Below, piece after piece: positions 1 to 39,351 of a stretch of 39,351 nt of DNA. The notes beneath the pieces were generated by a model that searched no databases, was not told the origin of the DNA, and saw only the letters and a program-made list of their open reading frames with translations. The DNA is taken from IMG/VR virus record IMGVR_UViG_3300018072_000002, positions 1 to 39,351 of that record. One strand, written 5' to 3'. Positions within the stretch are counted from its first letter, which is position 1; every line of letters begins with the position of its first letter. Source of the stretch: a virus (Duplodnaviria > Caudoviricetes). The position numbers were made by a program, and so were the translations under genes.

Positions 1-123
1 CCGCCTGCTTGCAAATTGTCTCCAAAATAAATACATTCGTCCTTGTTCAGATTTTGGATATATTTCATAAGGTTTTTTCCCTTAGTGCCGTCCCTAGTAG
101 TATAATCTATACAAGTATTTCCC
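1..123. repeat. Terminal direct repeat (copy 1), circularity overlap
   Basis: 1-123 is identical to 39229-39351, and an ORF reads through the join in frame. Confidence 0.97.
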
Positions 124-566
124 GCAACTTGGGCAATCAATTCTTCATCCGCAAACGGGTGCGTTTCTAAAATATGCGAGCGGATTTTCTTATCGGGGTC
201 AAAGGCTTTCTTCAAATTCAAATCCGCGTTATGTCCGATAAAACTGTATGATACTTGACTTCCTCTGTCTTCCGTTTCACCATAATAACGATACTTTTTC
301 TTGATAAGCCTTATATGTTTCAAAATTCTTTTTATCTGCTTTTCCGTGAGATAAAATTTCCATCTGTCGGTGTCGTTTCCGTTCTGCGCCAGAATCTTGC
401 ATTTCACTCCTTTTAATTGGAATTTCATTAACTCTTTGGTAGCGCCAGAAATGACATACACATTCGGGAGTTTATTCAAAACACTTTTCATATTCTTTGA
501 GATGGGAGTTCGGCTCTCGCAAATAGTTCCATCACAATCAAAAAAGAAATGCTTATATTTTTGCAT
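1..566 (-). CDS. HAD-IIB hydrolase, eukaryote-type phosphomannomutase-like, 5' part (217 aa in total, continues across the junction to 39141)
   Basis: Not in ORF track. Manual translation MQKYKHFFFDCDGTICESR...VISGA...EDRGSQ...FDPDKKIR...AGNTCID...KG...YFGDNLQAGGND shows HAD motif I DxDGT and the PMM-type EDRGSQ, DPD and GDxxxxGGND motifs. Confidence 0.8.
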   Translation of the reverse strand, partial: MQKYKHFFFDCDGTICESRTPISKNMKSVLNKLPNVYVISGATKELMKFQLKGVKCKILAQNGNDTDRWKFYLTEKQIKRILKHIRLIKKKYRYYGETEDRGSQVSYSFIGHNADLNLKKAFDPDKKIRSHILETHPFADEELIAQVAGNTCIDYTTRDGTKGKNLMKYIQNLNKDECIYFGDNLQAG

Positions 567-957
567 CGCAGATTCTTTTTCTTAACTCCGTACTACTAAA
601 AGTATGTTCCCTGCTGTTGTAAATTACTTTCATCTGGGACAATAAATCCCGTGAATAATTGGGCTTATCTTTCCAGTCCGCGCCCATAAAACGGATGTCG
701 GGTTTTAGACATACCAATAAATTATATAAATCTTCTTCTGTGTCATAAGGTATTACCTCATCTATGAACTTGCACGCTCGCAGTTGCATATATCTCTCAA
801 AAATAGTCTGCACTGGTTTATGTTTTTCTGGTCTGTCAATAGTCGGGTCAGTCTGCAATCCTACGATTAAATAATTGCATTGTTTCTTGCATTCTTCAAA
901 CATTACCAGATGCCCAGCGTGGCAGACATCCCAAGCACCGCATGTGAATCCTGTCAT
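553..957 (-). CDS. tagD: Glycerol-3-phosphate cytidylyltransferase-like (TagD/CTP_transf_like)
   Basis: GAWDVCHAGH (HxGH), LIVGLQTDP, GADW and SREHTFSSTELR motifs. Confidence 0.85.
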   Translation of the reverse strand: MTGFTCGAWDVCHAGHLVMFEECKKQCNYLIVGLQTDPTIDRPEKHKPVQTIFERYMQLRACKFIDEVIPYDTEEDLYNLLVCLKPDIRFMGADWKDKPNYSRDLLSQMKVIYNSREHTFSSTELRKRICDAKI

Positions 958-958
958 T

Positions 959-1087
959 TTAATGCAGAGTTAAAAAATATTCATAAAACCATTCTTTAAA
1001 AGTCATTCCGAAGTAGCCATAAAAAAATCCTTTCTCACTATTTGCATTTCTGCATTCTTCGCAGACTCCGTCAAAATTATGTTTCAT
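959..1087 (-). CDS. Small hypothetical protein (42 aa)
   Basis: Manual translation MKHNFDGVCEECRN...YEYFLTLH; fills the gap tightly between neighbours. Confidence 0.4.
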   Translation of the reverse strand: MKHNFDGVCEECRNANSEKGFFYGYFGMTFKEWFYEYFLTLH

Positions 1088-1382
1088 TTTTCCCATCCAA
1101 AATCTCCAATATCTGACCCGCTATTATTGAGTTTAACCATGCTTTCTCGGCGGTGGCGGCTTTGTTTATCTCCGCCTTTAGAAATACTATATCTTCCGCT
1201 TTCAATTCCACTTTGTCTTCAGTGGCGAATTTCTTTCCTAGTTGCCAAGCAAGGCTCGGATTAGCCGTTATGCCAGATAAGATATTGGCGCAGATTATTC
1301 CGACTGTAACAGGAGTAGTGCCGTCTTTCAGGTCTTCGCCTTTTAGAGATTTGAGTATTATTTTTGTATCTATTGTAAGCAT
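1077..1382 (-). CDS. Hypothetical protein
   Basis: ORF preceded by extended -10 TGATATAAT at 1392-1400. Confidence 0.7.
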   Translation of the reverse strand: MLTIDTKIILKSLKGEDLKDGTTPVTVGIICANILSGITANPSLAWQLGKKFATEDKVELKAEDIVFLKAEINKAATAEKAWLNSIIAGQILEILDGKNET

Positions 1383-1387
1383 ATTAT

Positions 1388-1573
1388 CTAAATTATATCA
1401 CGTTTCGTTGGATTTTCAAACCCATTCCTAAACAATTCCTGTATTTCATCAACACGCATTTCTTTGACGGAGTAAATAACTTGCGCGCGTCTTTTAACAT
1501 CGTTGTATATGATTGCTGTTAATGTTCCATTTCTTTTTATTGCCAGCACGCCTTCAAGCGAAGTATTTTCCAT
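1388..1573 (-). CDS. Hypothetical protein, probably leaderless
   Basis: TGATATAAT ends 6 nt before the ATG. Confidence 0.65.
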   Translation of the reverse strand: MENTSLEGVLAIKRNGTLTAIIYNDVKRRAQVIYSVKEMRVDEIQELFRNGFENPTKRDII

Positions 1574-1799
1574 ATTAAAATTATATCATTCTAACCTCCA
1601 AAAGACTTTTTTGTTTTTAATTTCCCGCATTTTTCGCATTGTCGTCTGATTTATGACATTTACAATCACATATAAATATTCCTACTTTTTCTGCTTGTTT
1701 TTTTAATCCTTCTTCAAATCTTTTATCACAATGTCCGCAAGCGGTTGTTTCTCCTACCGCGTAATAATTTATATTTTGAGTCATTTATTTTTCTAGGGG

Positions 1800-2018
1800 T
1801 TAAACTATTCTATAATTTTCAGGCTTAACTTTAAATCTTCTTCTAAACTCTTCTCTAGCTTTTTTTCTACTTTTTTCGGGATTATTTTTCTGCCATTTTG
1901 CTACTCTTTTTTTAGTGCAAATTTTACATTCTGAAAAAAAATACATTCCTGATGGGTAAAATTCTCTAATATCTTTCTTTTCTTTACAGTTTTTGCAAAT
2001 TTTTTCCATTTGTTTCAT
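1800..2018 (-). CDS. CxxC...CxxC zinc-finger protein resembling the N-terminus of HNH/EndoVII nucleases, without a nuclease domain
   Basis: KICKNCKEKKDIREFY...SECKICTKKRVAKWQKNNPEK. Confidence 0.6.
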   Translation of the reverse strand: MKQMEKICKNCKEKKDIREFYPSGMYFFSECKICTKKRVAKWQKNNPEKSRKKAREEFRRRFKVKPENYRIV

Positions 2019-2422
2019 TTTATTTTATTCCTTAATTGAAATTGTTTTTTCTCAATCCAGTGTTGTATGTTTGGACTTATACTTCCATCGGGATTAGGAT
2101 TTGACTCTAAATCATTTATGAGTTTTTCTCTTTCTGATTTTAGCAAATTTCTCATAAAAGAAATAGCCACATTCCTATGAACTAAAGGTAAATCTTCTTT
2201 ATTGGGAAAATCGGGCAATTCTAAAATCTTTTCTTCCCAATCATTGTCTAGTTTCTCTCCTGCCGTGCAAGGATTTCCGATGAATGGAAATTTACAATAA
2301 GAACAAATAAAAATCTCATTTTCAAGAGGACTCGTACCTTCAACAGAATGTCCTATCTGACAATTCCTGCAGATTTTATCAGGACAATCTAATCCTAGGC
2401 AATTTTTTATTAATCTTTTCAT
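2015..2422 (-). CDS. Cys-rich hypothetical protein
   Basis: ORF with several Cys pairs, 4-nt overlap with the next gene. Confidence 0.6.
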   Translation of the reverse strand: MKRLIKNCLGLDCPDKICRNCQIGHSVEGTSPLENEIFICSYCKFPFIGNPCTAGEKLDNDWEEKILELPDFPNKEDLPLVHRNVAISFMRNLLKSEREKLINDLESNPNPDGSISPNIQHWIEKKQFQLRNKIK

Positions 2423-2494
2423 TTACTTAATGCCCACGCCAATAATGCAAATCCTCCCAAGATTCCCAAAGCCATAAATCCTGCTCCTAATCCA

Positions 2495-2764
2495 TTATAT
2501 AAATTTTCCATATTTATTCATTATATATTTTTTTGCTTGTTCTTTAGTTACTTCTTTGCCGTCCCAATCAAGATATACTTTATCAAAATCTCCTTCATCT
2601 ATAAGTTCACAAAGTATTTCTTTTTGACGAGGAGTATCTTTCTGCATAATCGCACTCATAGACCTGCCTAATTTGTTATATTCTTGCAATAATTTTTCCG
2701 CCTTCTTGCTATGAAAACTCCAACTTTTTAATGTTCTCCACTTTAATGTTAAATGGTCTTTCAT
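2495..2764 (-). CDS. Hypothetical phage protein
   Basis: ORF within the early operon. Confidence 0.65.
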   Translation of the reverse strand: MKDHLTLKWRTLKSWSFHSKKAEKLLQEYNKLGRSMSAIMQKDTPRQKEILCELIDEGDFDKVYLDWDGKEVTKEQAKKYIMNKYGKFI

Positions 2765-2805
2765 TTCTTTATGCTCTTGATAAATCTTTTAATAAACTTC
2801 TTTGA

Positions 2806-3354
2806 CTAAAAATCTTTTAATTTAATTTTATACATTTCGCCATTTTCACAATGCCAAACTATTCCTTCAATTCCGCAATCATTGCCGTATTTTGATTTTT
2901 GCTTTGGTAGCCATTCTTTTAATTCCTCAAAAGAGGTAGGCGCATTTTCGTGTATCGGGACTTGTCCAAGCGTGAAGAATACTATCCTATTTGTCGGCAA
3001 GTTTAGCGGATTACCTTGTATATTAGTTCCAACTGCTTCACCGCTCCATTCACCGTCAGGCAAGGACGTTAAATCAGTATTCTTTAACGCATCATTGAGC
3101 CATTTATCCTCTGAACTAATAGCGGTATCTATATACCACGGCTCAATTATTCCTTTATATTTTTGTATTTTATCGGGATTTCGTCTTTTCTCTAATCTGA
3201 CACAAGTTCCATTTCGTATAGTTAAACGAACATTCATACCATCTAACTTTTCAGTTGCCTTCGCTCCTTTTAAGAAATCTAAAGTGACTCCATCAGCTAT
3301 CTGATTCACTACTTGTCCATTTTTTCTCACAAACAATGTTTTTATTTTTCTCAT
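2806..3354 (-). CDS. Minimal ATP-dependent RNA ligase-like nucleotidyltransferase (DUF5565/RLIG1-like)
   Basis: Motif I ATEKLDGMN, motif III-like GEAVG, motif IV EGIVW, motif V KIK. Confidence 0.75.
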   Translation of the reverse strand: MRKIKTLFVRKNGQVVNQIADGVTLDFLKGAKATEKLDGMNVRLTIRNGTCVRLEKRRNPDKIQKYKGIIEPWYIDTAISSEDKWLNDALKNTDLTSLPDGEWSGEAVGTNIQGNPLNLPTNRIVFFTLGQVPIHENAPTSFEELKEWLPKQKSKYGNDCGIEGIVWHCENGEMYKIKLKDF

Positions 3355-3388
3355 ATATTTTTAATAATATACACCGCTAACGCTCCTC

Positions 3389-3598
3389 CTATCTACCATC
3401 TTTATTCTTGTATTCATCACCCATTTCTTTTACTTCTTTAGGCGTTCGCCTATTAAAACAATCATTGCACAAAGTTGCTCTTTCTTCTGGCGGAATTTCG
3501 CCCCAAATTTCCCTCATTTCCGCAAATTTTTCCTTTTCACCCCACCCTTTAAGGTATATCTTTAAACACATATCGCATTTGAATTCGTTTGATTTCAT
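3389..3598 (-). CDS. Small zinc-finger protein
   Basis: CDMC...CNDC. Confidence 0.6.
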   Translation of the reverse strand: MKSNEFKCDMCLKIYLKGWGEKEKFAEMREIWGEIPPEERATLCNDCFNRRTPKEVKEMGDEYKNKDGR

Positions 3599-3710
3599 TT
3601 CCTTTTAATTCTATTAGAAACTGTGATTAAAGTAAGTTTAGATTTCTTATTAAATCTTTGGGCGATTTTCTGTATTCGGTAGTATTCAGCTAATTCTTTG
3701 TCTATGGTTT

Positions 3711-4103
3711 TCATAATTTCTTGTAATGCTCAATTTTCTCTAAATATACTTCTGCATCCCATTTCGTGTAAGCGGTTTTTAGAATATTCAGCATATTCAC
3801 TTTTTCTTTGCCTAGTTTTTGCCCGTAAATATATTGATTTCCAGAAAGATTGATGTTGCAGTTGAAACATTGAGTGTGAACATTATCTTCGTCAAAGTAT
3901 AAAGCAAGTCCGCCTACACTTTTTGGAATGAAATGTCCCGCGTGTGCCCCGCTACCTTCGCATTTTCTTCCACAAGTGAAACAAATGTTTTTATCCCTTT
4001 TCTTAATATAATCAGAAAACACTTTCCATAGTTTTCTTTTGAGAACTGGAATCTTCTGTTTACTTTTTTTCTTCAAGCGTATCTTTTTCAATGTAGTTTT
4101 CAA
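3711..4103 (-). CDS. ninG: NinG/Rap-like HNH recombination endonuclease
   Basis: FSDYIKKRD, CFTCG, HAGHFI, NVHTQCFNCN; the true start may be a few codons downstream. Confidence 0.85.
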   Translation of the reverse strand: MKTTLKKIRLKKKSKQKIPVLKRKLWKVFSDYIKKRDKNICFTCGRKCEGSGAHAGHFIPKSVGGLALYFDEDNVHTQCFNCNINLSGNQYIYGQKLGKEKVNMLNILKTAYTKWDAEVYLEKIEHYKKL

Positions 4104-4220
4104 GCACTTTAACTAATAGGTCGCGTTCTTCTTTTTTGGTGAACTCGCAAGACAACATAAAATTGGAATGTCCTTGGCAGTTTTTGTGGTCGTTGAAAGC
4201 TGGGATTGGTTCGTATGTTT

Positions 4221-4556
4221 TCATATATTTTGCATATCCATCTCGGCTAATTTTATAAGCGTATTAAGTGCTGAAATCAAAACAGCTATTCTCTTGGTTC
4301 TTAGTTTTAATCCCATTTCATTTATTCCCTCCTCTGTCTGTTCCCACGATTTCTCACATTGATTATCAGACTTGTGTTTCTCTCTATTTTCATTCCACCA
4401 TTTTGGCTTATTTGTCAAGATTTCTTCCAATAATCCCATTAAGAAAGAGAACTCCCCCGCTAACTTTGCTTTCTGTTCTGCCGCGCCGTGGGGATTGGTA
4501 GTTAAACTACCCTCTTTTAGCATATTTTCGGTGATTTTAATGATGTCATCAGCCAT
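4221..4556 (-). CDS. Hypothetical helical protein
   Basis: ORF in recombination neighbourhood. Confidence 0.65.
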   Translation of the reverse strand: MADDIIKITENMLKEGSLTTNPHGAAEQKAKLAGEFSFLMGLLEEILTNKPKWWNENREKHKSDNQCEKSWEQTEEGINEMGLKLRTKRIAVLISALNTLIKLAEMDMQNI

Positions 4557-4583
4557 AATGTCGTTTTCTACCTAAACTCTCGT

Positions 4584-4961
4584 CTACGCCCTCTGGCGGG
4601 CTTCACGCAAGCCCTCTAGGTTCACTGTCTCCAGTTGTTTTAATGCCTTAATCTTATCTAAGAAGTCATTATGGTAATTTTCCACTGCTTTTACCAAATT
4701 TTCAATAGTTTTACTTCCAGCTATTTTTTCTTTCAAACCCATTTCATAAATATCTTCTAGTGCATCGCTCAAAGTTCTATGAAATCCTAGCGCCTCACCT
4801 CTTCGGAATACTCCATTCCTTCTGCTTTCTGTCCGACTATCCGCTACTATATAATTTCTTGGGTCAGTGTAAATCTTGTAATGGTCAAATTTTAAGACTA
4901 ATTTTTCCTTTTCCATTATCTCCTCATCTTCTTCTATTTTTGTTAGTGGTATGTTTGACAT
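4584..4961 (-). CDS. Hypothetical protein (possibly DUF5405-like)
   Basis: YKIYTDPRNYIV...GFHRTLSDAL pattern. Confidence 0.55.
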   Translation of the reverse strand: MSNIPLTKIEEDEEIMEKEKLVLKFDHYKIYTDPRNYIVADSRTESRRNGVFRRGEALGFHRTLSDALEDIYEMGLKEKIAGSKTIENLVKAVENYHNDFLDKIKALKQLETVNLEGLREARQRA

Positions 4962-4965
4962 AAAT

Positions 4966-5394
4966 TTATTTGAAAGGTGAATAATCTTTATCTTCTTTAT
5001 CCCAATTAGTCCACAACCAAGCTCGCCATTTTTCTATGGTTTCTTCATTGGGCTGACCTTCGGCTATTGATAACTGAACTGCGTCTCTCATTGTGGAGGA
5101 TATTTTGATGGAAATATCTTTTCTATCCATTGTCTTGCCGATAGACTGTTCTTTTCTATCCATATTTTTTTCCATCTGTTGCGTTCTAAAATTAGGATTA
5201 CCTGTTTTTGGTTTCTTAATCCTCCAATACCCTTTGTCGTTCTTTTCCAGTTCGCCCTCCCAGTAATCGCCCACAAATTCATTATTCCAAGCGCTAACTT
5301 TGAACACTTCATCTCCCCCATCATCTAAATCCGCTTCTACGAAAGGTTTGCCGTTCCACTCTTTATTATTTTTGTTTGTGATTTGGTATTTCAT
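4966..5394 (-). CDS. Putative ssDNA-binding protein
   Basis: Aromatic beta-rich N-terminus, acidic tail ending DKEDKDYSPFK, location near NinG. Confidence 0.45.
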   Translation of the reverse strand: MKYQITNKNNKEWNGKPFVEADLDDGGDEVFKVSAWNNEFVGDYWEGELEKNDKGYWRIKKPKTGNPNFRTQQMEKNMDRKEQSIGKTMDRKDISIKISSTMRDAVQLSIAEGQPNEETIEKWRAWLWTNWDKEDKDYSPFK

Positions 5395-6094
5395 AATTTT
5401 ATTTTCTAAAATACGAGTAAGCTAATTCTTCAAAGGTATCTCTGGGTTTGAAATCTTTTTGCATCACATTCCAGTTTCTACTTTTCCATGCAGATTGTTC
5501 TTTGGTGAGTTTTCTGCCCGACCCAGCATTAACTATTTTGTCTTTTTCTTTAGAAGATAGATTATTGAATTTCATATATTAGTTTTGAATTATTAGCAGT
5601 CCCAGAATTGCGAACATTAGGAATAGTTCCATTACAAGTGTGATTTGAAATTGTCTACTTCGTAGTGTTTTCATTTTATTTGCAATATTCAATTTCCAAT
5701 TCTCTTAAAATAATGATGACATTATCAGGGATTATTTCATCATTAAGTTGCGCTTCCTTTATTTTTATTTCAACATCTCGCAAAGCAGAAATTTTTATAA
5801 GTTTTTCTATTTCTTTTTCCATTTTATTTACGGGCATTTATTGTAATAGGCGAGTTTTTCGGCATCCGACCAATCCTCTGCCGAATCATCAATGAACCCT
5901 TCCTTGATTGCGTAACTGATTAAATTATTTATCTCTTTCATTTTATCGGGCATAAGGTGAAACTATATTATTATTTTTATAATCCTTAATAATTTTATTC
6001 TCGGTGAAACATTGGTGGCAGTGTTCGGTGAAAGTATTATGGAAGCCAGCTTTGTGCTCTTGTTCGTTGAAATCCAATTCATTTTCTAATATGT

Positions 6095-6259
6095 TCATTG
6101 TTTTTTATTCATCGCCAAATTTATAATTGTTCGCACAACTTCGCTCTCGGATATATTTTCCTTCTTGGCTTGTTTTTTCACGAACTCGACCTGTTGGGGG
6201 GAAAACCTCCAAGATACTTGAACTACTTTTTCGTAATCTTCTTTGATGTATGATTTCAT
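6095..6259 (-). CDS. Ribbon-helix-helix (CopG/Arc-like) DNA-binding protein, 54 aa
   Basis: Below the ORF-track cutoff. Manual translation ...VQVSWRFSPQQVEFVKKQAKKENISESEVVRTIINLAM matches the RHH pattern. Confidence 0.75.
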   Translation of the reverse strand: MKSYIKEDYEKVVQVSWRFSPQQVEFVKKQAKKENISESEVVRTIINLAMNKKQ

Positions 6260-6260
6260 T

Positions 6261-6512
6261 TTATTTTTCTTTACTAATTATTTCTTTTTTTAATTCTTCC
6301 TGTATCTTTGAACTATAATTATAGAAAACTTCCCGAATAATATCTCCCGAAAAACTAGAGCCGTGCCGTATCTTTTCTAAAATCTCTTTATCAGTAATAT
6401 ATTTTTCCATTACCTCATAATTAGTATCTTCTTTCTCCAACACTTCATAAAAAATATCGGACAAAACATCTAACAGACCCACTATAAATAATTTTTCTTG
6501 TATATTTTTCAT
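6261..6512 (-). CDS. Hypothetical protein
   Basis: ORF in early operon. Confidence 0.55.
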   Translation of the reverse strand: MKNIQEKLFIVGLLDVLSDIFYEVLEKEDTNYEVMEKYITDKEILEKIRHGSSFSGDIIREVFYNYSSKIQEELKKEIISKEK

Positions 6513-6515
6513 AAA

Positions 6516-6686
6516 TTATTTATATCCATACTTTTTTAATTCCTCATCTTTCAATTCTTTTATTTTACTAATCCACCAATGAAACATTTGCTGTTGCTCT
6601 TCTGATAAAACATAATTGCAATTATCACAAAATGTTTCTGTACCAAATCTTTCTCTATATTCTTCTTTTAATTTATCTTCGTCCAT
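6516..6686 (-). CDS. Small hypothetical protein (56 aa, CxxC), first ORF of the early operon
   Basis: Manual translation MDEDKLKEEYRERFGTETFCDNCNY... Confidence 0.55.
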   Translation of the reverse strand: MDEDKLKEEYRERFGTETFCDNCNYVLSEEQQQMFHWWISKIKELKDEELKKYGYK

Positions 6687-6697
6687 AATTTTATTAA

Positions 6698-6804
6698 AAG
6701 CGGACTACGCAGTAGGTTTTTCAACCATAGGATTTCTCCCTTAGGTCTGCCGTTATTACAGCATTACTTTTGACTTTGTTTATTTGCTCAAAAGCTCCCC
6801 GCCT
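6698..6804 (-). ncRNA. Putative structured leader/ncRNA, multi-stem junction with 11-nt tetraloop receptor
   Basis: Stems GGCGGG/UCCGCU, GCUUUUGA/UCAAAAGU, UGCUGU/ACGGCA, GACC-UAAG-GGA-GAAA-UCC-UAU-GGUU, CUAC/GUAG; begins right after a promoter. Confidence 0.65.
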
Positions 6805-6808
6805 ATAA

Positions 6809-6854
6809 AATGTATTAGATAGCGATATCAATGTCAAGCAAGCGGTGTGGATAA
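6809..6854 (-). promoter_or_regulatory. Sigma70-type promoter with upstream DnaA box
   Basis: TTGACA (6837-6832), 17-nt spacer, TACATT (6814-6809); TTATCCACA at 6854-6846. Confidence 0.75.
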
Positions 6855-6883
6855 CTTATTCTGTCAAGAAAAGAGGTTATTAC

Positions 6884-7096
6884 CTATAAAGGATAGTTCA
6901 ATGGCTCTTTACTTTCTTTTTCTATTTCCTCTAGCGGGCAGAAAGTCATAGTTTGCCCCGTAGGAAATACTATACGGAGCGCCTGCTTATCTTTTCTCAT
7001 ATAAAGCGTTGTGCCGAAAGTTACTACATTTTGACCTGCAATTTTATATAAATCTATTATGTCGTAATCAACGAAGCGCGGTTGTTTCTTTTTCAT
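6884..7096 (-). CDS. Hypothetical protein
   Basis: ORF, 4-nt overlap with the upstream gene. Confidence 0.6.
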   Translation of the reverse strand: MKKKQPRFVDYDIIDLYKIAGQNVVTFGTTLYMRKDKQALRIVFPTGQTMTFCPLEEIEKESKEPLNYPL

Positions 7097-7329
7097 TTCA
7101 TTACTAATATCTTCCTCCTAGAGGGTAACTTAACTGCAAAGAAAACAGGGTCGTCTTTTTCTTCTTCGTCTATACCCACGATTATTGATTTCTCCTTTAT
7201 CATTTGGTGTATCATTTTACCTTTAATAAATTCCTGCGGGACGATTGAGCCGTGAGGGTAAAGCGACCACACTTTAAAAAAATGTTTATAGCTGATTTCG
7301 GGACTGAAAATGTAGATTGGTTTTTTCAT
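7093..7329 (-). CDS. Hypothetical protein
   Basis: ORF downstream of the replication genes. Confidence 0.6.
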   Translation of the reverse strand: MKKPIYIFSPEISYKHFFKVWSLYPHGSIVPQEFIKGKMIHQMIKEKSIIVGIDEEEKDDPVFFAVKLPSRRKILVMK

Positions 7330-7414
7330 TTCTTTCTATAAATAAATCTATAAGGGCGGGGATGGAAGCCGAAAGTGATTTTCCATAGGTATTTCATTAT
7401 TGCTTTTAATATTT

Positions 7415-7735
7415 TCATAGTCCGCAATTCACATAGCTAAAATAATAATCCCACCCTTTGTTTTGTATTATTTCTTCATCACCATCCTGCAATTCTAGTA
7501 TTTTTTCATCGGCGGATTTTTTCGTTATTTCTCTATATTTTTTTGAGAGTTCTAATTTTCTTTGCAAGATTTTTCTTTTCTCATATGGTTCACCACGATT
7601 TCTGCTTTGCGTCATCTCTCTATGAGTTGTTGCTTCTATCTGCGATATATTGGCAAGTAACTTATCGCAAAATAACTTCCAGTTATGTCGCATGTTTATT
7701 TTCTCGTCTTTATATTTTATTGGGATATTTTCCAT
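7415..7735 (-). CDS. Hypothetical protein coupled to the helicase gene
   Basis: Start overlaps the helicase stop. Confidence 0.6.
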   Translation of the reverse strand: MENIPIKYKDEKINMRHNWKLFCDKLLANISQIEATTHREMTQSRNRGEPYEKRKILQRKLELSKKYREITKKSADEKILELQDGDEEIIQNKGWDYYFSYVNCGL

Positions 7736-8685
7736 TAGAATTTTTCAGGGTTATTAAATCCTAAATCTGCATCTGACTTTTTTAATTCTTTTGCTAATTT
7801 TTCAACACTTCCTTTTGAAGATTCTAATTTAGTTAAATCCAATTCAGTAAATTTATGATTTTCGTGAAGAACAAACAAAGTTCCCCACTGACCTTCTCGC
7901 CGACTTTTCCATATTCTAATTTTATTGTAATGATTATTAGAATTTGTATCATCTTGCTCGGCTACTTTTTCTTTGTACAAGTTTTCTAAATTTTCTTGCT
8001 TCTGCACTCTCCATACTCCTAAAACCGAATCAGCTAGTCGGCTTATCATACCCGAATCTCTTATATCACGAATTGTCGGTTCATAATTTATCGCCATTTT
8101 ATTATCAACACAGTGAGCAACCAGAAATACAACCAAGCCATATTCCACCGCTAATTGTTTTAACTTAGCTACAATATCTCCTATTTCAAGCGATAAATTT
8201 CCTTTCATTCTTTCAATAGAAAATATCTGATGCAGATGGTCTACAAAAATAACCTTTGTATTGTATTTAACACAACCCTCAATAATTTTTTCCAAAAGCC
8301 AATCAATGTGATTTTCAGTATTTTTCATCGGTAAGTAAAATAGTGGCGGAGTTCTATTATTAGAAATTTTCTTTATAAAACTGCGAGGAGAATTTTCAAG
8401 CGTAAAGAATGACGACTTAATATCTTTTTCCACCATATTGGAAAGCATGGTTAAAAGCAAAGTTGTCTTGCCGTGATTTGTCGGACCAGAAACTACTATC
8501 AATTCTCCCTGTTCAAAACCATTAAGAATTTTATCCAAAGTCGGCAGTCCTGAATTTATTATTTTGGGTTCAGGTTCTTTGGATATTATTTCCGCAAATT
8601 CCACAGAAGAAATCATTTTGTCCTCCCCTTGGTAGTTAACCAATTTTCCCTCAATGATATTTAGTTCTTCGTTTTTAATTTTCAT
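7735..8685 (-). CDS. dnaB: DnaB-like (SF4) replicative helicase, essentially the C-terminal motor domain only
   Basis: SGLPTLD, Walker A GPTNHGKTT, IFVDHLH, IRDSGMISRLAD, KSRREG. Confidence 0.9.
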   Translation of the reverse strand: MKIKNEELNIIEGKLVNYQGEDKMISSVEFAEIISKEPEPKIINSGLPTLDKILNGFEQGELIVVSGPTNHGKTTLLLTMLSNMVEKDIKSSFFTLENSPRSFIKKISNNRTPPLFYLPMKNTENHIDWLLEKIIEGCVKYNTKVIFVDHLHQIFSIERMKGNLSLEIGDIVAKLKQLAVEYGLVVFLVAHCVDNKMAINYEPTIRDIRDSGMISRLADSVLGVWRVQKQENLENLYKEKVAEQDDTNSNNHYNKIRIWKSRREGQWGTLFVLHENHKFTELDLTKLESSKGSVEKLAKELKKSDADLGFNNPEKF

Positions 8686-9545
8686 TTTGATATTTTATAG
8701 GTGTTAATGTTATGAGCCGAAAGGCAGAATCCTATGTGGATTAGTTTTGTTCTATCTCTTTCGGTGGCAAAATACCAGTCAATGACATCGGTTATCTCGC
8801 TGGGCTTCATTCCTTTCTTAAAAAGATTAGCTATTATGATATTTTGCTTAAAAGTCATCATCGGCTTTATCTTCAGTAATTTCTCACATTTTGCGCTGAA
8901 ATAATCCTTTATGTAATTTATAGCTTTTTGACGCTTGGGTTCCAATGGGCGAGCCAGTTCTCCTGTTTCAATATCAATACTATCTTCAAAGTTATCACTG
9001 TGCTTGTTTTCGTTATAGCTACCCATTTTGTTTTTTATCATTCTTTTATTATTAGTGGCATCTTCTTCTTTAGAAGAAGTGCTAATGTCTATTGTACTGT
9101 CATACTGTACTGTCTTATTAGATGTACCAGATTCTTCCCTGAGATGTACCAGATTGTGGACTTCTGGTGTACCAGATTGTGGACTTCTCTTTGGTTGCCA
9201 ACCGAATGATTTTTTAGCTTTTGTAACTGAAATACTTTTTCCATATGGGGTTCTTATTGTTTTAATATATCCTTCTATTTCTAATTTACTTAAAATCTTC
9301 ATTATTGTTTTTCTATCCCCGAATCTCTTTAATTCTTCTACTTTTATGGGTTTTCCTCCTAAAACTTTTCCAAGACCTGTTTCTAAATCAATTTTTGTCA
9401 TTTTATCCAATAACCAAAGATAAACCCAAATACAACTTGTCTTCTGATTAACACGCATTTTTTCATAATGCTTCGGCTCCAATAATCCATTTGAAACAGT
9501 AATATAGTACATCTCATTTTTTATATCTATGGATATTTTTCTCAA
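8682..9545 (-). CDS. Replication initiator (lambda O-like organisation, N-terminal winged helix)
   Basis: wHTH-like N-terminus (RKTIMKILSKLEIEGYIKT), internal iterons, directly upstream of the helicase. Confidence 0.75.
   Translation of the reverse strand: MRKISIDIKNEMYYITVSNGLLEPKHYEKMRVNQKTSCIWVYLWLLDKMTKIDLETGLGKVLGGKPIKVEELKRFGDRKTIMKILSKLEIEGYIKTIRTPYGKSISVTKAKKSFGWQPKRSPQSGTPEVHNLVHLREESGTSNKTVQYDSTIDISTSSKEEDATNNKRMIKNKMGSYNENKHSDNFEDSIDIETGELARPLEPKRQKAINYIKDYFSAKCEKLLKIKPMMTFKQNIIIANLFKKGMKPSEITDVIDWYFATERDRTKLIHIGFCLSAHNINTYKISK
9120..9188. repeat. Iterons, probable replication origin
   Basis: TGTACCAGATT three times, two copies extended to TGTACCAGATTGTGGACTTCT, period 22-23 bp, inside the initiator gene. 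Confidence 0.8.
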
Positions 9546-9768
9546 CTATTCCTATTAAATCCCGTTCCATTTGTCCGTTCCACCAATTTTTATGTCGCAT
9601 GTGGTTTATCCACGCCCACATAGAAGCTCCATGTCCAGCGTGCATATCATTTTCATTGCCTATTTTAGATACAGTTATGTCGTAAATATAATTCCGACTG
9701 ACTCGTATGTTTATGTATAATCCATCTGAATCAATACTTTCTAACCAAATCCCTAGTTTCTTATCCAT
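9514..9768 (-). CDS. Hypothetical protein
   Basis: ORF with WINHMRHKNWW motif, upstream of the initiator. Confidence 0.65.
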   Translation of the reverse strand: MDKKLGIWLESIDSDGLYINIRVSRNYIYDITVSKIGNENDMHAGHGASMWAWINHMRHKNWWNGQMERDLIGIVEKNIHRYKK

Positions 9769-9773
9769 AGAAA

Positions 9774-9860
9774 TTACAAACTAAATAGAGCAAAAAAGAA
9801 TCTTGGGGAAACTTTCTTGCTCAACCTAATTGATAATTTAGACCCAAGATTTTTATCCAT
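9774..9860 (-). CDS. Putative leaderless leader peptide (28 aa) overlapping a pseudoknot
   Basis: MDKNLGSKLSIRLSKKVSPRFFFALFSL*; ATG lies 6 nt after TGGTATAAT; stop lies 5 nt before the next ATG. Confidence 0.45.
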   Translation of the reverse strand: MDKNLGSKLSIRLSKKVSPRFFFALFSL

Positions 9861-9920
9861 ACGCTCATTATACCAAAAATTCAGCAAGTCTAGTATCTTA
9901 AAAGCATATTTTGTGGATAA
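9788..9920 (-). promoter_or_regulatory. Replication-operon control region: DnaA box, extended -10 promoter and pseudoknot leader
   Basis: TTATCCACA 9920-9912; TGGTATAAT 9875-9867; AAUCUUGGG complementary to loop CCCAAGAUU of an 11-bp hairpin. Confidence 0.65.
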
Positions 9921-10130
9921 CTTTGATATACAAAGTGGAGAAACCGAGAGATATTTTGTAGCATGCGTAAACTCTCGGATGAACGAATTAGCTAAATTTT
10001 AATTAGTTGCGTTCTTACCAAACTACTTTGCGTCTTCACACATTTCATTTGTGGTATTTCGAGGCTAATTAACCCGAATATTCACCCATTTCTCCATTTT
10101 ATACACCAAACATTGATTATAACATACTAG

Positions 10131-10156
10131 AAAGGGGGAACAAATATCCCCCTTTT
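10131..10156. terminator. Intrinsic terminator, possibly bidirectional
   Basis: AAAGGGGGA-loop-TCCCCCTTTT. Confidence 0.7.
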
Positions 10157-10161
10157 GACTA

Positions 10162-10602
10162 TCAACTCACTTTATCCATTGCTCCTCCAAACCAAGTCTG
10201 GCTGTTCCAAACTGGCTCATCGTAGATGTTCAAGCAATCTTCCTTGTCCGCCTCGTGTTTGTGGAAATAGATGGTGTGCCATTTTCCATTTTCATCCTGC
10301 CAACAATCGCCATTCGGCTGGTTGCGAGAGAAGTCAGGATGAATAGCATTGACTCTGATTTGAGCAATCGTGTCTTGCCACAATCCTCTCTTTCTTCGTT
10401 CTCTTTCCACTTCTTCAAGGTCGGTGATAACATACGAGGGTTTGAAGAACATAAACTTAACTTCCACCAAACCTATGCCTGAAACAATCGGCATAGTGTC
10501 CGCAGTTTTAATATCGCCATGGAAAGTGCGTTTTGAGAACTGTATTGCTTCTCTAGCGCTCCAATTGCGATTGACAACAGTCCAAAACTTGAAACTTGGC
10601 AT
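10162..10602 (-). CDS. Hypothetical moron-like protein
   Basis: Own TATAAT, strong SD AGGAGGT, flanked by terminators. Confidence 0.75.
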   Translation of the reverse strand: MPSFKFWTVVNRNWSAREAIQFSKRTFHGDIKTADTMPIVSGIGLVEVKFMFFKPSYVITDLEEVERERRKRGLWQDTIAQIRVNAIHPDFSRNQPNGDCWQDENGKWHTIYFHKHEADKEDCLNIYDEPVWNSQTWFGGAMDKVS

Positions 10603-10634
10603 CGTTACCTCCTGCTATTATTATATTCCTACAG

Positions 10635-10657
10635 AAAAGGCGCAGATGCCTGCGCCT
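10635..10657 (-). terminator. Intrinsic terminator
   Basis: AGGCGCAG-GCAT-CTGCGCCT-TTTCT. Confidence 0.75.
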
Positions 10658-10666
10658 AGTGCTTCT

Positions 10667-10783
10667 TTATCGGTTGTTCATCCATCTGCGATAACAGGCT
10701 GGATAATGGAAGAGAGAACCGTAGAACTCGGTAGCCCTCATCCAAAAGAAAATTCTCTTTTTGCACGAGGCACATTTCTTCAT
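10667..10783 (-). CDS. 38-aa putative zinc-binding peptide (CxxC...HxxxC)
   Basis: MKKCASCKKRIFFWMRATEFYGSLFHYPACYRRWMNNR; SD AAGGAG; followed by a terminator. Confidence 0.65.
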   Translation of the reverse strand: MKKCASCKKRIFFWMRATEFYGSLFHYPACYRRWMNNR

Positions 10784-10831
10784 AGAACAATCTCCTTTAC
10801 AGATAGCATAATATATTGCCTATAATAAAAC

Positions 10832-10860
10832 AAAAAACCGCCTCCTTATTAGGGACGGTT
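10832..10860 (-). terminator. Intrinsic terminator ending the late operon/sRNA
   Basis: AACCGTCCCT-AATA-AGGAGGCGGTT-TTTT. Confidence 0.8.
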
Positions 10861-10933
10861 CTTTGAGGGTTTAACACCATGCAACTAGGCGACACAAGTC
10901 TATCGTACGCTAGACGAGTAAAAAATTCGCCTA
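10832..10933 (-). ncRNA. Putative ~100-nt sRNA
   Basis: TGATATAAT at 10947-10939; UAGGCGA/UCGCCUA stem enclosing a GUCUA/UAGAC hairpin; terminator. Confidence 0.5.
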
Positions 10934-10944
10934 TGTTAATTATA

Positions 10945-11244
10945 TCACTTAAAAAAAAGTATTGCTATCAATGCAAAAATCACAAAACAGAATAAAAGTG
11001 CTCCACCGACAATAAAAAAGGTTTTCCAAAAAGATGTGTCTTCTTCTAATTTTAGATATTTTTGTGGTTTATCTCTCCCTTCTATAATTCCTTCTCCCAT
11101 GATAATTTTATCCAGTTCATCTGATTCCGTTTCTTCCGTTTCCACTTTTTCTTCTAGTTTTTGAGCAAGTGCGTAATCGTCATCTTTGGGGTCGAATTGT
11201 TCTGGAACATCAATCCAATTTTTTTTATACTTTTTCTTTTTCAT
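10945..11244 (-). CDS. C-terminally anchored membrane protein in the lysis module
   Basis: Hydrophobic C-terminus FFIVGGALLFCFVIFALIAILFF. Confidence 0.65.
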   Translation of the reverse strand: MKKKKYKKNWIDVPEQFDPKDDDYALAQKLEEKVETEETESDELDKIIMGEGIIEGRDKPQKYLKLEEDTSFWKTFFIVGGALLFCFVIFALIAILFFK

Positions 11245-11945
11245 ATTAAATTTATTTTAGCATTCGTCAAAGCGCCGACTATCCCATCACTGACTAATTT
11301 ATTTTTTAACTGAAAGTCTTTAACTGCGATGAAAGTCTTGTCGCCAAAAATTCCATCCAATGCTAATTTATATCCTTGTGTGTTTAAGAATTTTTGCAAC
11401 TCTTTGACATCGCTGTTCCACATTCCTTTTCGTAGAACTTTCTTGAAAATATACTTCAAAGGAGTTGTATCAAAATATGGCATCGGGTCAATCGCTCCGA
11501 AATAGCCGTTTGTCTGCCTTGTATTATACCAAGTAAAGTCTGTTTCATTTTGAGCGACAGTCTTTAATCCGAAATGAAGATGGTCGCCTGTGGATACTCC
11601 CGTATTATCCGCATAACCAATAAGTTCGCCTGTCTTGACTTGCTGTCCTGTCTGCACCACTGCGTTATCTTTGAGCAAGTGCCAATATATCGTTTTTATG
11701 TAGAAAACCCCGCCAAGAAGCTCGTAGGGCGTTAGCGAACGTATTACAACCCCATTACCTCCCGCATTATCTACTTCAGGATAGCAAATACCGTCATGCG
11801 AAGCATATATGGGCTGTCCACGATATGCTTGCAAATCTATGCCATTATGTCCTTTCAAACCTTGAGCAGTGTATAAATCAGTTACTCTGCCAAAGACATA
11901 ATTAACAAAGAAAGGATTGATGGGATATTTTAATTTAAGTGTCAT
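11241..11945 (-). CDS. Endolysin: M23 peptidase plus C-terminal peptidoglycan-binding domain
   Basis: HNGID, YWHL, STGDHLHF, AIDP; LRKG...DVKELQKFL...DGIFG...FQ...DGIVG. Confidence 0.92.
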   Translation of the reverse strand: MTLKLKYPINPFFVNYVFGRVTDLYTAQGLKGHNGIDLQAYRGQPIYASHDGICYPEVDNAGGNGVVIRSLTPYELLGGVFYIKTIYWHLLKDNAVVQTGQQVKTGELIGYADNTGVSTGDHLHFGLKTVAQNETDFTWYNTRQTNGYFGAIDPMPYFDTTPLKYIFKKVLRKGMWNSDVKELQKFLNTQGYKLALDGIFGDKTFIAVKDFQLKNKLVSDGIVGALTNAKINLI

Positions 11946-11948
11946 ATT

Positions 11949-12182
11949 TTATTCTTTCAGGAATAATGAGTATATCGTACTTGCGGAGGCTAAAACTCCC
12001 AGAATCGTGGTGTACCACACTGTATCTCGGAGAAATACATATATCCCTCCTACTAAAACAGAAAGTCCTATCATTAACAGTTTTGATCTGTTGCCACTGG
12101 TGCTTTTGAAATATTGAAAAGCCACCGATAACGCCGCACCCACCACACCTATCGCTAGAAAGTCAATTAAGTTTGTGTCCAT
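11949..12182 (-). CDS. Putative holin
   Basis: 77 aa, about three hydrophobic segments, directly upstream of the endolysin. Confidence 0.7.
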   Translation of the reverse strand: MDTNLIDFLAIGVVGAALSVAFQYFKSTSGNRSKLLMIGLSVLVGGIYVFLRDTVWYTTILGVLASASTIYSLFLKE

Positions 12183-12218
12183 AAAATTATTTATCTATTA
12201 ATACTAATGCTACCATTA

Positions 12219-12665
12219 CTAATAAGAACCAATTTGGAACGATTCGCTTTCATAATCATATTTCTCCGTTCGCAATGAATTGATTTTAATCGTGATACTT
12301 GAACGAAGTTTATATATTCCAGCGTCTATTTTAATTGGGATTGGAAGATTGTGCATTTCTTTTGTGCATCCTTTGGTGAAACGGGCTACTCGGTCTGGCA
12401 CATCCCACAGTTCGCCTGTTTCTATATTCTCAAATTGGTTGTCCATTACATAGAGAGATTCTTTTGGAGAACAATACTCTATCTCATAATTAAAACCTCC
12501 TCCTTGATTGGTGAAAATTGTAATAACGTGGAAAGGTTGCACGAATTTAATTTCATTTATCGGATGCAAAAGCAAAAATGCAAGATAGAGCATCATCAGC
12601 GAACCCAAAATGGTGATGTATAAAGCGGCTTTCGGTAATATATTTTCAGTGAAAAAATTTTTCAT
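12219..12665 (-). CDS. N-terminally anchored membrane protein with beta-rich soluble domain
   Basis: TM segment at about residues 13-33; lysis cassette. Confidence 0.65.
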   Translation of the reverse strand: MKNFFTENILPKAALYITILGSLMMLYLAFLLLHPINEIKFVQPFHVITIFTNQGGGFNYEIEYCSPKESLYVMDNQFENIETGELWDVPDRVARFTKGCTKEMHNLPIPIKIDAGIYKLRSSITIKINSLRTEKYDYESESFQIGSY

Positions 12666-12883
12666 TTTATTATTAAAGCAATTACAGCTCCAATAAAAGC
12701 AATTAAAATAGTAGCCACTAGACCATAAATAATTTTTCTAATAGGTTCAAATTCCTCCTGTGTAACAAATTTATGTTTCAGAACTTCGTTTATCCCATCA
12801 ATGCTTTTTATCAGATATTTGACGTCCGATGCGACTACCGCTAGGTCAATATCTTCTTGTCTTTTGGTATATGAATCAGGCAT
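12662..12883 (-). CDS. Coiled-coil plus C-terminal TM protein (XhlA/holin-accessory-like)
   Basis: FVTQEEFEP followed by a hydrophobic tail. Confidence 0.6.
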   Translation of the reverse strand: MPDSYTKRQEDIDLAVVASDVKYLIKSIDGINEVLKHKFVTQEEFEPIRKIIYGLVATILIAFIGAVIALIIK

Positions 12884-12903
12884 AGTTACTTGTCAATTAC
12901 TTG

Positions 12904-13086
12904 TTAATCGCATCTTTCTTCTTCTTCCGTGCTCTTGGTTGCATTTTGCAAACGGGCGAAACAATCAATGCACAAAAACTTTTCTATAGAAAGAATGAAG
13001 TCAATATCATTTTTACTACTGCAATAAGCGCATTTGTTTCTATCCGTATATTTTGATGGAATGCTTCGCGTTTTCATAATTTCCAC
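12904..13086 (-). CDS. Small zinc-finger protein
   Basis: CAYC...CIDC; ATG probably a few codons in. Confidence 0.45.
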   Translation of the reverse strand: MEIMKTRSIPSKYTDRNKCAYCSSKNDIDFILSIEKFLCIDCFARLQNATKSTEEEERCD

Positions 13087-13127
13087 AAGCCCGCCCGCTT
13101 CAAAGAGAAATGAGCGGATTGTGAAAG

Positions 13128-13367
13128 TTATGCTGGCGTTTCTGTTGCAGGTTCAGCAGGCGCATCAGTAGCAGGAGTTTCTGTTGCAGGCGCTTCTGCA
13201 GGCGTATCAGTTGCTTCAACTGGTGTCTCTGCTTTTTTTTCTTCATCCATAAATAATTTATCTTCCGTGTTAGCTTTTAATGGCTCGACCTCGTTGTCAG
13301 TCTTTTTCGTTTTCTTTTTAGTTCCTTTCTTGAATCTTGGTGTTGTCTCTTTATGTTTGTATTTCAT
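13128..13367 (-). CDS. Low-complexity Ala/Thr/Pro/Glu-repeat protein (start may be the ATG at 13250, giving 40 aa)
   Basis: ETPVEATDTPAEAPATETPATDAPAEPATETPA. Confidence 0.55.
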   Translation of the reverse strand: MKYKHKETTPRFKKGTKKKTKKTDNEVEPLKANTEDKLFMDEEKKAETPVEATDTPAEAPATETPATDAPAEPATETPA

Positions 13368-13370
13368 AAG

Positions 13371-13451
13371 TGTTATAATTGTAACAATCTGTACTAGAGA
13401 TTACAAGCAACCTGTTTCTGACTGCTAGTACCAGTTGGAAGCAGATTTTTT
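13371..13451 (+). promoter_or_regulatory. Extended -10 promoter and kissing-loop leader of the HNH-AP2 gene
   Basis: TGTTATAAT 13371-13379; loop GUACUAG (13391-13397) complementary to loop CUAGUAC (13425-13431). Confidence 0.6.
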
Positions 13452-13455
13452 GTCT

Positions 13456-13932
13456 ATGAAACAAATTGAATTAAGTAAACAAGGTAAATATAAAGGAAAG
13501 TATTTTGCTATCGTTGATGATGAGAATTTTAATAAATTAAATCAATTTAGATGGAAAGTTGAACAAAAAAATAAGAAACCAAATAATGTGTATGCAGTAG
13601 CTGATGGAATGAGAATGCACAGAATTATTATAAATGCTCCACAGGGAGTAGATGTAGACCATAAAAATGGCAATGGATTGGATAATAGAAAGAAAAATTT
13701 GAGACTATGTACATTGACAGAAAATCAAGCAAATTCAAAAAAAAGAAAGAATACAAGTTCAAAATATAAAGGTGTTCACTGGAATAAAAACAGGAATAAA
13801 TGGCAAGTTCAGATATCCTTCCAAAATAAGCATTTTTTAATTGGTAGATTTACTTCTGAAATTGAGGCGGCAAAGATATATGATATAAAAGCTAAAGAAT
13901 TATTTGGTGAGTTTGCAAGAACAAACTTTTAG
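13456..13932 (+). CDS. HNH-AP2 homing endonuclease
   Basis: MHRII, VDHKNGNGLDNRKKNLR, SSKYKGV...W...IGRF...AAKIYD...FGEFARTNF; ATG at 13456 preferred over the TTG at 13435. Confidence 0.92.
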   Translation: MKQIELSKQGKYKGKYFAIVDDENFNKLNQFRWKVEQKNKKPNNVYAVADGMRMHRIIINAPQGVDVDHKNGNGLDNRKKNLRLCTLTENQANSKKRKNTSSKYKGVHWNKNRNKWQVQISFQNKHFLIGRFTSEIEAAKIYDIKAKELFGEFARTNF

Positions 13933-13961
13933 TTCGTTTTACGTTCATTGTGCGAAGTATA

Positions 13962-13989
13962 GTGTCGCAAATTATCTATTGTGCGACAC
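13962..13989. terminator. Hairpin between convergent genes
   Basis: GTGTCGCA...TGCGACAC 8-bp inverted repeat, no clear U tract. Confidence 0.4.
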
Positions 13990-13990
13990 G

Positions 13991-14236
13991 CTAATCAATG
14001 TCAGATAAATCTTGGTTAAGCGCCGTGTTGCTTGCCACTTCGCTCGCTACTCCCGCTTCGTATCTCAATATCTGGTTTCTGATTATATCCAGAATCCAAT
14101 TCTTTGAATGAACAAGAGCACTGATGGGATTTGGAATATCATTCCCTTGCTCGTCTTTTATTATTGCTTGATATTTGGTTGCCGCCAGAAAACGAGTTAC
14201 CTTGTCGCTGGGCACATTTAGTGTTAAAACTGCCAT
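13991..14236 (-). CDS. Hypothetical protein downstream of the tail fibre
   Basis: ORF and position. Confidence 0.65.
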   Translation of the reverse strand: MAVLTLNVPSDKVTRFLAATKYQAIIKDEQGNDIPNPISALVHSKNWILDIIRNQILRYEAGVASEVASNTALNQDLSDID

Positions 14237-14305
14237 AAAATTATATCGTTAAATTTTTGATAAAAAGTAAATTCGACCTATGTATTATACTATTAAATTT
14301 ATAAT

Positions 14306-16999
14306 CTATCCTATCTGCTTTATATTTCCCTCAATGTTATATGTTACTGTCGTGTATGTCCCAGCCGCTTGAGTTCGGAGCGTGATTGCAGTGCTTGCTT
14401 TGCATCTAATATGTATAGGCACTCCTTCATAAGGCACAGCGCCGCCCGCATTCGTCAAAGCCGCATTACTAATCACTCCAGCCAGTGTCGTGAAGTTAAG
14501 AGTTATTACTCTCGCTGTGTTCCCCTCATCAGTATAGGCGCACTCGCAAGTAAAGCTAAATAAAGTTGAAGTTGTTATAAGAACATTCATAGATACTTCA
14601 TAAGAAGCGTCTGTCGCACCAAGCGTATAGGTTGCCACACTAGCATTAGCCGCAATCTGTGCTGTGGCTCGTCCCGTGCTACCAGCTACCAATATTCGTC
14701 TTATTGTATTCGTTGTCGTAGTTACATAATATGCGTCAGTTAGATATTCCACTGCTCCAGCTTCGGCGGCAGTCAGGAGCGCGCCTGAAGTGAATTTGAG
14801 TGGTGCGGTATTTACAGCGGCAGTTCCAGCGGCTAGATGTAATTTTGCCGTAGGCGCGATAGGCGTAGTCGTTCCGCCAGTGATAGACACGCTTCCCGTT
14901 GAGCTTACAAACATCACTCCGCCTGCGGTCGTAAGCGCTAGTCCTTTGCTGGCAGTATTCGTTTGAATGTCAAAATAAGTAGACCTAGAAGTCATAAACA
15001 GCGTGGTTGAGCCGCCAGTCATCTTGAAAGCGGTAATGGCGTCCGTTACGTTGGTTAGTTCCAAATTGAAATTAGAACCATTGCCTTGTATGGTTACCCT
15101 GCCAGTTCCCGTCCCTCCGATACCCACATTCTGACTAGCATCAATCGTGAATGCTTCCACAGCATTACCTGACATCAAACTAACTGTGCCGCCCACTTTG
15201 CGCGTGCCTATCTGATATAGATTGGTGCTGTAGCGCCAAGTGATTTCAGCGCCGCGATTGCTCGTAGGACTGCCGAAAAAGATACTTGACGCTGAAGCAT
15301 CTGGCACTAGAATGGAGAGACCATTGGAAGAGTCAGCTTCAAAAACCCCAAGATTTCCATTCGCATTTGCCGTTACTGTCCCTGCGCTTGCGTTCATAAC
15401 GTGCAGGTTGCCATCTGGTGTCGTTCCTACTGTTCCTATCCCCACCTTACCCAAAGAAGTTACACGCAACCTCTCCGTTGCCGCGCCAACACCCACGCCT
15501 AGAGTATTTATGATAAAATCTCCACTTTCAGTTCCAGCAGTTTTATCCGTAAAAACAGTTGCTATGCTTGCAAAAATCTTTTTTGTTCCGATGCTGTTAT
15601 TAGAACGGAATGAGATGCTTCCAAAGTTCCCCGCATTAATACTCGGAGTATAAAGGTCTATTACTGCCCCATCTCCCGTAAAGGTTGAATCAAAACTTGC
15701 GACAGTTGTGTCGCTTACCACATTAAGTTTGAGATAGGGACTGGTCGTCCCGATACCGACATTCCCAGCAGTAGTAAGTGTTAAAATATCACTAAAACCA
15801 GAGACATTAGACGTGGCAATCCTTATATCTCCCCTGTTAGAATTTACCGCAACCCCATAAATTCTTCCAATTCTGTTTAAGTTGCCAAAATAGAAATCAA
15901 TAGCAGGGCCATCTCCTACACTAGCGCCGACTGTGCTTAATCTTAAACCAGGAACAGTGCCTGCTCCGCTCCCACCTCTTTCCAGCGATAACAAAGTGGT
16001 AGGAGCACTTGTTCCTATTCCCACATCGCCGTTGTCGAATATAACTTGCACGTTACCAGCACTATCATGAAAACTTGTTACGCCGGAGGCATTAATTAAA
16101 ATTTGTCCAAATGTACTATTGGGTTCTTTGGGTCTTATCCAAGTGCCCACCGGACCACCCGCGCCTGCCAATCCCTCATTGTCGCTAGTCATTATAAAAT
16201 AACCGCCACTTTGGATATTTCCGGCCACATCCAACTTTTCTCCAGGCGTATTTGTACCTATTCCCAGTCTGTTATTTGTGTTATCCCAGAAGAAATTAGC
16301 GTTATCTTGCGCTATTATGCCTGTAGGATTGACGAATAAGACAGAGCCAGCCGTTCCGCCCGTGATTGTGCCTCCAATAGCTCCTACATTGGCAGTGGCG
16401 TTATCTGCTTGCTGTTGCAGATTGCTTACTTTACTGATTAGAAATTGAGAACGCTGGTCTAGTATGCCGATAGCTCTATCTAAAACAGTCTGGGTTAAGA
16501 GTTTGCCTCCATTCTCTATCTGTTTTAATTCTATTTTAGTATCATCTGTTTTGCCTTCGTTGATTTTGAAAACAATTTCTGGTCTGCCGTCCAAAATAGT
16601 TTCTTTGTATTTTGGAAGTTCTATTTGAGCTAAAACCTTTTCAACAATGATTTCTTCATCCGCATCCTTGCCGTCTTTAGGCTTTTTTTTCTCTACTTCT
16701 TTTAATAGAGATTTTACTTCATTTAGTTTGACGGAAAATTCGGTAATTACTTCCTTTTTTATTTTAGAAGTTCTGCCATCAATAGCAGAAAGCAATTTAT
16801 TATTTTCCTGTATTGATTTCTGAAGTAAATCATTGACCACCCCTTTTGTTTCAGAGTTCAAAACTACATTTTCTTTGCGATTATTTGCCAAAATGCCAAT
16901 AATGCCTTTTAAGACTTCGGCAATGTCATCTACTGTTACCAGTTTATCGGCATTGAAGATTCTTGATAGTTTTTTTAGTTGTTCGTGATTATTGTCCAT
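14306..16999 (-). CDS. Tail fibre / receptor-binding protein
   Basis: Charged N-terminal ~200 aa, repeated G[ND]VGIGTxxP fibre motifs, Gly/Thr/Ala-rich shaft, no S74 chaperone at the C-terminus. Confidence 0.85.
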   Translation of the reverse strand: MDNNHEQLKKLSRIFNADKLVTVDDIAEVLKGIIGILANNRKENVVLNSETKGVVNDLLQKSIQENNKLLSAIDGRTSKIKKEVITEFSVKLNEVKSLLKEVEKKKPKDGKDADEEIIVEKVLAQIELPKYKETILDGRPEIVFKINEGKTDDTKIELKQIENGGKLLTQTVLDRAIGILDQRSQFLISKVSNLQQQADNATANVGAIGGTITGGTAGSVLFVNPTGIIAQDNANFFWDNTNNRLGIGTNTPGEKLDVAGNIQSGGYFIMTSDNEGLAGAGGPVGTWIRPKEPNSTFGQILINASGVTSFHDSAGNVQVIFDNGDVGIGTSAPTTLLSLERGGSGAGTVPGLRLSTVGASVGDGPAIDFYFGNLNRIGRIYGVAVNSNRGDIRIATSNVSGFSDILTLTTAGNVGIGTTSPYLKLNVVSDTTVASFDSTFTGDGAVIDLYTPSINAGNFGSISFRSNNSIGTKKIFASIATVFTDKTAGTESGDFIINTLGVGVGAATERLRVTSLGKVGIGTVGTTPDGNLHVMNASAGTVTANANGNLGVFEADSSNGLSILVPDASASSIFFGSPTSNRGAEITWRYSTNLYQIGTRKVGGTVSLMSGNAVEAFTIDASQNVGIGGTGTGRVTIQGNGSNFNLELTNVTDAITAFKMTGGSTTLFMTSRSTYFDIQTNTASKGLALTTAGGVMFVSSTGSVSITGGTTTPIAPTAKLHLAAGTAAVNTAPLKFTSGALLTAAEAGAVEYLTDAYYVTTTTNTIRRILVAGSTGRATAQIAANASVATYTLGATDASYEVSMNVLITTSTLFSFTCECAYTDEGNTARVITLNFTTLAGVISNAALTNAGGAVPYEGVPIHIRCKASTAITLRTQAAGTYTTVTYNIEGNIKQIG

Positions 17000-17028
17000 A
17001 ACATTTGACTTTAATGATGTTGCGTTGT

Positions 17029-18708
17029 TTATCTCTTGACATTTTTCTTTGAGGGTGCTATACTCTCGGATATGATATTATTTTTAGTTTTATTGGTAGT
17101 GATATTTGCCTTCACATTGCGTGGCGTGGTTGAAGACCGTGTTGAGGGAGGCTTTTTGGGCGATTCTGAAGATTGAAGAATCTTTAGCATTTCAGGGTCT
17201 GTTTTTGCCTTAAAAGCCCTTTCTACGATGTCTAGGTTCTTCCTTAATGCCAATTCAACATCTAAAGCGTTCATTACCTTATAACCCGCTCCACGAGGCA
17301 ATAAACCCCCTACAAAGCCCCTAATTGACCCACCAGTGAGCATATCTCCATATTTAGCTAAAAGATAACCTGCTTTTTCTATCAAACCTCTCTCGTTTAT
17401 CTTTTGTTTTAATTTATTTACTGCTTCCACATTTGCATCTATCAGTTTTTGAGTATCATATAAATCAGAGAGTTTTTTATCTAGGGCTTTTGCTTCTGTT
17501 CCGCCTAGTCCCTCTCGCGCGACAAGTTTTAAACCAGAGCGAGTATTTTCAAATGCCTGCGCATTTACACTCGTAAGTGGGTCGCCCATTTTATTAAATG
17601 CTTTAGAGCCAAATTCTATCCCATACTGTCTTGAAATATTATTGACTTCATATCTGTTTAATCCTTCCTTTTTAGCTTTAGCAAGTATTTCTTTCGTATT
17701 GCCTTCAGAAACTTTGTCGCCAATTTTTCTATGTAGTTCTGCTAAATCAGTTAGAGCTTTAGTAACATAATCGGTAGATACTATTCTTCCACCAGCAGTT
17801 TGTCTTTTAATTGCTAAATCTTTTAGTTTATAGATTCCAGTGTCTTTTAATAATTCAGCATCTACTCGTCTTGCGTATTCAGGAATACTTGCTTTTATTC
17901 TTCCTTGTAAGTCTTTGAATGTTTCTACGCCAGAAGTATCAATAGATTCCAAAGCATTTTGCACTGGTTTAATATCTTCAACTTTTCCTTGTGAGATTTG
18001 TCCTAATGCTTGTTCAGGAGTTTTTTTAGGTTCAATTAAATCTTTGGCTTTGGATAAGTCAGGCATTGCAGGCATTGTCGGAGTGATTTTATCTATTCCA
18101 GATTTTATTTGTTCAATAGTTCGTGAAACCACTGTTTTAGGGTCTATTGCACCCTTTTCCATAGCACCAAGAGCTAAATTTAATCCTCTGCCGAAATCTT
18201 CTCCAGCGTTGGGATGCTCCATTGCAAATTGTTGGAATTCTGGTATATCGGACAATCCGCTTCCTGTAATAGTCTTAATAACATTGTCATATTTAGAACC
18301 GATATAATCGGTTACTTTATTGAATCCTGTTGCTCCAATCAAAGCGCCAATAGGAGCAAAGACAGTTCCAGCCACATCACCTGCTGTGCGAAATCCAGTT
18401 TTAGCTACGCCTTTTAAGAAATTACCTTTCTGTATATCCTTTGCTCCTGCTTGAATATCTTGTCCTAATTTTGATGCAATCCCTTGCCCCCCGCCACCAT
18501 ACAAAGCGCCTAATCCCGATAGACTTTCTTTAGCAGACCCAAATAAATCAAACTTTGGTTTAGGTTGCAAAGATGCTCTAACAGCATTACTATCTACTCC
18601 TTCAATGTCAAAACCTTGAACAATAAGCTCGTCCAAGAGCTTGGTTTTATCCGAGCCGAGCGGAGCGTTTTTTAATATCGTATCTATTTGTGGTTTTGTT
18701 AATTGCAT
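17029..18708 (-). CDS. Putative DNA ejection (internal virion) protein
   Basis: Large helical Gly/Ala/Lys-rich protein after the nozzle, podovirus synteny. Confidence 0.65.
   Translation of the reverse strand: MQLTKPQIDTILKNAPLGSDKTKLLDELIVQGFDIEGVDSNAVRASLQPKPKFDLFGSAKESLSGLGALYGGGGQGIASKLGQDIQAGAKDIQKGNFLKGVAKTGFRTAGDVAGTVFAPIGALIGATGFNKVTDYIGSKYDNVIKTITGSGLSDIPEFQQFAMEHPNAGEDFGRGLNLALGAMEKGAIDPKTVVSRTIEQIKSGIDKITPTMPAMPDLSKAKDLIEPKKTPEQALGQISQGKVEDIKPVQNALESIDTSGVETFKDLQGRIKASIPEYARRVDAELLKDTGIYKLKDLAIKRQTAGGRIVSTDYVTKALTDLAELHRKIGDKVSEGNTKEILAKAKKEGLNRYEVNNISRQYGIEFGSKAFNKMGDPLTSVNAQAFENTRSGLKLVAREGLGGTEAKALDKKLSDLYDTQKLIDANVEAVNKLKQKINERGLIEKAGYLLAKYGDMLTGGSIRGFVGGLLPRGAGYKVMNALDVELALRKNLDIVERAFKAKTDPEMLKILQSSESPKKPPSTRSSTTPRNVKANITTNKTKNNIISESIAPSKKNVKR
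17036..17064 (+). promoter_or_regulatory. Near-consensus antisense promoter
   Basis: TTGACA (17036-17041), 17 nt, TATACT (17059-17064), with extended TG. Confidence 0.75.
17072..17176 (+). CDS. Antisense 34-aa single-pass membrane peptide
   Basis: MILFLVLLVVIFAFTLRGVVEDRVEGGFLGDSED*; ATG 7 nt after the -10 box. Confidence 0.6.
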   Translation: MILFLVLLVVIFAFTLRGVVEDRVEGGFLGDSED

Positions 18709-18709
18709 A

Positions 18710-20320
18710 TTAGTTTATTTCATAACCTGCTTTTAAGTATTGCGACTGTGAAGAATTTAACGCATCTTTTATAGAATCTATATACGTTTTTTCTTGTCCG
18801 ATTATTGGCTCAAATAAATCCACTTTAGTTGGTTTAAAATCAATACCTTCCGAAAGAAGTTTTGCTCTTGTCTGGTCAAGCATAAAGTTAGTCAAAGCAT
18901 TAAGTTTTACTTTCACATTGTCATCTGTATCGGTAACATTCGGGGTCATTTTATCTACTAACTCTAACTGCTGTGCTGTCAGTGTTGCGCCTGAAGCCCA
19001 ATAACCTGTCTGTAATTTTATCCCATTGATATATGTTTCATTCTGTAAAGTTTTATTTTGTTTAAGCGCTTGTCTAAATGGGATTCCGACATCTGTAAAA
19101 GGAATCTTGACATTTAAGAGAGCACTGAAAGGATTGATGCCAGTAAAACTTCCTTCGGGATTATCTTCTGCCAAACTTTTAGTGGAACTCATTACTCCTA
19201 AAACATATCCTATTTGAGTTTTATTAGTTGCACTTATTTTATTACTGCTTGTCAGTTTCTCCAAAACAAGATTATTTTTATCGGCAGAAGAAAGAGAGGG
19301 ATTATCCAATATGGTGGAAACATCAATCGGTTGTCCACTGCCAATTTCTATATTTAATTTTGCCAGATTAGCCTGCTTAATTTGCCTATCCAGTGGGTCA
19401 GTCAAGTATTTTCCGCCTACCTCCAGAGCTTTGGAGAGCGCATCGGGTTTGCTGGTATCAATAGCATTTAACTGTTTCATTAAGTCGCTACTTTTCGTTC
19501 CTGCGTATTGAGCAATACCCATTTTTATATTACTGATAGCCGTTTCTGTTTTTATCCTTTCATCATAAGCTCTTTCATCATTTCTGATTTTCTCTGCGTA
19601 AGCCCTATCCTCTGTCTTATTAAACATTTCTTTGTTTTCCTCATAAACAAATTTAAGAGCATCCAGTTTGATACGACTTGCTTCCAGTTTATTTTTTAAT
19701 TGTCTATCCGCAATATCTGCCGCTCCTTGATAATCATTGTCCGCTACATATTTTAGAATAGCCAAATCTGCCTGATGATTGGAACTTTCATTTTGAATAC
19801 GCCCTATTTCTTGTTGCGCTCCTGCCGGTGAACCTATAAAGTTCTTTCTAACATTTTCAATTCTATCTCTGGTAGCTTTAGCATCTGCCATTATTTGCGC
19901 ATTTAATTTGTCAGATGTCTTTTTAGCCGCATCTTGCGCCGTGTAATCAATACTACTAGGTATATTTTCTGAATCTGTCAGAGCTTTTAAATAATCTAAC
20001 CCAGAAGTATCTTTTTCCTTTTTACTTTCCGTTATCGCTTTATCGCTTGCAGTCTGCGAAGCACTAGCCATATTTTCCACATAAGAACTTAACCCCGCGC
20101 CAGTTGTATCGGTGCTCGCAGGTGGCAAGATTAAGCGTTGTGTGGAATTGGACAAAGTATCAGAAGGAATTATATTAGTAGGCGGGTTAGAAGTTAAATC
20201 GGTTGTCTGCCCTTCACGCAATTTAGCTCCAGTTTGAGTATCATAATTAACAATCCCGAGAGATTCTCCCGTATCTTGACTGTATAATGTATCTCCTTTT
20301 TTAAATGTGTTGGTTGGCAT
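18710..20320 (-). CDS. Putative DNA ejection (internal virion) protein
   Basis: Coiled-coil-rich 536-aa protein, podovirus synteny. Confidence 0.65.
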   Translation of the reverse strand: MPTNTFKKGDTLYSQDTGESLGIVNYDTQTGAKLREGQTTDLTSNPPTNIIPSDTLSNSTQRLILPPASTDTTGAGLSSYVENMASASQTASDKAITESKKEKDTSGLDYLKALTDSENIPSSIDYTAQDAAKKTSDKLNAQIMADAKATRDRIENVRKNFIGSPAGAQQEIGRIQNESSNHQADLAILKYVADNDYQGAADIADRQLKNKLEASRIKLDALKFVYEENKEMFNKTEDRAYAEKIRNDERAYDERIKTETAISNIKMGIAQYAGTKSSDLMKQLNAIDTSKPDALSKALEVGGKYLTDPLDRQIKQANLAKLNIEIGSGQPIDVSTILDNPSLSSADKNNLVLEKLTSSNKISATNKTQIGYVLGVMSSTKSLAEDNPEGSFTGINPFSALLNVKIPFTDVGIPFRQALKQNKTLQNETYINGIKLQTGYWASGATLTAQQLELVDKMTPNVTDTDDNVKVKLNALTNFMLDQTRAKLLSEGIDFKPTKVDLFEPIIGQEKTYIDSIKDALNSSQSQYLKAGYEIN

Positions 20321-20340
20321 TTTATTTATTGTAACATTTA

Positions 20341-22431
20341 TTAAGCAATCGCTTTTAAGTCATCATTAGAAACTAAAATTATTTTATGCAATTCATCATC
20401 CCCCGTAAATTCCATGCAACATTTTATCTGTATTCGCGTATTCGGCAGAGTTATCGGGAAACTTCCGTAAGAAAGAACTTGACCTGAAATCTCTCCTAAC
20501 TTTATCCACTTTTGGAATCTAGCTTTAGCCGTTCCACTTACGCCAGTTACCGCAGTATCTAGCGTTACTGTGTAGTTAGGAGAGGAAAATGTTACTGTGG
20601 TAATTTGATTGCAACTCCCACTTCCCGCGCCTTGCAAGATTTCCACTTCGTAGCCTGCATAGGCAGACACATCGGTAGTTGTAGTGAATGTGGTCGTGGA
20701 AGTCCAAGTAATTGTGGCTTCAATCGGGGCTTCTTCATCTAATCTATATTTTAGAATTATCTTGTCTGCCGAATTTAAAAATCTTCTAAATGTCGCCCAA
20801 AGTCTTGTCCAGTTATCGGTAATTTCATTTGATTCAAACCATGTAGTTACGAAATATCCTTTCTTTTGTCCTTCATTGTCCGTATCGGGTTTAGCGGGGC
20901 TGTCTATGAAGATAGCTGACGCTGTGGCAGAAGCATCGGTGTAATAGGACGCGCCACAAACTAGACTGCTTCGCCCTAAAGTTGAATTAAACTCGCTGGA
21001 GTTTAGGTATAAAGCTCCCGCGCCGAGTATTCTGTTCTGTCCGTAGTCCGTGATAGTCGAGCTACTTCTTTTCTTTAAAGTGAAAGCGTATTTGTGAGTT
21101 AAGTTTTTACTTTCCAAATCCAGTTCCCAAATTCCTGAAGGAAAACTCTCAATGATAGTGTTGTTAGCATCTTCTAGTAAATTATTTGCCAAAATAAGAA
21201 GCGTGTTATTTCGGGTCGCCACAAATCCGTTGGAATGCACAAACTTTCCATTAGTCGGACTTTGAATCGTGCCATCATTAAGTAATACTCTATCTATCGG
21301 AAATCTTTGAATCTCGGAAAAGGAATATCCTGTGTATTTTAAGATAACCGCATTGGAATCTACCGCATAAGGCACATTTTCATTTATAGTGATTGCAAGA
21401 CAAGCTGGTGCGTTTAGCACAAATTCCACTGTAGCGGAAGAAAATCCGTCCCATTGCATAATTGAACCTCGTAGCCCTGTGCTAGCGGTTGTGAGCACGG
21501 CGGTAGAACCTATCCAAATATAATCATTACTAGCCGCAAAGGTGTTGATTATACCGATGGAGTTCCCTAATTCGATAAAATATGAACCAGCCGAAATCAC
21601 CGCCACATCATTTTCATCTATTGAGCCAATGCTTTGACCTTGGTATTTAAAATATAATCTGTTGAACTTTTGAAAATATACCAATTTGCGATGAGTAGTT
21701 GCTCCCCCTGCATTTAGATAACTAACATGTAATATCCAATTATCATCAAATGGTCTTCTGCTATAAATTCCGACAGTAGTGGTAATCCAAAGTCTGTCAT
21801 TAAAAGTTTCCATATCTGAAAGCTCTGCAGTAAAAGAAGTTGAAAATGAACCTCCTGACACAGAGATAACCCCATTAGCTCCTTTAGTTTTATTTGCTTC
21901 AACTACTCCGCTTGCATTTGTAACTTCAAAATAATTAGCTCCGCTTCCTGTTATGGTAAATGTTCCCTCGTTACCTGAAGCCATACCAGTAATAAGAACT
22001 CGCACTATCGCCCCGATAGGAAAAGTTAAAGCGGTAATGCCAGGGTCTGTTCCCGTTCCGTCCCAAGTATAGCGATATGTAGTTCCTCCAGTTAAAGTTA
22101 CATCAAATTGCGAATCCGCCAGTCCTGAATCAAAAAAGGCGGCGGTGTCTTCGGTGAAAGCGCTAGTTAATAAATTATCTGCCGTCTTAAACATTCGTGT
22201 TCCGCATATAGCCCACCACAGCCCGAAAGCGAATCTAATAGCCACTGGTCGCCCTAAATCTGCGTCATCGGTAGAATTAGTGTTAGCCACTAATTTATTC
22301 GCCACTCTTAAAGTTCCTAGCTTGCTCTGAAAGTCAAGGTTGAATGAACTCCAAATAGAACCCAGTCGGTCAGAACGATTGGTCTGTAAGTATCGGAAGT
22401 TTTGATTTTGTGGGGGGAAATAATTTTTCAT
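20341..22431 (-). CDS. Putative tail nozzle/hub (P22 gp10-like beta-propeller)
   Basis: 696 aa, beta-rich, between adaptor and ejection genes. Confidence 0.65.
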   Translation of the reverse strand: MKNYFPPQNQNFRYLQTNRSDRLGSIWSSFNLDFQSKLGTLRVANKLVANTNSTDDADLGRPVAIRFAFGLWWAICGTRMFKTADNLLTSAFTEDTAAFFDSGLADSQFDVTLTGGTTYRYTWDGTGTDPGITALTFPIGAIVRVLITGMASGNEGTFTITGSGANYFEVTNASGVVEANKTKGANGVISVSGGSFSTSFTAELSDMETFNDRLWITTTVGIYSRRPFDDNWILHVSYLNAGGATTHRKLVYFQKFNRLYFKYQGQSIGSIDENDVAVISAGSYFIELGNSIGIINTFAASNDYIWIGSTAVLTTASTGLRGSIMQWDGFSSATVEFVLNAPACLAITINENVPYAVDSNAVILKYTGYSFSEIQRFPIDRVLLNDGTIQSPTNGKFVHSNGFVATRNNTLLILANNLLEDANNTIIESFPSGIWELDLESKNLTHKYAFTLKKRSSSTITDYGQNRILGAGALYLNSSEFNSTLGRSSLVCGASYYTDASATASAIFIDSPAKPDTDNEGQKKGYFVTTWFESNEITDNWTRLWATFRRFLNSADKIILKYRLDEEAPIEATITWTSTTTFTTTTDVSAYAGYEVEILQGAGSGSCNQITTVTFSSPNYTVTLDTAVTGVSGTAKARFQKWIKLGEISGQVLSYGSFPITLPNTRIQIKCCMEFTGDDELHKIILVSNDDLKAIA

Positions 22432-22721
22432 CCTAATTCACTAAAATTATACAAAGCAATAAACCAATTTATTCCATTACCATCGGTGATTCTTAGATAT
22501 TGAGTAGCAGGAGCTTGTGCATTTGGACTGGTGGCTACAATAAAACCTTCATTCAAATCCCAATCCCCTGGAGGTTTTCCCATTTTCCCAGTTTTTATAA
22601 ACCCCCTACCCACTAAAGCTCTAACAAAATTGTCAGGAACACCACTTGAAGTTTCTAAAGAGATAAGTTTCTTTTCTAATTCCTCAATTCTTCTGTTAAG
22701 TTGTTCATAATTTTTTTCCAT
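22428..22721 (-). CDS. Small virion-module protein with N-terminal coiled coil
   Basis: EQLNRRIEELEKKL. Confidence 0.6.
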   Translation of the reverse strand: MEKNYEQLNRRIEELEKKLISLETSSGVPDNFVRALVGRGFIKTGKMGKPPGDWDLNEGFIVATSPNAQAPATQYLRITDGNGINWFIALYNFSELG

Positions 22722-23831
22722 TTAAGTTTTAGTTAAATTAGTCCAAGCTGAAGTATTTTTAATCAAAGTTGTGAAAGTACTTACATTCTTACTTTGATTA
22801 GAAAATGAACTGGGATTTTTTGTTTGATTAGACCACCATATCCACCCACTGCCGGCTATTGCTATATTTTGGTTATTGATGCTATTTCCTCCTGCAACCC
22901 AGATGGCTCCCCCAGTAGCGATAGAGTGCTGTATATTTAGATAATCAGAATTAACTATTCCATTTGCTTTTGAAAGAGTATGCGTTCCGGTCGTGTCGCT
23001 ATCTATTATAATTAAGTTACCTGGAGTACCGACAGCCGTAAAAGTTGTTACAGTCTGAGTTGTGCCAGCAGTAAAACGTATCTTCAAACCAGGGCTCAAT
23101 TTAAAATCATTGAATGTATTTGAACCTGTGATTGTCCTATAAAATGAACTGGCATTACTAAACCAAACATTATTATATGTTTTACTTCCAAAATTGAATG
23201 TTCTATCTGCAGTCAGATTGCCTTGGATAATTAGTGTTGAAGTATCAGCATTTAGAGTCAGATTGGTTCCTGAGATTGACATGGAATTTTGACCAGTCAG
23301 TGTCCATACTCCACTTCCCATATTAATCTCCCTGACATTGGAACCAGCGGAAGATAAGCTTGAACCAGTTACATTTTTACCATTCGCATTAAATGTTCCG
23401 CCAGTTAAATTTAATCCAAGAGTAGCTAAAAAAGTCAAATCATCTGCTAATTGGGTAGTTCCTCCGATGCCTGTAAAACTTGCTTTAATCGCCTTTCCTG
23501 CTGTCGTTAAAATCGCTACGCCAGAAGTATGGCTGAAATTTAGATTCCCTGTATAGGCGAAAGTCATGGCAGAAACTAAAGTAAGAGAACCATGGATAAA
23601 CATATCACTTGAACCAGCAAAGGTTCCTGTAAATCCAGTAAAATTCATAGAAAGAACGAATGGATTTGTGGTTACAGTTATAGTATTTGCCCCGCTATTT
23701 GCATCAAAGAATACATTATCAGATATTGTTGGCACTGCTTGCCCTCCCGCGCCACCGGAAGTAGCAGCCCATTTTGTGCCTGCTGTTGTGTCCCAATTTG
23801 CGGTTCCGCCTACCCAAAATCTATTAGCCAT
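22722..23831 (-). CDS. Beta-solenoid-like spike/fibre protein with C-terminal 10-aa repeats
   Basis: MANRFWVGGTANWD...SGGAGGQAVPT..DNVFFD start; G/T/S/N-rich; [WF][ST]NQ[TS]KN repeats. Confidence 0.7.
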   Translation of the reverse strand: MANRFWVGGTANWDTTAGTKWAATSGGAGGQAVPTISDNVFFDANSGANTITVTTNPFVLSMNFTGFTGTFAGSSDMFIHGSLTLVSAMTFAYTGNLNFSHTSGVAILTTAGKAIKASFTGIGGTTQLADDLTFLATLGLNLTGGTFNANGKNVTGSSLSSAGSNVREINMGSGVWTLTGQNSMSISGTNLTLNADTSTLIIQGNLTADRTFNFGSKTYNNVWFSNASSFYRTITGSNTFNDFKLSPGLKIRFTAGTTQTVTTFTAVGTPGNLIIIDSDTTGTHTLSKANGIVNSDYLNIQHSIATGGAIWVAGGNSINNQNIAIAGSGWIWWSNQTKNPSSFSNQSKNVSTFTTLIKNTSAWTNLTKT

Positions 23832-24538
23832 TATCTTGAACTCCTATAAATTGTTCTAATCTGCATTTTTTCGTCTTTCGACCTTTTGGAATAATACTCT
23901 CCTATCGCATCTTCCATTTCCAACATCTCTGATTTCAGAACATTCACATTAGCCAGTCCGTTACGATAGGCGTATTGGTAAGAGGGACGCAGAGCCAGAT
24001 ATTCGTGGAAAATACCCGCAAAGCCAGGCTTCTTGGTGGTATCAGAAACTGTAAAATAGGTTGCTTCCCTGTTGATGTAAATTTTCAGTCCGTTAGCCAC
24101 GCTGTAATTCGGCACAGGGTCTAGGAAAATGCCATTAGCGGTCTTATCGTATCTAAAAGGTTGTCCGCCGATATTCTGTCCGCTAAAGAAACTATCCATA
24201 CCTTTACCAGATTGCACATCCACTGGATAGATTTCGTGGAATAACCCGTTGGTATCAGCGACCATCACCTTATAAATGTCCAAGATTACATTCCCCGACC
24301 CGTCTACTGTAAAAGAATAATCCCTTTGCGCGGAAGCGAGATTAGCAGTTATTATCGGATAATCAGTCTGGTTAGAATCGTCTAGTTGCCAAGTTCCGCT
24401 CGCCTGCAAAATAATAGACCACGCTCTATCCAGCGCCAAGTTTATATCTATCACTTTTTCAGCTATCGGATAACTCGTAGCGTTCGCTTTGGTGTTAGAG
24501 TTTATTAAGGAAACAATGTTTGTAAAATTTGCGCTCAT
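23831..24538 (-). CDS. Putative head-tail adaptor
   Basis: INLALD, QRDYSF, IFLDPVP, FHEYLAL pattern; synteny. Confidence 0.65.
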   Translation of the reverse strand: MSANFTNIVSLINSNTKANATSYPIAEKVIDINLALDRAWSIILQASGTWQLDDSNQTDYPIITANLASAQRDYSFTVDGSGNVILDIYKVMVADTNGLFHEIYPVDVQSGKGMDSFFSGQNIGGQPFRYDKTANGIFLDPVPNYSVANGLKIYINREATYFTVSDTTKKPGFAGIFHEYLALRPSYQYAYRNGLANVNVLKSEMLEMEDAIGEYYSKRSKDEKMQIRTIYRSSR

Positions 24539-25068
24539 TTTTTCTTAAAGTTATTACGAAAATCGTTTAAATGTGAAAAAATAGTCGCCACTACTTCTTC
24601 GCCCTCCAATGAAAGAGATTCATAATCTTCATATTGGTCTGTCAAAAAAGGTTTCATCATCGCTTTGCCGATTGGAATTATCTTGTCGGTATACTTTTGC
24701 GCTTTGAGCGCCAGTTTGTTGCGTTCTGTTTCCAATTCTTCTTTCTTCTTTTTAAGTTCATCGTAGCTGGTGTGCAGTTCGGCTGGCACTTCTTTTATCA
24801 TTCGGTCAAAGATTTCCTGCTTAATCACTTTCATTCTTTCAATACATTCCTCCACAATTTTAGTTTCCACTTTTTCCTTTTCCAGGAGGTCTTCAATGTT
24901 TACTTTCTTTTCTTCCTCCTGAATCTTTTTATCGGTTTCCTCCATCTGTTTTTCTAGTTCTTCTATTTCTGCCGATTTTTCTCTGCCCAATGTAATCAAT
25001 TCTCCTTTTTTTTGCAGAAGGGTTTTAAGTTTAGGGTTTTCTATTGTGATAGTTTTGGGATAAATCAT
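24535..25068 (-). CDS. Highly charged coiled-coil protein
   Basis: E/K-rich heptads. Confidence 0.65.
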   Translation of the reverse strand: MIYPKTITIENPKLKTLLQKKGELITLGREKSAEIEELEKQMEETDKKIQEEEKKVNIEDLLEKEKVETKIVEECIERMKVIKQEIFDRMIKEVPAELHTSYDELKKKKEELETERNKLALKAQKYTDKIIPIGKAMMKPFLTDQYEDYESLSLEGEEVVATIFSHLNDFRNNFKKK

Positions 25069-25071
25069 AAT

Positions 25072-26148
25072 TTATTTTTTAATGAGTAAAGATTCATAAG
25101 CCTGTTTCCAAAGATGCGCATTTTTTTCAATGGAGTATTTTTCCTTAACATAATTATATGCTTCTTCCGCAAGTTGCACACGTTTTTCTTTATTGTTGAT
25201 TAAATCTTCAATGGCATTTATCCAGCTCTGCGTATCTGTTGCGATTATCATGTGAGCCGCATCATCTTTATCTACTTGATATGGAGAATCGCCTGTTGAA
25301 AAGCCCTGCGCAATCGTAGCGATTTTGAGCATACTATTTTCTAAAAACTTTAGATTGGATTTGCAACGATTAAAATAATTATCCGCGCGCGGAATGATAA
25401 CCATATCCAGTTTCAAGCCGTTCAGATACTCGTAATACACATCGGAAGCGACAAAAGAGTGCCATTCAATGTTCACCTTGTTCCAAAAAGCGTATTCATC
25501 CACATAAAGCTGTTTATATATTTCATTCTCTCCCTCTGGCGGGAGCGACAGCAAGACTAACCGCACTCTGGGGTCATTTTGATAATGGTCAATAATCGGT
25601 TTCAGGGCTTCCACATCGGAAGTTACCCCCACGCTTCCAGTTATGCCGATGCGTATTGTGTCTGTTTCATTGCGCAGGGGTTCTGGGTAATAGAAAGGGT
25701 CTACGCAGTTGGGCAAGACAACAGTATTTGGATTAAGTTCCGCATATTCTTTTTTCAAGAATTCCGTGGAACAGGTTACGAGGTCGGCTTCTTTAATGAA
25801 AGTATCTATATTCTTATTCAGCATCCCCAATCCTCGCTTGACCTTTTCTTCATTCATATATTCATTGAATTTGAAGCCTCCATAATCCTTGTAAGTATCA
25901 TCGTTATCACATACCACTTTCTTTCCCGCTTGTTTCAAAGCTCGAAGCATTGCCAAATGTTCTTCTCTTTCAGGACGATGAAATACGATTATATCGGCAT
26001 CCACCAATGCCTTTGCTTTCTGTTCGGGTGATATTCGCTGTAAGCTCATAGTAGTTCGGTCGCCATCCCAGCCATTCTCTTGCAAAGGGAAAAGACATCT
26101 TATGTTAAAACAGCCTTCGAGCCCGTTATTTGTAAAATAAACCTTCAT
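25072..26148 (-). CDS. GT-B (GT4-like) glycosyltransferase within the morphogenesis module
   Basis: IIVFHRP, VVCDNDD, DLVTCSTEFL, VLPNCVD, IGITGS, FNRCKSNLKFLE. Confidence 0.85.
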   Translation of the reverse strand: MKVYFTNNGLEGCFNIRCLFPLQENGWDGDRTTMSLQRISPEQKAKALVDADIIVFHRPEREEHLAMLRALKQAGKKVVCDNDDTYKDYGGFKFNEYMNEEKVKRGLGMLNKNIDTFIKEADLVTCSTEFLKKEYAELNPNTVVLPNCVDPFYYPEPLRNETDTIRIGITGSVGVTSDVEALKPIIDHYQNDPRVRLVLLSLPPEGENEIYKQLYVDEYAFWNKVNIEWHSFVASDVYYEYLNGLKLDMVIIPRADNYFNRCKSNLKFLENSMLKIATIAQGFSTGDSPYQVDKDDAAHMIIATDTQSWINAIEDLINNKEKRVQLAEEAYNYVKEKYSIEKNAHLWKQAYESLLIKK

Positions 26149-26726
26149 TTTTTTATTTGGTTATAGTTAGTAATTTTCCATCCGTAACTATCGGTCTTTT
26201 TATGACACTCAAAACAAAGAGTTACTCCATTATCAATAGCAAATCTTAATTCAGGAAATAGTGCGAATGGTTTGATGTGATGAGCATTTAATACTACCGC
26301 CTTCCCATTACCATTTCTTGCACCACACTCTTGACAGGTGTAATTGTCTTGTTTGAAAACTGAAATTGTCCATAATCTTCCCTGTGCAGAATTTCTTATA
26401 AGTATATTCTCGGGAGAAATTCCTCCTTTCCAATTTGGATTTAATTCACCTTTTTTTGATTCTGCTATTTTTTTTCTAATTTCTGGTCGGCTAGAGGGAT
26501 TGTTAATACCAATAGCATAAGGTCTTTTTGTGCCAAGTGTAGATGAAGGAATTTTTAATCTTATCCTCGTTTCAGATATTTTTCTTTTATGTTCTTCTGT
26601 AAGTTTTTTGCCTCTGTGAGCTAAACTTATTTTTAGCCTTGTTTTTTCAGTTATTATTCTGTTTGCATTTGCTATCCCAATCTTTTCTCCATGTTCTTTT
26701 GTTCTTTTGTATATTCCTGATGGCAT
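26145..26726 (-). CDS. NUMOD3-HNH homing endonuclease
   Basis: TEEHKRKIS, NPNWKGG, DNYTCQECG, AHHIKPF, NGVTLCFECH. Confidence 0.9.
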   Translation of the reverse strand: MPSGIYKRTKEHGEKIGIANANRIITEKTRLKISLAHRGKKLTEEHKRKISETRIRLKIPSSTLGTKRPYAIGINNPSSRPEIRKKIAESKKGELNPNWKGGISPENILIRNSAQGRLWTISVFKQDNYTCQECGARNGNGKAVVLNAHHIKPFALFPELRFAIDNGVTLCFECHKKTDSYGWKITNYNQIKK

Positions 26727-26733
26727 ATATATA

Positions 26734-27015
26734 TTATAACATTTTATCTAACGCTTCAGATATTTTTTTAGTTATTAATGCTTCTATTTTATCTTCAATC
26801 AACTTTTCTATTTTTTCATCTATTTTGCTTGTTTTAGTCGCCGTTTCTTCTGTCTTCGTAACTGTTTCCATAATTACTGGCGGTATTATTGGCGGAACAT
26901 ACTCTGGCTCTACTGGTTTGATTATTTCTCTGGTCTTGGCGTTGATAATGTTTCCCTGCGGGTCAATTCTGACACTCTCTCTTTTTATATTTGGTGCTAT
27001 AAGTACTCCTCCCAT
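26734..27015 (-). CDS. Hypothetical protein following the capsid gene (93 aa)
   Basis: ATG at 27015 preferred because the upstream region folds into an RNA structure. Confidence 0.65.
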   Translation of the reverse strand: MGGVLIAPNIKRESVRIDPQGNIINAKTREIIKPVEPEYVPPIIPPVIMETVTKTEETATKTSKIDEKIEKLIEDKIEALITKKISEALDKML

Positions 27016-27016
27016 A

Positions 27017-27075
27017 AAATTGTTTCCTAATTTAGTGATGTTCCGCAATTAGGTGTGGACACCACTAAACAATTT
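27017..27075 (-). promoter_or_regulatory. Pseudoknotted RNA element after the major capsid gene
   Basis: AAAUUGUUU/AAACAAUUU and AGUGGUGU/ACAUCACU stems; loop CCUAAUU complementary to bulge AAUUAGG. Confidence 0.6.
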
Positions 27076-27090
27076 AATTAAATTGATAAT

Positions 27091-27996
27091 TTAAGCGGCG
27101 GTCAAAATTTCCACCCCTGCATTGTCCCTATTTTCTACAACCCCGTAGAGCAAGTCTGCGGTAGTTACAGTTGAAAGATAATCAGGAATATAGTTTGACT
27201 GCACGCGAACTCCGTATCTGCCTGTCATGCTTGAACCCATGCTTCCGCCAGTACCTAATGGAGAGGTTGCAAAGTGCAAAGCATCTCTATGAGCCAGCGC
27301 GTTGTATCGTCCAGCCGTTCCCGAAACATACTGAATGTTGTTGGAAACGTATACCGGAATACCATACAGGCTCGCTCTTGGCGTTTTCGCTGTCGGGTCA
27401 TTCACAGGTGAATTTACCGCTAGAGAAAACTTATCAATGTTTTGGATTTGCTTCCAAAATACCGAAGGCGAAAGGAAGAAAGCTACATCCGAAGATGTAT
27501 CCACTCCTACTGATTCCAAAGCGGATATCGCCGCACGAATATCACTATCGGCTAGATTGGTAGTTGAAGCACCGACCACAGTGGCAAATCCACTGAAAAG
27601 CGATGCGAGAGCAACTTCCAATTTCTTAGCCATCGTATATCCTGAACTCTGCGCGTATCTTTCTTGCAGATAGTAGGAATGTTTGACTTGAGCCGCTTCG
27701 CGGTCTTCGATGGCGAAGCTAACTTCGTACCACTGGTCTACTGTCAAAGTAACCTTAGTGTCCGTAGGGGCATTTAAAGTTACTGCCGTAGCCACAGTTT
27801 TGGCGCTTGCGGAAAATTCCGTTAAGTTTGGAGTATAGAGCGCTGAACCTCCACCTGCCAATTCCGATGAGCGGTCTGTAAAAAAGTCCGCTATCATTAA
27901 TTTTAGTTTGAAGAATTCATTGATGCGTTCGCCCCAAAGGAGAGGAATGTTTACGGCAAGAGTCGTACCAGTCATTGTCGTTGTTGGAAATGCCAT
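27091..27996 (-). CDS. Major capsid protein (HK97 fold, P22-coat-like)
   Basis: IPLLW, LTVDQWYEVSFAIED, GYTMAKKLE, LYGIPVYVSNN, ADLLYGV; follows the scaffold gene. Confidence 0.9.
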   Translation of the reverse strand: MAFPTTTMTGTTLAVNIPLLWGERINEFFKLKLMIADFFTDRSSELAGGGSALYTPNLTEFSASAKTVATAVTLNAPTDTKVTLTVDQWYEVSFAIEDREAAQVKHSYYLQERYAQSSGYTMAKKLEVALASLFSGFATVVGASTTNLADSDIRAAISALESVGVDTSSDVAFFLSPSVFWKQIQNIDKFSLAVNSPVNDPTAKTPRASLYGIPVYVSNNIQYVSGTAGRYNALAHRDALHFATSPLGTGGSMGSSMTGRYGVRVQSNYIPDYLSTVTTADLLYGVVENRDNAGVEILTAA

Positions 27997-28032
27997 ATTC
28001 TTTAACTAACATATTATGTTTTTTATGCTAGT

Positions 28033-28569
28033 TTATACACCCATAACTTTCTTAAAAACTTTTTCATGCTCCTCGCGAGTCATATCGGGTTTGATTAAGG
28101 CTTCGTTCTCCGACTCGCCTGAACCTTTTGAAGCTCCGAGTTTGGCTTTCTCTTTCCGTTCATTATCCTTGAAATCTTTTTGGTAAGAGAGAAAGAGAGA
28201 GTCCTTGATAGCTTCCGTCAAAGGAATACCTTTACCTTTCGCTATTATTTTTGCTTGCTCGATTTCTTCATCTGATAATCCGCGAGCAATCAATTTAAGT
28301 TCGTCTGAAAGTTGTGAGTTATTGTTAAGTTGAGATTGAGCTTGGTCTGATTTCAATTTCTTGACTTCAGCTTCAGCCTTTTTTCTTGCAATGTTGATTT
28401 CAAGATTAGCTTTACGCTGTTTCTCCAATTCAACTTTCAAGATTTCAGTGTCCTCTTGAGTTTCTTCGACCTTAGTGTCCTCATCACTGTTTTCGTTGCT
28501 CTCGGTAGCTCCCTCAACCTCTGTGTTTGTGTCCACAGCGACATCATTGCCTTCTTCAGACATAGACAT
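28033..28569 (-). CDS. Putative capsid scaffolding protein
   Basis: Acidic N-terminus, coiled coil, SKGSG linker and short C-terminal helix, immediately upstream of the capsid gene. Confidence 0.75.
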   Translation of the reverse strand: MSMSEEGNDVAVDTNTEVEGATESNENSDEDTKVEETQEDTEILKVELEKQRKANLEINIARKKAEAEVKKLKSDQAQSQLNNNSQLSDELKLIARGLSDEEIEQAKIIAKGKGIPLTEAIKDSLFLSYQKDFKDNERKEKAKLGASKGSGESENEALIKPDMTREEHEKVFKKVMGV

Positions 28570-28673
28570 TTTGTCGGTTCATGCCTCGCGACTGGCTTAG
28601 ATGGTTCATGCAGAGCCATTATGCGGTTTATAATTTTGATGATGAGTTTAATGTCATACTCAGGACAAGAATT

Positions 28674-29129
28674 TTATTTTCTACACCTTCCACCAAAAGT
28701 TTCAGTTGATTTGTGGCATTCTCTACATAGAGTTCTGCCATTATTCACATCAAATCTTAGTTCTGGGAAATATGCGAATGGTTTGATGTGGTCTGCCTCT
28801 ATATTCTTTTTAGAACCACACCATACACAAGTGAAGTTATCTCTTGTAAAAACCGCTATTCTCCATAATGCATATTCAGCAGTTTTTCTTATTCTATTTT
28901 CAAGTTTCGTTATACCCCCTTTCCAATTCCAGTGATTTTCTCCCAACTTTGCTAATCTCTGTTTTTCCTTTGCTTCTTCAGGTAGTTTCTTACCTCTCCA
29001 AAAACTATTCTTTCTATTTCCTTCTTTTATCTTGGCTATGGTTTCTTGTGTATGTTTCTTGCCTGTCCAATATGCGTAATACTTATGCCCTTTCTGAAAT
29101 CTTCCTTTGTTGTTTTCGTATTTACTCAT
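28674..29129 (-). CDS. NUMOD3-HNH homing endonuclease
   Basis: FQKGH, GKKHTQETIAKI, WNWKGG, RDNFTCVWCG, ADHIKPF, NGRTLCRECH; ATG at 29129. Confidence 0.9.
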   Translation of the reverse strand: MSKYENNKGRFQKGHKYYAYWTGKKHTQETIAKIKEGNRKNSFWRGKKLPEEAKEKQRLAKLGENHWNWKGGITKLENRIRKTAEYALWRIAVFTRDNFTCVWCGSKKNIEADHIKPFAYFPELRFDVNNGRTLCRECHKSTETFGGRCRK

Positions 29130-29148
29130 AATGACTTCATTGGTCAAG

Positions 29149-29220
29149 CTACTTCATGCGACCTCCTGTCGCTTTGCTCCAATAACTCTGTTTCTTTTTT
29201 GCTTTTTTCTTTCTTGCCAT
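29149..29220 (-). CDS. 23-aa basic peptide
   Basis: MARKKKAKKKQSYWSKATGGRMK; TAATG coupling to the upstream ORF. Confidence 0.45.
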   Translation of the reverse strand: MARKKKAKKKQSYWSKATGGRMK

Positions 29221-29354
29221 TATTTTTTCTTTTTCTTTGGTAATTTGCGACCTTTGCTTGCCCTATCCCATTCCGAAACATTCACTCCCTGTGCCTCTAA
29301 CTCTTTTCTGTGAGCATGGAAGTAAGCGGCTTGAGCTTTAGATTGATAGGGCAT
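29220..29354 (-). CDS. 44-aa basic phage peptide (MPxxSKAQ type)
   Basis: MPYQSKAQAAYFHAHRKELEAQGVNVSEWDRASKGRKLPKKKKK. Confidence 0.7.
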   Translation of the reverse strand: MPYQSKAQAAYFHAHRKELEAQGVNVSEWDRASKGRKLPKKKKK

Positions 29355-29355
29355 T

Positions 29356-29580
29356 TTAACGGGCTTCATTGATTATTTCTTTCTCCTTGACCTTGGGAGA
29401 AAATAATACTTCCAGGTGGTCGAACGCTTTATCAATCACTTCTTTAGCGTCCGCCACCGCGTAAGGTTCTTCCCGCGCCATCAACATTCTTACCGCCTCC
29501 TCTTTTAAGAAATCTGTCAAGTATGCCTTGACATCATTTCTCATTGCTTCATTCAAATAAAAATCTTTTAATGAATTCAT
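29356..29580 (-). CDS. Small head-module protein
   Basis: Helical 74 aa between portal and scaffold. Confidence 0.7.
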   Translation of the reverse strand: MNSLKDFYLNEAMRNDVKAYLTDFLKEEAVRMLMAREEPYAVADAKEVIDKAFDHLEVLFSPKVKEKEIINEAR

Positions 29581-29804
29581 AATAATGCCGCCGCTGATTG
29601 AGTTGATAATCCTGTCTTACTTACTTTTATATTCAGAGCATTTTGTTTAGATTGACCGATAGAACCCGCGTAGCTATTAGCGGCATCCTGTCCTATTTTT
29701 CCGGTAGTTCCAGCTAAAACATTCAAGGCTTCTTGTTTTGAGAGTCCGACAGTTCCCGCTTTGGCATTTAAGTAATCTTGAGTTATTTTTTGTAGAGTAG
29801 CCAT
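29577..29804 (-). CDS. 15-aa tandem-repeat protein
   Basis: QxALNxxAGTxGLSx-like unit, about 4.5 copies. Confidence 0.7.
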   Translation of the reverse strand: MATLQKITQDYLNAKAGTVGLSKQEALNVLAGTTGKIGQDAANSYAGSIGQSKQNALNIKVSKTGLSTQSAAALL

Positions 29805-29805
29805 A

Positions 29806-31620
29806 CTATGCTGTTTGTGGTTGTTTAGCTGTTAATGACATCGGACTTGGAATTGGTTTTGTATTGGTTTGCATCATTTGATTCTGCTCCATTGTTTCCG
29901 CGTCCTTCTTGGCTTTCTCGTTTATAGCGCTGGTTATATTTATCGGACTGATTCCAGCGCCAGAAAGCTCTATAATCCTCGTAAGCAACTGTGAAGCCAC
30001 AGGGTCTTGAGAAAGATTTGGATTGGAAGCGTAAGTAATTAAGATATTGTTTAAGGATTCCAGTGTCGCCGCTTTATTTCTCTGTTCGCCTGTAATGTTT
30101 ACAGTAACTTTAGCTTTTAAGTTCTTGTAAAAACCTTTCGGTATCTGAATAAACCTCTGCGCCTTAGTCTGTTTGATAAATTCGTCATAATTCTCTATCC
30201 AGCCGTCATATTGTTCTTGTGTTACCATTTTGCCCGCCAGTATTTCTTCTATGGCTCTCTGATTAGCTTCTTTAGCGGTGAATTTATTGTCTATTTCTTT
30301 AAGTTCTTCGGGTGAAAAATCATAAGCGAGGATATGCTCTTGATTCAACTTGGAAGACAGATACGGCATAACCCAATCTTCTATGATTTCAGTTATGAAA
30401 ATGCCAAATTCCTGCTGTAAAGTCTTAAACACGCTGTTTGATTGCTGTAAAACTGTCGCTTGCAGTCTAAATGGCGTGCCAGAGGGCGGTGTTTCACCCC
30501 TTTGCGCCGCGTAAGCCGATGTGGTCTTTTCCAGTTGGTCATACCATTGAGTGATAAGAAGCCCATATTGGTTAAGCCCGCCACTGGGCAATAAATTAAG
30601 AGCTTCTATCGGCTTGCCATCCTCGTGTTCTAGGATAGTTCCGTCATCTGTTTCAGTTAAAAGATTTCTGCCTTTGAGTTTCTTGGAAGCGGATTGCCCG
30701 ACAACTTTAGTGGTGTATTCCATAGCTCTAGCCTGCTTTAGCACCGCATCGTTCGTCCACACTTGGGCTTCTTCCCCTTCTTCCATTACGCCCACCCCAA
30801 ACGAACGCCCAGCTTTAGGTTTACGAGCCAGATATTTATACACTTTTTCAGTATCATCTTCGCAATAAAGCATTACGCATCCGTCCACAAAGTTTTCCTT
30901 TCCGCTATCGGTTGGAGTGCCTGCCACATAATAGAGCTGGTAGGAGTATTCTTTCTCATCCTTGTCTTTGTATTTCTCCCCCATTGCATCCTTGTAAGTT
31001 GCTTTGCTAAACTCTCCCCTTATTTCAAAAATAGGTATTCTCTTGCTGGAACCTTTGCCTTTTAGTTTCTCCAAAACCAAATCCACATCCCTCCATTCTG
31101 TCATCTTGGATATTTCATTGGCGGTCATCCAGTGCGTTTCCACTATCGCTCCCTGAATGATGTTCACTTGGTCAGTGAGAGTATTTTTCCATTCTGGCAA
31201 CTCCAGCGCAAGCTCCTTGTCTTTCATTACCTTTTTAACAAGCAAAGAACCATAGCGAGTGTGCATATCCCGCATATCGTTCAGAGTCCTGGCAAAGTTA
31301 GTTTCTTTCATCCAAACATATATATCTTTGGAAAGAAGCCAGCTCTCTAGGTAATGATTAGCATCATCGGAGGTTATTTGTATATCTTTAGTATCAATAT
31401 CCTTAGCGGAATTTTCCACATCGCAGATTGCGTTCAGTATTTGGAAAAAAGGTTTCTCCCTGCCTAGCTCGTCTTTCTGTCCGTTAAGATATTTTGAATT
31501 GTTATAAAATTCTATCGTTCTGACTCGCTCTCTTTGAGAAAACTTAAGACCAGAAACTAAATCAATAGTTTTTTCATAGTTAGTCCGTATTAACTCTAAT
31601 TCTTGTTTGATGGATAGCAA
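29806..31620 (-). CDS. Portal protein (P22-like)
   Basis: 604 aa after the terminase, GRSFGVGVME motif, Q-rich tail; TTG start. Confidence 0.85.
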   Translation of the reverse strand: MLSIKQELELIRTNYEKTIDLVSGLKFSQRERVRTIEFYNNSKYLNGQKDELGREKPFFQILNAICDVENSAKDIDTKDIQITSDDANHYLESWLLSKDIYVWMKETNFARTLNDMRDMHTRYGSLLVKKVMKDKELALELPEWKNTLTDQVNIIQGAIVETHWMTANEISKMTEWRDVDLVLEKLKGKGSSKRIPIFEIRGEFSKATYKDAMGEKYKDKDEKEYSYQLYYVAGTPTDSGKENFVDGCVMLYCEDDTEKVYKYLARKPKAGRSFGVGVMEEGEEAQVWTNDAVLKQARAMEYTTKVVGQSASKKLKGRNLLTETDDGTILEHEDGKPIEALNLLPSGGLNQYGLLITQWYDQLEKTTSAYAAQRGETPPSGTPFRLQATVLQQSNSVFKTLQQEFGIFITEIIEDWVMPYLSSKLNQEHILAYDFSPEELKEIDNKFTAKEANQRAIEEILAGKMVTQEQYDGWIENYDEFIKQTKAQRFIQIPKGFYKNLKAKVTVNITGEQRNKAATLESLNNILITYASNPNLSQDPVASQLLTRIIELSGAGISPINITSAINEKAKKDAETMEQNQMMQTNTKPIPSPMSLTAKQPQTA

Positions 31621-31668
31621 AGTAATTGTTGTTACTTGCCCCAGTTCTCCTGCGGACGATTATAATAG

Positions 31669-31836
31669 TTAATGATACAATTTTTTTAATTGCAAGTCAA
31701 AGTGGATTTTCTGTTCACGCTTAATAATATAATAGTCAGGTTTTCCGTTTGCGTCTTTTTGAATGGTAATAGTTTCAAAAGGTTTTGCCTCTCTTAAGAA
31801 TAAAATTATTTCTTTTTCATTTTCTGTCAATTCCAT
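31669..31836 (-). CDS. Small protein, DUF2292/YezD-like (55 aa)
   Basis: Manual translation MELTENEKEIILFLREAKPFETITIQKDANGKPDYYIIKREQK... Confidence 0.6.
   Translation of the reverse strand: MELTENEKEIILFLREAKPFETITIQKDANGKPDYYIIKREQKIHFDLQLKKLYH
31672..31700 (-). promoter_or_regulatory. Promoter of the portal/structural operon
   Basis: TTGACT, 17 nt, TATCAT. Confidence 0.6.
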
Positions 31837-31997
31837 TATCGCGAGCTTTTATTTTGATGACGCTGTTTAGCTTCTTGACGTTCCAGTCTTTCTATGGGGT
31901 CTAAATCTTCAAATGGCGGTCTGTTATCTTTGAAATAGACATCTTTGATTATCGCAAATTCTTCTGGGTCGTATAATGTTGGTCTTTTATTTTCCAT
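31836..31997 (-). CDS. Small hypothetical protein (53 aa)
   Basis: Manual translation MENKRPTLYDPEEF...HQNKSSR; TAATG-coupled on both sides. Confidence 0.6.
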   Translation of the reverse strand: MENKRPTLYDPEEFAIIKDVYFKDNRPPFEDLDPIERLERQEAKQRHQNKSSR

Positions 31998-33223
31998 TAT
32001 CGTGTTTGGGGCTGTAAGTTTCTTAATCTACTCATAAGTCTATCAGCTTTTTCTTCTTCCATACCTCTAACTCCATTATTGACCATCGTAAGCAATACAT
32101 ATCTTATCCCCGCCATAGAGTGATTAGCTGATTTTGGGTCTTCCATATTCAAGATTTTACCATTTTTATCCACGAACCATAAATAATTTCTATATTCCTT
32201 TAGAGTATTAGCCGACCTTCTGGTAATTGATATTCTTTGATTCTGAACTATCCCAATGCTCCATTTCACAAATGTTTCTGTTTTAGATTCTCCTCTTTGT
32301 TTTGATACTCCTACGATATTAACTCCAAAACTTCTTATCTCATCAATACTCTTTGGCTCTGCCGAATCGGCTATGACTAAAGTCTGCGATGTATCTAAAC
32401 TTAATAAGAAATCTGCTAGTGGTTTATTCAACATTCCTCTCTGATAAAGCTGTTCGTCTACGATATATCCTCCATTATATTCGTAAACATCGCCAATAGA
32501 GCTAGGGTCATTAGTGTAGCCAAAATCAAGCCACCTTGCTATCAATCTTGCCTCGTGCGGTATCTCATCAATTATATTCCAGTCCTTATATATTCTGGTT
32601 GTAATAACTCCAAGCTTCCCCTCGCCATAAACTGTCCACCATTCTTTATTGTGCCGGTGAGTTAGTATTTCATTCTTGGATATTTCATCTAATGCTTCGT
32701 TATCCAAAAAGGTGAGTATTATAAAATCAATATCTTCTCTCTTGCCCTGCATTTCCGTGTAATACCAAAATTCTTCTGATGGATTCCAGTCCATCCAAAC
32801 TATCTTTCTAGTTCTAGTAATGAGCTGGTCGGCTATAATATAGGGAATGTTATTTGCTTCATTCAAGAAAAGAATATCCCTTCTGGGACCATGAGCTTTT
32901 CCGAATTTATCAAAAGAGATGAATTCTATAAAAGATTTTGTGTGAAAAGTATAGATATGTTTCGTCTCATTCCAAAGATTATCATCCCAGTAGCCATTAG
33001 CTTTCATTATATTTTGGAAATCTCTAATTGCTCCCAGCAATAAATGTGGGACGGATTCCGCGACCACAGTACATATTTGATTATCTGCGCTTTGGCAATA
33101 ATCAATAAGCCATATAAGTATAGATACTGTTTTTGAAGCCGATGTTCCTCCTGAAACTGCTCTAATCCTCTTTTTCAGTTGAAATATCTTCTTTGTTGCC
33201 GTTGTGTCTTGATAAGCCCCCAT
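31997..33223 (-). CDS. terL: Terminase large subunit (PBSX/SPP1 type)
   Basis: Walker A GGTSASKT, Walker B LFLNEAN, DWNP, nuclease LDFGYTNDP and ADSAEP. Confidence 0.95.
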   Translation of the reverse strand: MGAYQDTTATKKIFQLKKRIRAVSGGTSASKTVSILIWLIDYCQSADNQICTVVAESVPHLLLGAIRDFQNIMKANGYWDDNLWNETKHIYTFHTKSFIEFISFDKFGKAHGPRRDILFLNEANNIPYIIADQLITRTRKIVWMDWNPSEEFWYYTEMQGKREDIDFIILTFLDNEALDEISKNEILTHRHNKEWWTVYGEGKLGVITTRIYKDWNIIDEIPHEARLIARWLDFGYTNDPSSIGDVYEYNGGYIVDEQLYQRGMLNKPLADFLLSLDTSQTLVIADSAEPKSIDEIRSFGVNIVGVSKQRGESKTETFVKWSIGIVQNQRISITRRSANTLKEYRNYLWFVDKNGKILNMEDPKSANHSMAGIRYVLLTMVNNGVRGMEEEKADRLMSRLRNLQPQTR

Positions 33224-33563
33224 AAATAGGTATTTGAATTTCTCCCGAATGTTCTACGAAATTTTTAGCTTGCCCATATATTCTATCGTGTATGTCTTTG
33301 TAAAAAGAATAGTTGCCGTCTTTGGCTTGCTTGAACGCCACTTTAAGTAAAAGTTTTCTGGCTTCGCTCCTCGTCATTTTATTCTCCTTTGCGATTTCAT
33401 CTACCGCCTCGTCAAAGTCAGTTTCAAAGTTTTTTGTGCCAGCAATCCTACCGCCTATTTTCGGATGTCCTTTCTTAAATTTGCTATTTTCATCAAACAA
33501 TTCGTCTTTAGACACCACCTTTTCACTACTTCGTGATAGAGTTCTTTCTGATAGTAATTCCAT
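33162..33563 (-). CDS. terS: Terminase small subunit
   Basis: FKKGH..GGR.AGTKN, DRIYGQA, VEHSGEI; overlaps the terL start by 62 nt; TGGCATAAT ends 6 nt before the ATG. Confidence 0.8.
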   Translation of the reverse strand: MELLSERTLSRSSEKVVSKDELFDENSKFKKGHPKIGGRIAGTKNFETDFDEAVDEIAKENKMTRSEARKLLLKVAFKQAKDGNYSFYKDIHDRIYGQAKNFVEHSGEIQIPIYGGLSRHNGNKEDISTEKED

Positions 33564-33665
33564 TAAATCATTATGCCACTATATCCATTCTATTTCAATG
33601 CCATTTTTCTTCCGTAAATTTATTTCAAAAGAATGGTTTTACAGGATTACCAAAAACCTACTAGA

Positions 33666-34229
33666 TTAAACACGAGCGACAAGCAGTCCACATTCAGTTG
33701 GAATGACGATAGGTTCATACTTCTGCATAAGAAGCAGAAAATCTTTACATTCTCTTTTCCTATCAATCACATTATCTGCCAAGAGTAAACAGTTGTTGTC
33801 AAGCAAATCATACATCTGAAGCAATTTGAATTGTTCAAAATATCCATCCTTGTTGGCATCAAAGAAAACTAACTGATACTTGCCTGCCAACAGTGGAATG
33901 ACTTGCATTGCATCCCCTTTGTGCACAGTAGCTGAAATGCCAGCTTCATTTAAATTGTCTTGCGCTTTTTTTGCTGTTTCTTCATCCCATTCAATCGTGT
34001 CCAGAGTGCCTTTGAGATGCGTGCCCAGATAGCAAGCGGACAATCCATACGCTGTGCCGATTTCCAGTATCTTGTCGGGGTTGCGAGCCATCACGAACGA
34101 TTGCAGAAGCGAACCAGTGTCCCTTCTGATTGGATTCCTCCAGCCATGCCTGCCTTTCCCATCATAGCTCGCTCCTTGCTTTGGCATTTCTTCCAAACGG
34201 GCGATTACTTGTCGCGCTCTTTTATTCAT
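33666..34229 (-). CDS. Class I SAM-dependent O-methyltransferase (YrrM/CCoAOMT-like)
   Basis: ILEIGTAYGLS, FFDANK, ADNV; own GTGTATAAT and SD AAGGAGGT. Confidence 0.88.
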   Translation of the reverse strand: MNKRARQVIARLEEMPKQGASYDGKGRHGWRNPIRRDTGSLLQSFVMARNPDKILEIGTAYGLSACYLGTHLKGTLDTIEWDEETAKKAQDNLNEAGISATVHKGDAMQVIPLLAGKYQLVFFDANKDGYFEQFKLLQMYDLLDNNCLLLADNVIDRKRECKDFLLLMQKYEPIVIPTECGLLVARV

Positions 34230-34259
34230 TTGAACCTCCTTGATTATTATACACTTTTG

Positions 34260-34919
34260 TCATTTAGGATATTTCTTATTTATTTCCTCTGATAATTCTG
34301 CTAATTGTTCTGGAGAAATCCAAGCAGTCCCCTTAAATTTGACAATATATTCATTCTCTATTCTCATGCGGTCTTGTCCGTGTATTATTTCTCGGTTAAG
34401 ACTATGCACTGGTAAATCTGGTATAAACTCTGTGTACTTAAAACCATCTAACCACTTTGTCTCTAACATTATTGCAGTAGTCTTGTCGTGAACTCTCGGG
34501 AGATTGGGCAATTCTTTAGTTACAAATTTACCCATGTAATGAAAATTGCCTCTGGTCAAGACTACATTTCCTTCTATGGCGAAAAGTTTATCAAAGAGCG
34601 AGATGTCTTTTATTAAAGTTGTATCCATTATGTGAACAAACTCATCAAAATATTCTTTTCCTCGCTCTATCACCGCAAGCTCCCAACCATTCCATTTATT
34701 TACTACCACTCTCACACTTGAGCAAAATTCATATCCCCAAAGAACGTTTTCCTCATTGACAGGCAAATAAAAATTTGGGTCTTTAAGTTTAAGAGTCGGA
34801 ACATAACCCCCATTACTTACAACAAGTATACGATATTTTGTCCCTTTAATTGATTCTATTAAAGGTTGTAAGAAATCTTTTGTGTATTCACTTGTGCCGA
34901 TGACTATTCCTCTTTTCAT
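34260..34919 (-). CDS. Putative glycosyltransferase-like protein
   Basis: GT-A-like start (IVIGT...PLIESI...ILVVSN), GWELA, FVHIMDT; cluster context. Confidence 0.45.
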   Translation of the reverse strand: MKRGIVIGTSEYTKDFLQPLIESIKGTKYRILVVSNGGYVPTLKLKDPNFYLPVNEENVLWGYEFCSSVRVVVNKWNGWELAVIERGKEYFDEFVHIMDTTLIKDISLFDKLFAIEGNVVLTRGNFHYMGKFVTKELPNLPRVHDKTTAIMLETKWLDGFKYTEFIPDLPVHSLNREIIHGQDRMRIENEYIVKFKGTAWISPEQLAELSEEINKKYPK

Positions 34920-35668
34920 AGCATTTGTATGCTTACAGGCAAGCCAATTCTTTCAATCGTTTTATACTCATCGTATTCCGTTACTTTAGCGGAAGCATCG
35001 CTAAAATCTTTTCTGATAGCGAATATGCCTCCGTGGGTGGTAAGTTTTCTATCAAAAAAAATCTCGTGCGTGTCTTTTAGCGCCTCTCTGATTATCTCTC
35101 TATCCACATCTCCATGCCATTCTCCCCTTATGTGCTTTATTTTATCCATATACGGCTTGAACGCTCGGAGTATCTGCCCTTCCATTCCTTCGGTGTCCAG
35201 TTTTATTAAATCAATTCGCGGAAATTCGTATCTGTCCATTATGTCCTTTAGAGTAGACGCTTTGACTTTTATCTCTCCTATCTTCTTGCTTCCCATTGGA
35301 GCGAATAAATCCCATCTGAAGTTTCCATCTACATGATGATTGCCTTGCCATTTGCAGATATTAAATGTTACTTCTTTTCTGTCATCTCCGATGATTGCTT
35401 CTTCCACGTAAATCAATTTATCCTCTGTGTTTAATTTGGTGTATTTCATCAGTTCTGGTTCTGGCTCGCAGACAAGAATCTTAGCGTTCGGAAAGAACTT
35501 TTGAAATTGCACGGAAGCCGAACCGATATTCGCTCCGAGGTCTGCAATGTATTCAATATCTTTATCCAAACTATATAGTTCTTCTATGCGATATTCGTCT
35601 TCAAAAATTACACTTTGCTCGTGTGCCGTAGCACATAATTCTAATTCAGGAGAAAATATCAATGTCAT
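34916..35668 (-). CDS. FkbM-family methyltransferase
   Basis: IADLGANIG, ILVCEP, IDLIKLDTEGME, GEWH. Confidence 0.9.
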   Translation of the reverse strand: MTLIFSPELELCATAHEQSVIFEDEYRIEELYSLDKDIEYIADLGANIGSASVQFQKFFPNAKILVCEPEPELMKYTKLNTEDKLIYVEEAIIGDDRKEVTFNICKWQGNHHVDGNFRWDLFAPMGSKKIGEIKVKASTLKDIMDRYEFPRIDLIKLDTEGMEGQILRAFKPYMDKIKHIRGEWHGDVDREIIREALKDTHEIFFDRKLTTHGGIFAIRKDFSDASAKVTEYDEYKTIERIGLPVSIQML

Positions 35669-35674
35669 AATGTT

Positions 35675-36169
35675 TTATTTATAAGAATTAAAAATCTTAT
35701 TATTGTGTTCTTTATCGTATTTACTGTGACACTTTTTGCATAATCCAATATAATCATCTAATACTCTACGATATTTGTGGTCAATGTTAGCCCAGTCTAT
35801 ACTCCAAAATCTTTTAAGCATTATTCCTTTTTTGCCACAGTGCTCACAGAACTTTGGATTTCCCTTACGTCTTAAAACCCAACAGTGCAAAGCATGATAT
35901 CCCACTTCATCACCTTTCCAAGAAGAATGTTTGTCATCAATTCTTTCCGACATTATTTTTTTCCAATTCTTGGATTTTTCTTGTCCTTTCTTAAACTCAA
36001 CTCCATTATGCTCTCCTTGCTGAAAATAATTTGGCTTTGATAAATCCCCAAAAAATTTATGACCTTTCTGAAAACCTCTTTTAATGCCTTTTTTGTACTG
36101 TTTCACTAAACTTTGTGATATTCTTTCCCGCCATTCTTTATTTTTTAACGGGTCTTTTGGTGCTGGCAT
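35675..36169 (-). CDS. NUMOD-repeat HNH-like endonuclease (WAN subtype)
   Basis: FQKGH/FKKGQ repeats, WKGDEVGYHALHCW, CEHCG, DWAN, LCKKCH. Confidence 0.8.
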   Translation of the reverse strand: MPAPKDPLKNKEWRERISQSLVKQYKKGIKRGFQKGHKFFGDLSKPNYFQQGEHNGVEFKKGQEKSKNWKKIMSERIDDKHSSWKGDEVGYHALHCWVLRRKGNPKFCEHCGKKGIMLKRFWSIDWANIDHKYRRVLDDYIGLCKKCHSKYDKEHNNKIFNSYK

Positions 36170-36180
36170 ATTTATTTTTA

Positions 36181-36258
36181 CCCTTACATTGTCGCCAACT
36201 TGACAGAAAGCGACAATGTAAGGGTGTCAAGTTAATTTATAATGATTATATTATATCA
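36181..36258 (-). promoter_or_regulatory. Extended -10 promoter plus pseudoknot leader
   Basis: TGATATAAT 36258-36250; AACUUGACA complementary to loop UGUCAAGUU of a perfect 15-bp hairpin. Confidence 0.7.
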
Positions 36259-36415
36259 CTTTTTCACTTATGTGAAACATATTTTTTTGCTAATTGTTCC
36301 ATTAAATAATAACTCTTAAAAAGATTTTGATTTTCTTTTAATTCTTTGTCTAATTCTTCTTGCGTGAAAGTGTGCTCCGCTTTTTCCGCCCATATAAAAT
36401 TAAATTTATCTAAAG

Positions 36416-37279
36416 TCATTTTGTTATTTCACGATAAAATTCTAAATGTGTATCTCCGCTTGCAGTCAAATAATTTCTTTGGGTGTGATAACTATAGTGC
36501 ACAACCAAGGCGTCTCCACAAAAGAAATTTGGTCTCTCTAGTTGCATGGGTATTTCATAGGCGAGCTGGGGTTCTTCTATATATCCAGGTCGCAGTTTAT
36601 CCTTTCCCCACCAAGCGATAGAACAAATGGAAAATCTTTGGAACTCATAAAGAATTTTACTGGGAAGATAATACGCGCTTAATGTTCCTTCAAGATAGCG
36701 CTTCTTAAAAGTAGAATGGATTAAATCTACCAATCTGCCATCGGTATAATTGAAAGCGTCTAAATAGGCATAATCGGGGTCGCTGACAGTGTATCTTTTG
36801 ACCTTGCCCGCTTCTTCAGAGAGCGCTCCGTTCTCTTGATGCCACGAAGTCATTAGCGTTGAATTGATGGTGTTCGGAACTATTAAGAAAGCATTGGCAT
36901 TTTCTATTCTCGCTTTGCATATTTTTTCAATCGCATCGTCCGCGCACCACACTATATCATCGTCAAATCTTATATAAATTGTATCATCATCGTGCGTATT
37001 CACAAAGAATTTATGAGTCTGCAAAGCGTTGTATGTTTCCCATGTCGGAGTAATCGGTTCGCCCAGTCTGTAAATCTTTACCTTTGGGTTTTCTTTTTCC
37101 ATGCTTTCAAGATAGGCGATGTCATTAGCATCTACTGTGTTTAACCAAAGTTGCCACTCATCTACTACGCCTTCATTTATTTTTCTGTAAATAAAATTCT
37201 TAAAAATAGAGAGATATTTTTCACGCCCTGCGGGAGTTACCACAACTACTTTATATTTTTGTTCTGGGTAGATTATCAT
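36416..37279 (-). CDS. GT-A glycosyltransferase (287 aa)
   Basis: VVVTPAGREKYL, YIRFDDDIVW (DxD), VVHYSY; ATG at 37279 overlaps the upstream TGA. Confidence 0.75.
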   Translation of the reverse strand: MIIYPEQKYKVVVVTPAGREKYLSIFKNFIYRKINEGVVDEWQLWLNTVDANDIAYLESMEKENPKVKIYRLGEPITPTWETYNALQTHKFFVNTHDDDTIYIRFDDDIVWCADDAIEKICKARIENANAFLIVPNTINSTLMTSWHQENGALSEEAGKVKRYTVSDPDYAYLDAFNYTDGRLVDLIHSTFKKRYLEGTLSAYYLPSKILYEFQRFSICSIAWWGKDKLRPGYIEEPQLAYEIPMQLERPNFFCGDALVVHYSYHTQRNYLTASGDTHLEFYREITK

Positions 37280-38154
37280 TTTGTTAATGCGTACCACGCT
37301 AAAGTTTTTCTGCGAAATTCGGTAAACCATGGGTCGCCATTGTAATTTTCTGGGTCTTGCCAAAATAACTCATTATGGCGTAGTCCCACTGCCTCTTTTT
37401 CCATAGAAATAAAGACATTGCTTGCTCGCAAATGTTGAACTTTAGCGTAACCCGATACTATCGCCCAATTAAGTTCAGCAAACTTTTTAATTACCATTAT
37501 GCCCATCCAAATATCGTCTGCCCTCTCGCATCCCTTAAATTGACCTACTGGCGCGAAATAAATATATGGCAATGCTTCTCTCTTAAAAGCTAAATTCATC
37601 CCGCAAATAGGCGCAAAAATCCCTTTTGGAATTACTATTTTTGGAAAAGTCGCCTCTACATCTTCTTTTAATAATTGCGATGGCGCGTCCCAATCGTAAT
37701 TGCCCTCCCACACGCCATGCGAGAGCTTTACTGGCGCTTCTTTTCTAACTCCATAAGGAAAGCCCCGAAAATACTCCGAACCCGTTGAAATCCAAGAAAT
37801 AGGCACATGCCTATTCAGTGCGTCTATGTGGTCTTGTATCGGGTCGCCTATTGGAGAAGTATCAGTGTCAAAGGTTAAAATATATTCCACATCTGGCAAA
37901 TTTTGCGCTATAAAAAGAAATCCTAACTGGCGAACTCCAGCGCAATGATTAGAAATTAACTCGCCTGCCTGCGCAGGCAGGCTTTTTAAGTCAATCCTTT
38001 TCCCCTCATATTCTATAAAAGGAATATCCTCGCTATCATTAACTAGAATAAACTCCACATTGTGCTTTTTAAATAACTCTTTCCAGTTACTCACGAATAA
38101 ATCTGTGAGTTCCTGCTTATGGGAGGGAACTACGCAAGCTATGGTTTTACTCAT
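37276..38154 (-). CDS. RGP/GT75-family protein (UDP-arabinopyranose mutase-like)
   Basis: RQLGF, YILTFDTD, RGFPYGVR, SHGVW..NYDWDAPSQL, IPKG...PICGMNLAF, RADDIW.G, H.RASNVF..EKE colinear with plant RGP motifs. Confidence 0.85.
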   Translation of the reverse strand: MSKTIACVVPSHKQELTDLFVSNWKELFKKHNVEFILVNDSEDIPFIEYEGKRIDLKSLPAQAGELISNHCAGVRQLGFLFIAQNLPDVEYILTFDTDTSPIGDPIQDHIDALNRHVPISWISTGSEYFRGFPYGVRKEAPVKLSHGVWEGNYDWDAPSQLLKEDVEATFPKIVIPKGIFAPICGMNLAFKREALPYIYFAPVGQFKGCERADDIWMGIMVIKKFAELNWAIVSGYAKVQHLRASNVFISMEKEAVGLRHNELFWQDPENYNGDPWFTEFRRKTLAWYALTK

Positions 38155-39148
38155 ATTGTTCTTTATACCAATTAACCGTAGTTTCTAAACTTTCCTCAAA
38201 AGATATTGGGTAGCTGAATCCATAATCTTTTAGTTTTTGTCCGTCTAAGGCATAGCGAACATCGTGTCCAGGGCGACTACTATGCGCGTCAGTAATTTCA
38301 TATTTTAATTCCTTTCCGAGTATTTTGGCTATCTTTTTAGCCAAAGCTAAATTATCCAACTCAACTTCGCCTACTACGTTAAATCGTTCTGGTCTGTCTA
38401 TTTCGGGATAAGGTTTAGGTATGACATTTTGAATCATAAATAAAATAGCGGAGGCGATATTTCTGGCGTGTAAATAAAATCTTGTTCCAGCTTCTTGTTT
38501 ATCAGGATAGCCGTGTATGCTTACTGTTTCGCCTTTCATAATTTTATCTATACATAACGGCACAAACTTTTCTTTATTTTGATATTGACCATAAACATTC
38601 ATCGTATTGGTTATAATTACTGGAACTCCATAGGTTCTCCAGTAAGAGATAGCCAATGCTTCCTGTGCCGTTTTAGAAGCTGAATATGGATTAGAGGGCT
38701 TGATAGCATCCCATTCTTTATGGTATTCGCCTTTCTTAGCTTGTCCATAAACTTCATCGGTTGAGAATTGGATAAATAATTCAGGTTTTACTATTCGGGC
38801 GAACTCCAACATATTCAAAGCTATACCTACATTATTTTTTACAAAGGACACAGGGTCTACGATACTTCTATCTACATGACTATCAGAGGCTAAGTTTAGA
38901 ATTATATCCACTTTGCCGATTTTCTTTATAATATCGGGAGTCAAGGGAGCGGATAAATCGTGTGTGATTATCTTTACTCTATCTATATCTGCCAAATAAT
39001 TCTCATCTTCGGCGACCCTAGTCGGCATGCCTTTGTGTTGCCAACTCGCTATGCCGATTATTTCATAGTCCGTATTTTTTAATAGATGGGACATTAAATG
39101 CGCCCCAATAAAGCCCGAAATTCCTGTTAGACAAACGCGTTTAGACAT
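38147..39148 (-). CDS. rmlB: dTDP-glucose 4,6-dehydratase-like NDP-sugar dehydratase
   Basis: TGISGFIG, ASDSHVDRSI, STDEVYG, PSNPYSASK, RPGHDVRY. Confidence 0.9.
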   Translation of the reverse strand: MSKRVCLTGISGFIGAHLMSHLLKNTDYEIIGIASWQHKGMPTRVAEDENYLADIDRVKIITHDLSAPLTPDIIKKIGKVDIILNLASDSHVDRSIVDPVSFVKNNVGIALNMLEFARIVKPELFIQFSTDEVYGQAKKGEYHKEWDAIKPSNPYSASKTAQEALAISYWRTYGVPVIITNTMNVYGQYQNKEKFVPLCIDKIMKGETVSIHGYPDKQEAGTRFYLHARNIASAILFMIQNVIPKPYPEIDRPERFNVVGEVELDNLALAKKIAKILGKELKYEITDAHSSRPGHDVRYALDGQKLKDYGFSYPISFEESLETTVNWYKEQYE

Positions 39149-39351
39149 ATTCTTGTAATTTCTCTAGTAAATCTCTAGGATTTTTTATCATAATCGTGTC
39201 CATTACTTCTATCACGGAGTTATCATTCCCGCCTGCTTGCAAATTGTCTCCAAAATAAATACATTCGTCCTTGTTCAGATTTTGGATATATTTCATAAGG
39301 TTTTTTCCCTTAGTGCCGTCCCTAGTAGTATAATCTATACAAGTATTTCCC
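39141..39351 (-). CDS. Phosphomannomutase-like HAD hydrolase, 3' part
   Basis: In-frame continuation ...GGNDNSVIEVMDTIMIKNPRDLLEKLQEYV*; stop at 39141-39143 overlaps the start of the next gene. Confidence 0.8.
   Translation of the reverse strand, partial: GNTCIDYTTRDGTKGKNLMKYIQNLNKDECIYFGDNLQAGGNDNSVIEVMDTIMIKNPRDLLEKLQEYV
39229..39351. repeat. Terminal direct repeat (copy 2)
   Basis: Identical to 1-123. Confidence 0.97.

Follow-up and report, generated by a model that had tools for sequence, protein, structure and literature searches.

The window analysed here is the whole 39,351-base virus record, which carries direct terminal repeats. Genes on its minus strand encode a terminase, a major capsid protein and DnaB-like and DnaD-like replication proteins, among others. 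Also encoded are a NinG-like nuclease, an RNA ligase (RLIG1-like, 2806-3354, minus strand, in the same gene run as the RNA described below) and, elsewhere in the genome, several HNH proteins. Direct repeats of 14-21 nt, spaced 22-23 nt apart, lie at 9120-9188 inside the DnaD-like gene and are likely origin iterons, a reading that we assume by analogy with lambda O. A 54-aa ORF (6095-6259, minus strand) resembles a ribbon-helix-helix repressor by eye and has no Pfam or PHROG match.

The capsid protein has many close metagenomic relatives, two of which are labelled Candidatus Dojkabacteria, and no match among annotated phage records. With the helicase as query, related loci were not found. Given the Dojkabacteria labels and the Shine-Dalgarno-like motif at only 4 of the 58 gene starts in the window, a host among the Patescibacteria (CPR) is a fair inference.

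The RNA locus and its promoter

The RNA is about 107 bases long and is encoded on the minus strand (6804-6698). A sequence-only reading had described five stems, an 11-nt GAAA-tetraloop receptor and a competing hairpin. The closing stem pairs as described, and the receptor hairpin (CCUAAG-GGA-GAAA-UCC-UAUGG) lies at 6745-6725. It is the sole match in the window even when two mismatches are allowed (0.16 expected by chance), and its CCUAAG and UAUGG strands are opposed in a helix, as in an 11-nt receptor. The GGUU-GAAA-AACC hairpin is also present and overlaps the 3' strand of the receptor, making the two folds mutually exclusive. The predicted fold of the window RNA has the five stems proposed (the closing stem and four hairpins; -30.1 kcal/mol, z -2.5, matched by 3 of 200 shuffles), but the consensus of three related sequences has four, the fifth stem of the window (6715-6705) being absent in both relatives. 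In the three-sequence comparison the fold z-scores are -5.9 (L510), -3.5 (L503) and -2.2 (window). The receptor hairpin alone says little, since this 21-nt hairpin is common in phage group I introns, and the case is carried by the homologues.

The promoter proposed just upstream of the RNA was found (Table 1). Its consensus by itself is not above chance (18 sites found, 20.5 expected); its support comes from two related phages, G001 and G019, in both of which the upstream block recurs and precedes a -35/-10 pair, with an ATG 6 nt further on (by eye). From this spacing we predict a transcription start at about 6802-6804, the first bases of P1. The upstream block ends in a TTATCCACA box, which we presume to be DnaA-box-like. 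In G001 the promoter runs directly into a similar AAATTATGGA start with no RNA between, an arrangement that is only suggestive of an empty site because the next gene differs. Downstream of a second TTATCCACA box (about 9920-9860, minus strand) stand an extended -10 TATAAT and, 6 nt on, an ATG (by eye), which suggests that short-leader or leaderless promoters are the rule in this phage. G019 has a nearly identical copy of a non-coding block of about 60 nt at 7334-7389 of the window; the block contains CCCCGCC, complementary to the 5' strand of the RNA, and has no notable fold on either strand. The RNA does not mark the 5' end of the early region as a whole, because the same strand carries the DnaD-like and DnaB-like genes further upstream.

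Table 1. Features of the RNA locus, in window coordinates
Feature	Position	Strand	Observation
Upstream block ending in TTATCCACA box	6846..6867	-	present in G019, less exactly in G001
Predicted sigma-70-type promoter, TTGACA-17-TACATT	6809..6837	-	consensus; similar promoters in G001 and G019 by eye
P1 closing stem, 5' strand	6798..6804	-	6 pairs counted, all cells paired, 1 compensatory
P2 hairpin, variable stem	6766..6795	-	6 of 8 pairs change on both sides; 87.5% of cells paired
P2 loop, 12 nt, CAAAUAAACAAA	6775..6786	-	invariant; always 11 nt before P3
P3 hairpin, directly abuts P4	6748..6763	-	3 of 6 pairs change on both sides; all cells paired
P4 with canonical 11-nt receptor (6745-6740, 6729-6725) and GAAA cap	6723..6747	-	
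Alternative GGUU-GAAA-AACC hairpin	6715..6726	-	exclusive with receptor base
J4/1 linker, 18-19 nt: GAAAA, ACC, variable middle, UA	6705..6722	-	contains non-conserved fifth stem 6715-6705
P1 closing stem, 3' strand	6698..6704	-	CGCUU invariant
First downstream ORF, 56 aa	6516..6686	-	ATG 11 nt past P1; no PHROG, Pfam or Atlas match

Relatives, conserved anatomy and genomic contexts

The sequence-only reading could not match the RNA to a known family, and neither could we. Rfam 15 gave no family at gathering score over the whole window, no match on the RNA within 6500-7000 at E up to 10, and no family for the RNAs of L503 and L510. One metagenome scan, with an exact pattern fixing 19 letters, returned 56 loci: the window's own record (L499, left out of the homologue count), three homologues (L510, L503 and L513) and 52 others. 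L510 scores 80 bits with the family model, and L503 and L513, whose RNAs are identical, score 65 bits. There are thus three distinct RNA sequences. An independent study (run X8) contributes one short contig of 151 bases (depth 2) that is identical to the window over exactly 6690-6803, has different flanks and places an ATG 10 nt after P1. In a contig from X4 one A of the GAAA cap is missing, which may be an error (depth 3.9).

Other collections yielded no further member. Models R1 and R2 found the RNA in 0 of 31 capsid-related phage records, 9 of which have a completeness of 90% or more; R2, which had the window as positive control, gave 17 bits as its best other score among these records. The RNA is also absent from 49 shorter capsid loci. 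A scan for the receptor with a GAAA cap covered 32 of 64 parts of a viral collection and gave 119 loci without a homologue; 97 of the 122 matches are fully paired, most of them group I intron-like by eye. No homologue came from a looser pattern (13 of 64 parts; too loose), from further pattern scans of the same collection (78, 88, 114 and 6 loci, with R1 applied to the 88 and to 79 of the 114), from a sequence profile over 692 loci, or from a species-genome scan (22 matches, 21 of which were given to the model). BLAST against phage and plasmid records returned short chance matches only, and a model search in four unrelated genomes found nothing. L500 (22-26 bits), L535, L608 and L624 were dropped as homologues, as were three capsid-related records at 15-17 bits, the loop being missing or the stems broken. 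Diverged family members will have been missed, because all scans demand exact motifs. In the published literature and supplements the motif was not found, within coverage that includes part of one survey of viral structured RNAs (PMC10690425) which may list it unnamed. We conclude that this is a real family of small structured phage RNAs with four stems, rare, thinly sampled and, as far as these searches go, new.

The scans also brought up other structured RNAs. Many group I intron-like phage loci (L001-L119) share the receptor hairpin with a 3-bp GAAA cap, as P5 or P8, and some of them sit inside tRNA genes. In two phages (L687 and L689, both at 3001-3033) the receptor and a GU-GAAAA-CC directly after it belong to a different structured RNA without an Rfam family. 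L579 (at about 2940-3130), L641 and L054 contain long stretches that fold strongly and carry CCUAAG and UAUGG; these have no convincing Rfam match and are possibly large phage non-coding RNAs.

Comparison of the three distinct sequences revealed covariation: 11 of 28 pairs change on both sides. In the alignment 96.3% of cells pair, a level reached by 0 of 500 shuffles (29-47% in slid controls), although these statistics are favoured by a consensus structure derived from the same three sequences. From P3 to the linker, the window and L510 are identical over a 55-nt core, and L510 has a longer predicted P1. Junction lengths are fixed (P1 to loop 11-12 nt, loop to P3 11 nt, P4 to P1 18-19 nt), and the invariant unpaired letters are mostly A. 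The A-rich P2 loop is of (YAAA)3 type and is invariant though it lies outside the search pattern; 0 copies of CAAAUAAACAAA occur in the 52 other metagenome-scan loci. The invariance of the receptor was selected by the search, since the receptor belonged to the pattern. Its GAAA cap sits on the receptor's own helix and is replaced in L503 by GUAA on a shorter stem, and the other GAAA hairpin excludes the receptor. A complementary target for the P2 loop or linker was not found on the other strand of the window.

The alternative hairpin differs from the receptor fold by 1.0 (window), -0.7 (L510) and 0.8 kcal/mol (L503). The two exclusive folds therefore recur in all three sequences at near-equal computed energy (within 1 kcal/mol), a balance that may be an artefact because the folding model omits tertiary energy. 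Pairing in the alternative hairpin shows no covariation and is unproven, as its letters are invariant and most of them belong to the search pattern. In L503 and L510, 10-20 nt 3' of P1, we observed CAAA(A/G)GGUC, a possible pairing partner for the conserved linker ACC; it is absent from the window and X8.

All copies lie on the coding strand, in four contexts whose downstream genes all differ. No terminator follows the RNA in any context, and no Shine-Dalgarno platform was found 3' of it. In L503/L513 the RNA comes after a NinG-like gene and an 85-aa ORF, with the next start about 53 nt away. The 85-aa ORF of L503 runs into P1 and P2, ending inside P2, and has no relatives in our searches that could show an insertion. 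L503 has the NinG-like gene in common with the window and one small gene in common with a capsid-related phage. In L510 the RNA is flanked by small ORFs, and the next start follows after about 100 nt. A promoter-proximal position is predicted in the window and not seen in L503 or L510; the X8 flank is only 11 nt. Typical operon control from the 5' end, as first proposed, does not agree with the L503/L513 and L510 copies, which sit between small genes or overlap them and are not immediately preceded by a promoter-like site. That idea is further weakened because the RNA is mid-operon in two of the four contexts, lacks a terminator and is missing from all of the capsid-related records. The conserved four-way junction moves as a unit, independent of its neighbour genes.

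Comparison with known RNA classes

The RNA shares with the P2-P3-P8 part of group I introns (RF00028) the same receptor hairpin module and the same order of a hairpin, a short A-rich joint and two abutting helices. The loop-to-P3 distance of 11 nt (15 from its UAAA) is comparable, not equal, to the 12-13 nt found in 10 of the 13 intron-like loci with a GNRA hairpin at that place (42 examined). Unlike the introns, the RNA is only about 107 nt long, has its own closing stem and lacks P4-P6, P7 and a terminal G; unlike intron L2, its P2 loop is a 12-nt invariant sequence and not GNRA. A group I intron was rejected: P4-P6 and the P7 guanosine site are absent, and RF00028 misses the window, L503 and L510 and matches the controls L107 and L033.

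The Moco RNA and GEMM (c-di-GMP-I) are likewise small multistem junctions with a tetraloop receptor in one stem, according to the available parts of PMC2408646 and PMC11571812. In the Moco RNA the receptor is in P2, a GNRA loop caps P4, and the RNA lies upstream of Moco genes (PMC2408646, same part). Unlike both, the RNA lacks an expression platform and a consistent set of downstream genes, has no Rfam match, and offers no stem with a GAAA cap that could act as partner while the receptor is formed. The Moco RNA itself was ruled out on the absence of an Rfam match and on the different fold and downstream genes. More generally, the RNA is not in the 5' UTR of functionally related genes and has no expression platform, the features by which a riboswitch class is recognized.

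The hatchet ribozyme also has four stems, A-rich loops and a metagenome-only occurrence. Its P1 hairpin precedes a nested P2-P3-P4 arm, and its conserved positions are C20-A22, U28-G31, G63-G66 and A73-A75 (PMC6561176, available in part), whereas the RNA is a closed four-way junction without a UGGG-like segment. Hatchet was therefore ruled out: the architecture differs, the CAA, UGGG, GCAG and AAA segments are not all found and there is no Rfam match (PMC4604424 and PMC6561176, both in part). More broadly, the conserved core of a known ribozyme is absent from the RNA. The hammerhead core consists of CUGANGA and GAAA; with no CUGA segment in the three sequences and no Rfam match, the hammerhead, permuted forms included, was ruled out as well. 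ARAGORN reported 0 tRNA or tmRNA genes in the window, L503, L510 and L513.

Possible functions

Of the three functions offered earlier (riboswitch, antiterminator and ribozyme), a ribozyme appears to fit the contexts best and a riboswitch worst. We estimate a probability of roughly one in four that the RNA is a four-stem, likely compact docked junction acting as a new kind of self-cleaving ribozyme that cuts its own transcript. Self-cleavage would be the best single fit because there is no expression platform, no common regulated gene and no terminator. P3 would stack on P4, and the A-rich P2 loop would dock on the P4 receptor in the manner of the L2-P8 contact of group I introns. A pocket might be built by the conserved junction letters (GA, AA, GAAAA-ACC, UA); riboswitch pockets and small ribozymes are constructed in this way, from a junction that a peripheral contact locks. 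We guess that this pocket could be a cleavage site that splits the early polycistronic mRNA, which might give the downstream genes a new short leader, with the alternative GGUU hairpin as the inactive fold.

Counted in favour of a ribozyme are the covariation, the fixed junction lengths, the independence from neighbours, the identical X8 copy with other flanks and the patchy spread, along with the matching promoter of the closest relative, behind which an ATG follows directly. The accessible portion of PMC10085705 gives multi-stem junctions with conserved positions as marks of ribozyme candidates. The absence of a 3' terminator favours the same reading, since such a terminator is said to conflict with self-cleavage (PMC5737381, in the part available). 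The base rate is low: cleavage was seen for none of the 10 candidate motifs tested in the first of these studies and for none of three junction motifs in the second, as far as the portions available report. The first also expects candidates of 50-80 nt, and the RNA has about 107. Against cleavage, the window RNA begins at the predicted start site, so that cutting would remove little, and the family comprises three distinct sequences only, with all relatives found via the 19-letter pattern. The docking partner is unproven because the receptor has a preference for GAAA (from the part of PMC11571812 available) and the P2 loop does not belong to the GNRA tetraloops. Eukaryotic RNA viruses, in which ribozymes in the 5' UTR can serve translation, are a loose precedent (PMC13725137, in part). 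The proposal is the best single guess, closely followed by a cis-acting antiterminator or mRNA stabiliser and by a protein decoy.

The RNA could possibly act in cis without cleavage, either as an antiterminator that binds the elongating RNA polymerase, like put of HK022 or the Bacillus EAR, or as a block that shields the mRNA from 5' decay. Those two elements are likewise structured, gene-independent and on the coding strand of operons. Consistent with such a role, the RNA always lies on the coding strand without a tie to one gene, begins at the predicted start site in the window and ends 10-11 nt before an ATG in the window and X8. Its patchiness and mid-operon copies have parallels as well, since put is patchy among lambdoid phages and EAR is located mid-operon. 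However, the architecture differs from put and EAR, two of the four contexts are not promoter-proximal, and there is little downstream to antiterminate: positions 1-6700 contain only 2 terminator-like sites on the coding strand (4 on both strands, 3.6 expected). The ORF running into P1 and P2 in L503, the lack of the RNA in 31 of 31 capsid-related records and the absence of any boxA-like sequence also speak against it.

Somewhat doubtful is a decoy or scaffold RNA that would be processed out along P1 and present its (YAAA)3 loop to a host protein, for example blunting a defence nuclease. An invariant 12-nt loop held at a fixed distance on a variable stem would suit this role, as would closed ends and a location among small accessory genes. 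It is opposed by the lack of a terminator and, in L503 and L510, of a promoter-like site just upstream, and by the lack of a partner gene common to the contexts, the NinG-like gene being found only in the window and L503/L513. There is also some chance that the RNA does something other than any of the readings listed here.

A riboswitch-like sensor, in which a ligand would favour the receptor fold over the alternative hairpin and so alter expression of the next gene, seems unlikely. The two exclusive folds of near-equal energy in all three sequences fit a switch, as does the end of P1 close to an ATG in two contexts, and tetraloop receptors are known in the GEMM and Moco riboswitch classes (PMC11571812 and PMC2408646, available portions). 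However, the downstream genes have nothing in common, the next ATG in L503 and L510 is distant, Shine-Dalgarno-like motifs are scarce in the window and the fold balance may come from the energy model.

Least probable is a remnant of a phage group I intron (its P2-P3-P8 part, with P4-P6 and P7 lost), since, despite the identical 21-nt receptor hairpin in intron locus L107, the same order of P2, P3 and receptor helix and an intron-matrix score of 4.8 for the upstream flank of the window and L510 (background -4.3, sd 4.9), the Intron_gpI model matches L107 and L033 and none of L503, L510 or the window, the downstream flanks score -10.7 to -20.0 against 14.3 for introns (on a matrix of mixed P5- and P8-type sites), L503 has no P3-like letters, and the RNA's own P1 and invariant loop show selection on a different fold.

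Whether by self-cleavage, our preferred reading, or by switching, the RNA may, tentatively, represent a new natural RNA class, catalytic or ligand-sensing, in phages whose hosts are small bacteria that lack Shine-Dalgarno sequences. In this reading a portable 107-nt four-way junction would fill its 11-nt receptor with a 12-nt loop outside the GNRA type, or with the alternative GAAA hairpin from a second molecule, and its cleavage or switching would release accessory genes from early transcripts. Natural homes of the tetraloop receptor are few: six sites, in group I and II introns, RNase P and GEMM, are given in the available part of PMC11571812, and the Moco RNA is another (PMC2408646, in part). 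A small receptor-bearing family in which no GAAA partner coexists would extend the known kinds of tertiary contact. If self-cleavage is true, the family would be a new ribozyme class; if switching is true, it would be a phage ligand sensor.
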